A stretch of 64,000 nt of DNA from an uncultured Verrucomicrobiae bacterium (GTDB lineage Bacteria > Verrucomicrobiota > Verrucomicrobiia > Chthoniobacterales > Chthoniobacteraceae). The translations under genes and the position numbers were made by a program. Below are positions 1 to 64,000 of the stretch, one piece after another; the stretch's first letter is position 1, and every line of letters starts with the position of its first letter. A model generated the notes under the pieces. It was given only the letters and a program-made list of their open reading frames with translations, searched no databases and was not told the origin of the DNA. The stretch covers positions 1,952,001 to 2,016,000 of the forward strand of contig CAWIKF010000002.1 in assembly GCA_963836755.1 (NCBI GenBank). Direction: 5' to 3'.

Positions 1-121
1 ATTCGCGCCAAAAGTCCAACCTTCGACGTTTTTGCCGCGCCCGATGCGTTTTCGGCCGCGCAAAATAATTTGTTGCCAAAGCATTGCGCGCTCTTTAAAG
101 CAAACGTCTCACCACAAATTT

Positions 122-367
122 ATGGCAGACAAAACCGTTGAAGAAAAAGTCAAAGACATCATCGTCGAGCAGCTCGGAGTGAATCCCGAGCAGGTCACCA
201 CGAGCGCGTCATTCATTGAAGATTTGGGCGCTGATTCGCTCGATACCGTCGAGCTCGTGATGGCGTTCGAGGAGGAATTTTCCGTCGAAGTTCCCGATGA
301 GGATGCTGAGAAATTGCAGACCGTCGGCGACGTCGTGAAATACATCGAGGAGAAAACCGGGAAGTAG
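122..367 (+). CDS. acpP: Acyl carrier protein
   Basis: [20 protein letters not shown]...[23 protein letters not shown] phosphopantetheine motif; ATG at 122. Confidence 0.97.
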
Positions 368-388
368 TTTCTCGCAAACAATTTACCG

Positions 389-430
389 AAAAGCGCCACC
401 CGGCTGAATGCTCGTGGCGCTTTTTCTTTT
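389..430 (+). terminator. Intrinsic terminator after acpP (possibly bidirectional)
   Basis: AAAAGCGCCAC...GTGGCGCTTTTTCTTTT hairpin with T tract between convergent genes. Confidence 0.75.
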
Positions 431-439
431 CCCGGCGAC

Positions 440-1255
440 TCAGGATTTTCCGGCGCGCATCCGAATCGCGCCAATGTTCAGAAAAAGGCGCAGGATGAAC
501 ATCGGCGTGATGCAGATCAGGACCGCGAGGAAACTCATGGCCATTCCTGGGACGATCCGCGCCCGATCCCGCCGCACCGCGAGCAATGCGAGCTCGACGA
601 CGTTTTCCGGCGAGACGACAAAGATTTCCGGCGAATCAAGGTTGCCGTCGGCGTCACGTTTCGCCACCTCATTGAACTCCGTCTCGACCGGCCCGGGACA
701 AAGTGCAGTCACGGAAACGCCGGTGCCGCGCAGTTCTGCGCGAAGTGCCTCGGAAAAACTCGTCACGTAAGCCTTCGTCGCCGCATACACCGCGAAGTGC
801 GGCACCGGCAAAAAGCTGGCGCTCGACGAGACGTTGAGGATCGCCGCATCGCCGAAACTGCGCAGCATCGGCAGCAGCCGGTGCGTGAGTTTCGTGAGCG
901 CGGAGATGTTCACATCGAGCATCATCTTGATTTTATTCCAGTCGCCGCTTTGGAACTCGCCGCGATCGCCGAGGCCCGCGTTGTTGATGAGAAAATTGAC
1001 GCGCAGCCCTTCATTCCAGAGCCAGCGCAGGAACGCGTCGATCGCTGCGTCGTCGCTCAAGTCGATGCCATAACTATAAACATTTACGCTCGGATGTTGT
1101 TGCAGCAGCTCGGCCTTCAGCGCATCGAGCCGGTCAATCCGGCGCGCCACGAGAATCAGCGTCGACGCGTGCGGCGCGAGCTGTTTTGCGAATTCCGATC
1201 CGAGTCCCGACGAGGCTCCGGTGACCAATGCGGTGCAGCCGCTGAAAGTTTTCAT
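440..1255 (-). CDS. Short-chain dehydrogenase/reductase (SDR)
   Basis: TGASSGLG, NNAG and YAATK motifs. Confidence 0.93.
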   Translation of the reverse strand: MKTFSGCTALVTGASSGLGSEFAKQLAPHASTLILVARRIDRLDALKAELLQQHPSVNVYSYGIDLSDDAAIDAFLRWLWNEGLRVNFLINNAGLGDRGEFQSGDWNKIKMMLDVNISALTKLTHRLLPMLRSFGDAAILNVSSSASFLPVPHFAVYAATKAYVTSFSEALRAELRGTGVSVTALCPGPVETEFNEVAKRDADGNLDSPEIFVVSPENVVELALLAVRRDRARIVPGMAMSFLAVLICITPMFILRLFLNIGAIRMRAGKS

Positions 1256-1357
1256 GCGCAGTGCACCGAACTTATCGCGGCCGAAAAAGTTGGCGAGCTA
1301 AAGCGGCGCGCAAAATATTCCTGTTCATCCGCGGCGTGCCTGCAAAAACTTCGCGCC

Positions 1358-2152
1358 GTGAATCGGATCGACGAAAAATTTACGCAACTGCGCAGCCGCG
1401 GCGAGAAAGCGTTCATCGCTTACATCAGCGCGGGCGATCCGACGCTTGCCGCGACTTGCGCGCTGACTTTTGCGCTCGAAAAAGCGGGCGTCGATATTCT
1501 CGAGCTCGGCGTTCCATTTTCAGATCCGCTCGCCGATGGCATCGTAAACCAGCTCGCGGCGCAGCGCGCGCTCGAAGCGGGCGCGACGCCGCGCGGCGTG
1601 CTCGATTGCGTGCGCGAAATCCGACGCGATTCCCAGATCCCGATCGTGCTCTACACTTACATGAATCCACTTTACGCATTTGGTTTCGCGGCTTTTCATC
1701 GCGAGGCTGAAAGAGCGGGCGTCGATGGTTTGCTCATTCTCGATTTGCCGCCGGACGAAGATCGGGGCGAGTTGTCGGCCACGGAAAATTTGAAACGGAT
1801 TCGACTCATCGCACCGACCACGCCGCTCGCACGCATTGCGGAAATCACGGCGCGCGCGGACGGCTTTATATATTACGTCTCACGCGAAGGAGTAACGGGC
1901 GAGCAAAGCGCCGTGGCTGATTCGCTTGGCGAACGCGTTGCGGCGATTCGGGAGACAACGACGCTGCCAATCGCGGTTGGATTCGGCGTTTCAAATCCGA
2001 GCCAGGCGCGCGAGATCGCACGAATCGCGGACGGCGTCGTCGTCGGAAGCGCGATCGTAAAGCGCGTGGCTGAGCATGGACACGCTGCAGATCTCGCGGA
2101 GCGCGTCGCGGAGTTCGTCCGGCCGCTTGCACAGGCTGTTAAACAGCTGTGA
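1358..2152 (+). CDS. trpA: Tryptophan synthase alpha chain
   Basis: ELGVPFSDPLADG, YYVSREGVTG, VGFGVS, DGVVVGSA; GTG start at 1358 inferred. Confidence 0.95.
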   Translation: MNRIDEKFTQLRSRGEKAFIAYISAGDPTLAATCALTFALEKAGVDILELGVPFSDPLADGIVNQLAAQRALEAGATPRGVLDCVREIRRDSQIPIVLYTYMNPLYAFGFAAFHREAERAGVDGLLILDLPPDEDRGELSATENLKRIRLIAPTTPLARIAEITARADGFIYYVSREGVTGEQSAVADSLGERVAAIRETTTLPIAVGFGVSNPSQAREIARIADGVVVGSAIVKRVAEHGHAADLAERVAEFVRPLAQAVKQL

Positions 2153-2158
2153 ATGGTG

Positions 2159-2926
2159 TCAAAGTCCGCACTTTGCCCTCGCTTCGGCGAAGCTCGATGC
2201 GCGCCAAGTCAGGCTCCCGAGATACGCGTCAACGTCCGGCGCGGCCTTGATCCGGGCGAGGTTCACCGGATTTTTCAACCGCGAAAAAATCGCCTGCGCA
2301 ATCTTTTTACGAGCCACTGATTTCTCGCCGTAGCCGGCGGGAACGTTGCTCGACCAAAACCGGACGTATTCGCCATCTGCGCGTTGCTCTCGTCCCAGAT
2401 AGATTACCGAATGCCCGTGCTCCGATTTCCCGACTTCCGATGTCCAAAAAATTTTCATGAAATCGCCCGGTTGCGCGTGCGCGAAGTCGGCAAAATTCGG
2501 CCCGAGATCGAGCTCAAAAAAAAGCCGCGCCGTTCCCGGCCCGTTCGCATTCCAGCGGCCCCAAATTCCCTGGCCGTCCCGCTGCCCGTGGATCATCAGC
2601 GCGTTCAGCGTCTCCGGATCGAGCGCCAGCGAGCCGTCGCGCCGCAGAGATTCGATCGTTTTCAGAAAAACGAGATACGTCGCGCCGGAGCAATAGCTCG
2701 GCGACGCGGCATTCGGCAGCACGAAAAACTTTCCCTGCTCGAAATGCGCCGCCTGTTGCAGCGCGACAGTCGCCACGTGCGTCGCCGCATAATTTCCGCC
2801 CGTCGGCATCTGCCGGATTTGCTCGAGCACCAATGCGTTGTAATCGCGCGGAGACTGCGCGCGCAGCGGCCCCGCAGCCAGCGCCAGCGCGGCCGCCGCG
2901 GCGATGGACTTTAAAAACAAACGCAC
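2159..2926 (-). CDS. Secreted protein with NlpC/P60-like Cys-His motifs
   Basis: Signal peptide; YCSG...PGDF...GHSVIYLG; GTG start at 2926 inferred. Confidence 0.6.
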   Translation of the reverse strand: MRLFLKSIAAAAALALAAGPLRAQSPRDYNALVLEQIRQMPTGGNYAATHVATVALQQAAHFEQGKFFVLPNAASPSYCSGATYLVFLKTIESLRRDGSLALDPETLNALMIHGQRDGQGIWGRWNANGPGTARLFFELDLGPNFADFAHAQPGDFMKIFWTSEVGKSEHGHSVIYLGREQRADGEYVRFWSSNVPAGYGEKSVARKKIAQAIFSRLKNPVNLARIKAAPDVDAYLGSLTWRASSFAEARAKCGL

Positions 2927-3022
2927 GCGGACAGCTTCCGCATCCGGCACAGACGCGCAAACAATTTCCGCCGCGCGGCTGGCGCGGGTGACACGGGCGC
3001 CGCCGTGTGGTAGGGAAAGCTA

Positions 3023-3826
3023 ATGTTAAAATTCACCAAGATGAACGGCGCGGGCAATGACTTCGTGCTGCTCGATAATCGCGACGGCGCGTTGCGGCTC
3101 GATGCGCAAAAAATCGCGCGTCTTTGCGACCGGCATCGTGGCATTGGCGCCGACGGCTTGCTGATGGTGGAAAGATCGGACGACGGCGTGGATTTTCGCA
3201 TGCGTTATTATAATGCGGACGGTGGCGAGGCCGAGATGTGCGGCAACGGCGCGCGATGCTTCGCCCGTTTCGTCAACCGGATTGCAGGCCCGCGGGATGC
3301 GATCAATTTTGCAACGCAAGCGGGCGAGATTCGCGCCAGTTTCGTCGGCGGTTCCGTGCGGCTCGCGATGAGCGATCCGAAAGAATTGCGCTTGAATGAA
3401 CGCCTGAACTTAAAGCAGCAAACCCTGACTGTGGACTCGATCAATACGGGCGTTCCTCACGCGGTGATTTTCGTCGAGAACCTCGAGAACGCTTCGGTGC
3501 AGCGGCTTGGCGCCGAGATCCGCCATCACGCGCACTTTGCGCCGAAGGGGACCAACGTTAATTTTGCGATGCAGCTCGACCGTCGAAACATCGCGATCCG
3601 CACGTATGAGCGCGGGGTCGAGGCCGAGACGCTCGCGTGCGGCACGGGCGTGGTCGCGAGCGCATTGATTTTTCACGAGATGACCGCGGCGAAATCGCCG
3701 GTGTGCGTGCACGTGAATGGCGGAGAAACGCTGGAGGTCTCCTTTGAAAAAGGTGCCGACGGCTATCACGACGTCACGTTGACCGGCCCGGCAGACTTTG
3801 TCTTCGACGGCGAGATCGCGCTTTAA
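3023..3826 (+). CDS. dapF: Diaminopimelate epimerase
   Basis: KMNGAGNDF, EMCGNGARC, ERGVEAETLACGTG. Confidence 0.97.
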   Translation: MLKFTKMNGAGNDFVLLDNRDGALRLDAQKIARLCDRHRGIGADGLLMVERSDDGVDFRMRYYNADGGEAEMCGNGARCFARFVNRIAGPRDAINFATQAGEIRASFVGGSVRLAMSDPKELRLNERLNLKQQTLTVDSINTGVPHAVIFVENLENASVQRLGAEIRHHAHFAPKGTNVNFAMQLDRRNIAIRTYERGVEAETLACGTGVVASALIFHEMTAAKSPVCVHVNGGETLEVSFEKGADGYHDVTLTGPADFVFDGEIAL

Positions 3827-3871
3827 AAAGCCCTCGACACCCGGCACACGTCTCCAGACACTTTGCGCCCC

Positions 3872-4750
3872 ATGTTTCGCGGCACTTTCACAGCTTTGGT
3901 CACGCCATTTCGCGACGGCAGAGTGGATGAGGACGCGTTTGAAAAACTCATTGCCTGGCAGATCGAAAGCGGCATTTCCGGCGTCGTCCCCGTCGGCACC
4001 ACCGGCGAATCGCCCACGCTGGATCACGCCGAGCACACGCGCGTCATCGAGCTGGCAGTCCGCGCCGCGAAAGGCCGCTGCACCGTGATCGGCGGGACCG
4101 GTTCCAACTCCACCGCCGAAGCAATCGCACTGACGCAGGAGGCGGAAAATGTCGGCGCCGACGCCGCGCTGCTCGTCGCGCCATACTACAACAAGCCGTC
4201 GCAGGAAGGTTTGTTCCGCCATTTCAAAGCGATCGCGGATGCGACGAAATTGCCGCTCGTTCTTTACAGCATCCCCGGCCGATGCGGCATCGAAATCGGT
4301 GTCGAAACCGTGCGACGTCTCGCCGAGGCATGTCCAAATGTCGCGGCGATCAAAGAGTCCGGCGGGAGCGTCGAGCGCGTGAATGCGCTGCGTGCCGCCC
4401 TGCCCGAGACTTTTGATATTTTGTCCGGCGACGATTTCATCACGCTCGCATTCATGGCAGCCGGCGCGCGCGGTGTCGTCAGCGTCGCGTCAAACATTGT
4501 CCCGCGGGAAATGGTGGAAATGGTTCGCGCATTCGCCGACGGCCGGGTCGCGGAGGCGCAGAAAATTCAGGCTAAACTTTACCCGCTTTTCCGCGATTTA
4601 TTCATCGAGCCAAATCCTGTCCCGATCAAAACTGCTCTCGGCTGGGCTGGCAGAATGGAGCCGGGCGTGCGGCTGCCGCTTTGCGAGATGACCGTGGCGA
4701 ATGCAGAAAAACTGCACGAGACGTTACAGCGTTTGGACCTCGTAAAATGA
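3872..4750 (+). CDS. dapA: 4-hydroxy-tetrahydrodipicolinate synthase
   Basis: GTTGESPTL, PYYNKP, AIKES, NPVPIK. Confidence 0.97.
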   Translation: MFRGTFTALVTPFRDGRVDEDAFEKLIAWQIESGISGVVPVGTTGESPTLDHAEHTRVIELAVRAAKGRCTVIGGTGSNSTAEAIALTQEAENVGADAALLVAPYYNKPSQEGLFRHFKAIADATKLPLVLYSIPGRCGIEIGVETVRRLAEACPNVAAIKESGGSVERVNALRAALPETFDILSGDDFITLAFMAAGARGVVSVASNIVPREMVEMVRAFADGRVAEAQKIQAKLYPLFRDLFIEPNPVPIKTALGWAGRMEPGVRLPLCEMTVANAEKLHETLQRLDLVK

Positions 4751-5487
4751 CTCCGCTGCGGATTTTAATGAATGGCGCGCGTGGCCGCATGGGGCGCACA
4801 ATCATCGCGTGCGCGAAGGCCGACCCCGAAGTTTCCATCGCGGCTGAAGTCGATGAAGGAGACGATTTTCTCGCCGCGATCGAAGGTTGCGATTGTGTCG
4901 TCGATTTCACGCATCACAGCGCCATCGGCTCCATCGCTGACGCGTGCGTTGCGGGGAAAAAGTTTCTGGTGATCGGCACTACCGGCCACACCGACGCCGA
5001 AGTTGATGTCATCAAACGCGCCGCGGCATCGATTCCCATTGTATTCGCGCCAAATTTTTCGGTTGGCGTGAACACATTGTTTTGGCTGACGCAGAAAGCT
5101 GCAGAAATTCTCGGGCCTAACTTTGATCTCGAGGTCGTGGAGATGCATCACCGTTTGAAAAAAGACGCACCAAGTGGCACTGCGAAACGGCTTGCGGAAA
5201 TTTTAGCCGAGGTGCGCGGATTGCAATATCAGAACGATGTGCGGCACGGGCGGGATGGGATTGTGGGTGAACGGCCGCTCGCCGAGATCGGGATGCACGC
5301 GCTGCGCGGAGGCGATGTCGTGGGAGATCACACGGTGATTTTCGCGGGAAATGGAGAACGACTCGAGCTCACGCACAAAGCTGCCAGTCGTGACACATTC
5401 GCAAACGGAGCGTTGCGTGCTGCAAAATGGGTTCGCTCTCAAAACGCCGGCCTTTACGACATGCAGGATGTGCTCGCGCTGAAATGA
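4747..5487 (+). CDS. dapB: 4-hydroxy-tetrahydrodipicolinate reductase
   Basis: GARGRMG, GTTG, EMHHRLKKDAPSGTA; ATGA overlap with dapA. Confidence 0.97.
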   Translation: MTPLRILMNGARGRMGRTIIACAKADPEVSIAAEVDEGDDFLAAIEGCDCVVDFTHHSAIGSIADACVAGKKFLVIGTTGHTDAEVDVIKRAAASIPIVFAPNFSVGVNTLFWLTQKAAEILGPNFDLEVVEMHHRLKKDAPSGTAKRLAEILAEVRGLQYQNDVRHGRDGIVGERPLAEIGMHALRGGDVVGDHTVIFAGNGERLELTHKAASRDTFANGALRAAKWVRSQNAGLYDMQDVLALK

Positions 5488-5497
5488 CGGGACGTGC

Positions 5498-5998
5498 ATG
5501 AGGGCCGGCATCGCCCTCGGTTCCAATGTCGGCGACCGCTGGCAAAACCTTCGCGACGCGCACGCGCGTCTGCTCGCGCTGCCGATTTGCCGCGAGCCGG
5601 TAAACAGCTCGCGCATCTATGAAACTGAACCGGTCGACGGCGCACCCGGCACGCTTTGCTATTTAAATGCAGTGATCGAAATGGAATACGACGGCTCGCC
5701 TGTCACGTTGCTCGATGCGTTGCAGAAAATCGAAATCGGGCTTGGTCGGCCCTCCAAACGCCCGCGCAACGCGCCGCGCATCATCGACCTCGATCTTTTG
5801 TATGTCGGCAACCTCGCGCTCGCGAATGACGAAATGGTGATCCCTCATCCGCGTATGCACCTGCGCCGGTTCGTGCTCGCACCGCTTGCTGAGATTTGCC
5901 CCGAACTCGTTTTGCCTGGCCAACACGGGACGGTCGCAGAGCTGCTTGCGGGATTGCCCGCGCATCCCGCGGCTGCAATTTTCGCGGAGCCGATTTAA
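5498..5998 (+). CDS. folK: 2-amino-4-hydroxy-6-hydroxymethyldihydropteridine diphosphokinase
   Basis: IALGSNVGD, PRIIDLDLL, IPHPRMHLRRFVLAPL. Confidence 0.95.
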   Translation: MRAGIALGSNVGDRWQNLRDAHARLLALPICREPVNSSRIYETEPVDGAPGTLCYLNAVIEMEYDGSPVTLLDALQKIEIGLGRPSKRPRNAPRIIDLDLLYVGNLALANDEMVIPHPRMHLRRFVLAPLAEICPELVLPGQHGTVAELLAGLPAHPAAAIFAEPI

Positions 5999-6009
5999 CT
6001 TTCACCCGC

Positions 6010-6786
6010 ATGGACGACCGCATTCAAAAGCTGCTCGCGATGAAAAGGGATGGTGAAAAAGTTGCGATGCTCACGGCGTATGATTATCCGGTTGCGCGGC
6101 TGCTTGATGAAAGCGGTGTCGACGTCATCCTCGTCGGAGATTCCGTTGGCATGGTCGTGCTTGGATTTCCAGACACAACTTTTGTGACGATGGAGCAGAT
6201 GATTCATCACACATCAGCTGTGTCGCGTGGAGTTAAACGGGCGTTGATTGTCGCGGACCTGCCGTTCGCGAGTTATGAAACTCCTTCACTGGCTGTGGAA
6301 AACGCGCGAAGGCTGATTGCAGCAGGCGCAAACGCGGTCAAGCTCGAGGGCGGATGCGCGCGTGCCGAGCAAATCGCCGCGATCACAGAAAGCGCAATTC
6401 CTGTGATGGCGCACCTCGGGATGCTACCGCAAAATGTGCGTATCGAAGGGGGCTACAAAACCAAGGGTAAAACTCCGGAGGAAGCGGAGGCGTTACTGGC
6501 CGATGCCCGTTCGGTTGAGGCCGCGGGAGCTTTTGCGATCGTGCTGGAACTCGTGCAGCCGGAAGTCGCCGAAAAAATCACAAGCTTGGTTGCGATTCCA
6601 ACGATCGGCATTGGCGCTGGCCCGCAATGCGATGGGCAGGTGCTTGTGACGCATGATTTGATTGGGCTCTTTCCCTGGTTCAAGCCGAGGTTTGTGACGC
6701 GCGAGGCGGAAGTGGCGAGCGAGATCAGCCGTGCGGTTTCCGCGTTTGTGAGGCAGACGAAAAGAGGCAGCGCGTTGAGCGATTGA
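6010..6786 (+). CDS. panB: 3-methyl-2-oxobutanoate hydroxymethyltransferase
   Basis: MLTAYD, LVGDSVGMV, VKLEGG, IGIGAG...DGQVLV. Confidence 0.96.
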   Translation: MDDRIQKLLAMKRDGEKVAMLTAYDYPVARLLDESGVDVILVGDSVGMVVLGFPDTTFVTMEQMIHHTSAVSRGVKRALIVADLPFASYETPSLAVENARRLIAAGANAVKLEGGCARAEQIAAITESAIPVMAHLGMLPQNVRIEGGYKTKGKTPEEAEALLADARSVEAAGAFAIVLELVQPEVAEKITSLVAIPTIGIGAGPQCDGQVLVTHDLIGLFPWFKPRFVTREAEVASEISRAVSAFVRQTKRGSALSD

Positions 6787-6816
6787 CGAAAAGTCCGGGT
6801 AGAAAAGCCGCGTCTG

Positions 6817-7794
6817 CTACGTTCCGTTGCTGCCGATATCGTCGGCGAATTCGCCGATCTGGCGGAACTTCGCGTAGCGCTGAGGCAGCAATTTTTCCAG
6901 CGGCATTTTCGTCAGCGCCTGTAGATGCTTGAGGAGAGATTTTTTCAAAGCCGTCGCCGTCTGCGAGGAATTTTGATGCGCGCCGCCCATCGGTTCGGGA
7001 ATCACTTCGTCGATCAATTTTAATTCTTCGAGATCGTTCGCGGTGAGTTTCAACGCCTCCGCAGCCTCGGGTGCGTGGCTTCGATGTTTCCATAAAATCG
7101 CAGCGCAGCCTTCCGGAGAAATGACGGAGTAGTAGGCATTTTCGAGCATGAGCACGCGATCGGCGACGCCAATGCCGAGCGCGCCGCCCGATCCGCCTTC
7201 GCCGATGACCACGGAGATGATCGGAGTTTTTAAAATCATCATCTCGCGCAGGTTCACGGCGATCGCTTCACTGATGTGGCGCTCCTCCGCGCCGATGCCG
7301 GGATAGGCGCCGGGCGTGTCGATAAGCGCAACGACGGGCAGGCCGAATTTTTCGCCGAGTCGCATGAGACGAAGCGCTTTGCGGTAACCTTCGGGATGCG
7401 CGCTGCCGAAATTGCGCTTGAGATTTTCCTTCGTGTCGCGCCCTTTTTGATGGCCGATGACGACGCAGCGGAAGTCACCGATGGTCGCAAGCCCGCCGGG
7501 CATCGATCGATCTTCTCCGAAAAGTCGGTCGCCGTGCAGCTCGATGAAATCGGTAAAAACCGTGGTCAGATAATCGAGGGTGTAAGGGCGCTGTGGATGC
7601 CGTGCGATTTGCACACGCTGCCACGCGGTGAGCCGCTCGTAAGTATTTCTTTTCAGCTCCTCGATTTTCACCTGCATGCGCTTGACCTCGGGGTCGAGGT
7701 TGATGTCCTGCGCGCGCGAATGGCGCTTGAGATCATCGAGTTTGCGCTCGAGCTCGAGGATCGGTTTTTCAAATTCGAGCGGCTGCGTCTTCAT
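6817..7794 (-). CDS. accA: Acetyl-CoA carboxylase carboxyltransferase alpha
   Basis: LEFEKPI, ARHPQRP, DTPGAYPG, GEGGSGGALG. Confidence 0.97.
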   Translation of the reverse strand: MKTQPLEFEKPILELERKLDDLKRHSRAQDINLDPEVKRMQVKIEELKRNTYERLTAWQRVQIARHPQRPYTLDYLTTVFTDFIELHGDRLFGEDRSMPGGLATIGDFRCVVIGHQKGRDTKENLKRNFGSAHPEGYRKALRLMRLGEKFGLPVVALIDTPGAYPGIGAEERHISEAIAVNLREMMILKTPIISVVIGEGGSGGALGIGVADRVLMLENAYYSVISPEGCAAILWKHRSHAPEAAEALKLTANDLEELKLIDEVIPEPMGGAHQNSSQTATALKKSLLKHLQALTKMPLEKLLPQRYAKFRQIGEFADDIGSNGT

Positions 7795-7801
7795 AAGCTC
7801 G

Positions 7802-8629
7802 TCAGCGAATCGTGACGGGAACGCCTTTGGTAAGCAACGCGGAAAGTTCCTGCATGTCCGTTGCACTCAGCGCGATGCCTGCGGCCGTTTTCTCGCCGCC
7901 CTCGGCGGGATCGGTGAAAAGCGTGTAATTTGCCGCGCTCAGCTGCACCCAGAATGACGCGCCAGCGTATTCCTTGGTCCCGAACGCGACGCGCGAGCCA
8001 TGGTTCCACGCCGCGACGTTGGCGACTTTCGCTGTGATCGGCGCGTTGTTTTTCGGCGGCGGCACGGCCCATGTTTTCGCATGATATTGCTTAAAAAATT
8101 TGCCGTGATTGTAGAGCGTGATCATTTTTTCCTTGCGGTTGATCACAACGACGAATTCCGGATGCGAGACGTAGAGCACCTGTCCGATGCTGAGCCGGCG
8201 CGGATCTTCGAGGTTGTTCGAGCGCATGATCAGCTCGCCCGAAACTTTTAATTTCTTCTCGATCTTGATCAACGCATCGCCGCGCTGGATCGTGTATTGC
8301 TCCTTTTCCGGCGAAGGCGTGGCCGAGAAAAAAATATCGACGTTGATTTCGCCGATCGCGTCTTTCGCCGCCTCGAGCTTCGTCGAACCGGGAGAATTTT
8401 CGATGAAGTTTTCAAACGCCGCCCGCGCCTCCACGAGCTTGTGCTGATTTTTCAAAGCCATGCATTTTTCAAATGCCGGGATGGTCGGATCCGGTGGGGG
8501 AGTCGGCGTGCCGAACGCCGCTTCCTCTTTCAATTCCTGCTGCGGCTTGATGAAAAGATCGTAGCCGAAATACGCTGCGCCTCCGAAAATGGCCGCGGCC
8601 AAAATGAGGATGAAGAGCGCCTTTAACAT
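7802..8629 (-). CDS. Membrane-anchored LysM protein with degenerate L,D-transpeptidase-like C-terminal domain
   Basis: N-terminal TM; YTIQRGDALIKI...LSIGQVL LysM; YkuD-like end ...GVPVTI. Confidence 0.75.
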   Translation of the reverse strand: MLKALFILILAAAIFGGAAYFGYDLFIKPQQELKEEAAFGTPTPPPDPTIPAFEKCMALKNQHKLVEARAAFENFIENSPGSTKLEAAKDAIGEINVDIFFSATPSPEKEQYTIQRGDALIKIEKKLKVSGELIMRSNNLEDPRRLSIGQVLYVSHPEFVVVINRKEKMITLYNHGKFFKQYHAKTWAVPPPKNNAPITAKVANVAAWNHGSRVAFGTKEYAGASFWVQLSAANYTLFTDPAEGGEKTAAGIALSATDMQELSALLTKGVPVTIR

Positions 8630-8666
8630 GAGCTGCGGCGCAATTTACACGCGCGTGTCATCGCGT

Positions 8667-9191
8667 CTAAATCAAACCGCGCCGATGCAAATCGCCGAGA
8701 TTTCCGCGGGACGACCGCTGAATGAGATCGACGCTGAACTTCAGCAGACACACTTCCCACGCATCGTCCACGCCTTGGATGATCGTCCGCAGCGGCTCAT
8801 CTTCGGCAGCCGCTTGCTCGCGAACGCGCTCGATCACATCCGTCAGCGGGCTCTGCACGATTTTTTCCACGACATCGGTTTTGCGAAACTGGAAACCGTA
8901 TTTCAAAATCGCAAACTGCTCGGTGTGCGTCTCGATCCAATCGGCAAACTCGCGCGCTTTTTCGCCGAAGCCTTCCAGCAGCAGCCGCGAATAATGGCCC
9001 GGCGTCAGGAGTTGCGGCCGCTCCGCGTGGATGCGGCCATCGCGCACGCGCACTTCATCAACGCGGTCCATCAGCTCGGAGATGAGGTAAAAGCGGAAGC
9101 TCGTCTGGCCGAAAGTCTCGATGCTTTGCTGCGGCGCGAGGAGAATATGCGTGTTTTCGACAGCGTAATTAAAATCGTCCCGACTGAACAT
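8667..9191 (-). CDS. Conserved hypothetical protein
   Basis: 174-aa ORF co-oriented between nadE and the LysM gene, with protein-like composition. Confidence 0.75.
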   Translation of the reverse strand: MFSRDDFNYAVENTHILLAPQQSIETFGQTSFRFYLISELMDRVDEVRVRDGRIHAERPQLLTPGHYSRLLLEGFGEKAREFADWIETHTEQFAILKYGFQFRKTDVVEKIVQSPLTDVIERVREQAAAEDEPLRTIIQGVDDAWEVCLLKFSVDLIQRSSRGNLGDLHRRGLI

Positions 9192-9247
9192 TGGCCGCGG
9201 AACATAAGGGCGCCCCGCGCACCGCGCGAGTTATTTTCCGCGCCCGC

Positions 9248-10873
9248 TCAATCGACGAAACGCTGCGCGATCGGCATGCGACGGCCGACGCCGAACGCGC
9301 GGCTCGTCACCTTCAAGCCGGGCGCAGCCTGCGCGCGCTTCCATTCATTTAAATCAACGCGGCGCGTGATCCAGCGCACGATTTTTTCTTCAAAGCCGCG
9401 CGCGATGATGTCTCGCGCCGCCATATTTTCCTCGACGTAAAGCTGCAAAATTTCGTCGAGCAAATCATACGGCGGCAAAGTATCCAGATCGCGCTGATCG
9501 GGTTTCAATTCAGCGCTCGGCGGTTTTTCAATCGTGTTCGCCGGAATGATTTCGCGCTCGCGATTGATCCAGCGCGCGAGTTCGTAAATTTTCGTCTTCG
9601 GCACGTCGCTGATGACTGCGAGGCCGCCGGCCATGTCGCCATAAATCGTGCAATAGCCGACCGCCAGTTCGCTTTTGTTCCCCGTCGTCAAAAGCAGATG
9701 TCCGAACTTGTTTGAGAGCGCCATCAGCGTCATCGCGCGCAATCGCGGCTGCATATTTTCCTCAGTCGTATCCTCCGGCAAACCGGCAAAAATGTTCGTG
9801 AACTGTTGTTTAAAAGATTCAAAGGCGCGTTGGATCGAAATTTCATGGCATTTGATGCCGATCTTTTTCGCGAGCGCGAGCGAATCTTCGATGCTGCCGC
9901 GCGAGGAAAACTGCGTCGGCATCGTCACGCCGAGCACATTTTCAGCGCCGAGCGCCGCGGCCGCGATGACTGCGGTCACGGCGGAATCGATGCCGCCGCT
10001 CAATCCAAGCACGACGGATTTGAAGCCGCATTTTTGAATGTAATCGCGCAGCCCAAGCACGAGTGCGTGAAACAATTCCTCCGGCTCATTTTGAAAGTTT
10101 GATTCCATCGCAGCGCTCTCAGAATCAACGATTGCGACCATTTCTTGAAATGCCGGGAGCTGCGCGATGAGCTCGCCGCGCGCGTTGAATGCGACGGAAT
10201 TTCCATCGAAAATCAGCTGGTCGTTTCCGCCCACCGCGTTGCAATAAAAGATCGGGCAGCCGTGCTCCCGCGCGAGTCCGGAAAGCATGTCGTGACGCCG
10301 GCGCGGCTTGCCGAGATTGAACGGCGACGCGCTGATATTTAGAATCATCTCCGCACTTTTTTCCACGAGACAGCCGACCGGATCGCCCGCGTAAAGCCGT
10401 CGCGGCAGATATTTGTGCGTCCAGATGTCCTCGCAAATCGTCAGCCCAAAACTGGTGCCGAGAAACGCCAGCGGTCGCACGCCATCAGCTGGCTCGAAGT
10501 AGCGGTCTTCGTCAAAAACGTCGTAGGTCGGCAGCAGCGACTTGAAGATTTTCTCAGCAGCGCGCCCTCGCTGCAAGATCGCGGCGGCGTTGCGAAAAGG
10601 TCGGCCCGGGCCTTCGTTACAATCGATGTAGCCGGTCACGAGAGGAACGTCGCCGATCTCGCGGTGCAGCTGGTCGAGAATCTCGAGGTTGAGCGGGACG
10701 AAGCGCGATTTGAAAACCAAGTCCTGCGGCGGATAGCCGGTGATCGCTAGCTCAGGCGTGAGCACGATTTGCGCACCGCGGGCCGCCGCGTCGCGATAGG
10801 CGTTTAGGATTTTTTGATGATTCCCAGGCAGGTCGCCGACGACGGGATTGATCTGCGCGAACCCAACTTTCAC
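9248..10873 (-). CDS. nadE: Glutamine-dependent NAD+ synthetase
   Basis: Nitrilase-fold N-terminus (PEL, ICEDIW) plus GLSGGIDS, TGNKSE, PPSAEL. Confidence 0.96.
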   Translation of the reverse strand: MKVGFAQINPVVGDLPGNHQKILNAYRDAAARGAQIVLTPELAITGYPPQDLVFKSRFVPLNLEILDQLHREIGDVPLVTGYIDCNEGPGRPFRNAAAILQRGRAAEKIFKSLLPTYDVFDEDRYFEPADGVRPLAFLGTSFGLTICEDIWTHKYLPRRLYAGDPVGCLVEKSAEMILNISASPFNLGKPRRRHDMLSGLAREHGCPIFYCNAVGGNDQLIFDGNSVAFNARGELIAQLPAFQEMVAIVDSESAAMESNFQNEPEELFHALVLGLRDYIQKCGFKSVVLGLSGGIDSAVTAVIAAAALGAENVLGVTMPTQFSSRGSIEDSLALAKKIGIKCHEISIQRAFESFKQQFTNIFAGLPEDTTEENMQPRLRAMTLMALSNKFGHLLLTTGNKSELAVGYCTIYGDMAGGLAVISDVPKTKIYELARWINREREIIPANTIEKPPSAELKPDQRDLDTLPPYDLLDEILQLYVEENMAARDIIARGFEEKIVRWITRRVDLNEWKRAQAAPGLKVTSRAFGVGRRMPIAQRFVD

Positions 10874-10891
10874 GCCCCGATCATTGCCTTG

Positions 10892-11059
10892 CTATCGTGC
10901 GCGCGTCGAGGGCGTCGTTTGATAAAGGCTGGTTTTCCAACCGTCATTCGACTCGTAAAACGCCTCCTGCACGATGTGCACATAAACGTAAAAAAGGCAC
11001 GCGGCGAAGAACGAGCAAATCATCGTCAGTAAAACTTTTTGAAAAAACGTGGCCTGCAT
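10892..11059 (-). CDS. Small single-pass membrane protein (55 aa, absent from ORF track)
   Basis: MQATFFQKVLLTMICSFFAACLFYVYVHIVQEAFYESNDGWKTSLYQTTPSTRAR fills the gap between co-oriented genes. Confidence 0.5.
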   Translation of the reverse strand: MQATFFQKVLLTMICSFFAACLFYVYVHIVQEAFYESNDGWKTSLYQTTPSTRAR

Positions 11060-11086
11060 TTGATGGAGTGGTTTGTTTAAAGCTTG

Positions 11087-11758
11087 TCACCAAAATCCCC
11101 ACTGGCGGGTTTGCATGACGTAGATACCCAAAAGCAGGTTTGTGGCCGCGTGCGCGAAAAAACACGAGGCAAGGCTACGAGTCCGGTAGGCGACAAAGTT
11201 AAATGCCGCGCCGGTGACCAGTGCCGACACGAACTCCGGCCCGGAATGCGCGAGAGCGAAAAGGACGCTCACGGCCGTGAAAGAAAAAAGTGAAAAAGTG
11301 CCAAAAGGAACTTGTTCAAAATCGCGATCGACAAGCTCGCGCAACAAAAAACCGCGCCAAAAAATTTCCTCGAGCAAAGGCACGACGATCACAAGCCGCA
11401 CGAAGCGCAGACTCAGCACCGTGACGAAAAGTGGATGATTGTTTTGAAAAAGTGTCGGATCAAATCCATCGCGGCGCGCAGCGATGTGGAAGAGCGCCTG
11501 TGGCGAAATCCAGATTACGAAGACGAGAATCGCGATGGCTGTCGCGAAGCAGATTTTCTTCACATCGCCGAAGTCGTAGCGCCTCCAAAAAAATAGCAGC
11601 AGCGCTCCGCAGACGAGCGTTTGAATCGGAAAAATAATCTGCTGCGGAGCGTTGGCGTAAGGCGAGTGTGGAGCAATGCTGCTGACGAGCGGCGTTACGG
11701 CCAGCAGCAACATGAAGACGGCAAATGGCGCGATGTAAGCTGTGTAGTGTCTCGTCAT
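11087..11758 (-). CDS. CAAX prenyl protease-related membrane protein (CPBP/Abi family)
   Basis: Multiple TMs; EEIFWRG, FALAH, AHAATN; ends WGFW. Confidence 0.88.
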   Translation of the reverse strand: MTRHYTAYIAPFAVFMLLLAVTPLVSSIAPHSPYANAPQQIIFPIQTLVCGALLLFFWRRYDFGDVKKICFATAIAILVFVIWISPQALFHIAARRDGFDPTLFQNNHPLFVTVLSLRFVRLVIVVPLLEEIFWRGFLLRELVDRDFEQVPFGTFSLFSFTAVSVLFALAHSGPEFVSALVTGAAFNFVAYRTRSLASCFFAHAATNLLLGIYVMQTRQWGFW

Positions 11759-12017
11759 GCGCGACCTTCACGCTACCGAGCCGGCCTTTGGAAAACCAGA
11801 AATCGATCCCGAGCAATTGCTGAAACTGCTCGACCTGCAACTCGTGGCGCAGCGCGGCAAGCGGCATGAACACAGCAATCGCACGGCATTCCGCGTCGGC
11901 GCGCTGGTTCTGATCGTGGTGATGACTGTGGTCGCTTTGCTGATGCTACAATGGATGATGCCGCCCGCGCCGCCACGATCCGCGCCATCAGCAAAAGTGT
12001 CTGAAGCCGCGCGGTAA
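11757..12017 (+). CDS. Small membrane protein
   Basis: 86 aa with one TM segment upstream of pilM. Confidence 0.55.
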   Translation: MRDLHATEPAFGKPEIDPEQLLKLLDLQLVAQRGKRHEHSNRTAFRVGALVLIVVMTVVALLMLQWMMPPAPPRSAPSAKVSEAAR

Positions 12018-12071
12018 TCTCATTTCGTAGAAACACAGCGGCACGGCATTCAATCTGCTTTTTAAAGATCG

Positions 12072-13109
12072 ATGGCTAAAATTCCCAGTTCGGTAATCGG
12101 CGTAGACCTCGGCCGCTTTTCGCTGAAGTCCGTTTCCTTGCAGCGTAAAGGCGCGAACCGTTTCGTGCTCAACAATTACGCGTTGCGCATTATGCAAAAG
12201 ACGCCGGAGACGGCTGACGATCTCGCGGCGGAGCTGAAGCTGCTTTTTAAGGACATGGGCGGCGCGGCGAAAAATTGCGTCGTCGCAGTATCAAGTGCGG
12301 AATCGCTCATTCGCATCATCGAGCAACCGGAAACGCCGACGGAAATTTTGCGCGATGCGCTGCGTCTCAACGGCATGACTTTGCTCAACCAGGACGTGAA
12401 GGAATTCGTGCTGGACTGCGATCCGGTCACGCCGATCACGCCTGCTGCGGAAGGCATGCCGGCGGTCGGCCGCTATCTCGTCTGCGGAATTCCGCGGGCG
12501 CATCTCGCGCAGGTCGACGAGGCATTTCAAAAGCACAGGAAAAACTCCGTGCACAACGTGCAGCTCGCGCCGGTCTGCATTTTCAACGCTTTCGAATTTG
12601 CCAATCCCGAGACTTTCAACAACGAAGCGTTCGTGCTGGTCGACATCGGGCATCGGGCGGCGACCGTGACGGTCGGCGTCAAAAAAGAATTGATGCTCGT
12701 GCGCGCCATCGAATTCGGCGGTCAGACTTTGATCGATTCACTCATCAGCAATGGCGCGCCGGACAGCGAGGCAGCGCTTTTGCATCTCGAGGAAAATGAT
12801 GAGCTGACCGTGGACGCCGCGCGTCTGGCGCTGACGATCCTCACGCGGGAGATCAGCAGTTCGATTGGATTTTTCGAAGGCCGACGCGAGGAGACGATTC
12901 CGAAGATTTTTGTTTCCGGCGGCATCGCGCGCTCGAAGGCGCTGCTGCGGATTTTGTCGGAGGAATTGGAAATGCCGTGCGAGGCATGGGACCCGTTCAA
13001 GTCGTGCGAGCTTTCGCTGCCGGCGAATCGGAAAAAGTTGCTCGCGGAAGATTTGGTCAGCCTGAACGTCGCGTGCGGCGCGGCGGCGGAGGCTTTGAAA
13101 GGAATCTAA
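12072..13109 (+). CDS. pilM: Type IV pilus/T2SS assembly protein PilM (actin-like)
   Basis: IGVDLG, LVDIG, IFVSGG motifs; first gene of a 4-gene cluster. Confidence 0.85.
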   Translation: MAKIPSSVIGVDLGRFSLKSVSLQRKGANRFVLNNYALRIMQKTPETADDLAAELKLLFKDMGGAAKNCVVAVSSAESLIRIIEQPETPTEILRDALRLNGMTLLNQDVKEFVLDCDPVTPITPAAEGMPAVGRYLVCGIPRAHLAQVDEAFQKHRKNSVHNVQLAPVCIFNAFEFANPETFNNEAFVLVDIGHRAATVTVGVKKELMLVRAIEFGGQTLIDSLISNGAPDSEAALLHLEENDELTVDAARLALTILTREISSSIGFFEGRREETIPKIFVSGGIARSKALLRILSEELEMPCEAWDPFKSCELSLPANRKKLLAEDLVSLNVACGAAAEALKGI

Positions 13110-13110
13110 A

Positions 13111-13767
13111 ATGGCACTGCGCATCAATCTTTACCACGAGGCGCTCAAGCAGCAGCAGGCGCGCCGGCGCGACCCGCTGAAGCTCGGGATGTTTGGCCTG
13201 GCTTTCATCGGCGTCTGCTTTGTCCTCTATTATATTTGCCGCTTGAGCACGGTGCATGATTTGAACAATCGCGTGGCCGTGCTGCAGCAGGAGTGGGCGA
13301 AATGTGAGCCGCGCGAAAAAGCCGCGAAGGCTCGCGAGGACGAATTGGAGACGAAGAAGAAACTGACCGACGCGCTGGTCGCGCGGATTGAAACGCGGTT
13401 TTATTGGGCGCCCGTTCTCGATGAAATTCTCGAAAGTGTGCCGCGCGAAATTCAGCTCACGCGTCTCGATGGTGGGCTGGTAAAAGATCACGAAGGCGAG
13501 GTGACGCTGATGGTGAATGGGATTTCCGGAAGCGCTGCGCCGCGTCAGGCGGCGGAGGAATTGCGCACGACGATCGATGAAAAATTCGGCACGAAGTTCA
13601 AGAAAGTCGCATCGCATTTCAACCTGCTCGATGACTCGGATGTCAGCGTCACGCTCGACGGCCAAACGCGAGCGACGGCGAATTTCGCGATAGAATTTCA
13701 ACTGCACACACAACCGGAAACCGTTCCCGCCGCAACGCAGGTTCGTCACAAAATCGCCGCCCAATGA
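13111..13767 (+). CDS. PilN-like protein
   Basis: N-terminal INL motif, TM and coiled coil; follows pilM. Confidence 0.75.
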   Translation: MALRINLYHEALKQQQARRRDPLKLGMFGLAFIGVCFVLYYICRLSTVHDLNNRVAVLQQEWAKCEPREKAAKAREDELETKKKLTDALVARIETRFYWAPVLDEILESVPREIQLTRLDGGLVKDHEGEVTLMVNGISGSAAPRQAAEELRTTIDEKFGTKFKKVASHFNLLDDSDVSVTLDGQTRATANFAIEFQLHTQPETVPAATQVRHKIAAQ

Positions 13768-14315
13768 AACTCGGAAAAGAAGAAATCCAGAAAATCGTCC
13801 TCAGCGTCATGCTCTTCGCCGGCGTGATTTACGGCTACTTTTCATTCTTGCTCGGCCCGCTGGATAAGTCGGAGGCGAACGCGAAAGCAACGATCGCGAC
13901 TCTCGAGCCGCAAATCGCGGAGGCAAAAAAGCAATCGATCAAAACGTCGGCGATGGAACACGACGCGTCGGCGACCGATCAAATGCTCAACCGAATCAAC
14001 GCGCTGATTCCCGAGGGCGCGCCGGTGGCGTGGTTTCCTCCGCGCATGGCGGAATTTTTCAAGCAGCACGGTATCGATAAAGCGGTGACGCATCTCACGA
14101 CCGAGGCGCCGGAAAAAGATCTGACCGGTTTCCGCAAGCTCGGCTGGACGATCGATTTGCCGAGGGCTGAGTTTGCCACGCTTGGCGCGGCGCTCGCGGC
14201 GCTGGAAAACGATGAGCCGCTGCTCGAGATCAACAATGTCAGCGTGGATGCCGGCAAGGAAGAACCGCAGTTCCAGCATGCAACGCTGATCGTTTCAACT
14301 CTCGTCAAACAATGA
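13764..14315 (+). CDS. PilO/GspM-like protein
   Basis: TM plus coiled coil; third in cluster; overlapping ATGA. Confidence 0.7.
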   Translation: MKLGKEEIQKIVLSVMLFAGVIYGYFSFLLGPLDKSEANAKATIATLEPQIAEAKKQSIKTSAMEHDASATDQMLNRINALIPEGAPVAWFPPRMAEFFKQHGIDKAVTHLTTEAPEKDLTGFRKLGWTIDLPRAEFATLGAALAALENDEPLLEINNVSVDAGKEEPQFQHATLIVSTLVKQ

Positions 14316-14746
14316 ACCGCACACTGTCTACCTTTGTTATCTTAGCAGCATCGATCGCGCTCCACGCGAACGCCGGAGATTTTCCGCTGAAAAATCAGTC
14401 AACTTTTGCGCGGGACAACGGGAAGCACAATCCGTTTTGGCCGATCGGCTGGTCGAAAACTGCCGTCGCGACTTCGACGTCGACTGCGCCTGCGCCGTTG
14501 GTCAAACCCGGCGACTTTGTTGTCACCAGCATTTTACTCAATCAGCCGCCGATCGCGGTGATCAATGGCAAAGAAATGGTCGAGGGCGAAGTTGTTGCGA
14601 TGAATTTTGGCGGACAAAAAGTGAACGTGCAGCTCACCGCTGTGCAGGATGGCCAGGTGATCCTGCGCTACCAGGATCAAAATCTCGTCGTGCCACTGCG
14701 CCGGCGTGAAATCAAGCCCTTCGGCGGCCCGACTGCGACGCGCTGA
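14312..14746 (+). CDS. PilP/GspC-like periplasmic protein
   Basis: Signal peptide; NPFWP; VTSIL...AVINGK..VEGE. Confidence 0.6.
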   Translation: MNRTLSTFVILAASIALHANAGDFPLKNQSTFARDNGKHNPFWPIGWSKTAVATSTSTAPAPLVKPGDFVVTSILLNQPPIAVINGKEMVEGEVVAMNFGGQKVNVQLTAVQDGQVILRYQDQNLVVPLRRREIKPFGGPTATR

Positions 14747-15934
14747 TCACGCGGCTTTGCTCGCGGTGCGGCATTCGCCGACGAATTCGCCAATGCGCTT
14801 CAACGCGATTTTGATCTGCTCCAGACTGGTCGCGTAGCACGCGCGCACATGGCCTTCACCGCTCGGGCCAAACGCCGGGCCGGGCACAACGGCCACCTGT
14901 TTTTCACGCAAAAGCCGCAACGAAAATTCACGGCTGCTCAAACCGGTGCTCGTGATCTTTGGAAAGACGTAAAACGAGCCGTGCGGCTGGAAGCATTCGA
15001 GCCCGAGGTCATTCAAGCCGCGGACGATGAAATTGCGCCGATGCTCATATTCGCGGCGCATCGCTTCGACATCCGCAGCGCCATTTTCGAGCGCCTCGAG
15101 CGCACCATCCTGCGCGGTGATTGACGCGCACAAAATTCCGTATTGATGAATTTTCATCATCGCCTCGATGAGCGGGGCAGGGGCGCACGCGTAGCCGATC
15201 CGCCAGCCGGTCATCGCGAAGGCCTTCGAAAATCCGTGCAGAAAAATCGTCTGCTCGCGCATGCCCGGTAGCGACGCGATGCTCACGTGCTCCGCGCCGT
15301 CGTAAGTCAGCTCACTGTAGATCTCATCGGTGAGGACGATGAGGTCGTGCTTGATCGCGAGCGCGGCAATTTTTTCGAGCTCCTCGCGGCTCTGCGTCGC
15401 GCCGGTTGGGTTGCACGGAAAATTCAGCATAAGCACCTTAGACGCGGGTGTGATTTTCTTTTCCAATTCACGCGCTGTTAAACGAAAGTTATCGGCAGCG
15501 AATGTCGACACCGCGACGGGAACGCCGTGCGAAAGCGTGATGCTCGGCGCGTAGCTGACGTAGCACGGCTCATGGTAAAGCACCTCGTCGCCAGGATTCA
15601 GCAGCGCGCGCAACGCGAGATCGAGCGCCTCGGAAACGCCGACGGTCACGAGCACTTCGGTCGACGCGTGATATTCGACGGCAAACTTTTTCGCAACGTA
15701 TGCGGCGATCGCGTCGCGCAATTGCGGGAGCCCGAGATTCGATGTGTAACCGGTGCGTCCTTTTTCCAGCGAGTAAATCGCAGCTTCGCGGATGTGCCAC
15801 GGCGTGTCGAAATCCGGCTCGCCGATGCCGAGCGAGATCACATTTTTCATCGACTGCACGATCTCGAAAAAGTCGCGAATGCCCGAGCGCGGGATGTCGC
15901 GCACGTGGTCGGCGATGCGTTTCTGCACGTCCAT
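14747..15934 (-). CDS. Class I/II PLP aminotransferase
   Basis: SLGIGEPDF, NPTG, DEIY, FSKAFAMTGWRIG. Confidence 0.93.
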   Translation of the reverse strand: MDVQKRIADHVRDIPRSGIRDFFEIVQSMKNVISLGIGEPDFDTPWHIREAAIYSLEKGRTGYTSNLGLPQLRDAIAAYVAKKFAVEYHASTEVLVTVGVSEALDLALRALLNPGDEVLYHEPCYVSYAPSITLSHGVPVAVSTFAADNFRLTARELEKKITPASKVLMLNFPCNPTGATQSREELEKIAALAIKHDLIVLTDEIYSELTYDGAEHVSIASLPGMREQTIFLHGFSKAFAMTGWRIGYACAPAPLIEAMMKIHQYGILCASITAQDGALEALENGAADVEAMRREYEHRRNFIVRGLNDLGLECFQPHGSFYVFPKITSTGLSSREFSLRLLREKQVAVVPGPAFGPSGEGHVRACYATSLEQIKIALKRIGEFVGECRTASKAA

Positions 15935-15936
15935 TT

Positions 15937-16416
15937 TTACGGGGCGACTGCGAGACGGACCTCGCGCTTCTCACGATGCAATAGCGCGCCGTTTTCCTTG
16001 TAAGCTTTCAGACGAAAGTGCGACGCGGTGGAAATGACGCCTTTGATCGTGCTCAATTTTTCCGCGATGAATGTGGCCACGGACTGCAACGTCGCGCCCT
16101 CGGCGATGACCAGAAGGTCGTAGCCGCCGCTCATGAGATAGCAGCTTTGCACTTCGCTAAATTTCGCGATGCGCGCGGCGAGCCGATCAAAACCGCCGCC
16201 GCGCTCCGGTGTGATTTTGACCTCAATGACTGCGGTGACGGCGCCGTTGCCAAGCTTCGCGGGATCGACGATCGCCTGGTAGCCGAGGATCACGCCGTCG
16301 CTCTCGAGCTTCGCGATGCGCGCGGTCACATCGGCTTCGCTGAGGTTGAGTTCGCGCGCGAGATCGCCCACGGGAGCGTGCGCGTCCGATTTTAAAAGCT
16401 TGAGCAATTCGTCCAT
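15937..16416 (-). CDS. Lrp/AsnC family transcriptional regulator
   Basis: N-terminal HTH; LMSGGYDL; upstream of the aminotransferase. Confidence 0.92.
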   Translation of the reverse strand: MDELLKLLKSDAHAPVGDLARELNLSEADVTARIAKLESDGVILGYQAIVDPAKLGNGAVTAVIEVKITPERGGGFDRLAARIAKFSEVQSCYLMSGGYDLLVIAEGATLQSVATFIAEKLSTIKGVISTASHFRLKAYKENGALLHREKREVRLAVAP

Positions 16417-16521
16417 GAAGGACGGAAAATGTCGGACGGCGCGTTGAGAATGTCGAATATTTTTCCGCCGGGGGCACGTGAAATTCCGACGAGATGTTAA
16501 ACGAACAGGTTCGTTTTGTTT

Positions 16522-17601
16522 TTAGTCGCCGAAGGAAATTTCGACGGCGCGCGCGGTCTGGACCATCTGGCTGTTCGGCTGCACGAGGCGCAGGCGGCTT
16601 ACCGCTTCGGAAATCGGGACATCGGTCACGAGATAGTTTTGATACGAAACCATGTGGCCGAATTTGCCCTGGTTGATCATTTCCACGGCATGCACGCCGA
16701 AACGCGTGCCGAGGATACGGTCGAGCGTGGTCGGTGCGCCGCCGCGCTGCAAGTGGCCGAGCACGCAGGTGCGCGTTTCCTTGCCAGTGCGCGCGGCGAC
16801 TTCGCGCGCGACGACTTCCGCGATGCCGCCAAGCCGGTATTCGCCGCTTTCGGTTTTGTGCATCAGCTCGGAGCCATCTTTTGGCCGAGCTCCTTCTGCG
16901 ACGACGATCAATGTGCTCAGGCATCCATCGGCGTCGCGCTGCCGCACGGCTGCGGCAACTTTTTCGTAATCGAACGGAATTTCCGGCAGCAAAATAATGT
17001 CGGCGCCGCCGGCGAGACCGCCGTAAAGTGCGATCCATCCGGCGTGGCGTCCCATCACTTCGATGACCATCGCGCGCCGATGGCTGCTGGCCGTGGTGTG
17101 CAACCGATCGAGCGCGTCCGCGACACATGCGACCGCGGAATCGAACCCGAACGTCATCGCTGTTGCTTCCAGGTCGTTATCGATTGTTTTCGGCACGCCT
17201 ACCGTCGGAATGCCGGCCTCCGTGAGCTGAAGCGCAGTCGTCAGCGACCCATCACCACCGACGACGATGAGGCCCTCGACGCGCAAGCCGTTCAAAACTT
17301 TTCGCGCGTCCTCGATGATCTCGCTGGCAATGACGGCTTTCTCGCCCGCGCCAACTTTCGCGACAAAGTGCCCTTTGTTCGTCGTGCCGATAATGGTCCC
17401 GCCGAGCGGCATGATGCCGGCGGTTTTGTGCCGGTCGAGCATGATGAAATGACCGGGCGGTAGCAACCCCTCAAAGCCTTCCTTGAAGCCGACGACCTCC
17501 CAGCCGAGCGCCTGCGCGGCGCGGACGACGCCGCGAAGGACTGCGTTGAGCCCGGGGCAGTCTCCGCCACTTGTTAAAACTCCGATGCGTCTGCGTTGCA
17601 T
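16522..17601 (-). CDS. pfkA: 6-phosphofructokinase
   Basis: TSGGDCPG, GGDGS, PKTIDND, EVMGR, LGHLQRGG. Confidence 0.95.
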   Translation of the reverse strand: MQRRRIGVLTSGGDCPGLNAVLRGVVRAAQALGWEVVGFKEGFEGLLPPGHFIMLDRHKTAGIMPLGGTIIGTTNKGHFVAKVGAGEKAVIASEIIEDARKVLNGLRVEGLIVVGGDGSLTTALQLTEAGIPTVGVPKTIDNDLEATAMTFGFDSAVACVADALDRLHTTASSHRRAMVIEVMGRHAGWIALYGGLAGGADIILLPEIPFDYEKVAAAVRQRDADGCLSTLIVVAEGARPKDGSELMHKTESGEYRLGGIAEVVAREVAARTGKETRTCVLGHLQRGGAPTTLDRILGTRFGVHAVEMINQGKFGHMVSYQNYLVTDVPISEAVSRLRLVQPNSQMVQTARAVEISFGD

Positions 17602-17610
17602 ATTGTTAGA

Positions 17611-18543
17611 TTATTGTTCGCCGCGTGCGAGCGGGCGGCCGGCGGCGCTCCAGTTGTCGTATGCCTGCCAGCCGCTGTGCAGGAGCGACAACGCCAGTCC
17701 GAACCGATCGCTGGCGCCGAGCACCACCACGATCAATCGCCGTGGCGTGATCTCGACTTTATTTTCGCCGATTGGTTTCGACTCCGGCGCGCGGGCAGCG
17801 GAGATGATTGCGCACTCGCCGGCGCGCGCGGTTGTGCCAGTCTTGACGCCATCGATTGCTTCCGTTCCGAGCAGCTGATTCGTGTTGTGCAATTGCCAGC
17901 CGCTCTGCGTGCCGTCCGCGTGCAGCACGATAATGTCGCGATCTTTTTGCGAAACGAAAAACCGGAACTGCGATTTCGCCATTGCGTAAGCCGTCAGATG
18001 GGCGAGGTCGGCGGCCGTGGAGTAGGGGAGCTTGCGCTCATTTGCATCGAGGCCGTGCGGATTGACGAAAAGCGTCCGCGTCATGCGCAGATGCCGCGCG
18101 AGAGCATTCATCTGCGCGACGAAGCGGATGAGCGGCGTGCCGCCGTCCGCCGCGCGAAGCGTCTCGCCGACATGCTCGGCGAGTGTGGCGGCCGCGATGT
18201 TGTCGCTTTGCAGCAATGCCGCGTAAAGCAAATCGCGCATCGAAAGGCGATCGCCAGGCTGCAGTCCGAGCGGGTTCGGCCCTTGCGGAAAATTTTGCGC
18301 GGGCACTGTCACAATCTGACCGATGTCGCCGTGCCGAACGTCGAGCCAATCAAAGACAACAGCAGCGGTCGCGATTTTTGTGAGACTGCCGACCTGCAAC
18401 TTTTTCTCGACATTTGACGAGAGTAAAACGTGGCCGGTGTTGCTATCGGTGACTGCGTAGGCGGCTGCGGATTGCGCGGGCGATTTCGCGGCAAGGCCGA
18501 TGAACAGAGCTCCGGCGACAAATACGAGACGGAAAAATTTCAT
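17611..18543 (-). CDS. D-alanyl-D-alanine carboxypeptidase (peptidase S11)
   Basis: SxxK (SLTK), SDN and KTG motifs; signal peptide. Confidence 0.9.
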   Translation of the reverse strand: MKFFRLVFVAGALFIGLAAKSPAQSAAAYAVTDSNTGHVLLSSNVEKKLQVGSLTKIATAAVVFDWLDVRHGDIGQIVTVPAQNFPQGPNPLGLQPGDRLSMRDLLYAALLQSDNIAAATLAEHVGETLRAADGGTPLIRFVAQMNALARHLRMTRTLFVNPHGLDANERKLPYSTAADLAHLTAYAMAKSQFRFFVSQKDRDIIVLHADGTQSGWQLHNTNQLLGTEAIDGVKTGTTARAGECAIISAARAPESKPIGENKVEITPRRLIVVVLGASDRFGLALSLLHSGWQAYDNWSAAGRPLARGEQ

Positions 18544-18650
18544 TTGCGAAGCCGCAGAGCGTATCGCGCGCTCGCGAATTGGCAATAGGCAAACCGGGCC
18601 GCTTACCCGCCGCTAAACTGGCTCAATCCGCACGGTGGCGGAGAGCCGAA

Positions 18651-19181
18651 TTAGTGACCAGCGGCCGTGCGCGGATTCAAGACGGCTTTCATCCCGTCGG
18701 GCGAATACGCTTCGCCGATCAACTTGTCGCCTTCGTAAACCTGTGCGGCGACGCCAATTAACTTTGTTCCCGTGGCGCGAATGTGCTTTCCCTTGTCGTT
18801 GTAGGCGCCGGTCGAACTCGCGGAAACTTCCTTTGTCGTCAACGTCGTCTTCGCGTTCGGCCCGACGTCAGCGGGCATGTCGCCTTGCGATTCGACGCCA
18901 GCCTCGTGCGTCGCGAAATTGCGCGAGAGGAAAAAATATTTGACCTTCAATCCCTTCAAATCCCTCGTCGTTTGGTTTTGGATTACGATCTCAATCTTTG
19001 CGCGCTCGGTTTCGGCAGCCGGCGGCTTTTTCTTCGGGTCGGGCGTCGCGCGGTCCTTCGCGGTAGTCGTATTGATTTTATGAATTTCGACGCCGACATC
19101 ACTCGCGCGCACGCTCGGTGCTGCGGCGCAGAAAATGGCTCCGGCGAAGATCGCGGCTGTGAAAAAGGAGGAACGTTTCAT
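18651..19181 (-). CDS. Secreted hypothetical protein
   Basis: Signal peptide MKRSSFFTAAIFAGAIFCAAAPSVRA; beta-rich body. Confidence 0.7.
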   Translation of the reverse strand: MKRSSFFTAAIFAGAIFCAAAPSVRASDVGVEIHKINTTTAKDRATPDPKKKPPAAETERAKIEIVIQNQTTRDLKGLKVKYFFLSRNFATHEAGVESQGDMPADVGPNAKTTLTTKEVSASSTGAYNDKGKHIRATGTKLIGVAAQVYEGDKLIGEAYSPDGMKAVLNPRTAAGH

Positions 19182-19258
19182 GGCAAAAAGAAAACACAGG
19201 AAACGTCGGCGCGTCAACAAGCGTATGCGTTTGTTCACAACCCTCGATGTTCCGTCAC

Positions 19259-19295
19259 CAAAAAAAACGGGGAGCCCAAAGCCTTGGACTCCCCG
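19259..19295 (-). terminator. Intrinsic terminator
   Basis: Minus strand CGGGGAGTCCAAGGCTTTGGGCTCCCCG followed by a T tract. Confidence 0.8.
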
Positions 19296-19330
19296 CTGAC
19301 GCGGCGGTGCTGTGACGGAAATTTTCTCGC

Positions 19331-20005
19331 TTATCTGATGGTCGGGGACGTGCGGATGCCGTAGCCGTGCGGGTCGGGCGTGAGCGCCTCATAGATGCGC
19401 TCGGCCGCGTTGCGATAATCAAAGGGCGGCGCGTAGCCGAGGCCGGGCGCAGTGACGGAGCCGAATTTGCCGGTCTCGCGGCTGCCGCCGGCAACATCGA
19501 ATTCATAAATAATCGCGCCGTGCGTGGTCTGGACGGCTTCGGAAACTGCGTTGCCATCCTTGTCTTTGCCGTCGGTGAGGACGCCGCGCGTTTCGAGATC
19601 GATGACGCGGACGTGGATGATGACTTTTGACGACCCGACGCCAAAAACATTGCCGGGAAGCGAGCGCTCAGTTGGGCTGCCGGCGTCGACGCGATCAATG
19701 TCGCCCTCGACCAGCCAGCCGGTGCGCGGCCTTTCGTCATCTTTCAAAACCATCGCCGGAGCGATTTGCTCGAGCTGTTCCTTCAAAATTTCCGCAAATT
19801 CCGCGGGCGCCAGCGAGCGGCGGATCGCGCGTTCACCGATGCTGTGATGGCTGCCGCGGAAATCGGTGTGGCTGACATCGAAGGGGCGGATGTAAATGGA
19901 GCGCGGGTTCGTTGCGCCGGTGGCAACGTCAGTGTGTGTGACTTTGACGCCGGCGCACGAGGCCAGGAGGAATGCCGAGCAGATCGCTAAAAGGTGATGT
20001 TTCAT
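19331..20005 (-). CDS. Lipoprotein, DUF4410-like
   Basis: Lipobox LLAS-C; IYIRPFD, VEGDIDRVDAGS..R; ATG at 20005. Confidence 0.7.
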   Translation of the reverse strand: MKHHLLAICSAFLLASCAGVKVTHTDVATGATNPRSIYIRPFDVSHTDFRGSHHSIGERAIRRSLAPAEFAEILKEQLEQIAPAMVLKDDERPRTGWLVEGDIDRVDAGSPTERSLPGNVFGVGSSKVIIHVRVIDLETRGVLTDGKDKDGNAVSEAVQTTHGAIIYEFDVAGGSRETGKFGSVTAPGLGYAPPFDYRNAAERIYEALTPDPHGYGIRTSPTIR

Positions 20006-20081
20006 ACGCAGTTCCGGCATGAGAGTGCAGGAAGCGTGCCGGGAGGTTTTGAATTTTGATTTTGAACGGAGCCTCCGCGAG

Positions 20082-20534
20082 TTAGTCGGAAATTTCCAGC
20101 CGCGGCGCGTGGTTAGGGTGCCAAGGATTTCGCTGAAAATCACTTGCCGCGATTTCCTCCGCATGCTGCGCGCAAAGCTCGCAAAGCGCGGCGACATCAA
20201 AGCTGAGATGGTGCGGGCGATACGCGTCAAGGTTCCGCGCAGCCAGCAAAAAAAGCCGCGCGGCGGGCCTGAGCCGGCGCCCATCTTTCGCATGCGATGG
20301 CCGCAGGAATTGCTTTTGCAAATGAACGAACGCGCCCGCAGCCTGGATGAGGCCTTTATAATAAGCGTAATTTTCGTCGCGGCCTTGAAGCCAGAGATGC
20401 TCGAGCACGTCATGCGCTTCGTAATAGCGCTGCTCGTTGAAGCATTGAAAAAAGCCGGTGTAGCACGGGTCGAGCGCAGGGTGCGCCGCGCCGAGCTGCT
20501 CCACGAATGCCGTCATGCGATCCGCTTTTTTCAT
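20082..20534 (-). CDS. DUF309 family protein
   Basis: FNEQRYYEAHDVLEHLW...YKGLIQAA. Confidence 0.85.
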   Translation of the reverse strand: MKKADRMTAFVEQLGAAHPALDPCYTGFFQCFNEQRYYEAHDVLEHLWLQGRDENYAYYKGLIQAAGAFVHLQKQFLRPSHAKDGRRLRPAARLFLLAARNLDAYRPHHLSFDVAALCELCAQHAEEIAASDFQRNPWHPNHAPRLEISD

Positions 20535-20553
20535 CGCCGCTTGTCTCGGCCGA

Positions 20554-20581
20554 CAAATCGCAAATTGCAAATCGCAAATCG
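20554..20581 (+). repeat. 4x heptamer tandem repeat CAAAT(C/T)G
   Basis: caaatcg caaattg caaatcg caaatcg in a divergent intergenic gap. Confidence 0.85.
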
Positions 20582-20603
20582 GAAACGATAATCGGCGAGC
20601 TTC

Positions 20604-21851
20604 ATGTCCGCAGGGGCGCTCGTTGTCATTCTCATCGTGCTCGCGGCTGTCTCGGCGCTTTTTTCGGCGATCGAAACGGCCATGTTTTCGCTGCAGGCCT
20701 ATCAAATCCAGCGGCTGCACCAGCGCAACCCGCACCTCGCCCAGGCGCTCAATCGGCTCATGGAAAATCCGCGCCGGCTCCTGAGCGCGATCCTGCTCGG
20801 CGATGCGTTCGCGAATCTCCCACTGATCGCGCTCTCGATTTTTTTGATCCGCGAAAAACTTTCGCACGCCGTTCCATTCTGGCTGGCGGCGCTCGTGATC
20901 TTTGCGCTCATCGTGCTCGTGTGCGATCTCGGGCCAAAGATGCTCGCTCTCGCGCAGCCGTATCGCGTTTCAAAAATCGGCGTCCTCGTGATGCAGCTCG
21001 TGATGCCGCTTTTCGACCCGCTCGCGCGGCTGCTCCAGCGCCTGAGCGAGACGGTTGCGAATGCGCTGGCGACGCCGCGTTTGACGCCGAATCAACATTT
21101 GAGCGAGGAGGAGCTCGAAACGCTCGTGCAGCTGAGCACCGAGGACGGCGAACTCGCGGCCGAGGAAAGCGAGATGATTCAGGAAATCATCAAGCTCGGC
21201 GACAAAACCGTGAAAGACTGCATGACGCCGCGCGTTGATGCGTTCACGCTGCCGGACGATTTGACCAACGAGGAGGCGATCGCGCAGCTGAAATTGAAAC
21301 GCCATCGGCGCGTGCCGGTCTACGCGGAAACGCCCGACGACATCCTCGGCATCATCGACGTGCCCGCATTCCTGCTCGATCCGCGCGAACACTACACCGC
21401 CACGATGATCGCGCCGTCCTTCGTGCCGGAGACAATGAAAGCGCTCGATTTGCTCCGCGGTTTTTTGCGGCTTCCGCAAGGCCTCGCAGTCATCGTCGAT
21501 GAGTTCGGCGGCACCGAAGGAATCGTCACGCTCAGCGACATCATCGAGGAAATCATCAGCGACGCTGTGCCGGCCGCCGACCAGGCGCTCTACATCGAGG
21601 CCGCTGGCGATGGACGCGTCATCGCCAGCGGCCGCACGCGACTCGACGATCTCGAGGAGCTGGGATTCACATTTTCCGCCGACGGCGTCGATACAATCGG
21701 CGGCCTCATTTTCAACCGTCTCGGTTTTCTGCCAAAAGCCGGCGCGACTTTGCGCATCGGCGATTGCGATCTCAACGTCCGGCGCAGCTCGCGCAAAGGC
21801 GTCGAGGAAGTTTTGATTACGCGCGAAAAAGTTTCGGAGGATGCCGCATGA
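20604..21851 (+). CDS. Hemolysin/CNNM family protein (CNNM + CBS pair + CorC domain)
   Basis: FSAIETA, MTPRVD, VDEFGGTEGIVT, DTIGG. Confidence 0.92.
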   Translation: MSAGALVVILIVLAAVSALFSAIETAMFSLQAYQIQRLHQRNPHLAQALNRLMENPRRLLSAILLGDAFANLPLIALSIFLIREKLSHAVPFWLAALVIFALIVLVCDLGPKMLALAQPYRVSKIGVLVMQLVMPLFDPLARLLQRLSETVANALATPRLTPNQHLSEEELETLVQLSTEDGELAAEESEMIQEIIKLGDKTVKDCMTPRVDAFTLPDDLTNEEAIAQLKLKRHRRVPVYAETPDDILGIIDVPAFLLDPREHYTATMIAPSFVPETMKALDLLRGFLRLPQGLAVIVDEFGGTEGIVTLSDIIEEIISDAVPAADQALYIEAAGDGRVIASGRTRLDDLEELGFTFSADGVDTIGGLIFNRLGFLPKAGATLRIGDCDLNVRRSSRKGVEEVLITREKVSEDAA

Positions 21852-22801
21852 CATGGTTCGCGATCGCAGGTTGCCTGATGATTTCGTTTATTTTTTCCGG
21901 CATCGAAGCGGGAATTTTGTCCCTCAATCGCGTCCGTCTGCGGCATCGTTTGAAAATCAAGGATCCCGCCGCGATCAAGCTGCAGCGCCTGCTCGCGCAA
22001 CCGGAGCGACTGTTCGTGACGGTGTTGCTCGTCACCAATTTCATGAACATCTGCGCGCTGATTCTTGCCGCGCAAGAGTTCGTTCGGCGCTTTGGAAATA
22101 TCGGCTACGTCATGGCCGCCGCGGTGGCGCTGCCGATTTATTTGCTCGGCCTCGAGCTGCTGCCGAAATCTCTTTTTCGCCGCTTCCCGTATCGCGCGCT
22201 CGCCGCGCTTTCGGAGCCGCTGCGTCTCATCGATTTGCTACTTTCACCGCTTTTCGCGGTCGTCTGGTGGCTCGTGAAACCTCTCGTTGCGCAAAAAAGC
22301 GAACAGCCGAAAAAACTTTTCGTCGCGCGCGAGGATTTCAAATATTTCACGATCGAAAGCGAACGACAGGGAACGCTGACCAAAGTTGAGCGCCAGATGA
22401 TTCACAACGTCGTCGACTTCCGTAAAATTCGCGCGAAGGAAGTGATGGTGCCAATGGAAAAAGTGCGCGCCGTCAGCTCCGACGCGACGACTGCGCAGGT
22501 GCTGCAAATCTTTCGCGAAACAAAAGTGGATCGGCTTCCCGTCGTTTCCGCGTCAGGCGAAATCACAGGGCTCGTCAATGTTTTCGAGGTGCTCGTCGAG
22601 CCGTTGCAAAGCGAAAAAGTCAGCGCGTATCAACGCCGCATCGTGACCGCCGGCGAAAACGAAGAGGCATATCACGTGATCCGAAAGTTGCGTGCAGCGC
22701 GCAGCACCCTCGCGGCTGTCGTCGACGCATCTGCCAAGCCGCTCGGCATCGTGAGCTCGGAAGATTTACTCAACCGCCTGGTCAACACCGCGGTAGCGTA
22801 A
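21848..22801 (+). CDS. CNNM/CBS domain membrane protein
   Basis: FSGIEAG, ELLPK and a CBS pair; paralog of the upstream gene. Confidence 0.88.
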   Translation: MTWFAIAGCLMISFIFSGIEAGILSLNRVRLRHRLKIKDPAAIKLQRLLAQPERLFVTVLLVTNFMNICALILAAQEFVRRFGNIGYVMAAAVALPIYLLGLELLPKSLFRRFPYRALAALSEPLRLIDLLLSPLFAVVWWLVKPLVAQKSEQPKKLFVAREDFKYFTIESERQGTLTKVERQMIHNVVDFRKIRAKEVMVPMEKVRAVSSDATTAQVLQIFRETKVDRLPVVSASGEITGLVNVFEVLVEPLQSEKVSAYQRRIVTAGENEEAYHVIRKLRAARSTLAAVVDASAKPLGIVSSEDLLNRLVNTAVA

Positions 22802-22804
22802 ACT

Positions 22805-24394
22805 TTATTCCCACTCAATCGTCGCCGGCGGTTTGCTTGAGATATCGTAGCAAACACGGTTCACACCTTTGACTTCATTGATGATGCGGCTGGAAATTTT
22901 GCCGAGCAATTCATACGGAAGCCGCACCCAATCCGCCGTCATCCCGTCCTGACTTTCCACGATGCGCAGCGCGATCGTATTTTCATAAGTCCGCTCGTCG
23001 CCCATCACGCCGACACTGCGCACGGGCAGCAGCACCGCAAAGCTTTGCCAGACGCGATAATACCAGTCGCTCGCCTTCATCTCGCTCACGACGATTGCGT
23101 CTGCGTCGCGCAAAATGCGAAGCCGCTCGCGCGTGATCTCGCCCAAAATTCGCACCGCGAGACCCGGCCCCGGAAACGGCTGGCGATGGACGATTTCGTT
23201 CGGCAGGCCAAGCTGTATGCCGACCTGGCGCACTTCGTCTTTGAAAAGCTGGCGCAGCGGCTCAACGAGTTTCAGCTTCATCCGCTTCGGCAAACCGCCG
23301 ACGTTGTGATGCGATTTGATGAGTGCCGCGGGATTGCCGGAGATCGAGACACTTTCGATCACGTCGGGATACAGCGTGCCCTGAGCCAAGAATTTAAACT
23401 TCGCTTTTTTATTTTTGGAAAGCGAGACGACGGCGTCGTCGAAAACGCGGATGAATTCGTTGCCGATGATTTTTCGTTTTCGTTCCGGATCGGTCACTCC
23501 TTTTAGCTTTGTTAAGAAACGTGTGGAGGCATCGATGTATTTTAACTTCACGCGGAAATTTTCGCCGAAAACCCGCTGGACAACCTCCGCTTCCTTCGAG
23601 CGCAGCAGTCCATTGTTCACGAAGATGCAGGTGAGATTGTCGCCGATTGCCTTGTGCAAAAGTGCCGCGGCCACGCTCGAATCGACGCCGCCGCTGAGCC
23701 CGAGCACGACGTGATCGTCGCCCACCAGCGCACGCACTTCCGCGCATGTTTGCTCAATGAACGAACCCATCGTCCAATCCATTTTGCAGCCGCAGATTTG
23801 AAACACGAAATTCTGGAGGATTTCCTTTCCGCGCGGCGTGTGCGCGACCTCAGGATGAAACTGCAGGCCGTAAAACTTCCGTTTAAAGTCCGCAATCGCC
23901 GCGAAGGGCGAGTTGTCAGTCTTCGCGATGGCTGCGAAACCGCGCGGAAGTTTCGTGAGCTTGTCGCCATGCGAGTTCCAGACCTCGATGGTGGCGGGCA
24001 GGCCGTGGAAAAGTTCGCCGCCGTGCGCATCTTTTTGCCCATTTAAATGAAGTGTGCCGGCGCCGTATTCGCGTCGCTCGGAGTGCTCAACTTTGCCGCC
24101 AAGATGAAAACCCATCAGCTGCATGCCGTAGCAAATTCCCAGCACGGGCAGGCCGAGCTTGAAAATATCGCGATCGATCTGCGGCACATTTTTTCCATAA
24201 ACGCTGGCCGGTCCGCCCGACAGAATGATTCCGCTAGCGCCGAGTTTCTTGAGCTCCCGCGCGGGCAGATCGAAACGGACGATCTGCGAAAAAACCTGGC
24301 ACTCGCGGACGCGGCGCGCGATGACCTGCGTGTATTGCGAGCCGAAGTCGAGGATCGCGATTTTTGCCCCGTGGAATGCGTCTGCTTGTGCCAT
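22805..24394 (-). CDS. guaA: GMP synthase (glutamine-hydrolysing)
   Basis: [37 protein letters not shown]. Confidence 0.97.
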
Positions 24395-24441
24395 GAAATG
24401 TGTTGGCAAAAAGCGCACATCCCGCGCAACGAAAATCGGCC

Positions 24442-24515
24442 TGCGCCCGGCGGGGGTCGAACCCACAACCTTCGGCTTCGGAGGCCGACGCTCTATCCAG
24501 TTGAGCTACGGACGC
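24442..24515 (-). tRNA. tRNA-Arg (CCG)
   Basis: Cloverleaf GCGTCCG...TCGGC CT CCG AA GCCGA...TTCGACC...CGGGCGCA; CCA not encoded. Confidence 0.95.
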
Positions 24516-24620
24516 GTGAGTGGCGCATGCTACCGGCGCGCGCGGTGCAGCGCAAGGGCCCGAATGCAGAATTTGGCTGGCATTGACGCGGCCGCAATGG
24601 CGAGGCTTACTAAAGGTGCG

Positions 24621-24935
24621 ATGAAAACGTTGTTAATCGTTCTGTTCGCGGCCGGTTGCGCCGTGCTTTGGTCACAATTGCAAAACAAAACCAAAGAGCT
24701 CGCGGATACAAACGAGTCGCTTGCAACAGCACAAGCTTTGCTCCAGCAGACGCAGGTTGCGTTGAAAAAAACGCAGGACCAATTGAAGAACCTTATCGCC
24801 GCTTCCGCGAGGACTGGAGCCGCGGGACAAGTCGCGCAGCCTGGTTCAACCGCCACGCCGGTGCCCGGCTGGTTCCAGGAGAGGATGCAGGAAAATGAGC
24901 CGACGTTAAAAAGCATGGCGCCGAAAAAACTTTGA
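24621..24935 (+). CDS. Small membrane-anchored coiled-coil protein
   Basis: MKTLLIVLFAAGCAVLW followed by a Q/L/A-rich coiled coil; AAAGG upstream. Confidence 0.65.
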   Translation: MKTLLIVLFAAGCAVLWSQLQNKTKELADTNESLATAQALLQQTQVALKKTQDQLKNLIAASARTGAAGQVAQPGSTATPVPGWFQERMQENEPTLKSMAPKKL

Positions 24936-24945
24936 CGCCAAGCAT

Positions 24946-25791
24946 TCACGCCTTGCCGCCGCTCGTGTGAACGTCGCGCACCGATTCGCTTTCGTCGCCG
25001 TCAAACTCCCACAGCAGCCAGTCGTCATTTTGCACGTAACGCTTTTGCTTGTTGTCCCATCGCTGCGGCAATTGGCGTGAAAGTTTTTCCAAAAACGGCA
25101 GCAAAGGATTTTGCGGAACGTGACGCTGCTCGAGCGCATCCATTGGGCTCGCCGGCCAATGAAAACGGCTGGCGTATGCGCTGAAGCCGAAGCCGTCGAA
25201 AAAATTGTCGCCGCCGACCAGCGGCATATACCAGAGGCTCGGGATGCCGCGCGGGTTTGATTTGATCGGCACCTCTGCGGCCAACTGATCGAGGAGTGCG
25301 AGCGCATTTTCATCTGCTTGCAGATGTGCGCGCAATTGCTCCATCGCCGGAAAAATCACCGGCGGGCTGACGAAGAGCACCGGCTTCCACTGCAGCCGTG
25401 AGAGGACGATCTCGTGCACGGTGCCGACGCTGTAAATATTCGTCGGCACGAATGCGATGGTGAAATCGCTTGTGTCAACCATGCGCAAATCGATGTGCAA
25501 AGTTTCCCAAAATTTCTCTGCGCATGCCGCTCGCGTTTCGTCGCCCGACTGGCCCTGCTCAAAAGTCCAGTGCTCGCGAACGTCAATCGTATGCACATCC
25601 TCGAGGCCGTATTCCTGGAGACCGCGCACCGACGGTTTGAACCACGGATCAAACACAACCGCGCCGAACGAGCGCAGAAAATCGCCCACACGATTGCGCC
25701 AGCCGAATTTTTTCTCGTCGGAGCGCGACGCCACGAAATCCATCGGCCCGGAGAGGTAAACGCGAGCGCCGCGCAGGAAGTTTTGACTCAT
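24946..25791 (-). CDS. Nucleoside 2-deoxyribosyltransferase-like protein
   Basis: VYLSGPM...WR...FDP...DLRMVDTSD...SVGTVHE pattern. Confidence 0.65.
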   Translation of the reverse strand: MSQNFLRGARVYLSGPMDFVASRSDEKKFGWRNRVGDFLRSFGAVVFDPWFKPSVRGLQEYGLEDVHTIDVREHWTFEQGQSGDETRAACAEKFWETLHIDLRMVDTSDFTIAFVPTNIYSVGTVHEIVLSRLQWKPVLFVSPPVIFPAMEQLRAHLQADENALALLDQLAAEVPIKSNPRGIPSLWYMPLVGGDNFFDGFGFSAYASRFHWPASPMDALEQRHVPQNPLLPFLEKLSRQLPQRWDNKQKRYVQNDDWLLWEFDGDESESVRDVHTSGGKA

Positions 25792-25821
25792 GCGCGAGTT
25801 AACGCGAAGCGCGGAAAAATT

Positions 25822-26811
25822 TCAAAGCGGACGAATCGAAACTGGCCGCTGTGCTTTCGAATCCTGCGGCATCAGCGCCGCCACGCGCTCCATCGACTGA
25901 CGCGCGTTCTGCACAAACGTGTTGTTCTCTCCAAACTTTGCCCACGGTCCCTGCGGCACTTCGTCGAAGTCGACGAATTTCCAATCCGTCACGTCCGTTC
26001 CGTTCATGCCCAGATAATCGCGGACAGCCGGCGAAACATCGAGGCCCGCGCCCTGATTCAGATTCGGCTTCGGACGTTCGCTGCCGAAAACATACTCGAC
26101 GTGATCGGTGCGGAAAGGCCCGGCATCTTCCCACTGCGCGTAGCAGACTTTGTTTCCAAAGCGAATCGCGATCCACCGGTCTTTGCAAACCGACTTGTCC
26201 GGCCCTTTATAATCTTTTTGAAACCAGGGAATCTTTTTCGATGCCTCGGCTTTGTGAGCGCCGTGCTCCATATCATTATAGGGAAGCGCGATGTAGAAAG
26301 GATTCTGCGCCGGCGTAAATGCCGCAGGCGTAAAGTCGCTCGTGCGGTTCGCCATTTTCGGTTCGTCGGTGCCGCCATAATTTTTCGCCCATTTCGGATC
26401 CCACGAACTCGCCTGGTTGGGCACCGGATTATTTTTTGACGGATTTTCGCCAACCCAAAATGTCGTAGTCACGATCTGCCGCTTCCACGGATAACGCGTG
26501 TTCATGTCTTCCGCCGATAACGGCACCGTCGTCTTGTTGAGGACGCTGCTCGGCACGCTCGATTCCGCAGCGTTCATGATCGAGCGATTGAGTTTCAAAG
26601 GCGCCGCGTCATCCTTTGTCGGAGGAGGATCCAGCGACGCATCGCCGGCCGTAAGGCCCGAGCCGTTGTGCCGATGCGATTTGCTAAACTCGCTTTCGCT
26701 GCCTTTCTTGGCTTTTTTTTGCACTTCCGGCTTGGCCTGACCGTGCGAAATCATCGCGGCAAGCGACGAAAAAATAATCGCGACGACGTGGAGGAATCGT
26801 TTCGGAATCAT
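25822..26811 (-). CDS. Secreted conserved protein, possible double-psi beta-barrel (RlpA-like) domain
   Basis: Signal peptide; YIALPY...WEDAGPF...GLDVSPAV; start could be 26844. Confidence 0.6.
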   Translation of the reverse strand: MIPKRFLHVVAIIFSSLAAMISHGQAKPEVQKKAKKGSESEFSKSHRHNGSGLTAGDASLDPPPTKDDAAPLKLNRSIMNAAESSVPSSVLNKTTVPLSAEDMNTRYPWKRQIVTTTFWVGENPSKNNPVPNQASSWDPKWAKNYGGTDEPKMANRTSDFTPAAFTPAQNPFYIALPYNDMEHGAHKAEASKKIPWFQKDYKGPDKSVCKDRWIAIRFGNKVCYAQWEDAGPFRTDHVEYVFGSERPKPNLNQGAGLDVSPAVRDYLGMNGTDVTDWKFVDFDEVPQGPWAKFGENNTFVQNARQSMERVAALMPQDSKAQRPVSIRPL

Positions 26812-26929
26812 AATTTTTCTCCTCTGCGGCGCCCTTGTCTCCATCTAGCCGCCAACTAATATTCGCTTCAGGCGCGCGTTATGCGCCCTTCCGCGTCAAT
26901 TTTCAGCGGCTTTGTGCCACAACCTTTGA

Positions 26930-28324
26930 CTATGCCGCAGCTGCCGGTTTTCGCAAGGCTTGACGCAAAAAGTTCGCGCCCAAATCCCACATCGGCCCCG
27001 GAAATTTTCGGCAGTCGTTCATCACCGCGTCGAGTGCATCCACAAATAACCCGACTTCTTTTTCGCCAATCATCAACGGCGGCAAAATTTTGATCACGTC
27101 GAGCCCGTGCGCGGCCACCTGCGACAGGATCCGGTGCTTGTTCAACAAAGCGGTAACCACCATTTGGGCGAACAACTCGGACTCGATCTTGTGCAAAATT
27201 TTCCATCCCGCCCGCAGCGCCAACTCGCGCGGCTCGTGGAATTCGACCGCGATGATCAAACCCTTTCCGCGGACTTCCTTGATGAAAGAATGTTTCGCCT
27301 TCAGCGCCTCGAGCCGCTGCACGAGCAGTGCACCCATTCGCGCCGCGTTTTCCACCAGCTTTTCCTCCTCGATCACCTGCAGCGTCGCGAGCCCGCATGC
27401 CATCGCGAGATTGTTGCGACCAAAGGTCGAGGAATGCACGACGCAGCGGTCGAGCCGGCTGAAAGTTTTCTGGTAAATGGCGCGCCGCATCACAATTGCG
27501 CCGACCGGCACGTAGCCGCCGCTCAGCGATTTCGCAATCGTGATGATGTCCGGCTCGAGATCGTAATTTTCAAAACCCCACCAGCGGCCGGTGCGGCCGA
27601 GCCCGGTCTGCACCTCGTCGCAAATCAGCAGCGAGCCATGCTTGCGGCAAAGATGCTGCGCCTCGCGAAAAAAGTCGTCCCGCGGAAACTGCACCCCTTT
27701 TCCTTGCACCGCTTCGATCACGACTGCCGCGTGACGGCCCGTTGCAAGCTCTGCCTGGAGCGTCGAAAGATCGCCGGTCTTTAGCCGCGTGCAGTCTTCG
27801 AGAAACGGTCCGAATCCCTCGCGAAACGAATCGTTTCCCATCAGCGAAAGCGCGCCCATGCTCAACCCGTGAAACGCGCCGCTGAGCGAAATGAATCCGG
27901 CTCTGCCAGTCGCGGCGCGCGCAAACTTTAACGCGCCTTCCAACGCCTCAGCACCGGAATTGCAGAAAAAGACCGCGTCCAGATGGGCCGGAAGCCGCTT
28001 CAGCAAAGCCTCCGCGAGCAATCCGCTCAACAGCGAGCAATCCATTTGAACCATGTTCGGCAAGTCCAGATCGAGCGCGTCGCGCAGCGCCTTCTTCACC
28101 GCCGGATGGTTACGACCGATGTTGAACACGCTGTAACCGCTCAGAAAATCGAGATAAGCGTTTCCGTCGAGATCGTAAAGATAGGCGCCCTGCGCATTCG
28201 CGTAAATTTTGTCAAAACCGATCATCCGCTGCACCTGCACGAGCGTGCGATTGATGTGACGTTCGTGCAGATCGTAATTCTCGCCGAGGCGTTCGGCCAC
28301 GAGCTGTTTGAGGTCGAGCGGCAT
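26930..28324 (-). CDS. hpnO: Class III aminotransferase, HpnO-like (aminobacteriohopanetriol synthase)
   Basis: DEVQTGLGRTG, AKSLSGG; LPNMVQMD, MD/LDRCVVHSSTF and PGPMWDLG segments recalled as typical of HpnO. Confidence 0.75.
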   Translation of the reverse strand: MPLDLKQLVAERLGENYDLHERHINRTLVQVQRMIGFDKIYANAQGAYLYDLDGNAYLDFLSGYSVFNIGRNHPAVKKALRDALDLDLPNMVQMDCSLLSGLLAEALLKRLPAHLDAVFFCNSGAEALEGALKFARAATGRAGFISLSGAFHGLSMGALSLMGNDSFREGFGPFLEDCTRLKTGDLSTLQAELATGRHAAVVIEAVQGKGVQFPRDDFFREAQHLCRKHGSLLICDEVQTGLGRTGRWWGFENYDLEPDIITIAKSLSGGYVPVGAIVMRRAIYQKTFSRLDRCVVHSSTFGRNNLAMACGLATLQVIEEEKLVENAARMGALLVQRLEALKAKHSFIKEVRGKGLIIAVEFHEPRELALRAGWKILHKIESELFAQMVVTALLNKHRILSQVAAHGLDVIKILPPLMIGEKEVGLFVDALDAVMNDCRKFPGPMWDLGANFLRQALRKPAAAA

Positions 28325-28336
28325 AAGTCGCGGAAT

Positions 28337-29287
28337 CTAAATTGCGCTCGATGAGGGGTCAACCGCCAGCGCCTCGCGCGCCGCGATCGCATCCCGCGCG
28401 ATCTGCGCTTTCAGCTCATCCAGCCCGGCAAATTTTTGTTCCGGCCGGAGGAATTTTCGAAAAAAAATCTCCACTTCATCACCATAAATATCTTCGTGAA
28501 AATCGAAGAGGTGAAGCTCCAGCAGCCGCTTCCCAGCTGATTCCGCGACTGTCGGCCGAACGCCGATATTCGCCACGCCGCGGAGCACGCGCGCGCGGTG
28601 GCGCGCCTCGACCGCATAGACGCCGTCGGGCGGAAATTGTTCGTTATGCGCGGAGAGATTCGCGGTTGGGAAGCCGAGTGTGCGACCGATTCCATCACCT
28701 TTGACGACGGTGCCCAGAATGGAATACTCGCGGCCCAAAAACTTCGCCGCGCGCGCAAAATCGCCGTTTTCGATCGCGCTGCGGATCAAAGTGCTGCTGA
28801 CAATTTCCTCGCCGGCTCGCACTGCAGCGACGCCGACTTCATCGAAACCGAGTTTGCCGCCGAGGCGCTTCAAAAGCGCCAAATCTCCCGAACGGCTTTT
28901 GCCGAAACACCATTCGTAGCCGACGCAAATTTCCCGCAACGGATGACAGGCGTCATGCAGCTGTTCAACAAACTGATCAGGCTCCATGTCGGCAAAGTTT
29001 GGCGTAAAGTTGATCACGAGCGCGTGCTCGATCCCGAGCAACGCGATCAACTGCAACTTGTGTTGCGTGGCTGTCAGCAATCGCGGCGCGTTCTCCGGAC
29101 GCAGGACGCGCGCAGGATGCGGATCAAAGGTGACGGCGACCGCCGTGCCGCCATGTTTCTGAGCATCCGCGGCGGCCCGGCCGATCACGGCCTGGTGCCC
29201 GAGATGCACGCCATCGAACACGCCGATCGCCAGGAAAATCGGCCCGGGAATGTCCGCAAGTTCCGGAATGGAATGCAGAACTCTCAT
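28337..29287 (-). CDS. ribF: Riboflavin kinase/FAD synthetase
   Basis: GVFDGVHLGH, VSSTLIR, LGFPTAN, NIGVRPT. Confidence 0.96.
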   Translation of the reverse strand: MRVLHSIPELADIPGPIFLAIGVFDGVHLGHQAVIGRAAADAQKHGGTAVAVTFDPHPARVLRPENAPRLLTATQHKLQLIALLGIEHALVINFTPNFADMEPDQFVEQLHDACHPLREICVGYEWCFGKSRSGDLALLKRLGGKLGFDEVGVAAVRAGEEIVSSTLIRSAIENGDFARAAKFLGREYSILGTVVKGDGIGRTLGFPTANLSAHNEQFPPDGVYAVEARHRARVLRGVANIGVRPTVAESAGKRLLELHLFDFHEDIYGDEVEIFFRKFLRPEQKFAGLDELKAQIARDAIAAREALAVDPSSSAI

Positions 29288-29295
29288 TGAGGGCG

Positions 29296-30009
29296 TTACG
29301 CGCCACGAAGACGCGAAACTTCCGGGAGCGTCAAAATTCTGTCGGCGATGTCGCTCGGATCTTTCGTAAGCAAATCGTCGACAGTCACGGAGCGGGTCAA
29401 GTCGAAGCGGCCCGATTTTGTGCGGCGCAAATTTTTCAAATGCGCTCCGCATCCAAGCTCTGCGCCAATGTCGTGCGCATAAGTGCGGACGTAAAAACCT
29501 TTGCTGCACACGACGCGAAAATCGATTTCCGGCAGCCGCACATTTTGAATTTCGTGTGCAAAGACATGCACGAAACGCGGCTCCCGCTCGACCGTTTTGC
29601 CTTGCCGCGCGAGCTTGTAAAGCGCGACGCCGTCTTTCTTGATCGCCGAAACCATCGGTGGCATCTGGTAAAAATCGCCGTCAAACTTTTTGAAAGCCGC
29701 TTCGATTTTTGCCGGCTCCAGCTCAGGCACCGGCAACGTTTTCAGCACTTCGCCATCCGCGTCCTGGCTCGCGGTGGTGACGCCGAGCCGCAGCGTGCCG
29801 ATGTATTCCTTGTCCTCGGCCATGAGCAAATCCTGGATCTTTGTCCCGCGTCCGAGGACGATGATCAACAGGCCGGTTGCAAGCGGGTCGAGCGTGCCGC
29901 AATGGCCGACTTTTCTGAAATTCAGCTGCCGGCGCACGATCGCGACGACGTCATGCGAAGTCATCGCCGGCGCTTTGTCCACGAGGAGGACGCCATCAAG
30001 TTCAGTCAT
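29296..30009 (-). CDS. truB: tRNA pseudouridine(55) synthase
   Basis: GHCGTLDPLATG, CSKGFYVR. Confidence 0.96.
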   Translation of the reverse strand: MTELDGVLLVDKAPAMTSHDVVAIVRRQLNFRKVGHCGTLDPLATGLLIIVLGRGTKIQDLLMAEDKEYIGTLRLGVTTASQDADGEVLKTLPVPELEPAKIEAAFKKFDGDFYQMPPMVSAIKKDGVALYKLARQGKTVEREPRFVHVFAHEIQNVRLPEIDFRVVCSKGFYVRTYAHDIGAELGCGAHLKNLRRTKSGRFDLTRSVTVDDLLTKDPSDIADRILTLPEVSRLRGA

Positions 30010-30979
30010 TAATTTCATCAGCGATAGCTTGTAAAACTTTGTCACGCACGTCGTTGATTGAGCCACTCGTGCGTGCGCCTGCGGCGAGTGTGTGTCCGCC
30101 GCCGCCGAAGAGTGCGCAAACTTTGCAGACATCGACGCGCGGACTTTTCGAACGAAGGCTGATGCGCACTTTTTCGCCGGGGAGTTCTTCGAAAAAAGCC
30201 GCAACAAGCACGCCATCGATCGCGCGGATGTGATCGATCAGTCCCTCAGTGTCCTCCGGTTGCGCGGCGGCGCGGTTCATCATTTCCGCCGTGAGTGCAA
30301 AGCTTGCGACACGCGAGTTGGAAGTAAATTGCAGGACGTTCAGCAGCTGACGCAATAGTTCGATGCGGCGCAGCGGATAGCTCTCATACATCTGCTGCGA
30401 AAGTTTGCCGACATTGACGCCAGCTTTGGTCAGCTCTGCGCCGATTTCGTAAGTTCGTGCGGTGGTGCTTGGATATTGAAACGAGCCGGTGTCGGTCGAG
30501 ATGGCGACAAAAAGATTTTCGGCCATCTCGCGATCGAGCGGCAGATTTTGCGATGCGAACAATTCATACAGAATCTGTCCGGTCGCTGGCGCTAATGTGT
30601 CGATGAATGCGAGATCGCCGTAACTATTGTTGCTGACGTGATGATCGATGTTGATCCAAGTCGAAGCACGTTTGACGGCCGTTAAACAAGTGCCAAGACG
30701 CTCCTGGGCGGCTGTGTCGAGCGCGATCGCGACGTCGAATTCCTGTGGCTCGGCGGGCGGCTGCATGATCAAATCGGAGCAGGGGAGGAAGGCATATTTT
30801 TTAATCATCCCGTCCTGATTCCAGACCGTCACGTCTTTGCCGAGTCGGCGTAAACAAAGAGCCATCGCGAGCTCGCAGCCCAACGCATCTCCGTCGGGTC
30901 GCACGTGGCTCATGACTACGAAGCGTTGCTGTTTGTGCAACACTGCCGCGATCTCGCCAAGCGAGCAGCTACTCTTCAT
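30002..30979 (-). CDS. nrnA: DHH/DHHA1 oligoribonuclease/pAp phosphatase
   Basis: HVRPDGD, IDHH, TDTGSF, GGGHTLAAG. Confidence 0.9.
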   Translation of the reverse strand: MKSSCSLGEIAAVLHKQQRFVVMSHVRPDGDALGCELAMALCLRRLGKDVTVWNQDGMIKKYAFLPCSDLIMQPPAEPQEFDVAIALDTAAQERLGTCLTAVKRASTWINIDHHVSNNSYGDLAFIDTLAPATGQILYELFASQNLPLDREMAENLFVAISTDTGSFQYPSTTARTYEIGAELTKAGVNVGKLSQQMYESYPLRRIELLRQLLNVLQFTSNSRVASFALTAEMMNRAAAQPEDTEGLIDHIRAIDGVLVAAFFEELPGEKVRISLRSKSPRVDVCKVCALFGGGGHTLAAGARTSGSINDVRDKVLQAIADEIND

Positions 30980-31319
30980 CCGGCGGGATTTCGATCTGGT
31001 TCAAAATTTCGATGATCCGCGCGCCGCGCTCAATCGATTCGTCGAGGCGGAAATGCAGGTGCGGCGTGTATTTTAAAATCACGCGCTTCGAGACTTCGTG
31101 CTGCAGGAGCCGCCGGTTTTCCGCGAGCTTCGTAATGACAGAATTCCGTTCCGCGTCCGACCCGATCGCGCTCACATAGACGTGCGCGTTTTTCAAATCC
31201 GGCGTGACGTCGACGCTCTGCACGGTCACGAGCGTGGCCTTGAAAGTGACTTCGCGTGGGATGATTTCGCCGAGTTCTCGCTTGAGGATTTCGTTGACGC
31301 GTTCGAGCCGATGTTTCAT
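30969..31319 (-). CDS. rbfA: Ribosome-binding factor A
   Basis: RLERVNE, VTPDLK, KYTPHLHF; follows infB. Confidence 0.95.
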   Translation of the reverse strand: MKHRLERVNEILKRELGEIIPREVTFKATLVTVQSVDVTPDLKNAHVYVSAIGSDAERNSVITKLAENRRLLQHEVSKRVILKYTPHLHFRLDESIERGARIIEILNQIEIPPDEE

Positions 31320-31388
31320 GGAATGAGAATGGTTATGACGGCTTGAGGACGACGTTTCCGTCCGCCAATCCACCGTCCGTCTGCGCGC

Positions 31389-33497
31389 TTACAGCTTCTG
31401 CGCGACCTTCTCCAGCGTGTAGCACTCGATGATGTCGCCGGGTTCGTATTCGGTGAAATCGCCGAGTTTGATGCCGCATTCGAGACCGTTGCGGACTTCT
31501 TTGACGTCGTCCTGGAAACGACGCAGCGTCGCGATGCCGCCGTCGTAAATCGGCTGCTTCCCGCGCAGCACGCGGGCGCGGGCGGAACGCGAGATGCGGC
31601 CGTCGATGACAATGGATCCGGCGACGAGGCCGCGCGACAGCTCGAACACTTTTTTGACTTCGGCGTGGCCGATAGTCGTTTCGCGCGTCTCGGGATCGAG
31701 CAGGCCGGCCATCGCTTCCTTCACCTGATCGATCAACTCGTAGATGATCGAGTAAAGTTTGATCTGCACGCCTTCACGCTTTGCCGCGTTTGATGCGCTG
31801 TTTTCGACTTTGACGTTGAAGCCGATCACGATCGCATTCGACGCGGTCGCGAGCAAAATATCCGATTCCGTGACAGGACCGACCGCGCTGTGGATGATCT
31901 CGAGATCGATCTTTTTGCTATCGATTTGCTTGAGCGAATGGAGCAGCGCTTCGAGCGAACCTTGCACGTCGGCCTTTAAAACAACGTTTAACGACTTGCG
32001 CGCATCGGCCGCAAGGTTTTCGAACAAATTTTCGAGCGTCGCGCGCTGCGGCGCGGCGAGTTTGTCCTGACGCAAATCCTCGAGCCGTTCCTCGCTTAAA
32101 ATTTTCGCGGAGCGTTCGTTGTCCATGACGAGGAATTCGTCGCCCGCATTTGGCAATCCGGCGAAGCCAAGAATTTTCGCCGGCGTGGATGGCGGCGCTT
32201 CTTTGACGACTTTGCCTTTGTCGTCGACCAGTGATTTTACTTTGCCGGAATAATTACCGCAGATGAACGGCTGCCCGACTTTCAACGTGCCCATTCGCAC
32301 GATGACCGTGGCGGTTGGTCCGCGACCCGGCTCGATTTGCGCTTCGATGACGGTGCCGCGCGGCAGTGCGCTTGGGCTCGCTTTGAGCTCGAGCACTTCG
32401 GCTTGCAGCAAAATCATCTCGAGCAGCTTGTCGATGCCGGTGCCTTTGATTGCCGAAACCGGACAACAAATCGTCTCGCCGCCCCAATCTTCGGGCGTGA
32501 GGCCTTTTTCCTGAAGCTGGCCCTTAACTTTGTCCACATTCGCACTGACGAGATCGATTTTGTTGATCGCGACAACGATCGGCACTTTCGCGGCTTTCGC
32601 GTGGCTGATCGCTTCAAGCGTCTGCGGCATCAAACCGTCATCGGCGGCGACGACGAGCACGACAATGTCAGTGACGTTCGCGCCCCGCGCGCGCATCGCC
32701 GTGAAAGCCTCGTGCCCCGGCGTGTCGAGGAAAGTGATCGGGCTGCCGTTGTGCTCCACCGAGTAGGCGCCGATATGCTGCGTGATTCCGCCCGCTTCGC
32801 CCGCGGCGACGCTCGCCTTGCGGATGAAATCCATCAGCGAAGTTTTGCCGTGATCGACGTGGCCCATGAAAGTGACGATTGGCGCGCGCAACGCGAGCTC
32901 TTCCTTCTTCGGCGCGGGCGGCAATTTCGGCGCCTCGACAACCGCTTCGATTTTGTGAACGCCACCGCCGCGCTCGCGTTTTTCACGCTCAAAAATGAAG
33001 CCGTGTTTCTTGCAAACCGCAGTCGCGATGTCCGGCTCGATCGTCTGGTTCGGATTGGCGAAAATTCCGAGCTCCATCAAATCTTTCGTGATCTGAAAAG
33101 ACTTCAGCCCGAGCTGCGTCGCCAGATCTTTCACGATGATCGGAGGCTTGATGTGAATGATTTTTTCCTCGCCCTTTTCCGCGCCTTCATGCGTCGCAAC
33201 TTCCGCCACGGCAGGCGCAGCCGGCGTTGGCTCAGCCGCCGGCGGAGGCGTCTCCGCTGGCTTTAAGAGCGATATCGGCGGGAGAGAACTGGATTTTTTT
33301 TCGCCGTCGGCCGTGACCGGTTTGCGGACCCGTTTTTCTTTCGGCTCGATGAGGGAAACGGTTTCCTTCGGCGCTTTCGGCTCGGGTGGAGGAGTCGCTT
33401 TTTCCTTCGCGGCAGGCGCGGCTTTGTGCCCTGTTATCTTTGCAGGTGCCGTGAACTTTTTCGCAGTCGGTTTGGAAGGTGTCGCTCTCGTGGCCAT
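31389..33497 (-). CDS. infB: Translation initiation factor IF-2
   Basis: [20 protein letters not shown]. Confidence 0.97.
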
Positions 33498-33523
33498 GGG
33501 AAAATTTTTACCGGATTCATCGG

Positions 33524-34792
33524 TCAACCCTGGTGGATTGATGCCGCTTTTTCGTTCTCTCGCTGCGCCGCTTCGTGAATGGCGGTCGCTTTTTCCAGAT
33601 CGATGCTGAGGATGTCAGCGATGTCCTGCGGCTCCGCGCCGACGATGACTTCGATGCTGTTCATACCGGCGCTAATGAGTTCGCGAGTGCTTGCGTCCTC
33701 GAGGCCGAGCACTGAGGAAAGCGCCTGCGCAGCTTTGTTGATATTTTGCTCGAAAATTTCCTTAGCGCTTTCGTCTTTCTCGATGTTGATGTCCCAGCCG
33801 AGTAAACGCGATGTTAAACGCGCGTTTTGACCGCGTTTCCCGATCGCGAGCGAAAGCTGATCCTCGTCAACCTTGATTTGAATTGCCTTTTTTTCCGGGC
33901 TGAGCGTGACGCTTTTGATTTTGGCGGGCTTGAGCGCCTCGAGCACAAATTCCTTCGGGTCTGCACTCCATCGGATGATGTCGACTTTTTCGTTGTTCAA
34001 CTCGCGCACGATATTTTTGACGCGCGAGCCGCGCATGCCGACGCACGCGCCGACCGGATCGACTTTTTCGTTGCTGCTGTGCACCGCGATCTTCGTGCGG
34101 AATCCCGCTTCGCGCGCGATGCCGCGGATCTCGACCGTGCGGTCATTGATCTCGCTGACCTCGACTTCGAAAAGACGCCGGACGAAATTCGGATGGCTCC
34201 GCGAAAGGATGATCTCCGGGCCGCGCGGGCCGTTTTGCACTTCCAACACATAGGCGCGCAGTCGGTCGCCGATGTTGTAATCCTCCGTTTGCACGCGCTC
34301 GCGCGATGGCATGGTTGCCTCGAATTTTCCAAGGTCGATGATGACGTCCGAGCGCTCGAAACGCCGCACCGTTCCGCTGACAATCTCGCCGGCGCGGTCC
34401 TTGAACTCGTCGTAAATCATCTCCTTTTCCGCCTGCCGGATCCGCTGCATCATCGCCTGCTTTGCGGTCTGCGCAGCGATGCGGCCAAAGTTCCGCGGCG
34501 TCACCTCCACCTCGATCACTTCGCCCGGCTGCACGTCGGGCTTGATCTTTTGCGCCTTTGGCATCGCGATCTCGTCGTATTCATTTTTCACCCACTCCAC
34601 AGCCGTCAGCTTCGCAATCGCCTTGATCTCGCCGCTTTTCGGATTGATCTCGATGCGCAAATCATTCGCGGCACCGACCGATTTCTTGGACGCCGACAAC
34701 AGCGCTGTCTGCACGGCCTCTATCAGGATCTCGCGCTTGATGCCTTTCTCGCGCTCCAGATAATCCAACATTGCAATAAATTCGCTGTTCAT
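33524..34792 (-). CDS. nusA: Transcription factor NusA
   Basis: FGRIAAQTAKQ, S1/KH domains, DPVGACVG, LAIGKRGQN. Confidence 0.97.
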   Translation of the reverse strand: MNSEFIAMLDYLEREKGIKREILIEAVQTALLSASKKSVGAANDLRIEINPKSGEIKAIAKLTAVEWVKNEYDEIAMPKAQKIKPDVQPGEVIEVEVTPRNFGRIAAQTAKQAMMQRIRQAEKEMIYDEFKDRAGEIVSGTVRRFERSDVIIDLGKFEATMPSRERVQTEDYNIGDRLRAYVLEVQNGPRGPEIILSRSHPNFVRRLFEVEVSEINDRTVEIRGIAREAGFRTKIAVHSSNEKVDPVGACVGMRGSRVKNIVRELNNEKVDIIRWSADPKEFVLEALKPAKIKSVTLSPEKKAIQIKVDEDQLSLAIGKRGQNARLTSRLLGWDINIEKDESAKEIFEQNINKAAQALSSVLGLEDASTRELISAGMNSIEVIVGAEPQDIADILSIDLEKATAIHEAAQRENEKAASIHQG

Positions 34793-34812
34793 AAATTCGT
34801 AGGGCCGGGGAC

Positions 34813-34840
34813 AAAAAAAAGTGGGGGATTAAGCCCACTC
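34813..34840 (-). promoter_or_regulatory. rimP/nusA-leader-type hairpin (attenuator)
   Basis: Minus strand GAGTGGG CTTAATCC CCCAC TTTTTTTT about 20 nt upstream of nusA. Confidence 0.65.
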
Positions 34841-34863
34841 ACATTGGCACCGGCAGAAAGGGG

Positions 34864-34891
34864 AATATAGAAGCAACCGCCGATGCGTCAA
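34864..34891 (-). promoter_or_regulatory. Putative sigma70 promoter of the nusA operon
   Basis: TTGACG-16 nt-TATATT on the minus strand. Confidence 0.55.
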
Positions 34892-34922
34892 GAATTCCTC
34901 CGCATCCGTCTCGAATGCGAGG

Positions 34923-35984
34923 CTACGAGCCGGTGCGGCTCTTGATCCTCGCTATCGCTTCCTCCACAAACTTTCGCTGCTCGGTCGATAGGTCGTTCGC
35001 TGCGGCAGCCTTCTGGAATTCATCCAGCGACGGCTGCGCCTGGCCGTCCGTCGCGTAAGCTTGCCCGAGGTAAATGCGATAGCCCGAAGTGGGCGCGCCG
35101 CACTTTTCCGCGAGCTCCAGCAGCGCGCGCATCGTCTTGATCTCGCTTTGAAACGCGTGCGCGGCGTGCGCGATTTTCGCGTTCAGGAAAAGTGCAGCCG
35201 GGTCCTGGGGATCTGCGTCGGCGATGCGCTGGGAAATCTCCAGCGCTTCGTCGAAACGCCCTTGGCCTAAAAGAATTTGCGCCTTCGCATTCAGCGCAGG
35301 GCTGAAGTTCGGATCAATCGCGAGCGCTCGGTTGCAACCGTCCAGCGCCCCTTGCCATTGGCCGATCTGCGCGTGATACAACGCGAGCTGAGTGCGCGCA
35401 TCCGCCGATTTTCCATCCAGCGCGATCGCCTGATCGAGCAAACTTTTCGCGAGCTGCGTTTGCCCCAGCGCGAGAACTTTGTTCGCAACTCCCACCAGAA
35501 ACAGCGCGCGATCCGCGCCAGCGAACTTTTTTTCCAACGCCGACAAATCATCCGGCGTCCAAGCCGTCGCGGGCCGGCGTTTCCAGATCATGCTCGTCTG
35601 GTCGAGGTAAGTGAGCACCCAATCATGCGTTTCGAGCAAATGCTGCAACAGCGGCCGATACACATTCGCGTCGCCGCTCAGCAGCAGCGCATCGAAATGC
35701 AGCCGATGATCGAGCTGCCGCCACAAAACCGGATTCTGCGCCGCGAGGCCGAACGCTTTTTCCTCCGCCGGATTGAGCAGTCCCGGCCGCTTCGTGCTCA
35801 AAGTTTCGCGAGCCAGAGGCGTGTAAAAAAGCGTGCGCGCATTCAACGCATCCACGGCGAACGCTGGAGTGGTCAGGTTGGCAGAAGGCGGATGCGCCGC
35901 CCGGCGTGTCATGAAATAGGCGCCGACGATCAGGTTGATCGCCACGAGCATGAACGTGGCGGTGATGAAATTCTGCTTCCTCAA
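34923..35984 (-). CDS. Tetratricopeptide repeat protein with N-terminal anchor
   Basis: TPR-like repeats (ALAIDPNFSPALNAKAQIL); start uncertain (35952-36005). Confidence 0.8.
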   Translation of the reverse strand: MRKQNFITATFMLVAINLIVGAYFMTRRAAHPPSANLTTPAFAVDALNARTLFYTPLARETLSTKRPGLLNPAEEKAFGLAAQNPVLWRQLDHRLHFDALLLSGDANVYRPLLQHLLETHDWVLTYLDQTSMIWKRRPATAWTPDDLSALEKKFAGADRALFLVGVANKVLALGQTQLAKSLLDQAIALDGKSADARTQLALYHAQIGQWQGALDGCNRALAIDPNFSPALNAKAQILLGQGRFDEALEISQRIADADPQDPAALFLNAKIAHAAHAFQSEIKTMRALLELAEKCGAPTSGYRIYLGQAYATDGQAQPSLDEFQKAAAANDLSTEQRKFVEEAIARIKSRTGS

Positions 35985-36108
35985 AGTAAACCGAAAGTAG
36001 CGCAAAAGTTCGCGCGTTCCAAAACCTCAAATATTTTTGGCGAACCCGGACAATCATCCTTGCGTCCTGCAAACGCCCGCAGTAAATAGAGCACCCGTTT
36101 TCGCATTC

Positions 36109-36180
36109 GGGTTGGTAGCTCAATGGTAGAGCAGCGCCCTTTTAAGGCGTTGGTTGAGGGTTCGAGTCCCTCCCAACCCA
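36109..36180 (+). tRNA. tRNA-Lys (TTT)
   Basis: GGGTTGG...GCGCC CT TTT AA GGCGT...TTCGAGT...CCAACCCA cloverleaf. Confidence 0.95.
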
Positions 36181-36657
36181 CACCAGCGCTCGCGGCGGAG
36201 CCTGTCTGGAGCTAATCAGAGCCGAATCCGCCGGCGGCAACGACGAGTAGCTCACACTACAGCGCAAAACGCGGCCGGGAGACCGACTCAAAGCCAATCA
36301 CACCCGCATCCTCCGGTGCCGACCCTGATTAGCTCGGGATCGCGCCTCCGCCGACAGCGCGCGCCTTGATTAGCTCCGACCAGGTCGTCCGGAGATACTT
36401 TTTCCCATAGCGCAGCCCACGCAGCGCGGCCCGCACCGCCGCGCCTGATTTCCTGTCTCACCACCTCGCAAGCTTCTTCAGCTTGCTGTATGTCTTGCCA
36501 GAAGTTCGATTGGAATGCGAACAATGTAGTTCCTAGCTGGGGAGACATTCAAATAGCGAGAGCTGGTTCTGAGCGCCGGAAATAGATTGGCGGAGATCGA
36601 ATCGCTTGCGAATTTTCCACGCTGGACAAGCAGGCCGATTTCTCCAAGAACCACGGG

Positions 36658-38259
36658 ATGAAATGCAAAACCCCGCTGACTATCATTGTCCTGTTCTCGT
36701 TTCTGCTGAGCCCGCCTGTCGCTTACACGCATACGATTTCATGGGGCTTTGAAAATGCGGGGCCGGGCGCGATTACCGTTTGGGCCGGCTCATATCACGA
36801 CCCCTCGGAGTTGCCCACCAATCAAGGAAACGTCTTGCTCACGCCGCAAGGGGGCGGCGCGGGAATCAGCGCGCCTTTTAACATTGCGACCGGCGTGAAG
36901 CCGGCGGGACTGATCGATGGGGTGACGAACTTTTACGCCGGCGGCTTGACCTTAATCAGTGTCGACCAGGTCGCCACGGTGAATAGCTGGCAAGGCGCGC
37001 ACGTCGTCGGCCTCGCTCCCGGCTATTACACGATTCAATACGATCCCGCCTTTACCATTCCATCGACCAAATGGAGGCCGTGGGATCGATCGATACAAGG
37101 CGGCAACGTTGTCTTCATTTCCGCCGCAGTGGTTGGCGTGGTAGTGGTCGAGCACGTTGACGGCGAGGTGATTTTCTCCACCGTCAATTCCTCGCTGCCA
37201 ATGGCGGTGGCGCAGCGGGAAGTGGTGCTCTCGGGAATCGAAACCTCTCTGCGCGACGTGGACGGCCGGCTCTTTCGTCTGCGCTCCCGGACCGACGATG
37301 AAGACCCGGCGATGCCTGCCGTGGGTGAGCGCCTCGTCTCCTACGATGACAAAGGCAAGACGCAGGTGAACCAGGAACTCGCGCCGCAGCCCCGGCGTTT
37401 CGAAGTTTTCGCCTCCGGCGATTACGGCAATACCGACCGCGAAAATATCGCGGAGACTCCCGGCTTCACCGAGGATGTCTACGCGGGCACGGTCGGCATC
37501 GAGTTACGGCTCACGAAGCTCTTCACTGCCGGTTTTGCCGCGACGATCCTCGATAGCCAGAGCCACCTCGGTCGCGGCCTCGGCGATGTCGATCTCTCCG
37601 GCTTCTCACTTTCACCCTATCTTTCCTTCTTTTGGAAAAACTTTTACGCCGATGCGCTTTACAGCTTTGGCCGGTTCGAGCACGACATCCATCGCGACAC
37701 GATCTTCGGCGCCACCGCCAAGGCCGACCCCGATAGCAACAACCACGTTCTGCAATTCAACATCGGTTATAACTTCCGCCTCTCCGGCTTCGTCACCGGA
37801 CCGTTTGCCGGAGTCAACTACACCACAGGCGAAGTGAGCGGTTACACCGAGAACAACGCCGGCCGCTTCAACACCCACGTCGATGGACAAAACTATAACT
37901 CCATCCGCACCGAAATCGGCTGGCAGGTTTCGTATCCGATTCACACCAGCTTTGGCGGCATCACGCCGCAGCTCCGCGCGAGTTGGTGGCACGAGGAAAG
38001 CAACGGCGATGAAAGCGTCAGCGCCAGTCTAGTTCAGTCGCCCTTTGTCCTGACCGACGCCACGGGCTCCCATCGCATCGGCAGCTTCAGCACCAGCGGC
38101 GACACCCACGCACCGGGACGCGACGCGCTTACCGTCGGTGGAGGGATCTCCGCTGATTTCGGCAGCCGCTTCACGCTCCTCGCCGACTACCAAATCGACC
38201 TCCTGCAAAGCAACAACCTGCAGCAGTTCGTGAGCATCCGAGCCTCGCTCGGCCTTTAA
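36658..38259 (+). CDS. Autotransporter beta-barrel protein with short passenger
   Basis: Signal peptide; ~130-aa passenger; helical linker (LRDVDGRLFRLR); amphipathic beta-strand C-terminal domain. Confidence 0.85.
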   Translation: MKCKTPLTIIVLFSFLLSPPVAYTHTISWGFENAGPGAITVWAGSYHDPSELPTNQGNVLLTPQGGGAGISAPFNIATGVKPAGLIDGVTNFYAGGLTLISVDQVATVNSWQGAHVVGLAPGYYTIQYDPAFTIPSTKWRPWDRSIQGGNVVFISAAVVGVVVVEHVDGEVIFSTVNSSLPMAVAQREVVLSGIETSLRDVDGRLFRLRSRTDDEDPAMPAVGERLVSYDDKGKTQVNQELAPQPRRFEVFASGDYGNTDRENIAETPGFTEDVYAGTVGIELRLTKLFTAGFAATILDSQSHLGRGLGDVDLSGFSLSPYLSFFWKNFYADALYSFGRFEHDIHRDTIFGATAKADPDSNNHVLQFNIGYNFRLSGFVTGPFAGVNYTTGEVSGYTENNAGRFNTHVDGQNYNSIRTEIGWQVSYPIHTSFGGITPQLRASWWHEESNGDESVSASLVQSPFVLTDATGSHRIGSFSTSGDTHAPGRDALTVGGGISADFGSRFTLLADYQIDLLQSNNLQQFVSIRASLGL

Positions 38260-38261
38260 AA

Positions 38262-39314
38262 GTGGAGCTATCCGCCCGTAAATATCAGAGCGTCGTGCGC
38301 GAGGAGTTTCCTTTCGCCGCGGCGTATCTGGAGCATGGCCACATCTATCATCAGACGGATGCGTTGATCGAGGCGGGTGCGCGGCTCGAGTGGGTCTACG
38401 ATCCCGATTCGGCGAAGGTCGATGCGTTTCGAAAAAAGTATCCGCAGGCAAAGGCGGCAAGAAGCTTTGACGAGATCCTCGACGACCCGCAGATCCGTCT
38501 CGTGGCAGCGGCGGCGGTGCCTTGTGAGCGTGGCGCGATTGGTTGCCGCACGATGGAAGCTGGCAAGGATTACTTTACCGACAAAGCTCCATTTACCGCG
38601 CTCGAACAACTGGAGCAAGCGCGCAAAACGGCCGCGCGCACTGGCCGCAAATACATGGTCTACTACGGCGAGCGTTTGCACGTGGAATGCGCGGTCTTTG
38701 CAGGCGAGTTGATTGCTCGGGGAGCGATCGGCCGCGTCGTGCAAGTGCTCGGCCTCGGACCTCATCGTCTCAATGCTCCGAGCAGGCCAGGTTGGTTTTT
38801 TGAAAAACAAAAATACGGCGGCATCGTTTGCGACATCGGGAGCCATCAAGTCGAGCAATTCCTTTCGTTCGCATCAGCAAAGGACGCGAAGGTTTTGCAT
38901 TCGGCGGTGGCAAACTATGACAACCCATCGCATCCGGAACTGGAAGACTTTGGCGAAGTTTCCATGGTCAGCGACAATGGAACTTCAGGCTATTTCCGCG
39001 TCGACTGGCTTACTCCGGATGGCCTGCGCACATGGGGCGACGGGCGCACTTTCATTCTTGGGACGAACGGCTACATCGAAATGCGGAAGTGCATTGAAAT
39101 CGCGGCGGATGATCCCGCAGGCGAACAACTGCTGCTGGTGAATGATGAAGGCGAGAAACGCTTCAGCGTCGCGGGAAAGATCGGTTTCCCATTTTTCGGG
39201 CAGCTCATACAGGACTGTCTGGATAGGACAGAAACGGCGATGACGCAGGAGCATGCTTTCAAAGCCGCAGAGCTCAGCCTGGTCGCCCAAGCGCAGGCAG
39301 TGCGGTTGGCTTGA
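38262..39314 (+). CDS. Gfo/Idh/MocA family oxidoreductase
   Basis: HGHIY, AGKDYFTDKAP, DIGSHQ; start uncertain. Confidence 0.88.
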   Translation: MELSARKYQSVVREEFPFAAAYLEHGHIYHQTDALIEAGARLEWVYDPDSAKVDAFRKKYPQAKAARSFDEILDDPQIRLVAAAAVPCERGAIGCRTMEAGKDYFTDKAPFTALEQLEQARKTAARTGRKYMVYYGERLHVECAVFAGELIARGAIGRVVQVLGLGPHRLNAPSRPGWFFEKQKYGGIVCDIGSHQVEQFLSFASAKDAKVLHSAVANYDNPSHPELEDFGEVSMVSDNGTSGYFRVDWLTPDGLRTWGDGRTFILGTNGYIEMRKCIEIAADDPAGEQLLLVNDEGEKRFSVAGKIGFPFFGQLIQDCLDRTETAMTQEHAFKAAELSLVAQAQAVRLA

Positions 39315-39448
39315 ATCTGGCGGATATGCGCACGATTCCGGCGCGTTATTTCCCAGTTGCCTTTTGTGCGGGAAAATGAGAATCCTCGGATGAACTTCAG
39401 GGGTTTCTTCTCAACCTGCGGTAACTCCCCAAATCGAAATCCTGCTCA

Positions 39449-41569
39449 ATGTTCGGACTCCATCCTGCTGACCTCTTCGTAGTTCTCTGCTGTCTCGCAG
39501 GAGTCATAGGTCTTGGCTGGTGGGCTTCGCGAGGCGTCAAAGAAGAAAAGGACTTTTACCTCGGCGGACGCAAGCTCGGCCGCACTCTCCAGTTTTTTCT
39601 GAGCTTTGGAAACATGACCGATTCTTCCGGCGCACCGACGACCGCCGGGGAGGTGTTCCGGCAAGGCGCCGGAGGTGCATGGATCAGCATGCAGACTTTA
39701 TTCATCACGCCATTCTATTGGTTTTCTACGACGTGGTTCCGCCGGGTCCGGCTAGTCACGATGGCAGACCTTTTTACCGAGCGGCTGAATAGCAAGTCCC
39801 TCGCTACAGCTTATGTCACTTTTAATATCTACATCAGCCTGCTGTTGCTCGGGTTTGGCAATGTCGCTTCTTACAAAGTAGCAGCCGCGATGATGGTGAA
39901 GTCAGCGCATGACTACACTCCAAAGGAGCGCGTCATGGTGCAGAACTACAATGAATACTCCGCGCTAAAGACTGCCTACTCGGCAAACAACCTTCGCCCT
40001 GAACAGAAGGAACGCTACGAGGAACTTGATAGCATGGCGAAGCACGGTGAGTTGAACTCCTTTGTCTCCTATGTGAAACCTTCCGCATTCTACATTAGCT
40101 ATTCCATCGTAGTTGCCATCTACATCACTCTTGGCGGATTGAAGGCGGCGGCGGTTACGGACGCATTGCAAGGCTTGTTGATCCTTGCCTTCACGGTTCT
40201 CACGATACCTTTGGGACTCATGAAGATCGGCGGCTTCCATGGTCTGCACCAGGCAGTGCCGGCCTTTATGTTCAGACTTTTCGGGACGGTCGCCGCGAGC
40301 GATTACGCATGGTATTCAATCATGGCTATCACCTTTACCAGCATGATCCAAATCTTCGGCCTGATGCAAAACATGGCATTGGCTGGTTCTGCGACTAACG
40401 AAAACGCCGCGCGCTTCGGACAGATCACTGGCGCGTTCACCAAGCGCATAGTGATCATCGCGTGGATGCTCTGCGGCCTCATCGCGGTGGCGATGTTCTC
40501 GGGTGGCCTGGCTGATCCAGAGAATGCGTGGGGAGTGATGGCCAGGTCTCTGCTCGGGCCAGGTCTCATGGGCCTGATGCTATCCGGAATGCTGCTAGGA
40601 CACATGCCAGCGGTGGGCAACACTGCCATCGCGGTTGCGGCATTGATCGCGCGCAATATCTATGAGCCGCTCGTCCAGGGGCGATCCGAAAAGCACTACC
40701 TCAAGGTCGGCCAGGCGCTCGTCATTCTAACACTTGCAGCCAGCGTCATATCCTCACTCCTATTTTCCGGGGCGGTCAAGCTCATCACTACAATCATTAC
40801 CTTTAATGTCTTCTTTGGCGCAGTGGTGCTTCTCATCTTTTTTTGGCGAAAACTCAGCGCTGCGGCAGTCTGGATTTCGCTGCTCATCTGGATCATCGTT
40901 ATAGGTATCCTCCCAGCCGTGGTTCCTCGGATGGAAGCGGCGCGACGCGACCCGGCGATGTTGCAAAAGACTTATCCTAGAACTGTAAGCGCACTAGTAG
41001 GTGCCACGAGCGAGGATGTAGCGAAAGGCCTTGCGCCAAAGGTCGGTGAGGCTGTCAAAAAACCTTTCACCATCCCGCCAGTCGCGCTCTACTTTGAAGC
41101 CGTTGCTCGCGCGAACCCGCAGGATTCGCAATCGCCGCTCGAAGGCGTTGGGCGTTTTCAAGTCGAAGCCTACATCCTTCACCTCATTGGCTTCCCGGTG
41201 CGAGACTTCCCGAAAGCGGGACTGCTGGCCGCACGGTGGCTCGTCGATGGCCTTCTACCTTTCATCATGCTCATTGGATTTAGTTTGCTGTTCCCCAGTC
41301 GGCCGCCTTCGACTGAGGACAAGCTTCGAGTCGATGTTTTCTTTGCAAAGCTTAAGACTCCAGTCGCCGCGACTCCCGAGGACGACGACCGCGAAGTTGC
41401 GGAGAACTACAAGGCCCCGCACCGCTTCGACTCCAAGAAACTTTTTCCCGGTTCCGATTGGGAATTCACCAAATGGACGCGCGCGGACTGGCAGGGTTTT
41501 CTTGGCTGCTGGGGAGTCGTGATCCTGATCCTCGGTTTTCTTTGGGGGATCCTCCATATTGGAGCTTGA
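39449..41569 (+). CDS. Sodium:solute symporter family protein
   Basis: DFYLGGR, YITLGGLKAAAVTDALQG; many TMs. Confidence 0.9.
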   Translation: MFGLHPADLFVVLCCLAGVIGLGWWASRGVKEEKDFYLGGRKLGRTLQFFLSFGNMTDSSGAPTTAGEVFRQGAGGAWISMQTLFITPFYWFSTTWFRRVRLVTMADLFTERLNSKSLATAYVTFNIYISLLLLGFGNVASYKVAAAMMVKSAHDYTPKERVMVQNYNEYSALKTAYSANNLRPEQKERYEELDSMAKHGELNSFVSYVKPSAFYISYSIVVAIYITLGGLKAAAVTDALQGLLILAFTVLTIPLGLMKIGGFHGLHQAVPAFMFRLFGTVAASDYAWYSIMAITFTSMIQIFGLMQNMALAGSATNENAARFGQITGAFTKRIVIIAWMLCGLIAVAMFSGGLADPENAWGVMARSLLGPGLMGLMLSGMLLGHMPAVGNTAIAVAALIARNIYEPLVQGRSEKHYLKVGQALVILTLAASVISSLLFSGAVKLITTIITFNVFFGAVVLLIFFWRKLSAAAVWISLLIWIIVIGILPAVVPRMEAARRDPAMLQKTYPRTVSALVGATSEDVAKGLAPKVGEAVKKPFTIPPVALYFEAVARANPQDSQSPLEGVGRFQVEAYILHLIGFPVRDFPKAGLLAARWLVDGLLPFIMLIGFSLLFPSRPPSTEDKLRVDVFFAKLKTPVAATPEDDDREVAENYKAPHRFDSKKLFPGSDWEFTKWTRADWQGFLGCWGVVILILGFLWGILHIGA

Positions 41570-41678
41570 TCGGATTTACAAAAGGGCGGCTCCCGCAGAC
41601 GCTTGAGAAAGTAGCTGAGGCTTTTTGCAAGCGGGTGGGTCGAATCGGCAGGCGATTGTGCTACGTTGATCTGCTGGT

Positions 41679-42308
41679 TTGAAAAACATTGGCTTATCTC
41701 CGATCCCACTGCCGCAAGAAGCGCCGGTAATGGCGCTGCCGCATGCGGTGCTTTTGCCGAACACGCTTTTACCGCTGCACATCTTCGAGCTGCGCTATCA
41801 GCAGATGCTCGAGCATTGTTTGGAACGCGAGCGGATGTTTTGCCTCGCAATGATGCGGCCGGGCGTGACCGAAGCGTATAGCGTCGACGACCTTTACGCG
41901 ATCGCGGGACTCGGACTGGTGCGAGCGAGTGTGGCAGCGGAGGACGGAACGTCGAACCTTGTTCTGCGCGGATTGGCGCGAGTGGAGTTGCTCGAATTCG
42001 TGCAAGAGGAACCATTCCGCATTGCGCGGCTGCGGGAGGTGAAATCAGAAATGCCGAACGTGGTCGAGGCCGAGGCGCTTGGGACAAAAGTGCTGGAACT
42101 TTGCAGCCAACTCGAGGCGCGCGGCCTGGAGCTGCCGGCGGCGCTGAAAGGTCCGGCCCCGCATCTCTCGCAACCGGATGCGCTCGCGGACATTGTCGCC
42201 GGAGCGTGCTTGCGTGATCCTTATCAGCGCCAGCAGTTGCTGGAATGCGGCGCGGTGAGCGAGCGGCTGCGTTTGCTGATCAAATATCTGCGCGGTGTGA
42301 TGGAGTAA
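41679..42308 (+). CDS. Stand-alone Lon N-terminal (substrate-binding) domain protein
   Basis: VLLPNTLLPLHIFELRYQQM...GLARV. Confidence 0.88.
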   Translation: MKNIGLSPIPLPQEAPVMALPHAVLLPNTLLPLHIFELRYQQMLEHCLERERMFCLAMMRPGVTEAYSVDDLYAIAGLGLVRASVAAEDGTSNLVLRGLARVELLEFVQEEPFRIARLREVKSEMPNVVEAEALGTKVLELCSQLEARGLELPAALKGPAPHLSQPDALADIVAGACLRDPYQRQQLLECGAVSERLRLLIKYLRGVME

Positions 42309-42325
42309 AACCGCGGGAGGCCGCA

Positions 42326-43525
42326 CTATTCCTTGATCCGAGTCAGAACGAACCCCGCTTTCCGCAGCGCCGGCTGCATTCCGTCGCGCAAAAACAAGCG
42401 TTCATGTTCGTCCAGCAGATAGCGATCGGTCATGCCGGAGAGATAATCACAAACCGTTCGGTGCAATCCGTCTCTCTTCATGCGATTTGACGTCGCGACG
42501 CCAAGTAGTTTTGGATCTTTGATGTAAGCCCCGAAAACGTTGCGCAGCATCGCGCACGCGTGCTGGTTCACGCCGGCGACGCGCGGGTGCAGGTAGAGAT
42601 TTTTGTAGAGAAATTTCCGCAGTTTGCGGTTCGCCTGCAGCAGCCGCGAACTGTAGCGGATGAGCGGTTTTTTTTGCCGCCGCACCGCATCGACGCTCTG
42701 CGCGCCGGAGTCGTCAATCAGCTCGGCGCTGGTCGTGATCACGTCCTGCACCTGTCGGTCGATGATGCAGCGAATGACATAGGTCGTGAGCGCGCGGCCC
42801 TTGAGCTTTGGAAAATCTCTGCGCACCTGCTCGTAACTTTCACGCCATGCCTCGAGCTCTGCGAGCTGCTTCGGGTGGATCAAGTCAAACTCGAGCCCGT
42901 CATCGAGATCGTGCGAGTAATAAGTGATCTCGTCCGCGAGATTCGCAATCTGCGCCTCGAGCGAAGGACTCGAATATTTCTCGGCCGAATTTTTCGCGGG
43001 AACTTCGTAAAACTTGTCGTGCTTTTTCAAGCCCTCGAGCACTTCGTGCGAAAGATTCAGCCCCGCAAATTTCGGATACTTTGTTTCGATCACCTCGACG
43101 ATCCGCACGCTCTGCGTGTTGTGCTCAAAGCCGCCATGCGTCTCCATCAGCGCGTTGAGTTCATCCTCGCCGGAATGGCCGAACGGCGCATGACCGAGGT
43201 CATGCGCGAGCGCGATCGTCTCCGCGAGATCCTCATTTAAGGCCAGCGCGCGGGCGATCGTGCGCGAGATCGACGCGACCTCGATCGTGTGCGTGAGCCG
43301 CGTGCGCAGATGATCGCCGGTGCCGTTGAGAAAGACCTGCGTTTTGTATTCGAGCCGCCGGAAGGCGCGCGAATGGATGATCCGCGCCTTGTCGCGCTGA
43401 TATTCGGTGCGGAAAGGATGCCTCGGCTCGTGGTGCAGTCGGCCTGCGGAGTCGGCCGACTTTTGCGCGTAAGGCGCCAGCATCGCCTGCTCCTGCCGCT
43501 CGATGTCCTCTCGCGTTTTTAGCAT
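42326..43525 (-). CDS. dgt: Deoxyguanosinetriphosphate triphosphohydrolase (HD family)
   Basis: RRLEYKTQV, RTRLTHT, HDLGHAPFGHSGE, DYLSGMTD. Confidence 0.93.
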   Translation of the reverse strand: MLKTREDIERQEQAMLAPYAQKSADSAGRLHHEPRHPFRTEYQRDKARIIHSRAFRRLEYKTQVFLNGTGDHLRTRLTHTIEVASISRTIARALALNEDLAETIALAHDLGHAPFGHSGEDELNALMETHGGFEHNTQSVRIVEVIETKYPKFAGLNLSHEVLEGLKKHDKFYEVPAKNSAEKYSSPSLEAQIANLADEITYYSHDLDDGLEFDLIHPKQLAELEAWRESYEQVRRDFPKLKGRALTTYVIRCIIDRQVQDVITTSAELIDDSGAQSVDAVRRQKKPLIRYSSRLLQANRKLRKFLYKNLYLHPRVAGVNQHACAMLRNVFGAYIKDPKLLGVATSNRMKRDGLHRTVCDYLSGMTDRYLLDEHERLFLRDGMQPALRKAGFVLTRIKE

Positions 43526-43535
43526 GCGCGCATGA

Positions 43536-43850
43536 CTAGACATCATCGCCATCCGGGGCGCCAAGAATTTCCGATTTTAAGCGTCGCCGTTCGCGCGCGG
43601 CTTGCGTGCGCACTGCAAGCAAATCGTAAATCGCGAGCAGCACCGCGCAGAGCGTGAGCCATCCGCAGACCGCCCAATAACAGACAAAGACGAACGGATG
43701 ATCCATGAGCGTGCTGTTCAAAAAAGTAGCGCCGCAAAAAAGGAGGACCAGCGCGATGACGAGCCCGAAAAACATCAACGAGCGCCTCGTCTGCTGGCTG
43801 CGGATCGCGCCGCGCGTGACCGCGATGACGAGAGGAGCCTGATCGCGCAT
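43536..43850 (-). CDS. Small two-TM membrane protein
   Basis: 104 aa with two hydrophobic segments, upstream of dgt. Confidence 0.7.
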   Translation of the reverse strand: MRDQAPLVIAVTRGAIRSQQTRRSLMFFGLVIALVLLFCGATFLNSTLMDHPFVFVCYWAVCGWLTLCAVLLAIYDLLAVRTQAARERRRLKSEILGAPDGDDV

Positions 43851-43925
43851 GCAGGCACTTTACAAAGCGAGCGAGGAAATGCCATCCGCGCAGCAAACTT
43901 TTCCAGAACGGAGTCATGCTCGAAA

Positions 43926-43944
43926 TGCGCGATACAGTTCGAAC
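43926..43944 (-). repeat. att-like direct repeat of the tRNA-Val 3' end
   Basis: 19 identities with a 2-nt deletion relative to 49032-49052. Confidence 0.8.
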
Positions 43945-44240
43945 GTATAGACAAATCGAGTATTCATCAGGGTTTGCGGGTAGGGGTGTCACTGAGAGCG
44001 TCACACGCCGAGGAGTTTTCTCAAGACGTGCGAGAAGTCATTGCGCTTTGGCAATGTCTTCTCCCTGAAATAAAGGCGGCGGTCTTGACGGTGGCGCGGA
44101 CTGGATTCGACCTCGCAAGTGCGTCCCGAACCATAGCGCTGGCCCGGTTCCGCGCTTGGTGAAAACGGCACACCGAAAGATTTCGACTCGGGGCAATTCC
44201 GCGCCGCGCCGGAAAACAAAGTAAAAAAGAAAGAAAAAAT

Positions 44241-44513
44241 ATGAAATTCCATGTTCAAGTTCGCGCGGACGTGCCGAACACGTTTGCCAAGAAAAACGGG
44301 GACAAGGTGCAAGAGCGATTGCTCACCTGCATCGACCGCACGCCTGATGCAATGGTGGCCGATACCTTCGAGGTCCTGGCCGCGAATCTCCCGTTCAGCG
44401 AAGCGGGGTCACTCGTCGGCAAAACCGCCGAGCTGCACGTCACGCAGATGACGCCGCGCAATGTCGGTGTCCGGCTTCACGCGAAGGTGTTCGCTAATCC
44501 CGCGAGCAAGTAA
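44241..44513 (+). CDS. Small beta-rich protein, putative ssDNA-binding protein (phage/plasmid type)
   Basis: 90 aa; A-rich leader; TFAKKNGD hairpin-like segment; precedes a Rep-like fragment. Confidence 0.5.
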   Translation: MKFHVQVRADVPNTFAKKNGDKVQERLLTCIDRTPDAMVADTFEVLAANLPFSEAGSLVGKTAELHVTQMTPRNVGVRLHAKVFANPASK

Positions 44514-44533
44514 TCGAAACGCTTTAATCTCAA

Positions 44534-44644
44534 ATGAAACATCCGGAGTCGTGGGCGGTCGGCCAGATACCATGGCAATTCTTCTGCACGTTGACCTGGG
44601 CCAATGAGGGGTCGTTTAAGCGGCCATTCAGCCCGTGCCGCTGA
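44534..44644 (+). pseudogene. Truncated rolling-circle Rep-like N-terminus
   Basis: MKHPESWAVGQIPWQFFCTLTWANEGSFKRPFSPCR*; F-x-TLT resembles HUH Rep motif I. Confidence 0.5.
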
Positions 44645-44694
44645 AGTTCGAGATCGAGAAGTAGGCGCGCGGGCCGGCTGCCGTCGGCTAACTT

Positions 44695-45846
44695 TTACGC
44701 TAACGAAACGGTAACTCTTTTACTGCCCTGGCTGGCCGACGCATAGATGCCTTCCAGGATGCGGATGTCGCGCAGACCCATCTCGCCGGGACAGGCAAAG
44801 GGCTGCTTGGTCCGAATCGCCTCGGCGAAATGATCGTGGAGCACGGCGAGTTGCATGGTGCCGGCCAGATCGGGACTGGTGCCGTCCGGTAGTGTCAGCT
44901 TCATTGGAGCAGGTTTCGCATGGGCGCTCTGCGAGAAGGATGTGCAGGAAAAAGTTCCGTGTTCCGCATGCACTGCGAATTCTCCTTTGCCACCAGCGTA
45001 GCTAGCGCGGCCTTCATGAGTCACGCCGCCCGGGTATTCAAAGTTTACCTTCATCGTTTCCTCGATGTCTGCCGAGTATCCCGGATCAGTAGAGCTAGGA
45101 AAGGCTGTGACTGCGACGGGTGTCGAACCAGTGATATAACAACCGGCCTGGATGCTATAGACGCCGGTATCAAACATAGCCCCGCCTCCTGCCAGTTTCT
45201 TATCCCACAGCCATGGCTTACCATTCCCGCGATGCCATGAGAACTCCGTCGAGAGGGACCTGACAGCGCCATAGACCTTGTCGTGGGATAGTCGCATCAT
45301 CTCCAAATGGTGCGGCTCGAAGTGGAGGCGGTAATCCACCGCAAGGTATCGGTCGGCCTTTCGCGCCGCATCGATCATGCTCTGGCATTCCTTGCTGCTG
45401 ATCGCCATCGGCTTCTCACACATGACATGCTTGCCCGCGTTTAGTGCGGCAATGGTGTGCGCTGCGTGAAGACCATTCGGAGTTACCACGTGGACGATAT
45501 CGATGTCCTTGTTGTCCGCCATGCGCGGCATCTGATCGTAGGTAAAGATGTTCGCCTCAGGGAAGCCATACTGCGCGGCGTAGCGGCGTCCTTTGCCCGC
45601 GGGATCGCCGGTGACAACTCCGGCAAAGTAGACATTCTGTGACAAAGCGAGTTCCGGTGCGATGCTGGCCCCGCTGAATCCGCCGAGACCTACTAACACC
45701 ACACCTAGCTTCCCTTTGCGTCGCTGCTCCGCAAAGGGTTCCGGTGCCGAAAAAGTTCTTCGTGGAAATCCTAAAAGTGTCGTTGCCGATAAAGTCAGCG
45801 CACCTTTGATGAAAGTGCGCCGGGTAGAAGAGGGGAGTGGTTTCAT
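44695..45846 (-). CDS. Tat-exported Gfo/Idh/MocA oxidoreductase (glucose-fructose oxidoreductase-like)
   Basis: TRRTFIK Tat motif; VGLG; AGKHVMCEKP. Confidence 0.9.
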   Translation of the reverse strand: MKPLPSSTRRTFIKGALTLSATTLLGFPRRTFSAPEPFAEQRRKGKLGVVLVGLGGFSGASIAPELALSQNVYFAGVVTGDPAGKGRRYAAQYGFPEANIFTYDQMPRMADNKDIDIVHVVTPNGLHAAHTIAALNAGKHVMCEKPMAISSKECQSMIDAARKADRYLAVDYRLHFEPHHLEMMRLSHDKVYGAVRSLSTEFSWHRGNGKPWLWDKKLAGGGAMFDTGVYSIQAGCYITGSTPVAVTAFPSSTDPGYSADIEETMKVNFEYPGGVTHEGRASYAGGKGEFAVHAEHGTFSCTSFSQSAHAKPAPMKLTLPDGTSPDLAGTMQLAVLHDHFAEAIRTKQPFACPGEMGLRDIRILEGIYASASQGSKRVTVSLA

Positions 45847-45921
45847 AGATGGTAAGGCCGCAAGTGAAGTATTCCCTATATCAAGCCGATACATCTCAAC
45901 GATCTTTTTCGAAAGCTCCTT

Positions 45922-47019
45922 CTACTTCGTCTCCGCCTTGTAGCCGTGCCACAGCCATTCCAAGGCTTCCGGCAAAGTCTCACGCTTCACACCTTGATCC
46001 ACATGCCCGGCGTTTTGCGCGAAGACAAATTGGTAATGGTAACCTTTCGCCGCCAGCACCCGCGCCATGTCTTCATTGGCGCCGACCCAGTCATGCATCC
46101 CATCGCGCATGATGTTTGGATTCAGTAAATCGCGGTCGCCCACTTCCATCCAGATGCGCAGCGGCTTTGCGGGGCTGTTAGGAATCAAGTGCTCGTGAAA
46201 TTCCCACGCGCCGTGCGGTGTCTCCGCGCTCGGCGGCCATTGCTGGTTCACGAAAGTGCCGGAGTAAGTCAGCACGCGGCGAAAAAGTTCCGGATGATAC
46301 CACGCCATGATCAGCGCGCACGAGCCGCCGGAGCTGCCGCCCATCGTCGCGCGCCCTTCCGGGTCTTTGGTCAGCTTCACGCCGCAATTCTTCTCCACCA
46401 ACGGCAGCACCTCACTCTCCACGAACTCCGCATACTTGCCCGACATCGTGTCGTATTCCAATCCGCGCTCGCTGCCCTGCGCGTCGCCGCTGCCATTACC
46501 GATGGAGATCGCAATCATCACCGGCACGCGCTTCTCACCAATCAAGTGATCTAGCGCCGCGAATGAAAGACGGTCCGGCCCATCCGCCCCCACGATGAAA
46601 GGCGCGGCCGTGCCGGCGACATATTGACTGGGAATGTAAACCGCCACGCGGCGCGTGTAAGGAGCCGGATGGCTCGTCGTCACCACCAGCTTCGCCGGAT
46701 CGGCGGGGTCGGGCGCGCCAAACGTCTTAGGATCGCGCGCGATGCCGGGAAAAATTTTGCTGTCCGCCGAGCTCATCGTGAACTCCACGACCTTTCCCTG
46801 CGTAATGGCGGTTCCCGTCAATTCCGGCGCTGGCGGATGCGTCGGGCCGAGGATGAAATTCCCATCCACATCGGCAGGCGGCACCGTGCCATCCGGCAGC
46901 ACCTTCGCAGGCACGCTCCCCGGCGCGTGCGGATCGCGCGTGGGCGCGGCGGGACGCGCAGTCGTCGTAATGGCGAGACTGGCGATGCCAGCGAGAATCA
47001 AAAATGGACGCAGATGCAT
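45922..47019 (-). CDS. Secreted alpha/beta-hydrolase (Fes/enterochelin esterase-like)
   Basis: Signal peptide; ERGLEYD; GGSSGG nucleophile elbow. Confidence 0.88.
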   Translation of the reverse strand: MHLRPFLILAGIASLAITTTARPAAPTRDPHAPGSVPAKVLPDGTVPPADVDGNFILGPTHPPAPELTGTAITQGKVVEFTMSSADSKIFPGIARDPKTFGAPDPADPAKLVVTTSHPAPYTRRVAVYIPSQYVAGTAAPFIVGADGPDRLSFAALDHLIGEKRVPVMIAISIGNGSGDAQGSERGLEYDTMSGKYAEFVESEVLPLVEKNCGVKLTKDPEGRATMGGSSGGSCALIMAWYHPELFRRVLTYSGTFVNQQWPPSAETPHGAWEFHEHLIPNSPAKPLRIWMEVGDRDLLNPNIMRDGMHDWVGANEDMARVLAAKGYHYQFVFAQNAGHVDQGVKRETLPEALEWLWHGYKAETK

Positions 47020-47113
47020 CGGGCGCGGCACCTGCCGGCGGGTGTAAAGGGGACGGTGGTCTGTCGCAGGTGCCCTGACTGCGGAGCCTGCTAGCTGCAT
47101 CGCATGGTTAGGT
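47020..47113 (-). repeat. Truncated integron attC site
   Basis: ACCTAAC CATGC GATGCAGC (R''/L'') plus inner GGCACCTGC/GCAGGTGCC stem; L'/R' half missing. Confidence 0.65.
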
Positions 47114-47129
47114 GCATTGGTGGAATTGC

Positions 47130-47339
47130 TCACTCGGCGAAACAGTCGCTGTCGATCTTCTTGATCTCGTATGTGGATACAATGGAGACTCCCAAACTAA
47201 AGTCGATCATCATCTCCGCAAGCTGAGTGCCGTCGATGAGAACAATCTTGCTTCCGATAGTAGAAACGTAGTCGCGGGCGTTGTCCGTGAAGGTGGACGT
47301 AGTAATGTAAATCCCTTTGTTGGCTCGTTGGCCTTGCAC
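47130..47339 (-). pseudogene. mrr: C-terminal fragment of an Mrr restriction endonuclease (gene cassette)
   Basis: QGQRANKGIYITTSTFT...IVLIDGTQLAEMMIDFSLGV...KKIDSDCF; the catalytic N-terminal part is absent. Confidence 0.85.
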
Positions 47340-47348
47340 GGCTTATGC

Positions 47349-47472
47349 GCCTAACGACCCCAAGCTCAGCGACTGCGGAGGCTGGCGCGCTGGCTGCATG
47401 GGGGCGGAAAGGCGGAGGCTGCAAGCAGCCAGCGTGACAGCCGGAGCAGTTCGCTGCAGCGCATGGTTAGGC
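47349..47472 (-). repeat. Integron attC site (124 bp)
   Basis: GCCTAAC...GCTGCAGC...GCTGAGC...GTTAGGC imperfect palindrome; HNH stop codon lies inside R''. Confidence 0.9.
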
Positions 47473-48324
47473 CATTTGCTCGAATTCATGGAATCGTCGG
47501 TGCCATTGCAGGTATGCACGTGTGGGCTGTGGTAAGTCGGACAGCTTGGCCGCGGATGGGATGCCGATTGCGTTGCGGTCAGCGAGGGAAAAGTGCGGCG
47601 AAAAGATCATCTCGCCGATGTCCGAGAACGAAATAAGTCCGTGCTCGAACGCAAGGTCGATGTGTCCCGCGAGGATTATGCCATTGTTGGCGTCAAGGCG
47701 TTCGGCGGTGCTAGACTGTGACACACGCTTGATGTGGGCCGCACGCAGAAGGCGTCTATCTCGGCAGCCAGTGACGACGCAAGCAGGGCCACACCGATCC
47801 TCGACCCGTTTTCGCCAGTGTTGTTGCCAGAAACGACGCGAGGAAACCGTTCCAAACGTGGTAATGCTATCGTCTGCTTTCTGAATCTCTTCCGGCGTGA
47901 GTTCTTGCCATGAACGATTTGAATCGGTCTCGCTATCCTCCCAAGGCACCAATGTCCCATCCTGTGCTTTGCGGAACAAACATCCAATGACGTCTGCTAG
48001 GAGGGCGTAATGTTCTTTGTTTGGCTGTTTGACGACGCCATTCTTTTCATCAACGAGAATTGGGAAGCGATTCCGTAAGCCGGTTTTCCTGTCTTCGGTC
48101 CATTCTAGTATTCCGGGAGCCGCCTCAGACGGATCGAACTCTGAAGCCAAGCTCCGCCTAGCAAGTGAAGCAGCGTATGTGAGAGATTCGCGAAGGTATT
48201 TGTCGATTCGCGATCGACCATCGCCCTGAAAAGCCCGGAAATGTCGCTGACACTTGCCAACGGGATCGGTCAAATACGCACCTCGGGCTCCCAACTCTTC
48301 GCATACGTCGTGATACGTGCTCAT
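47467..48324 (-). CDS. HNH endonuclease (putative restriction-type), integron cassette
   Basis: CVVTG...LLRAAHIK...DANNGIIL..HIDLAFEHGLISF...YLQWHR; flanked by attC sites. Confidence 0.88.
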   Translation of the reverse strand: MSTYHDVCEELGARGAYLTDPVGKCQRHFRAFQGDGRSRIDKYLRESLTYAASLARRSLASEFDPSEAAPGILEWTEDRKTGLRNRFPILVDEKNGVVKQPNKEHYALLADVIGCLFRKAQDGTLVPWEDSETDSNRSWQELTPEEIQKADDSITTFGTVSSRRFWQQHWRKRVEDRCGPACVVTGCRDRRLLRAAHIKRVSQSSTAERLDANNGIILAGHIDLAFEHGLISFSDIGEMIFSPHFSLADRNAIGIPSAAKLSDLPQPTRAYLQWHRRFHEFEQMA

Positions 48325-48333
48325 CGGTTATTG

Positions 48334-48435
48334 GCCTAACGAATCCAAGCTCAGCGACGGAGGCTGGCGACGCAAGACGAAACCACGAAAGAGACCCCAC
48401 CGCCAGCCTCTGTTCGCTGGAGCGCGTGGTTAGGT
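48334..48435 (-). repeat. Integron attC site (102 bp)
   Basis: ACCTAAC CACGC GCTCCAGC...GAGGCTGGCG/CGCCAGCCTC stem...GCTGAGC TTGGATTC GTTAGGC. Confidence 0.9.
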
Positions 48436-48522
48436 GCCGTGGGCTTCGATTGGAGCGTGAAGATAGAACTCATTAAATCGTTCAATTTGGCTTGGACGCT
48501 ATCAAACCCAGATTCTCTCGTT

Positions 48523-48822
48523 GACCCGACTCCGCTCGCGTCGCGCTACCGCTTCCGCATGAAGCTGGTGGGTGTGCAAAGCGAATACCAGCTCGCGGCG
48601 AGTTCTCCCGCGCCGATGGCGGCGATCGCCGGCGTGCTGCCGGGGCAGACGGTGGAGATCATCGTGCAGGCGGTGAATGGTTCGCTGCAAAGCGTGCCGA
48701 GCGCGAGTGTGACTTTCACCGTGCTTTTGCCGGTGAAGGCGGCGGAAGCGCCGGCTGCAAAAGTGGCGCTGGAGCTGCCTGCGCTGGCGACGAATGGGAA
48801 CGGGAAGCACAGCAGGGTTTAG
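48523..48822 (+). pseudogene. C-terminal fragment of a fibronectin-III-like protein
   Basis: PLASRYRFR...VLPGQTVEIIVQAVNG...PSASVTFTV; no natural start; abrupt GC change near 48522. Confidence 0.55.
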
Positions 48823-48859
48823 GCTTCGACATTAGGATTCACGCAGTTTTTTCCAATGG

Positions 48860-48897
48860 AAGGGGCGGCCGCGCATGATGGCGCTGCCGCCCCTTTT
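48860..48897. terminator. Hairpin terminator
   Basis: AAGGGGCGGC...GCCGCCCCTTTT between the FN3 fragment and tRNA-Val. Confidence 0.65.
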
Positions 48898-49028
48898 CCT
48901 TGTCCAGACGTGTCCCTCCAGCTCACGGAAATTGCACGGATGGGATCCATGGATCCGAAGGGGATCGCCGATCAAGCTTTGACTTGGAAAAACTATTTGC
49001 GCGAGGGGCGCGGCGTGGGGCGGGGGGA

Positions 49029-49103
49029 TGGTGCGCGATACAGGGTTCGAACCTGTGACCCCCTCCGTGTCAGGGAGGTGCTCTACCACTGAGCTAACCG
49101 CGC
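49029..49103 (-). tRNA. tRNA-Val (GAC)
   Basis: GCGCGGT...CCTCC CT GAC AC GGAGG...TTCGAAC...ATCGCGCACCA. Confidence 0.96.
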
Positions 49104-49222
49104 GTTTGTCCGGCCATTCCATCCGCGACTGGGCGAATGGAGCAGCGGAAAATAGTGGGTGCGCCGACGGCTTGCAAGCCTGCTTTTCACACAACGTGAA
49201 TGGCGGATGCGGGCGAAATGGC

Positions 49223-50002
49223 TTACGACTTTGCTTCGCCGTGGCGCTTTAGAAATTCATCCGCGAGATCGCGGTAAGCAGTCGCGCCGAGGCCGTTAGG
49301 ATCGTATTCCATGATGGTTTTGCCAAAGCTCGGCGCTTCGCCGAGGCGCACCGTGCGCGGGATCATCGTCTGATAAACGGTTTCGCCAAAATGCTTGCGC
49401 ACTTCGGCGACGACTTGCTGGCTGAGGTTTGTGCGGCTGTCGTGCATGGTCATGACGATGCCGTGAAGAGTGAGGGCGGAATTCGCGCCGGACGCTCGAA
49501 TTTGCTCGATGACTTGCACGATTTTTGAAAGGCCCTCGAGCGCGAAGTATTCGCACTGGAGCGGGACGAGGAGCTCGTCGGCGGCGGCGAGCGCATTGGT
49601 CATGAGGATGCCAAGCGACGGCGGGCAATCGAATAGCACATAGTCAAACGCCGCATCCTCGCGCAGCGGCCAGAGGACTTCGCGCAGCCGCGTGAGGTGA
49701 TGGTCGCCGCGCGCGACTTCGATTTCTGCTCCGGCGAGGTCGAGATCGGCGGGGACGATGGAAAGCGTCTCGAAGCGCGTGGGGAGAATTTGTTTCGCGA
49801 CGGGGCCCTGGTCGACGAGCGGCTTGTAAATGCTGTGCCCGTCCACGCCCTCGACGCCGAGCGCGCTGGTGGCGTTGCCCTGCGGGTCGAGGTCGATGAG
49901 GAGGACGAATTGCCCCTTGAGCGCGAGGCAGGCGGCGAGGTTGACGGCGGTCGTGGTCTTGCCGACGCCTCCTTTTTGATTGGCCACGGCGATGGTTTTC
50001 AT
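49223..50002 (-). CDS. parA: ParA/Soj family ATPase
   Basis: NQKGGVGKTT, DLDPQGNAT, DCPPSLG, LQCEYFALEG. Confidence 0.93.
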   Translation of the reverse strand: MKTIAVANQKGGVGKTTTAVNLAACLALKGQFVLLIDLDPQGNATSALGVEGVDGHSIYKPLVDQGPVAKQILPTRFETLSIVPADLDLAGAEIEVARGDHHLTRLREVLWPLREDAAFDYVLFDCPPSLGILMTNALAAADELLVPLQCEYFALEGLSKIVQVIEQIRASGANSALTLHGIVMTMHDSRTNLSQQVVAEVRKHFGETVYQTMIPRTVRLGEAPSFGKTIMEYDPNGLGATAYRDLADEFLKRHGEAKS

Positions 50003-50048
50003 TTCTGGAAAGTCTGCGAAACTAGTCGTTCGAAAAATATTGTCCAAC

Positions 50049-52920
50049 ATGAGTGGAGTCGAGCTGAGCGAAAAATTGCTGATGGATGCGGGCGGCTGGC
50101 AGGCGATGAAGCTGGCGCGCGCCCTCTGCGACGCCGGCCGCGTGCTGAGCGCGCATTATGCGCCGCCGGTATTGAAGGGCGTGGTGCAGGACGCGGGCGC
50201 GGAGTTTCGCTCGGGGCTCAAAATCGTGACGCGGACGAATGTGGAAAATATCTGCGGCTGCCGCGCGTCGCGCGAATGGGGGACGATCTGCGCGCATTCG
50301 CTGGCGGTGGGATTGAAGGTGTTGCGGCCAAAGTTGGAGAGAGCGGGGGAGCCTACGGTCTCCGCGCCGAAAGCTGCGGCGGTGATGAGCGGGCCGTTTT
50401 TTTCAACGACGGAAGCCGGCGAGCCGATCGCGCTGCACGTGATTTTGTCGCCGAATTTCCAGGCGGCATGGGAGAAGGATCAGGTGATGGTCGGCGCGGA
50501 AGTCGAGCAGGACGGCGGGCGGATTTTGATTCACGCGCTCGATGCGAAGAAAACTTTTCGCGCGGCGCCGGAAGATTTGCGGGTGATCGAAAAACTGCGC
50601 GAACTCAATGGCGGCGCGCTTTCCGGCATGATGATTCTGCCGCGCGAAAAAGTTCTCGAGCTGCTCGAAAGTCTTGCGCGGGCACCCACGCGTGACTTTT
50701 GGAAAAACTGCGCCAGCCGATGTGGAAGCGCTGCTGAAATCGCTGCGGCCAATCAAAGAGGACCCGCGAATTCCAGACCCCCATGTGGACGCGGAACCGG
50801 CTGCGCCGGAATTTTCGCTTACGCTGGAAGGTTCGCTCAATCATCTGACGGGGCGGCTGCAGGCGACTTACGGCCAGCGGGTCGTCACCGTCGGTCTCAC
50901 GCCGGATGCTGACACTTTCACATTTCCCGATCCCAAAAATGCATCGCGCCGCCTTTCGCGAAATCTCGCTGCCGAGCACGCGGCATTGGAGCGGCTCACT
51001 CGCCACGGCTTCGCAGGCCCGGATACGACCGGGAATTTTACGCTCAAGCGCGAACATTCGATCCTGACATTTCTCGCACAGGAGCTGCCGCAATTAGAGC
51101 GGGAGTGGGCAGTTACGATCGGCGCGCGTTTTACAAACGTGACGCGCGACATCGAGCGCATCACGCCGCGCTTCGACATTCAGCGGTCGGGCCAGGATTG
51201 GTTCGAAATGAGCGTGCATTTGGAAGCGCCGGGCGGGCAAACCTTTTCTGCCGCTGACATCCAGCGCCTACTGCAATCGGGGCAAAATCATGTTCGCCTA
51301 AAAAATAATCGGCTGGCCGTTTTTGATGCGAAGATGCTCGATGAATTCCAAAACGTCCTCGTCGATTGCGCGCCGGAACAGCGGCAGCCCGGCCTCTATC
51401 GCGTGAACCGAATCCATGCCGGCTACATCGACGCGGTGATTGGCGATACGCGCGTCACCGGTGCGGCCGAGTGGAAGGAATGGGCGGCGACGCAACGGCA
51501 GATGAAGGCGCCGCAGCCGATCCCGCTCGGCCAGCTCGACGAGGTGCTGCGCCCTTATCAGAAGCAGGGCGTTTACTGGATGAACTTTCTCGCCGAGAAT
51601 GGATCGGGCGGAATCCTCGCCGACGAAATGGGGCTTGGGAAAACTTTGCAAGCGCTTGCTTTTTTGACGACGCGTGGCCGACCGTCGCTGATCGTCTGCC
51701 CATCTTCGCTCGTTTACAATTGGCAGCGAGAGGCGGAACGTTTTACGCCGGAGCTGCGAACTTTGGCGATCGCCGGGGCAAGTCGCAGCGCTCTCTACGG
51801 AAAGATCAACGAGTCAGATCTCGTGATCACAAGCTACCCGCTGCTTCGCCGAGATTCGGACCGCTACAGAACCTTTGAATTTGCGGCCGTTATTTTGGAC
51901 GAAGCACAGCACATCAAAAATCCTGAGACGCAAAACGCGCAAGCTGCCACGAGCCTGCGCGCAGAAACTCGCTTCGTGCTCACGGGCACGCCGATGGAGA
52001 ATTCGGTCCGTGATTTGTGGTCGATCATGCATTTTGTGAGGCCGGGCTATCTCGGCTCGCATGAAGATTTTCGCGAGCGATATGAGAAACCGATTTCCGG
52101 AAGGGATCGAGAAGCCCAAAACCGGCTGGCGAAACGGATCAAGCCATTTTTGTTGCGCAGATTGAAGAAAATGGTTGCCACGGAATTGCCGGACAAGATT
52201 GAGCAAGTTACTTATTGCGAGCTGACTAACGCTCAGTTGGATATCTACAACCAGATCCTGAAGGAGAGCCGTGCCCAAATCGAAGTCGCGAGCGGAGAGA
52301 AGAATGAAGGCCGACTGAAAATGGTGATGCTGACGGCATTATTGCGCCTCAGGCAGGCCTGCTGCGATCTTCGGCTCTTAAAGCTGGCAACAGATCCCGC
52401 CAACTACTCGGCGAAGCTCGAGTTACTCGACGAACTGCTGCGTGAAGCGATCGACGGCGGACATCGGGTCCTGATTTTTAGCCAGTTCGTTACCATGCTC
52501 CAGCTTCTCCGCAAACATCTTGAGAAGAGTGACACTTCATATTGTTACCTCGACGGCTCAACGAAAAACCGCGGTGAAGAGGTGGACCGATTCCAGAACA
52601 ATCCTGAAATTCCCGTTTTTCTGATCAGCCTCAAAGCCGGCGGCGTCGGCCTCAACCTTACGGGCGCCGACACGGTGATTCATTTCGATCCATGGTGGAA
52701 TCCCGCGGTGGAATCGCAGGCTACCGATCGCGCGCACCGACTCGGCCAAAAAAACATCGTGACGTCATTTAAGCTCATCACGAAAGGCACCGTCGAAGAA
52801 AAGATTCTCAATCTGCAGCAAAAGAAGCGAGACATCATAAACTCGACTATGGGCGATGAACTGGAGATGTCGGCGCTATCACCGGCGGAAATTGCATCAC
52901 TACTCGACGTAGAAGATTGA
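50049..52920 (+). pseudogene. SWIM zinc finger + SNF2 helicase split by a +1 frameshift near 50673-50679
   Basis: CGC...ICAH SWIM in frame 1; LADEMGLGKT, DEAQ, TGTP, QATDRAHRLGQ in frame 2. Confidence 0.8.
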
Positions 52921-53486
52921 TCCGCGGAGCGGGCACAGTCATTGAAAGATCGTCATCCAAACGGCACCAACACCCCACTAGTTTATATTACATATAGTCA
53001 AACGATTTATACGAGTTATAGGTAGATAAAGGCTATAAAAAACGTTCGCAAGGTGCTGGAGATAAGAGAGATAAACGACGCGAAAAAAAATCGAAGTTAT
53101 AGGAAAATAAGGCCGGATTAGAAGCCCTTTTAGAAGCACTTTTCGCGCCTCGATTTTCCACGCCGACTTGCTCACAAACCGGTAGCTCTGGCTTGGCGCC
53201 AGCGCGCGAGCTGATCCGCTTCGCGGCTCGCGCTGCCGCTACCTTCGCTCCGCTCGCAGACTCGCTCCGACGATTTGAGAACAAGCCTTCCAACGTGAGA
53301 AAGAAAGGCTCTGGCACGATCGAAAAGAAGAGTGGGAGAGAAGTCCGCGCAGCTGCGCGCGAGAGAGTCAGACCGAGACCCACGGCAGAGCAGGCGAGAG
53401 AGAAAGAGCCAGGACGAAAGATGACCGTCGCAACGAGAGCCAGGACGAAAGAGAAGACGGTCGCGCGGCACGAAAGAAAAGAATGA

Positions 53487-53528
53487 CCCCAGCCCGCCGA
53501 CGGCCTACGGCAACGGGACGGGCTGGGG
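53487..53528. terminator. Strong hairpin inside the element
   Basis: CCCCAGCCCG...CGGGCTGGGG; A-rich on the left (T tract on the minus strand). Confidence 0.55.
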
Positions 53529-53575
53529 AACCTTTAGAACACATTTCACGCACGACGACATGTCACACACCATGC

Positions 53576-53716
53576 TCATGCAGTCCCCGTGTTCTCGGTG
53601 ATTGGACGACCACCCTTGGCACCGTTCGAACGGGCAGAGAGACGCTTTTTGGCTGACTTGGCCTTGCCGCCACGCTTACCGATTTGCCTCAGGTATTCGC
53701 GTGTTGCGGGGTGCAT
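53576..53716 (-). CDS. 46-aa basic KGG-type peptide (absent from ORF track)
   Basis: MHPATREYLRQIGKRGGKAKSAKKRLSARSNGAKGGRPITENTGTA. Confidence 0.6.
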   Translation of the reverse strand: MHPATREYLRQIGKRGGKAKSAKKRLSARSNGAKGGRPITENTGTA

Positions 53717-54026
53717 AAAAGGCGAGTCTGGCCGCTTCGGTTTTCCAACCGACTCAGCTTAAATAGTTTACAAAATGCGAATGCGACGATTTTGGCCAAT
53801 TTTGGGATTTTGCTAAAAGTTCGGTGCAGTTGTTCACATATAGACAAGGAACAGCGTGCGCTATCGCGCTCGCTGGAAACCGCGTAAAAACGCGGGCCGG
53901 AACCCTCTGCGCCGGCCAAAGCTGGCTCCGCGCCGCTCGCCGCTAGCGCGGACTTCGGGACGACGATCGCCAGCGCGAAGCGGCTCCGCAGGGCTCCAAG
54001 GCCACTAGAACGCGGTTTTGCGGAAC

Positions 54027-54356
54027 TCATGACGCTTCGCCGTGACCTTCGAGCCACAGGCGGATAATCTGCCGCAGAAGCACGGACCGAGTCGGCGGGC
54101 AGAACTGGCGACGGCGGAAATCATCCAGCGCACCGGCCTCGGCCTCAGTCAGCGCAGAGGAGACAATGACCGAGACCTTTTCGAGCTGGGGATTGGCCTT
54201 GGGGCCGCGCTTTTGATCAGGCGGATAGCTGAGAACGGGACTGGAGGTGCCGTTAACGTGCTTGCGAGCGGCGTTTTTGGCACGGATATCGGCGCGGATT
54301 TCCTCAAAGAGCTTGCGCTCCGCAGGAGTATGGAGATTGACGCCACGCCGTCTCAT
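54027..54356 (-). CDS. Ribbon-helix-helix (CopG-like) DNA-binding protein
   Basis: KRGPK followed by VSVIVSSALTEAEAGALDDFRR...PTRSVLLRQIIRLWLE; start 54356 or 54392. Confidence 0.6.
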   Translation of the reverse strand: MRRRGVNLHTPAERKLFEEIRADIRAKNAARKHVNGTSSPVLSYPPDQKRGPKANPQLEKVSVIVSSALTEAEAGALDDFRRRQFCPPTRSVLLRQIIRLWLEGHGEAS

Positions 54357-54589
54357 TTGAACAAGACGTTGGTGCCGTATACAAACCGGCAAAGAAAAAC
54401 TTTGCTGATTTGCAGAATGTAGACAATTGGCCCGTGGTTGCTGGCTTGGCGGGCGAGTTGGTGGACGGACATGCCACCAATCTGGATTTTATATTACATA
54501 TATTGTATGATGTTATTGTTATGTGCTAATGGCACCGCGGCTTACCGTTTTGTGAATAACTAGTGAATGAAACCCTGTGCAGGTTCGCG

Positions 54590-55051
54590 CTAGAGTTTCA
54601 TCTCCCACTCCGCGAGCAAATCCAGAAACCCTGTGGAGGTGCTCGCGGTGCGCAATGCGGATTCCGCGGCGCTCTCTTTGAAGATTCGAGCCAAAGCTCC
54701 GATGATGCGCAGATAATCTGCAGCCATCGCGACTGGCACGCCGATCACAAAAATGTAGTGAATGTTGTTCTTCGTATTCGGGAATGCGATTCCACGCACC
54801 GATCGGCCGACACTAACGACCATGCTCGTTACAAAATTGGTGCGGGCATGCGGGATGCAAATCTCAAACTCGTCGCCGGCAGCGACGCATGGATTCTTGC
54901 TCTTCAGGCTGTTGTAAAATGCGTTCCAGTCACGCACGCGTTCATCTTCTTTTAAAAGCGAGGCGACTTTGAAAATCGCCTCCTCCTGATTCGTCTCCTT
55001 CAAATCGATATCGATGTGCCGGGGCTGAAGAATGCTGGAAATCGTGATCAT
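54590..55051 (-). CDS. PTS EIIA (Ntr/fructose-type) domain protein
   Basis: ICIPHAR phospho-His motif; YLRIIGALARI. Confidence 0.85.
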   Translation of the reverse strand: MITISSILQPRHIDIDLKETNQEEAIFKVASLLKEDERVRDWNAFYNSLKSKNPCVAAGDEFEICIPHARTNFVTSMVVSVGRSVRGIAFPNTKNNIHYIFVIGVPVAMAADYLRIIGALARIFKESAAESALRTASTSTGFLDLLAEWEMKL

Positions 55052-55914
55052 ATGGCAGTGCCGCTCCACTTCAGTTTCTGCCGGAGCACTTCGGAAAAAG
55101 TGAGATCCGGTAGCATGGCGAGCGGCAGCGTATGCTTTGCTTTGGTGATCCGGATGATGTCGCCGCCTTTTATTTTGAGCAGCTCCTGACCATCGACGGT
55201 CAAAAAAACATCCTGCTGTCCGGTGCATGGACGAACGGAAATCCGCGATTGGTCGCTGACGATGACCGAGCGGTTTGTCAGCACATGAGGGCAGATCGGT
55301 GTGATGACAAATACGCCGCAGTCCGGCATCAAGATCGGTCCGCCTGCTGACAAAGAATAAGCTGTGGAGCCGGTCGGCGTGGAAATCACCAATCCATCGG
55401 CGTTGTATTCGGTAAGCACATTTCCGTCGATCCGCGTTTCGAGCCGGATCAAGCGCGACATCTCGCCGCGGCTGATGACAGCGTCATTCAATCCAATGCG
55501 CCGGCCTGTAATGCGGCCACCGCTTTCGATCTCCACTTCGAGCAATGTCCGCTGGCTCAGGATGAAATTTCCCGCGACGATGCAGTCGACCGCGAGCGCG
55601 TGCGAGGAGGAGCTGACGCAGGTCAAAAATCCCAGCGAGCCGAGATTGATGCCGAAGATCGGTTTCAGCCTCTCGCCCAAATCATGAAGCACTTGCAAAA
55701 TCGTCCCGTCCCCGCCCAGCACGACAAGAATTTCGCACGCTGCACCGAGATCATGCGAGGAGCCGGCAGATTTCTCGCCGATCAATTCCGCCGTTTTCGT
55801 TTCGAAAAAAATCGTTGCGTTGTGGCGATGAAATTCGGCCTGCAACTTTTTCACCAACTCCGCTGCACCCGGCTTCCCCGCATGCGCGATGATCCCAATC
55901 AATGGCGCAGACAT
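55048..55914 (-). CDS. nadK: NAD kinase
   Basis: GGDGT, GINLGSLGFL, LND, STPTGSTAYSLSAGGP. Confidence 0.96.
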   Translation of the reverse strand: MSAPLIGIIAHAGKPGAAELVKKLQAEFHRHNATIFFETKTAELIGEKSAGSSHDLGAACEILVVLGGDGTILQVLHDLGERLKPIFGINLGSLGFLTCVSSSSHALAVDCIVAGNFILSQRTLLEVEIESGGRITGRRIGLNDAVISRGEMSRLIRLETRIDGNVLTEYNADGLVISTPTGSTAYSLSAGGPILMPDCGVFVITPICPHVLTNRSVIVSDQSRISVRPCTGQQDVFLTVDGQELLKIKGGDIIRITKAKHTLPLAMLPDLTFSEVLRQKLKWSGTAI

Positions 55915-56642
55915 GCGAGAAATTCCTGGTTTCCCTCCGCGCCGAGAATCGGCGACGCGATCACCCCAGCCCATGTTTTGCCAAGCGCGCCGGTCACAAA
56001 ATCGTGCACACGGTTGACCACCCGCTCGCGGTCCGCCACGTCGCGCACGATACCGCCTTTGCCCACCTCGTCTTTGCCCAGCTCGAACTGCGGCTTGATG
56101 AGCGCGACAATCACGCCCGTTGGAATCAGCAATTTGAATGCGGCTGGCAAGATCAAACTCAGCGAGATGAAGGAGACGTCGATCACGCAAAGTGCGATCG
56201 CGTCCGGCACATCCTCTTTACCTAAATAGCGCGCGTTTAATTTTTCACGCACGACCACGCGGGAATCGCTGCGGATCTTCCAATGAAGCTGCCTGTGGCC
56301 GACATCGATCGCGTGCACTTTCGCGGCGCCGTGTTGCAAAAGACAATCGGTAAAGCCGCCGGTCGAAGCGCCGATATCCAGGCAAGTTTGACCCGCCGGA
56401 TTGATGTCAAAGTGCGCCAGCGCCGCTTCGAGTTTCAAGCCGCCGCGACCGACATAACGGCTCGCGCTTTTGACAAAAATTTCCGCGTCCTCGACGATCC
56501 GCGTCCCCGCTTTGTCCACAGTCGCATCCCCTACTCGCACCTCGCCGGCCATGATTGCGCGCTGCGCTTTTTCGCGGCTCTCAAACAAACCGCGCGCGAC
56601 CAGCAGTTGGTCCAGACGTTGCGAGGCAGGTTTTTGAGCCAT
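55899..56642 (-). CDS. tlyA: TlyA family rRNA methyltransferase
   Basis: S4 domain; GRGGLKL, DIGASTGGFTD, DVSFISL, KPQFE. Confidence 0.95.
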   Translation of the reverse strand: MAQKPASQRLDQLLVARGLFESREKAQRAIMAGEVRVGDATVDKAGTRIVEDAEIFVKSASRYVGRGGLKLEAALAHFDINPAGQTCLDIGASTGGFTDCLLQHGAAKVHAIDVGHRQLHWKIRSDSRVVVREKLNARYLGKEDVPDAIALCVIDVSFISLSLILPAAFKLLIPTGVIVALIKPQFELGKDEVGKGGIVRDVADRERVVNRVHDFVTGALGKTWAGVIASPILGAEGNQEFLACLRH

Positions 56643-56714
56643 TGAGTGCGACGGCGCGCGATGAAATAATTGCTTGAACCTGCACGGCTTTCAAACGATT
56701 AACCGAACCCCCGA

Positions 56715-56975
56715 ATGGCTCCTGAAATTTTGAAAGATTCCATCAAGGAAATGATGGTCGAAAATTTGATGCTCAAAACGCCGAAGGAAGAAATCGGCGA
56801 CGACCTGCCGCTTTTTGGCGCCGAAGGTCTCGGGCTGGATTCGATTGACGCGCTCGAGCTCGTCGTCTCGCTCGAGAAAAATTACGGCGTCAGCGTGCCA
56901 AACTCCGATGTTGCGAAAAACGCGCTCGCGACGGTCAATACTATTGCAGCTTACATCGAAGCGAACCGGAAGTAG
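56715..56975 (+). CDS. Acyl carrier protein (second, divergent)
   Basis: PLFGAEGLGLDSIDALEL. Confidence 0.9.
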   Translation: MAPEILKDSIKEMMVENLMLKTPKEEIGDDLPLFGAEGLGLDSIDALELVVSLEKNYGVSVPNSDVAKNALATVNTIAAYIEANRK

Positions 56976-57071
56976 CGCGCTACGCGGATGATCTGGCCGC
57001 TGCGACGGTCGCGCCTTGAAACACGCAAGAAAAAATTGCACGCGGCGAATTGAGCCGCCACAATCCAGCAC

Positions 57072-58106
57072 GTGCTGCATGCCTTGACCCCGTCCGGCAA
57101 TTTGAAATTACCATCCCTCGACCGCGAAAAATATCGTCAGGCTTATCGCTGGATGCTGCTTGCGCGCCTGGCTGAAGAAAAGTTGGCGAATCTTTACCGC
57201 GGCGGCAAAATTCAGGGCGGCGTCTTCACGGGCAAAGGCCAGGAAGCGCTCTCAGTTTCACTCGGAATGTCACTGCGCAAAGGCGACATTTTCGCGCCGC
57301 TCATTCGCGACCAGGCAGGCCGACTGGCCTTTGGCGAAAGCCTTCTCGATGCCACGCGCACTTACATGGGCTCGCGCCTCGGGCCGATGCGCGGTCGCGA
57401 CGGCAATGTGCATCGCGGCCGCCCGCGCGACGGACTTTTCGCGATGATCAGTCATCTGGGCGCGATGATCCCAGCGGTCGCGGGCGCGCTTTTGGCGAAG
57501 CGGCGAAAAGGCGAAACCGATTTCGTCGGCGCGACATGTCTCGGCGATGGCGGCACTTCGACGGGCGCTTTTCACGAAGGCCTCAATCTCGCGGCCGTGG
57601 AAAAATTGCCGCTCGTCCTCATCGTCGCGAACAATCAATACGCCTACTCCACACCGACGTGCCGGCAATTCGCATGCGCCGATCTCGTGGACAAAGCGGC
57701 AGGCTACGGCGTCACAGGCCTGAGCGTCGACGGGACCGATTTAAAAGCCTGCATGGAAGTCGTTGGCAATGCCGTGCAAAGTGCGCGCGACGGGCGCGGG
57801 CCGCAGCTCATCGTCGCGTCGCTGCTCCGGCTCGGCGGCCATGGCGAGCACGACGATGCGCATTATGTAGATCAAAAGTTAAAGAATGCGGATGTGGGGC
57901 GCGACTGCATCAAGCTCGCCGAGAATTTCCTGCGCGAAAACGATTGGGTCGAGTCCGGGGAGCTGGAGCGCTGGCGTGCCGAAGCCCTTCAACAAATCGA
58001 GGAGACCGTCGCGACCGTGCAGCGCGAGCCCGCGCCCGATCCGGATCTCGATGATTGGCGCGCGCTGGCCACGCAGCATTTGTGCGAGGGCTTTTGCGAG
58101 CCATGA
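57072..58106 (+). CDS. 2-oxoacid dehydrogenase E1 alpha
   Basis: GQEA; GDG...NN TPP-binding motif. Confidence 0.92.
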   Translation: MLHALTPSGNLKLPSLDREKYRQAYRWMLLARLAEEKLANLYRGGKIQGGVFTGKGQEALSVSLGMSLRKGDIFAPLIRDQAGRLAFGESLLDATRTYMGSRLGPMRGRDGNVHRGRPRDGLFAMISHLGAMIPAVAGALLAKRRKGETDFVGATCLGDGGTSTGAFHEGLNLAAVEKLPLVLIVANNQYAYSTPTCRQFACADLVDKAAGYGVTGLSVDGTDLKACMEVVGNAVQSARDGRGPQLIVASLLRLGGHGEHDDAHYVDQKLKNADVGRDCIKLAENFLRENDWVESGELERWRAEALQQIEETVATVQREPAPDPDLDDWRALATQHLCEGFCEP

Positions 58107-59068
58107 GCATCACGTATCTCGAGGCGATCCGCGAGGCTCAGGCAAAGGCGCTCACCGACGATCCGCGCGTTTATATTTACGGCCAGGATGTCGGAGAATT
58201 CGGCGGCGCATTCAAGGCGACGAAAAATCTTGCGAAAGAATTTCCCGGCCGCGTGCTCGACGCGCCCTTGAGCGAAGACGCGATTATCGGCAGCGCGATT
58301 GGCGCGGCGATTGAAGGAATGCGTCCGATCATCGAGATGCAATACGCGGATTTTTCGACATGCGGCCTTAATCAGATTGTTAACCATGCGGCAACACTGT
58401 TTTGGCGCACGCAAGTCCCCTGCCCGATCACGATTCGCCTGCCAAGCGGCGGCACCGCGGGCAGCGGGCCGTTTCACAGCCAGAGCATGGAAGCGCTCTA
58501 CGCCACGTATCCCGGCCTCATCGTGATGACTCCCGCGACGGTCGAGGATGTTTACAGCATGCTGCTCGAAGCGGTCGCAATCGATGACCCGGTAATTTTT
58601 TGCGAGCACAAGTATTTGTATTACCATCTCAAGGCTGACGGCTTGCCGACCGAAGCGCTGCCGACTGGCAAAGCCCGCATCGCGCGCGCGGGACGCGACG
58701 TCACGGTCGTCACTTACAGCGCGATGGTGCACGAAGCGCTTGCGATGGCCGAGGAACTCGCGACCGAAGGCACGGAGGTCGAAGTCGTCGATTTACGCTC
58801 TGTTAAACCTTTGGATACAGACACCGTGCTCGCATCAGTCGCGCGCACCGGCCGTTTGCTCGCGGTCGGCGAAGCGTGGCCGTGGGGCGGCGTTACCGCC
58901 GAAGTGGTCGCGCGCGTCGCGTGCGAAGGCTTTGGCTTGCTCGACGCACCACCGCAGCGCCTGAACGCGCGCGAAACTCCTGTCCCCTTTCATCCAAACT
59001 TGTGGGGAACGCATCGCCCCACCGCGCGCAGCATTGCGATCGCCGTGCGCGACCTGCTTCGCCACTAA
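58103..59068 (+). CDS. 2-oxoacid dehydrogenase E1 beta
   Basis: GQDVGEFGGAFK, PLSE, EMQYADF, GPFHSQ. Confidence 0.93.
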   Translation: MSITYLEAIREAQAKALTDDPRVYIYGQDVGEFGGAFKATKNLAKEFPGRVLDAPLSEDAIIGSAIGAAIEGMRPIIEMQYADFSTCGLNQIVNHAATLFWRTQVPCPITIRLPSGGTAGSGPFHSQSMEALYATYPGLIVMTPATVEDVYSMLLEAVAIDDPVIFCEHKYLYYHLKADGLPTEALPTGKARIARAGRDVTVVTYSAMVHEALAMAEELATEGTEVEVVDLRSVKPLDTDTVLASVARTGRLLAVGEAWPWGGVTAEVVARVACEGFGLLDAPPQRLNARETPVPFHPNLWGTHRPTARSIAIAVRDLLRH

Positions 59069-59074
59069 GATTAT

Positions 59075-60280
59075 ATGCCCCAAATTCCCATCATTATGCC
59101 GCAGCTCGGCGAATCAATCGCCGAGGCCACGATCGTGAGCATCGCCGTCAAAGTTGGCGACAAAGTCGAGGCAGACCAGGACGTGATGGAAGTGGAAACG
59201 AACAAGGCCGTGATGGGCGTGACAAGCCCATGCGCGGGCGTGGTCAAACAGCTGGTGGTTGAATTGCAAGAAAGTTATCCCGTCGGAACAGTGCTCGGCT
59301 ACCTTGACGCGACCGCCGCGGAATTGGCGCGAGTCGGTCTAGACACTGCGCCGCCTGCGCCTGCCGTCGGTGAATCTGACACCACCGCGGATGAAAGTTC
59401 CGCATCCCCTGCCCCGAAAAAATCCGGCGTGCAACCGACGGTGCGCGGCTTGCCAGTGCCGGCGCACGCGGCGGGCGCGAGCTACATGTCGCCACGCATG
59501 AAAGCGCGCATGAACGAGCTTGGATTGCATGCCGCAGATCTTGCGGGCATCGCCGGCAGCGGCGCGGCGGGCCGAGTCACCATTGAAGATTTCGAGAAAT
59601 TTCTCACGCAGCTGGAGAAAAATAAAATGAACCCGGCGTCGACGATGCGCGTCGCCGTTGCCGATGCGATGCGCCGCAGTTGGACGCGACCGCTCGCGAC
59701 CGTGGCATTGCCGGTGAACATTGATGCGCTGCTCGCGCATCGAAAAACATCCGACCCGAAACCGGGCCCAGCGCTTTATGCGTTGCGTGCGCTGGCTCTC
59801 GCGCTCGGTGAAAACAGCACGCCTGCCGGCCGCTTGGTTGGCGATCGCATCGTGCATCCGGCGGCGATCGATGTCGGGTTTGCCGTCGAGGCCGAAGACG
59901 GAGTGCTGGTGCCTGTTTTACGCAACGTTGATAAAACAGCGTTAAAAGAACTGGTTTCGCGTTACAATGAATTGGTCGAGCTTGCGCGCCAGCGGCGTTT
60001 GCCGCCGAGCGCGACGGGCGGGTCCATCGCGACGGTGACAAACTTCGGCACGTTCGGGCTCACTTGGGCGACGCCGATTCCGCTGCCGGAGCAAACGATC
60101 GTGCTCGGCATGGGCGCGGGGCGGATTCAGCCGCATTGGGACGCGATGAAGAAACAATTTCTTCCCGTGACCGAGGCAAATCTCACGCTGAGTTTTGATC
60201 ACCGCGTTCTCGATGGAGGAGCCGCTGGCCGTCTGCTGGCGCGGATCGCCGAGCTTTTGGCGGAGCCGGAATCTTTGTAG
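59075..60280 (+). CDS. 2-oxoacid dehydrogenase E2 (dihydrolipoyl acyltransferase)
   Basis: Lipoyl domain EVETNKA; GSGAAGRV E3-binding segment; DHRVLDG. Confidence 0.92.
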   Translation: MPQIPIIMPQLGESIAEATIVSIAVKVGDKVEADQDVMEVETNKAVMGVTSPCAGVVKQLVVELQESYPVGTVLGYLDATAAELARVGLDTAPPAPAVGESDTTADESSASPAPKKSGVQPTVRGLPVPAHAAGASYMSPRMKARMNELGLHAADLAGIAGSGAAGRVTIEDFEKFLTQLEKNKMNPASTMRVAVADAMRRSWTRPLATVALPVNIDALLAHRKTSDPKPGPALYALRALALALGENSTPAGRLVGDRIVHPAAIDVGFAVEAEDGVLVPVLRNVDKTALKELVSRYNELVELARQRRLPPSATGGSIATVTNFGTFGLTWATPIPLPEQTIVLGMGAGRIQPHWDAMKKQFLPVTEANLTLSFDHRVLDGGAAGRLLARIAELLAEPESL

Positions 60281-60286
60281 CGGCCG

Positions 60287-60424
60287 CTACTTTGACGCCG
60301 AAAAAGTCGCAGCCGAATTTTGCTGCGGCGGCGCAGGCGGCGAACTGCGCCACGCGATGAACCACCCGATCAGCGCGCACCACACCAGCACCGCGAAGGC
60401 GCAAACAATTTTCCGACGCGTCAC
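60287..60424 (-). CDS. 45-aa single-TM protein (absent from ORF track)
   Basis: MTRRKIVCAFAVLVWCALIGWFIAWRSSPPAPPQQNSAATFSASK; GTGA overlap with the phhB stop. Confidence 0.5.
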   Translation of the reverse strand: MTRRKIVCAFAVLVWCALIGWFIAWRSSPPAPPQQNSAATFSASK

Positions 60425-60705
60425 TCAGCCAGCGTATCGATCCGCTCGGCCATGTTGAAATCGTTTTCCGTCAAGCCGCCTTCGCTGTGCGTGGAAAGAA
60501 TGATGCGCACTTTATTATAGCGCACGTCGATGTCCGGATGATGCTCCTCCTCCTCCGCGATCTCGGCGACCTGGTTCAGAAAATCGATTGCCTGCGTGAA
60601 GTCGTCGAATTCAAAAGTCCGCTCGATCGTTTTTTTCTCGAGCTCCCACTCGGGGATCTTTTTGAGGGCTTCCTTGATTTCAGATGAGTCGAAAAGTTCT
60701 GACAT
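60421..60705 (-). CDS. phhB: Pterin-4-alpha-carbinolamine dehydratase
   Basis: HHPDI, STHSEGGLTEND. Confidence 0.93.
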   Translation of the reverse strand: MSELFDSSEIKEALKKIPEWELEKKTIERTFEFDDFTQAIDFLNQVAEIAEEEEHHPDIDVRYNKVRIILSTHSEGGLTENDFNMAERIDTLAE

Positions 60706-60841
60706 GGCTTGGGTAAAAAGTTTTTTCAAAAATGCGCAGTCTCCTCCGCGTTGACAATGCAAATAAAGCGGCGGCGGCAATGGAGTTATCGCCCTTGAAC
60801 ATAACGGCGCGCGTGTATAAAAAGCGATTCCTCTTAAAGCT

Positions 60842-61825
60842 ATGGGAAGAATCTTTAACAACATCGTCGAAACCGTCGGCCGCACGCCGCTCGTCAAGCT
60901 GAACCATGTCACCGCGGGCGTTCCTGCGACAATCGCGCTCAAGTGCGAATACTTTAATCCGCTCGGCTCAGTGAAAGATCGCATCGGCATGGCGATGATT
61001 GCGGCCGCGGAAACCGCGGGAACTTTGACGAAAGAAACTGTCATCGTGGAACCGACGAGCGGCAACACCGGCATCGCGCTCGCATTTGTCGCGGCGGCGA
61101 AAGGTTATAAAATCGTCCTGACAATGCCTGAAACGATGAGCCTCGAGCGGCGAACGCTGCTCGCGATGCTCGGCGCGAAGCTTGTGCTGACGCCGGGCGC
61201 CGAGGGAATGAAAGGCGCGATTTCGCGCGCGGAGGAGATCGTGAAAAATACGCCGAACGCGTGGATGCCGCATCAGTTTAACAATCCAGCGAATCCAAAA
61301 GTTCATTTCGAAACGACGGCACCGGAAATTTGGGACGACACGAATGGCGAAGTGGACATCGTCGTCTCGGCCGTCGGCACCGGCGGCACGATCACCGGCT
61401 GCGCGGAATACATGAAGCCGCGCAAAGCTTCATTCCAAGCCATCGCCGTCGAGCCGAAAGATTCGCCAGTCATTTCTCAAACGCTCGCGGGCCAACCGAT
61501 CAAACCCGGCCCGCATAAAATCCAAGGCACCGGCGCGGGATTCGTCCCTGAAAATTTACACCTCAAAGATTCAAGCGGAAATCCGCTCATCACCGAGTGC
61601 GTGCAGGTCACGAACGACGATGCTTTCGCGATGACGCGCCGCCTCGCGAAAGAGGAAGGCATCCTCGCCGGCATCAGCAGCGGCGCGAATGTCTGGGCCG
61701 CGATCGAGGTGGCGAAACGGCCCGAAAACAAAGGTAAACTGATCGTTACATTCGCCTGCTCGACCGGTGAGCGCTATCTCTCCACCGCACTCGCGGCAGA
61801 TGCGCGCGCTGAAGTCGGAGGTTAA
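60842..61825 (+). CDS. cysK: Cysteine synthase A
   Basis: [32 protein letters not shown]. Confidence 0.96.
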
Positions 61826-61831
61826 AAAAAA

Positions 61832-62284
61832 ATGCGCGTGGCAATCGGCGCGGATCACGGTGGCGTGCCGCTCAATGAGCTCGTGATCGCCGAGCTGAAG
61901 CGACTCGGTCACGACGTGATTGACTTCGGCACGCACGATGCTGCCGCGCCCGATGACTATCCCGACTATGCACGCGCCGTTAGCGGAAGTTTGACATCCG
62001 GCCATGCAGACCGCGGCATCATCATCTGCGGCAGCGGCGTTGGCGCGTGCGTCGCCGCGAACAAGTTTGACGGCATTCGCGCCTGCGTCTGTCACGACAC
62101 CTATTCAGCGCGGCAGGGAGTCGAGCACGACGACATGAATGTGCTTTGCCTCGGCGCACGCATCATTGGCTTTGAGCTGGCGCTGGTATTGGTGCGGGCT
62201 TTTCTAGACGCGAACTTTTCAAACGAAGAACGGCATCGCCGCCGGCTCGCGAAGATCGCGCAAATCGAGAGCGGCGAAAACTAG
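61832..62284 (+). CDS. rpiB: Ribose-5-phosphate isomerase B
   Basis: GADHGG, DYPD, CGSGVG, RHRRR. Confidence 0.94.
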   Translation: MRVAIGADHGGVPLNELVIAELKRLGHDVIDFGTHDAAAPDDYPDYARAVSGSLTSGHADRGIIICGSGVGACVAANKFDGIRACVCHDTYSARQGVEHDDMNVLCLGARIIGFELALVLVRAFLDANFSNEERHRRRLAKIAQIESGEN

Positions 62285-63309
62285 CGCTCGCGCAAAAGCT
62301 GCGAGATCAATGCAGGCGCTTCCTCGTGCGCGTTCAATGTGCGCAGCCTGCCCGCGCGGTCGAGGATCCAAAGTGTCGGCAGCGTATTGATTCCGAGCGA
62401 GCGCACGAGAGGGCTGAGCCAACCTTTGCCATCGCAAAAAACCGGCCAGTTGATGCTGCGCGTGCGCAAAGCCGCATCGACGGCGAAGCGATTGGCGTCA
62501 AGGTTGATGCCGAGCGCTTGCACACTTCCCGCCGGATAAGCTGCCGATAGATCGCGCACCACATCGAGCTCTTCCATCGAGGGCGGCGACCAGCTCGCAA
62601 AAAAATAAACGAACACCACTTTGCCGCGAAAATTTTTCACATCAATCGCCGTTCCGCTTGTGGAAGTGAATGCAAGCGGAACTGGATTTCCGAGGAAGGC
62701 GATGCGTTTCAAATCGTCCTCGATTCGTTGCTTCAGATCCGCATTTTTCGCGCTGGCAAGCGCAGTTTCGAGTAGCTCTTTTTTCTGCTCGGGCTTCGAA
62801 TCGTAAAGCGTCGCAACCTCCGCGAACAGCGCTGCGATCCGGCGGTCGGCGGGAAACTTTTCTGCGAAGGCTTTTGTTTTGTTTAACAAAATGGCACGCG
62901 CGTTTTCGTCCGCCCGAGACATCTGACGCATGAAAAGGGAAATGCGCGCGAATTCTACATCGGCAACTTTTTCCGGAGGCGCTTCCTTCTCGAGGCGGTT
63001 GAGAAGATCCATCGCTTCGACTCGCGGCTTTGCGCTATTTTGCAGATCGCCGAGGGTCCCGAGCAAATGGACGAGCCGCAGCCGCGCCTCAAAAGTGTGC
63101 GGATCCGTCGGATATTTTGCGACGAAATCGCGGAGCGCTTTTTCCTGGCGCTCGAGAAACGCCAATGTCGTCGCACGCGCCTCTTCACGCGTTTTCCACG
63201 TCGCCTTTGGGCCGGCGTCAAGATTGACGATCTGCTGCCAATCCTCCTCCACGCTGGCGAGCGCACCGCTGGTGAGCAATGCGAAAAGGAACAACGTGCA
63301 CCAGTTCAT
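62281..63309 (-). CDS. Secreted helical-repeat + TlpA-like thioredoxin-fold protein lacking CxxC
   Basis: GKVVFVYFFASWSPPS...LGINLD...INTLPTLWILDRAG. Confidence 0.8.
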   Translation of the reverse strand: MNWCTLFLFALLTSGALASVEEDWQQIVNLDAGPKATWKTREEARATTLAFLERQEKALRDFVAKYPTDPHTFEARLRLVHLLGTLGDLQNSAKPRVEAMDLLNRLEKEAPPEKVADVEFARISLFMRQMSRADENARAILLNKTKAFAEKFPADRRIAALFAEVATLYDSKPEQKKELLETALASAKNADLKQRIEDDLKRIAFLGNPVPLAFTSTSGTAIDVKNFRGKVVFVYFFASWSPPSMEELDVVRDLSAAYPAGSVQALGINLDANRFAVDAALRTRSINWPVFCDGKGWLSPLVRSLGINTLPTLWILDRAGRLRTLNAHEEAPALISQLLRER

Positions 63310-64000
63310 TCGGTGCGGATCGTGGCGATGATCGGCCGGTGATCGCTGGCATCGTTCCACGTTGCGCCGCGATAAACACTCGACTTCGCATGTTCAACGT
63401 TTTGGGAAAGCAGACGGTTCACGAAAATGTAGTCGATGCGCGAGTAAAGCCCCGCGACCTGCCAATACTGAGTCCATCGGTCGCCGAGCTCATCTTTCAG
63501 TGGCAGGTCGGTCAATCGCTGCACCGAACTCCGCGGACCGGCGATTTCCATAATGGCCGGCTCATTTCGAAGCTCGTTAAAATCTCCGTAGACGAGCAGA
63601 CGAACGTCGCTGTTAGTCAAAATTTCATCGACGTGCTGCCGAAGAAGATGCGCTTCGTTGCGCCGCACCAGCGCTTCATTTTCCGGCACTTCACGCTTGG
63701 ATTTGAGATGCACGCCGATCAGCCGCAGCGTGAACTTTGGCGCGATTTGCACCGTCACGTCGAGAAAGCCTCGTTTCACTTTTTGCTGATGACCATCGAG
63801 CTGATACGGCACATCGGTCATCGACTGGTGCGACGAAATCGGGAACCGGCTGAAAAGCGCGAGATGCCGGTCGGGATCGGCGGCCTCGACGTATTCAGAA
63901 TCGGTGTAGCCGAGACCGGCCTTTTGCAGGCGCGCTTTGAAGTCCTCAAAATCCGAGCGCACTCCCAGCTCGCAGACGCCGAGAATATCGGGATGAATCG
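63306..64000 (-). CDS. Endonuclease/exonuclease/phosphatase family protein (5' part outside window)
   Basis: VHLKS, GDFN, IDYIF, ASDHRP. Confidence 0.9.
   Translation of the reverse strand, partial: IHPDILGVCELGVRSDFEDFKARLQKAGLGYTDSEYVEAADPDRHLALFSRFPISSHQSMTDVPYQLDGHQQKVKRGFLDVTVQIAPKFTLRLIGVHLKSKREVPENEALVRRNEAHLLRQHVDEILTNSDVRLLVYGDFNELRNEPAIMEIAGPRSSVQRLTDLPLKDELGDRWTQYWQVAGLYSRIDYIFVNRLLSQNVEHAKSSVYRGATWNDASDHRPIIATIRTE

What the first reader, a model, noticed from the sequence alone, without database searches (positions are those of the whole stretch)
47020..48522. Integrase-less integron cassette array (CALIN) carrying nuclease/defence cargo
Seen: on the minus strand there are two complete attC-like palindromes (48334-48435, 47349-47472). 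Each has RYYYAAC...GTTRRRY ends, an 8-nt L'' versus 7-nt L' (one extrahelical base) and a long inner stem. A third site is cut off at ~47020. Each ORF starts 9 nt after a GTTAGGC core, and the HNH stop codon lies within GCCTAAC, which is the classic promoterless cassette layout. 48436-48522 looks like the 3' tail of a further, destroyed cassette. No intI is present in the window. Established: integron cassettes frequently carry anti-phage genes. Inference: a defence-cassette array was captured into a tRNA island in a verrucomicrobial-type genome.
Basis: partly seen in the sequence, partly recalled or inferred. Interest (0 to 1): 0.82.

Follow-up and report, generated by a model that had tools for sequence, protein, structure and literature searches.

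The report
Eroded integron outpost in tRNA island
This is a real but worn-down row of swappable gene cassettes, with one intact DNA-cutting gene that is predicted to defend against phages, in a bacterium whose only cassette-swapping enzyme lies 1.2 million bases away; it is likely the leftover of one of several scattered cassette docks that tend to sit beside an uncharacterised repeat-plus-gene module.

Summary
Observation largely confirmed. Two complete attC sites (48334-48435, 47349-47472) score 78 and 100 bits on a model built without them; the third is only the left 94 nt (47113-47020). The HNH cassette is intact, with a VcaM4I-type active site. The second 'ORF' is only the last ~70 codons of a ~305-aa Mrr gene, so its 9-nt start spacing is coincidence. 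The genome has one intI 1.23 Mb away, at least 45 related attC sites and 10 attI-like heads; the scan reported this distributed integron before from other windows. A degenerate tRNA-Val 3' copy at 43926-43944 supports a 5.1-kb decayed tRNA island. New here: the array abuts the 3' third of a helical+FN3 gene. Intact copies of that gene, with a 41-nt repeat, head other arrays here and in relatives (6 of 39 loci, background 1.2%), and 8 of 22 integron units have a 21/41-nt array just upstream (0.8 expected). Best reading: a deletion remnant of an FN3-repeat-attI-cassette unit; only the HNH cassette could still be excised in trans. A CALIN, with an undescribed companion module.

The parts
49029..49103 (-). 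tRNA-Val(GAC); its 3' end (49052-49032) is the likely attL of a decayed island
48860..48898 (+). GC-rich hairpin with T-run after the FN3 gene stop; likely terminator, similar hairpins follow the sister copies
   Evidence: sequence. Not listed by the pattern scan
48523..48822 (+). 3' third (about aa 238-335 of 348) of a helical + fibronectin-type-III gene, antisense to the cassettes; 5' part, 41-nt repeat and attI head are missing
   Evidence: (E 3e-36)
48436..48522 (-). 87-nt tail of a destroyed cassette; no relative found in 100 family genomes
48334..48435 (-). attC1, complete, 102 nt
   Evidence: 78 bits
47467..48324 (-). intact 285-aa cassette gene: unnamed N-terminal domain + VcaM4I/TagI-type HNH nuclease (H197, N214, D223, E227); stop inside R'' of attC2
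47349..47472 (-). attC2, complete, 124 nt
   Evidence: 100 bits
47130..47339 (-). last ~70 codons of an Mrr-type restriction nuclease cassette (5'-deleted pseudogene)
   Evidence: (PF04471 positions 75-115)
47020..47113 (-). attC3, left 94 nt only (R'', L'', part of the stem); cut at the base before the esterase ATG
45922..47019 (-). esterase (PF00756); not a cassette (no attC behind it); its own upstream region is replaced by the attC3 half
44695..45894 (-). Gfo/Idh/MocA-type oxidoreductase inside the island bounds
44241..44513 (+). 90-aa ORF of a verrucomicrobial family, weakly like gene-5 ssDNA-binding proteins; likely relic of the small element that made the island
43926..43944 (-). degenerate direct copy of the tRNA-Val 3' end (19 of 21 nt, 2-nt gap): attR-like

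Best explanation
The stretch is a genuine integrase-less cassette cluster that is likely the deletion remnant of an 'FN3 gene - tandem repeat - attI - cassettes' unit, one of several satellite arrays that the genome's single distant integrase would serve in trans. Shown: two complete attC, one half attC, an intact HNH gene, an mrr fragment, an FN3-gene fragment in antisense at the head, one intact intI 1.23 Mb away, and sister arrays with the full head. Inferred steps: (1) cassettes were stacked at an attI head beside the FN3-repeat module; (2) a deletion joined FN3 codon ~238 to the tail of the first remaining cassette (48522/48523), removing repeat, attI and promoter; (3) a second deletion removed most of mrr; (4) a third break cut attC3 at the esterase ATG (47020/47019). 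The array can no longer gain cassettes at attI. Only the HNH cassette, between two complete attC, would still be excisable by IntI made elsewhere and could be switched on by re-insertion at another attI; in place it is likely silent or weakly read through. The HNH protein is predicted to be a sensor-plus-HNH restriction nuclease. All of it lies within a decayed 5.1-kb tRNA-Val island.
For: attC tests. One intI over the TIGR02249 cut-off, 474 bits, catalytic motifs present, with its own attI and cassettes. At least 45 sister attC in 22 units, 10 with attI-like heads; type-b heads lie right beside intI in G002 and G015. The FN3 gene stands antisense at the head of arrays at C2:763k (with intI), 1470k (repeat + attI, no intI), 1340k (internally deleted, 97% like the 1470k copy) and here: 4 of 6 profile hits in the genome. 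Relatives show the series: FN3-intI-attI (G028), FN3-truncated intI (G001:C344), FN3 fragment-attI (G001:C340), FN3 straight onto a cassette tail and attC (L140). 6 of 39 FN3 loci with 1.5 kb or more upstream have this layout, against 1 of 39, 1 of 49 and 0 of 49 for the other three layouts and 26 of 2094 ORFs in this genome. Contigs of run X1 bridge both outer junctions; a contig of X2 carries an unbroken FN3 allele past 48523, and X2 and X3 contigs stop matching at 47019. A full-length Mrr cassette between attC sites exists in G096. HNH domain matches VcaM4I at Z 18.9, rmsd 1.7 over 117 residues, with equivalents of its four named residues. Lagging-template orientation goes with small arrays: all five C2 arrays with 3 or more complete attC face the other way, as in PMC5371416 (passages).
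Against: No undeleted parent of this very locus was found, so the head is inferred from sister loci. 33 of 39 FN3 loci show no integron head in the 3 kb upstream, so the gene could be a chance neighbour in a variable region. No contig covers the mrr junction, and X1 may be the source sample. No excised or rearranged form was seen (contigs only). Trans activity, expression and anti-phage activity are untested. The two full-length HNH relatives found in 400 phylum genomes are not in cassettes. The array is only ~5 kb from the dif-like site, so the replication-strand call is fragile, and at cluster level the orientation count is 8 versus 6.
Confidence: 0.68

Rival explanations
1. The cassettes were inserted by IntI at a secondary (attG-like) site inside the island and never had an attI head; the FN3 fragment is an unrelated neighbour later clipped by deletion.
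For: Secondary-site insertion is a recognised origin of CALINs (PMC4889954 section 20). The junction reads GTT|GAC on the + strand, close to a core site. Most FN3 relatives have no integron beside them.
Against: The join is two bases off the G|TT crossover, on the strand opposite to the cassettes, and falls inside a cassette, not at its start. The antisense FN3-at-head layout recurs three more times in this genome and in relatives.
Confidence: 0.14
2. A tRNA-Val-integrating element picked up the cassette block elsewhere and brought it in as defence cargo; the block never exchanged cassettes with this genome's integron.
For: attR-like repeat bounding a 5.1-kb island; ORF90 has a relative beside a tRNA end in G006; the FN3 fragment is only ~71% identical to the genome's other copies; 0 of 19 tRNA-Val(GAC) loci in relatives hold cassettes, so the content is lineage-specific.
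Against: attC2 is 90% identical to a site in the C2:1427k array; no integrase or transfer gene is left; the same attC family is common in relatives, so similarity cannot date the event. Two of three cassettes are destroyed, which argues against selection for a defence block. Compatible with the best explanation as to the head; it differs only in where the unit was assembled.
Confidence: 0.15
3. The palindromes are REP-like dispersed repeats unrelated to cassettes.
For: They are a sequence-conserved family scattered over about 20 places.
Against: Canonical attC boxes with compensatory changes (7 of 20 pairs, 97% of cells paired), strand-specific score, same family directly behind intI-attI, position at ORF ends and one orientation per cluster.
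Confidence: 0.02

Closest known systems
CALIN (Cury et al. 2016, PMC4889954; section 20 read whole, other passages)
   Same: Two or more attC, no intI within 4-10 kb, small, in a genome that encodes IntI elsewhere (half of CALINs are), no intI pseudogene nearby.
   Different: Origin here points to a duplicated attI-bearing head tied to a repeat + FN3 module, a route not among those listed there (integrase loss, rearrangement, IS, secondary sites). I did not screen for IS beyond reading the flanks.
Sedentary chromosomal integrons as stores of anti-phage cassettes (Darracq et al., 10.1101/2024.07.02.601686; passages)
   Same: Promoterless nuclease cassettes, including Mrr_cat domains, silent until moved to attI.
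   Different: Here the store is split over many small arrays, this one has no attI or Pc, and only one cassette is intact.
Xanthomonas CALINs away from the ilvD integron (10.1101/2025.06.18.660453; passages)
   Same: One intI locus plus distant CALINs, said to be mobilisable in trans.
   Different: Those sit at conserved loci; this one is lineage-specific (0 of 19 relatives at tRNA-Val GAC), and the passages read mention no attI copies or companion gene.
VcaM4I (EVE-HNH) and TagI modification-dependent restriction nucleases (PMC7897488; passages; PDB 6YEX, 6GHS)
   Same: HNH domain fold (Z 18.9 and 11.1) and active-site residues.
   Different: The match covers residues 159-283 only; the N-terminal ~140 aa is a separate conserved family with no clear structural match in a whole-model search.

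Membership tests
attC site | R''(RYYYAAC)/R'(GTTRRRY) and L''/L' boxes with an extrahelical base | tested here: met
   attC1 and attC2; extrahelical base is G in attC1 and C in attC2 on the bottom strand; attC3 has R''/L'' only
attC site | Bottom strand folds into the recombinogenic hairpin | tested here: met
   (R-box pair probabilities mostly 0.7-0.99); not met for attC3
attC site | Hit to IntegronFinder's own covariance model | not testable with these tools
   Model not available; a custom model was used; Rfam gave only the tRNA and one weak chance hit
attC site | Recombined by IntI | not testable with these tools
   Needs an excision assay; no joint seen in contigs
CALIN | At least two attC in a cluster | tested here: met
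CALIN | No intI nearby | tested here: met
   Only intI at C2:765053-766066, 1.23 Mb away; no fragment near
Complete integron | intI and attI beside the array | tested here: not met
   No attI-like hit in the window
tRNA-integrated island | Direct repeat of the tRNA 3' end at the far boundary | tested here: met
   43926-43944, degenerate
tRNA-integrated island | Own integrase | tested here: not met
   No PF00589 hit in the window
tRNA-integrated island | Empty site in a relative | tested here: inconclusive
   Gene order around tRNA-Val(GAC) is not conserved in the 19 relatives fetched nor behind parA in the two same-genus genomes
Modification-dependent HNH restriction nuclease (VcaM4I/TagI type) | HNH domain with intact catalytic residues | tested here: met
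   H197/N214/D223/E227 align with H224/N241/D250/D254
Modification-dependent HNH restriction nuclease (VcaM4I/TagI type) | PUA-superfamily modification sensor domain | tested here: inconclusive
   N-terminal domain gave no clear match (best Z 3.1) and was not folded alone
Modification-dependent HNH restriction nuclease (VcaM4I/TagI type) | Cuts modified DNA / restricts phage | not testable with these tools
   Needs an assay
Mrr type IV restriction nuclease | Full-length gene with complete Mrr_cat domain | tested here: not met
   Only profile positions 75-115 of 115 remain

The most novel reading that the evidence does not exclude
The 21/41-nt repeat + helical-FN3 module, present in dozens of copies in these genomes, is the vehicle that spreads integron docking sites: heads are copied with breakpoints inside the repeat, seeding attI satellites that a single IntI serves in trans, so Chthoniobacterales run a genome-wide distributed integron by riding on a transposase-free repeat element. 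This window is a late decay stage of that cycle.
Probability: 0.25. Interest if true: 0.75.

Novelty: new variant of a known kind. Interest (0 to 1): 0.42.

Why it matters
How CALINs arise is open: most are not next to intI pseudogenes (PMC4889954). This genome shows a graded series from complete integron to attI-only head to headless remnant, tied to an uncharacterised repeat + FN3 module. If the tie is causal it names a route for CALIN birth and a role for that module, and both can be tested by comparative genomics and one recombination assay. The HNH cassette adds a candidate anti-phage nuclease with an unnamed sensor domain. The window element alone is an ordinary small, mostly dead CALIN.

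Tried and rejected
Rfam scan: only the tRNA and one chance-level hit. Sigma-70 promoter scan of 46800-49300: 0 found, 0.7 expected; uninformative for this phylum. Sequencing runs: no RNA holder listed, so nothing on expression; contigs show no excision joint, which does not show absence. Search for the tail cassette: 0 of 100 family genomes. The search for related loci with the single FN3 protein: 0 of 118 candidates; the alignment worked. Viral-contig search with the HNH alignment could not run; the cluster look-up could not be made, so the context of most HNH relatives is unknown. The N-terminal match of alignment A2 to VcaM4I was rejected: it came from an EVE-type row in the alignment and vanished with the single sequence. 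IntI crossover at the FN3 junction: considered and rejected (register and strand wrong). tRNA-Val(GAC) as a general cassette hot spot: 0 of 19 relatives (20 fetched, one was Val-CAC). The attI-pattern hit at C2:1775978 was dropped as a decayed attC. Paper search returned almost only unrelated papers. Searches listed no paper linking FN3 genes or tandem repeats with integron heads; only listings were seen, supplements were not read, and the library lacks most subscription papers.

Full report
1. Observation. The window is G000:C2:1952001-2016000 of a 3.18-Mb, 4-contig genome; related records are titled Chthoniobacterales/Chthoniobacteraceae. On the minus strand, attC1 (48435-48334) and attC2 (47472-47349) have R'', a 5-nt spacer, an 8-nt L'', a 7-nt L', an 8-nt spacer and R' GTTAGGC. 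The bottom strands fold at z -3.08 and -4.66 (0 of 200 shuffles as good), the top strands at -1.96 and -2.42. I aligned 20 complete sites from outside the window (10 own genome, 10 relatives; 2 near-duplicates of 22 left out). 97% of cells pair and 7 of 20 pairs show compensatory change, with slid controls at 19-38%. The model built from them scores attC2 100.1 bits, attC1 78 bits, the third site 20.2 bits and everything else in the window 17.5 or less. This is a custom model, not IntegronFinder's. The third site is the left 94 nt of a ~126-nt site type seen whole in G013 (87% over 93 nt) and ends at 47020, the base before the esterase ATG.

2. Cargo. The 285-aa gene is intact: PF13391, PADLOC HNH/REase models, 6 close relatives at 47-86% identity among 10 hits and about 20 near-full-length relatives among the best 150 representatives. 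Residues 159-283 match VcaM4I (E 1.6e-13; Z 18.9, rmsd 1.7 over 117) and TagI (Z 11.1). H197, N214, D223 and E227 align with the residues named in PMC7897488 (passages; conservation). The N-terminal ~140 aa is well predicted (mean pLDDT 90.9) but has no clear match. A restriction role is a prediction. The two full-length relatives in 400 phylum genomes are not cassettes. The second gene is the end of mrr: profile positions 75-115 of PF04471; 16 of 16 relatives have open frames of 306 aa or more, and the GTG stands where they have an internal codon. One of the 16 (G096) is a whole Mrr cassette between attC sites. The 87-nt tail has no relative in 100 genomes.

3. The genome. There is one intI (474 bits, cut-off 265), 1.23 Mb away, with its own attI and cassettes and no other intI fragment. 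The model finds 45 sites (150 of 2597 candidates scored, so a minimum). Half-site profiles give 22 units, 10 starting with an attI-like head of three sequence types: 8 clear, 2 decayed. Type a is the head beside this intI; type b lies beside intI in G002 and G015; type c was not seen beside an intI. The scan reported this distributed layout earlier from other windows; I derived it independently before that look-up.

4. The FN3 neighbour. 48523-48822 (+) is the 3' third of a ~345-aa gene with long helices and a C-terminal fibronectin-III fold, with no Pfam or NCBIfam family and 145 relatives. In this genome it stands antisense at the head of arrays at C2:763k (gene, 41-nt x 7.7 repeat, intI, attI), 1470k (gene, 41-nt x 4.9, attI) and 1340k (internally deleted, 97% identical to the 1470k copy, different attI type), and here: 4 of 6 profile hits; the two others have no attC near. 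Heads at C1:703k, C2:1267k, 1340k and 1471k share sequence that reaches into the last repeat units. Relatives show the same series: complete in G028; intI cut after about residue 51 in G001:C344; FN3 fragment then attI in G001:C340; FN3 straight onto a cassette tail and attC in L140. Of 65 fetched loci, 64 had a locatable gene and 39 had 1.5 kb or more upstream; 6 of 39 have same-strand intI or antisense attI/attC within 3 kb, against 1 of 39, 1 of 49 and 0 of 49 for the other layouts and 26 of 2094 ORFs in this genome. Three more fit by eye but not by the rule (L114, L139, L172). Against: 33 of 39 do not fit, some loci are duplicates (L116/L153, L127/L157), kin are not independent, and my profiles see one attC family only. 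More widely, the genome has 59 arrays of period 21/41/42; 8 of 22 integron units have one within 2 kb on the 5' side, 2 on the 3' side, random mean 0.81, 0 of 5000 placements reach 8. That null is uniform and ignores shared hot spots; 8 versus 2 is the stricter comparison and is modest.

5. Junctions. Contigs of run X1 bridge 48522/48523 (48422-48837, 1 difference) and 47019/47020 (46549-47114, none); X1 may be the source sample, so this rules out misassembly only. A contig of X2 is identical over 48523-48560 and continues upstream as unbroken FN3 frame; X2 and X3 contigs match the esterase to 47019 and stop. No contig covers the mrr junction. None of the three breaks is at a G|TT crossover, so they are likely ordinary deletions.

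6. Island. A copy of the tRNA-Val 3' end (19 of 21 nt) at 43944-43926, same orientation, is the only non-tRNA match in the genome at 3 edits or fewer. Such downstream matches occur for 5 of 44 tRNAs against 1 of 44 on the opposite strand. The 5.1 kb between holds ORF90, an oxidoreductase, the esterase, the cassettes and the FN3 fragment, and no integrase. ORF90 scores 0.94 to a gene-5-like cluster with recognition below the reliable level and has one relative in 60 genomes, beside a tRNA end. 0 of 19 tRNA-Val(GAC) loci in relatives carry attC or FN3.

7. Orientation. dnaA is at C2:347k, dif-like sites at window ~52980 and ~54490 (consensus recalled; noted before as e1-9166627), and cumulative GC skew peaks at C2:1972k. 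On that basis 31 of 37 complete C2 sites, and all five arrays with 3 or more, have the bottom strand on the leading template; the six clusters facing the other way, this one included, keep 2 or fewer. This fits PMC5371416 (passages), but the window lies at the terminus and clusters split 8 to 6.

8. Mechanism. Shown: anatomy, junctions, distant intI, sister heads. Inferred: the unit once had repeat, attI and promoter; three deletions removed them, most of mrr and half of attC3; only the HNH cassette can still be excised, and it would be expressed after re-insertion at another attI, as shown for Vibrio cassettes (10.1101/2024.07.02.601686, passages). Confidence 0.68; secondary-site insertion 0.14; import as island cargo 0.15; REP-like repeats 0.02.

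9. Literature and novelty. Read: PMC4889954 (section 20 whole, passages), PMC5371416, PMC7897488, 10.1101/2024.07.02.601686, 10.1101/2024.07.02.601719 (no HNH or Mrr mention), 10.1101/2025.06.18.660453 and 10.1101/2022.02.06.479319 (passages only). CALINs in IntI-bearing genomes and nuclease cassettes are known. Searches listed nothing on a repeat + FN3 module at integron heads, and two look-ups in the scan's notes gave no note joining the two. Verdict: a real, mostly dead CALIN in a decayed tRNA island; member of a known kind, with an undescribed companion module that may explain how such arrays spread. Interest 0.42.

Noticed in passing
window 47133-45922 (-): The mrr remnant's stop overlaps a GTG (GTGA at 47133-47130) that opens a 403-aa frame running through the attC3 half into the esterase; could be translational coupling or chance.
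   Followed up: no
window 52980-54513: Two dif-like sites around a 1.5-kb element, 5 kb from the cassettes (noted before as e1-9166627); used only for orientation.
   Followed up: partly
window 49223-50050: parA lies near the terminus without parB next to it; in the two same-genus genomes SNF2-parA is conserved but tRNA-Val does not follow.
   Followed up: partly
G000:C1:273689-274749 and C2:1698730-1699845: Second layout: 21-nt array, then an FN3-like or helical gene, then a type-c attI on the same strand behind the gene.
   Followed up: partly
G000:C2:1340292-1340995 versus 1470103-1471660: Near-identical FN3-repeat units (97% over 148 nt) followed by different attI types (c and b), so module and head can be reassorted.
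   Followed up: partly
G000:C2:1315842-1316131: Lone copy of the 41-nt repeat of the intI locus (about 88% identical) with no FN3 gene or attI, 5.8 kb from a decayed attC cluster.
   Followed up: no
L080 (G001:C344) 2183-2620: intI is cut after about residue 51 by an insert that looks like a GIY-YIG nuclease gene (label from recall).
   Followed up: no
G000:C2 tRNA-Gln(CTG) 22959, tRNA-Leu(TAG) 419631, tRNA-Gly(CCC) 696190: Degenerate 3' copies 2.6-8.7 kb downstream: further small tRNA islands.
   Followed up: no
G015: Five intI copies in one family member, four on one contig, against one here.
   Followed up: no
L205 (G006:C1:685040-688282): ORF90 relative beside a tRNA 3' end, a 171-aa Rep-like ORF (label from recall) and an HNH-like ORF: a small integrated element.
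   Followed up: partly

Follow-up and report, generated by a model that had tools for sequence, protein, structure and literature searches.

A 1,506-bp Rep-less insert between dif-like sites in a Chthoniobacteraceae genome, a candidate non-autonomous Xer-integrated element

We found a 1,506-bp insert between two dif-like sites in the genome of an uncultured Verrucomicrobiae bacterium, and it is very probably a mobile element that was integrated at dif by Xer recombination. It lies within a 64,000-nt stretch of one contig (hereafter the window), to which plain positions refer; positions prefixed C2 are contig coordinates, and the genome assembly comprises 3.18 Mb and is 96% complete. The reading that we favour, with moderate confidence, is a non-autonomous IMEX, i.e., a half-site circle that is integrated by host XerCD, copied by the Rep of a sibling, and spread by filamentous phage.

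The initial annotation had noticed a 15-mer at 52982 and 54488 and taken it as the mark of dif-like sites around a minimal satellite element. The B. subtilis dif sequence that it quoted is found in the portion of PMC3025954 available to us, and the match of 21/28 is right by hand count. The repeat exceeds chance: the window holds two matches at up to three mismatches against 0.07 expected, none of 100 shuffles reaches two, and the whole 3.18-Mb genome has no other match at up to two mismatches, so the 15-mer is not a multi-copy regulator site. On the minus strand, the repeats belong to two 28-bp sites that have the annotated 11-6-11 layout and are spaced by 1,506 bp (Table 1).

Table 1. Coordinates of the insert, its attachment sites, and neighbouring features in the window
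Feature	Position	Strand	Basis or remark
Rolling-circle element remnant, 8.5 kb from dif	44241-44641	+	90-aa gene, then Rep stub
SNF2 helicase gene, host flank outside the element	50674..52920	+	Pfam; adjoins the single site in G002
attR, half-erased dif	52980..53007	-	3/11, 6/6, and 9/11 consensus matches
attR, host XerD-like arm	52980-52990	-
attR, overlap identical to that of attL		-
attR, element-derived junk left arm	52997-53007	-
135-nt four-helix single-strand structure, candidate sso/ssi	53160..53295	-	Covariation; family matches
17-nt perfect direct repeat, pyrimidine-rich tract	53405..53452		Repeat search
Strong hairpin, then T-rich run, terminator-like, after ORF B	53487..53528	-	Fold z -4.9
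ORF B, 46-aa basic peptide, KRGG...GGRP	53576..53716	-	48% identity over 27 aa to an ORF of dif element L043
Hairpin-rich tract ending in hairpin and CTTG (53831-53875), weak candidate dso	53831..54030	-	Fold; position
ORF A, 109 aa, candidate C-terminal ribbon-helix-helix-like domain, family marker	54027..54356	-	Homologs; structure model
attL, intact dif	54486..54513	-	10/11, 6/6, and 10/11 consensus matches; outer host flank conserved in relatives
attL, element-derived XerD-like arm	54486-54496	-
attL, 6-bp overlap	54497-54502	-
attL, host XerC-like arm	54503-54513	-
PTS EIIA gene, host flank outside the element	54590..55054	-	Pfam; adjoins the single site in G002

The insertion site and the replication terminus

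The congener G002 has one empty site between the same SNF2 and PTS EIIA genes, and the interval is missing there, so it is not a stretch that relatives conserve. KOPS, for which we assume the pattern GGGNAGGG, switch polarity across the site, with 67 on the plus and 26 on the minus strand to its left and 2 and 16, respectively, to its right (Fisher p 2e-6); the element lies inside the 14-kb gap between the last plus KOPS (C2:1,995,977) and the first minus KOPS (C2:2,010,417). The cumulative GC-skew maximum is at C2:1,972k, 32 kb from the site at C2:2,005k, and the skew is weak overall. The dnaA gene (C2:347k) is separated from the site by about 52% of the assembled length, and both an rRNA operon near C2:77k (minus) and the L2 gene at C2:957k (plus) are consistent with an origin between them. 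The host has an FtsK gene and XerD- and XerC-like proteins that match TIGR02225 (328.7 bits, cutoff 329.6) and TIGR02224 (311 bits, cutoff 335) just below the cutoffs. A pattern of overlap plus right arm matches 101 of the 151 family genomes, mostly as a single copy, against about 30 for the reversed control (hand count). The KOPS switch, the skew peak, the position of dnaA half a genome away, and the empty congener site together support the identification of the site as the dif of this host.

The initial annotation had itself cautioned against a terminus, given a nearby parA gene (49223-50050, 3 kb from the site) and a nusA-infB operon that is directed away from it. These observations would suit a reading in which the 15-mer serves an origin or a regulator and nothing but ordinary intergenic sequence lies between its copies, as would the weak skew, a surplus of plus-strand long ORFs right of the site (77 plus, 41 minus) that is opposite to the expected strand bias (by a crude ORF caller), and short words, which we take to be DnaA boxes, that are conserved throughout the order at 30-60 bp from the XerC arm of dif, on its outer side. 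Such DnaA-box-like words stand at 54544-54570 here and also in L016, L028, L029, L034, and L131. We regard this reading as very improbable and already largely refuted: KOPS converge at the site, which is usually single-copy per genome and is empty in the congener, and no DnaA-box cluster at the site is among the top five windows of C2. An origin of replication at this position was dropped on the same KOPS evidence and on the positions of dnaA, rRNA, and L2, which point to an origin elsewhere; the caveat of the initial annotation is thereby largely answered.

Compared with a consensus built from 45 sites, one of the two copies is an intact dif and the other has lost one arm. The host motif that is found after single sites in relatives also stands after the 52980..53007 copy. 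Since the host flanks adjoin the outer arms, the overlap, the good right arm, and the junk left arm were apparently brought by the element. The annotated attL/attR layout with a shared spacer and XerD-like arm is thus upheld and can be sharpened: the second XerC arm is erased rather than different. We name the right arm the XerD arm, because it resembles the XerD motif TTATGTTAAAW reported in the accessible part of bioRxiv 10.64898/2026.06.12.731946; the kept arm agrees with it at 8 of 11 positions here and at 10 of 11 in G110, and the assignment is inferred from this likeness.

The left arm is likewise erased in 29 of 74 distinct sites, of which some may be chance and several come from one genome, and the pattern used finds sites with a good right arm only; the sequence shared at the erased arm is a final C in 18. 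A displaced XerC arm was looked for in this element and is absent, and its junction shows no folded ssDNA attP of the CTX type, which is made from two inverted sites (fold z -0.95 and -0.31). The junction folds better in four of nine siblings (z -2.2 to -4.5). Six siblings (L042, L037, L038, L089, L065, and L085) have an 18-bp palindrome 30-65 bp inside the element, near attL, which is a candidate ORF A operator or accessory site and has no match in this genome at one mismatch. In G110, the 1,230-bp dif element has an inverted XerC arm 7 bp past its XerD arm (L131:8479-8524).

Under the favoured reading of a non-autonomous IMEX, a 1,506-bp circle with a half-site attP (overlap and XerD-like arm, no XerC arm) would recombine into dif, presumably by the catalysis of host XerC and XerD, with XerD probably binding firmly and XerC kept in place by cooperation. 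Integration would regenerate an intact dif on the XerC side and leave a crippled copy at the far end. The next element could then enter at the intact dif, to which tandem units in G093 point. As attR is crippled, excision should be rare.

Genes and single-strand structures of the insert

The insert ORFs have no integrase and no Rep by Pfam, PHROG, or Rep profile, as the initial annotation had stated; it did not list two small genes, ORF A and ORF B, or the two non-coding features that are conserved. Further long frames of 97-166 aa were discarded for want of family support. An Rfam search of the insert gave two matches, both at chance level, and the terminator-like hairpin after ORF B was missed by the terminator scan.

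ORF A has 38 homologs (42 at the 50%-cluster level), and neither it nor these have a meaningful Pfam match. Named records with ORF A are labelled Chthoniobacter or Chthoniobacterales, and the gene occurs in 6 of the 151 family genomes, always adjoining a dif-type site; of three genome-collection matches, two duplicate other loci of the set and were counted once. The structure model (pLDDT 83) has structural matches (VIA) of which the top ones are nearly all RHH proteins, the best at a middling Z of 5.3 (rmsd 2.3, 44 aligned), and one Atlas RHH_7 cluster is found at 0.91; Foldseek with the same model returned no match, and IMG/VR holds no relatives. ORF A is a likely repressor, and it may act on its own promoter and possibly on the rep gene of a helper. 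The longest contig measures 1.1-1.7 kb for 22 of the 37 non-self homologs (median 1,502), which is a hint only, because metagenome contigs are short anyway. ORF B probably binds DNA; its Atlas neighbours are unnamed proteins of 38-54 aa at 0.92, and a search among shorter proteins from the ORF B-like protein of L043 found no homologs.

The 135-nt structure matches 31 of the 151 family genomes at E<=0.001, and 22 of 31 examined loci, this element among them, score strongly with its profile. Across 21 copies, the helices are 97.5% paired and 12 of the 33 pairs are compensatory, which exceeds 500/500 shuffles and all slid controls, although kinship can inflate such values. The fold of the single sequence is no better than that of shuffles (z -0.03 and -1.42), and the tract has no Rfam match. 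Wobble cells (38 G-U vs 2 A-C, hand count) favour the coding strand for the fold, and G-U pairing does not separate RNA from ssDNA. The motif occurs in the same orientation in three other dif elements, L042 and L038, which were part of the training set, and L131, which was not. It has no exact match in IMG/VR and no real match in phage or plasmid collections; the dif pattern has 35 IMG/VR matches, of which those with GC above 42%, 11 in number, come down to two recurring contexts that lack the family XerC arm.

A Rep-profile match lies on the same strand within 0.7 kb 3' in six 135-nt loci (two are part of the profile and one is a fragment), and in one locus the motif is downstream of Rep; no Rep lies within 1.5 kb in 15 of the 21 non-self loci. 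Among 11 wider loci, one adjoins TrwC and one a DnaB-like gene. In the former (L134, G055:C48), the motif directly follows the TrwC relaxase-helicase gene, and in the latter (L133, G055:C56), it stands between the DnaB-like gene and an AbiE pair. Because it is common to Rep and relaxase elements, the structure is less suggestive of a nick site than of a single-strand origin, at which the displaced strand could be converted.

A candidate nick origin is placed elsewhere. Six siblings have a hairpin followed by a CTTG motif after ORF A, directly 5' of Rep where a Rep exists, and at the corresponding place this element shows a less strict form, for which a post-hoc pattern expects 0.036 per element. 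The tract at 53850-54030 folds with z -2.6, and L043 shares with this element a 21-nt version of the hairpin-CTTG that is unique in this genome. A leave-one-out matrix scored the candidate of this element at chance level (2.4 bits, 5.8 equal sites expected per element).

Related elements at dif and the source of the Rep

We sampled 151 genomes of the family and took element sizes from fetched multi-site loci (20 regions, then more). Elements without a Rep match and with both ends visible measure 585, 1,161, 1,230, 1,376, 1,380, 1,506, and 2,502 bp, those of 1,161, 1,230, 1,376, 1,380, and 1,506 bp belonging to the set L039, L131, L037, L042, and L089, and there are larger cargo-loaded ones too. 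One of two metagenome matches (L086) is a contig of 1,354 bp whose ends repeat 127 bp, which makes it a circle of 1,227 bp, although a collapsed tandem array would look identical; it lacks Rep and contains a single half-site, ORF A, and a Cys-rich ORF. The other (L085) is part of a chromosome and includes dif, ORF A, and Rep. The HUH Rep directly follows ORF A in L085 and L065, and the small Cys-rich ORF takes the slot of the siblings' Rep in L042, L037, L086, and L089.

Rep genes adjoining dif-type sites (L026, L050, L065, L085, and L036) have HUH and YxxK motifs in common, and four of the five match PF23343, two of them above the cutoff. The Rep profile matches 36 of the 151 genomes. Zot occurs in three of the 151, each time adjoining a dif-type site, and G089 (62% complete) has the end of a Zot-bearing prophage together with a Rep-less element. 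An apparently whole 9.7-kb filamentous prophage with Rep, Zot, and coat-like genes is located at dif in L036 (G087:C63) and is followed by two more half-sites. Under the favoured reading, an inovirus-type HUH Rep (PF23343) that a sibling element or a filamentous phage supplies would act in trans to start rolling-circle copying of the insert, and spread would go through packaging by filamentous phage.

Further arrangements were seen across the sample. In G020, an ORF A-bearing dif element of 3.8 kb includes a gene for a SIR2-like and TPR protein (L031:1528-3159), likely anti-phage cargo. In another family of the order (G028), tandem units of 777 and 732 bp stand at dif (L030:5399-6908), each with a displaced XerC arm copy about 40 bp before the half-site. 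G095 has seven dif-like sites on five contigs (L041, L054, and L040), several of them away from the main dif, which suggests pdif-like modules. A 4.3-kb tRNA-integrated element (L017:900-5200, G006) has tyrosine integrase-like, HNH-like, Rep, and SSB-like genes and the 135-nt motif, and similar elements with integrase and Rep are found in L019 and L128.

In the genome studied here, there is no Zot and no PF23343 match, and the insert has no pI or coat genes. The sole Rep trace in the genome is a stub of about 35 codons (44528-44641); the 90-aa gene before it, which from its size and position may encode a gene V-like SSB, is 35% identical to the gene preceding Rep in L017. Three soil-metagenome contig sets, of a depth too low to decide the matter, contain no joint; one (X1) has pieces identical to the element, including 53185-53461, and another (X2) has three 151-nt variant pieces with 2, 7, and 18 differences. 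With no helper in the genome and no excision joint in these three low-depth sets, this copy may be stranded. The initial satellite reading gains from the family, namely from the circular Rep-less member, the Rep-encoding siblings, and the filamentous prophages at the same site, and is for this copy still a proposal. Elsewhere in the window, attC-like palindromes (CCTAAC...GTTAGG) at 47349-47473 and 48335-48435 flank an HNH gene and a short fragment that we read as Mrr-like, and an integron integrase-like gene is located at C2:765k; the arrangement looks like an integrase-less cassette cluster.

The absence of a helper, together with the weak nick-origin match of this copy, would also be expected of a stranded deletion derivative, in which a Rep-encoding IMEX, formerly autonomous, was deprived of rep while integrated and now persists only because the crippled attR keeps it from excising. 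The order of ORF A and Rep in L085 and L065 and the decayed Rep module 8.5 kb away fit such a history, which we nevertheless hold to be unlikely: Rep-less members of similar size exist in several genera, four of them have the Cys-rich ORF in the Rep slot in common, one is circular, and the insert has intact ORF A and all four helices and no Rep remnant.

We give still less weight to a non-replicating Xer cassette that would excise and reinsert as a dsDNA circle and be moved passively, by co-excision with a neighbouring IMEX or by transformation, like pdif modules, its structured tract being a regulatory RNA or relic. Cargo-only units without ORF A do exist at dif (the 585-bp L040 and the tandem units of L030), larger versions carry defence-like or toxin-antitoxin-like cargo (the SIR2-TPR gene of L031; L038), and the G-U pairing fits RNA as well as ssDNA. 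Against this, the 135-nt motif is linked to HUH Rep and TrwC elements, and the hairpin-CTTG motif that precedes Rep is retained in Rep-less members. A non-autonomous IMEX remains the reading that we prefer.

Comparison with known Xer-dependent elements

The comparisons below draw on excerpts of the published accounts. The RS1 satellite of CTX-phi is also a helper-dependent, dif-integrated filamentous-phage satellite; it shares about 3 kb with CTX and uses a folded attP of the CTX type, for which the junction of our element has no counterpart. RS1 carries replication genes. VGJ-type IMEX have an overlap that is non-homologous to dif on the XerD side, whereas the overlap of this element is identical to dif (6/6).

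The closest likeness is to the TLC-phi satellite of Vibrio cholerae, which, as far as the available parts of PMC6744903 and PMC5357621 go, is similarly small, lacks integrase and capsid, sits at dif, and has a dif-identical overlap, one degenerate arm, a rolling-circle context, and a small repressor gene. TLC keeps the XerC arm and has a degenerate XerD arm, and our element is its mirror image, with 3/11 matches in the left (XerC) arm and 10/11 in the right (XerD-like) arm. TLC also encodes an HUH Rep (Cri) and the activator XafT (DUF3653), and this element encodes neither; no Pfam match to DUF3653 was found in the insert ORFs or the 38 ORF A homologs, and an unrelated activator is possible.

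The gonococcal genetic island (difGGI) and Legionella LME-1 have, like this element, a crippled downstream dif copy, which in those systems stabilises the integrated state. In the excerpts consulted, neither is described as a minimal Rep-less element: GGI comprises 57 kb and has its degeneracy, as does TLC, in the XerD arm (PMC5357621, PMC6744903), and LME-1 relies on XerL as its only recombinase, its att being 22 bp long with three changes. The crippled copy lowers LME-1 excision (PMC9765430, in part), and by analogy a similar effect is likely here. Enterogokushovirus prophages at dif are also integrase-less ssDNA elements with an intact upstream and a variable downstream dif, but they are full phages with capsid genes, vary in the spacer and XerD arm, and required both arms for integration (PMC7062461, in part). 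The non-coding circles and satellite plasmids circ-1 and circ-2 are likewise small, without replication genes, and dependent on others, but are not described as Xer-integrated at dif in the text of PMC8530359 available to us.

Published IMEX types number three in the sources at hand, and where one arm is degenerate, it is the XerD arm. A literature search that covered few subscription journals found neither an IMEX in Verrucomicrobia nor one without Rep, and no attP that lacks the XerC arm, though the dif sites predicted in PMC3025954, of which a part was available, may include this group. We tentatively raise the possibility, which for now we doubt more than we believe, that a half-site attP, made of overlap and XerD arm only, defines one more class of IMEX integration. 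Its users in Chthoniobacterales would be filamentous phages, mini-elements that encode Rep, and a family of Rep-less circles of 1.2-1.5 kb that live off the other two. If so, the Rep-less circles would be among the smallest actively mobile Xer elements and would depend on the recombinases of the host and on a Rep and a capsid borrowed from others, and the shared 135-nt structure would be an undescribed family of single-strand origins. A site that recombines without an XerC arm would probe what Xer synapsis needs and could reveal a new activator. For a group that is poor in genetic tools, these elements provide a 28-bp landing pad and a compact origin. They fix the position of dif for this verrucomicrobial family, and at this one site they present a full ladder of phage, Rep-encoding element, Rep-less circle, and cargo-loaded versions such as that with the SIR2-TPR gene.
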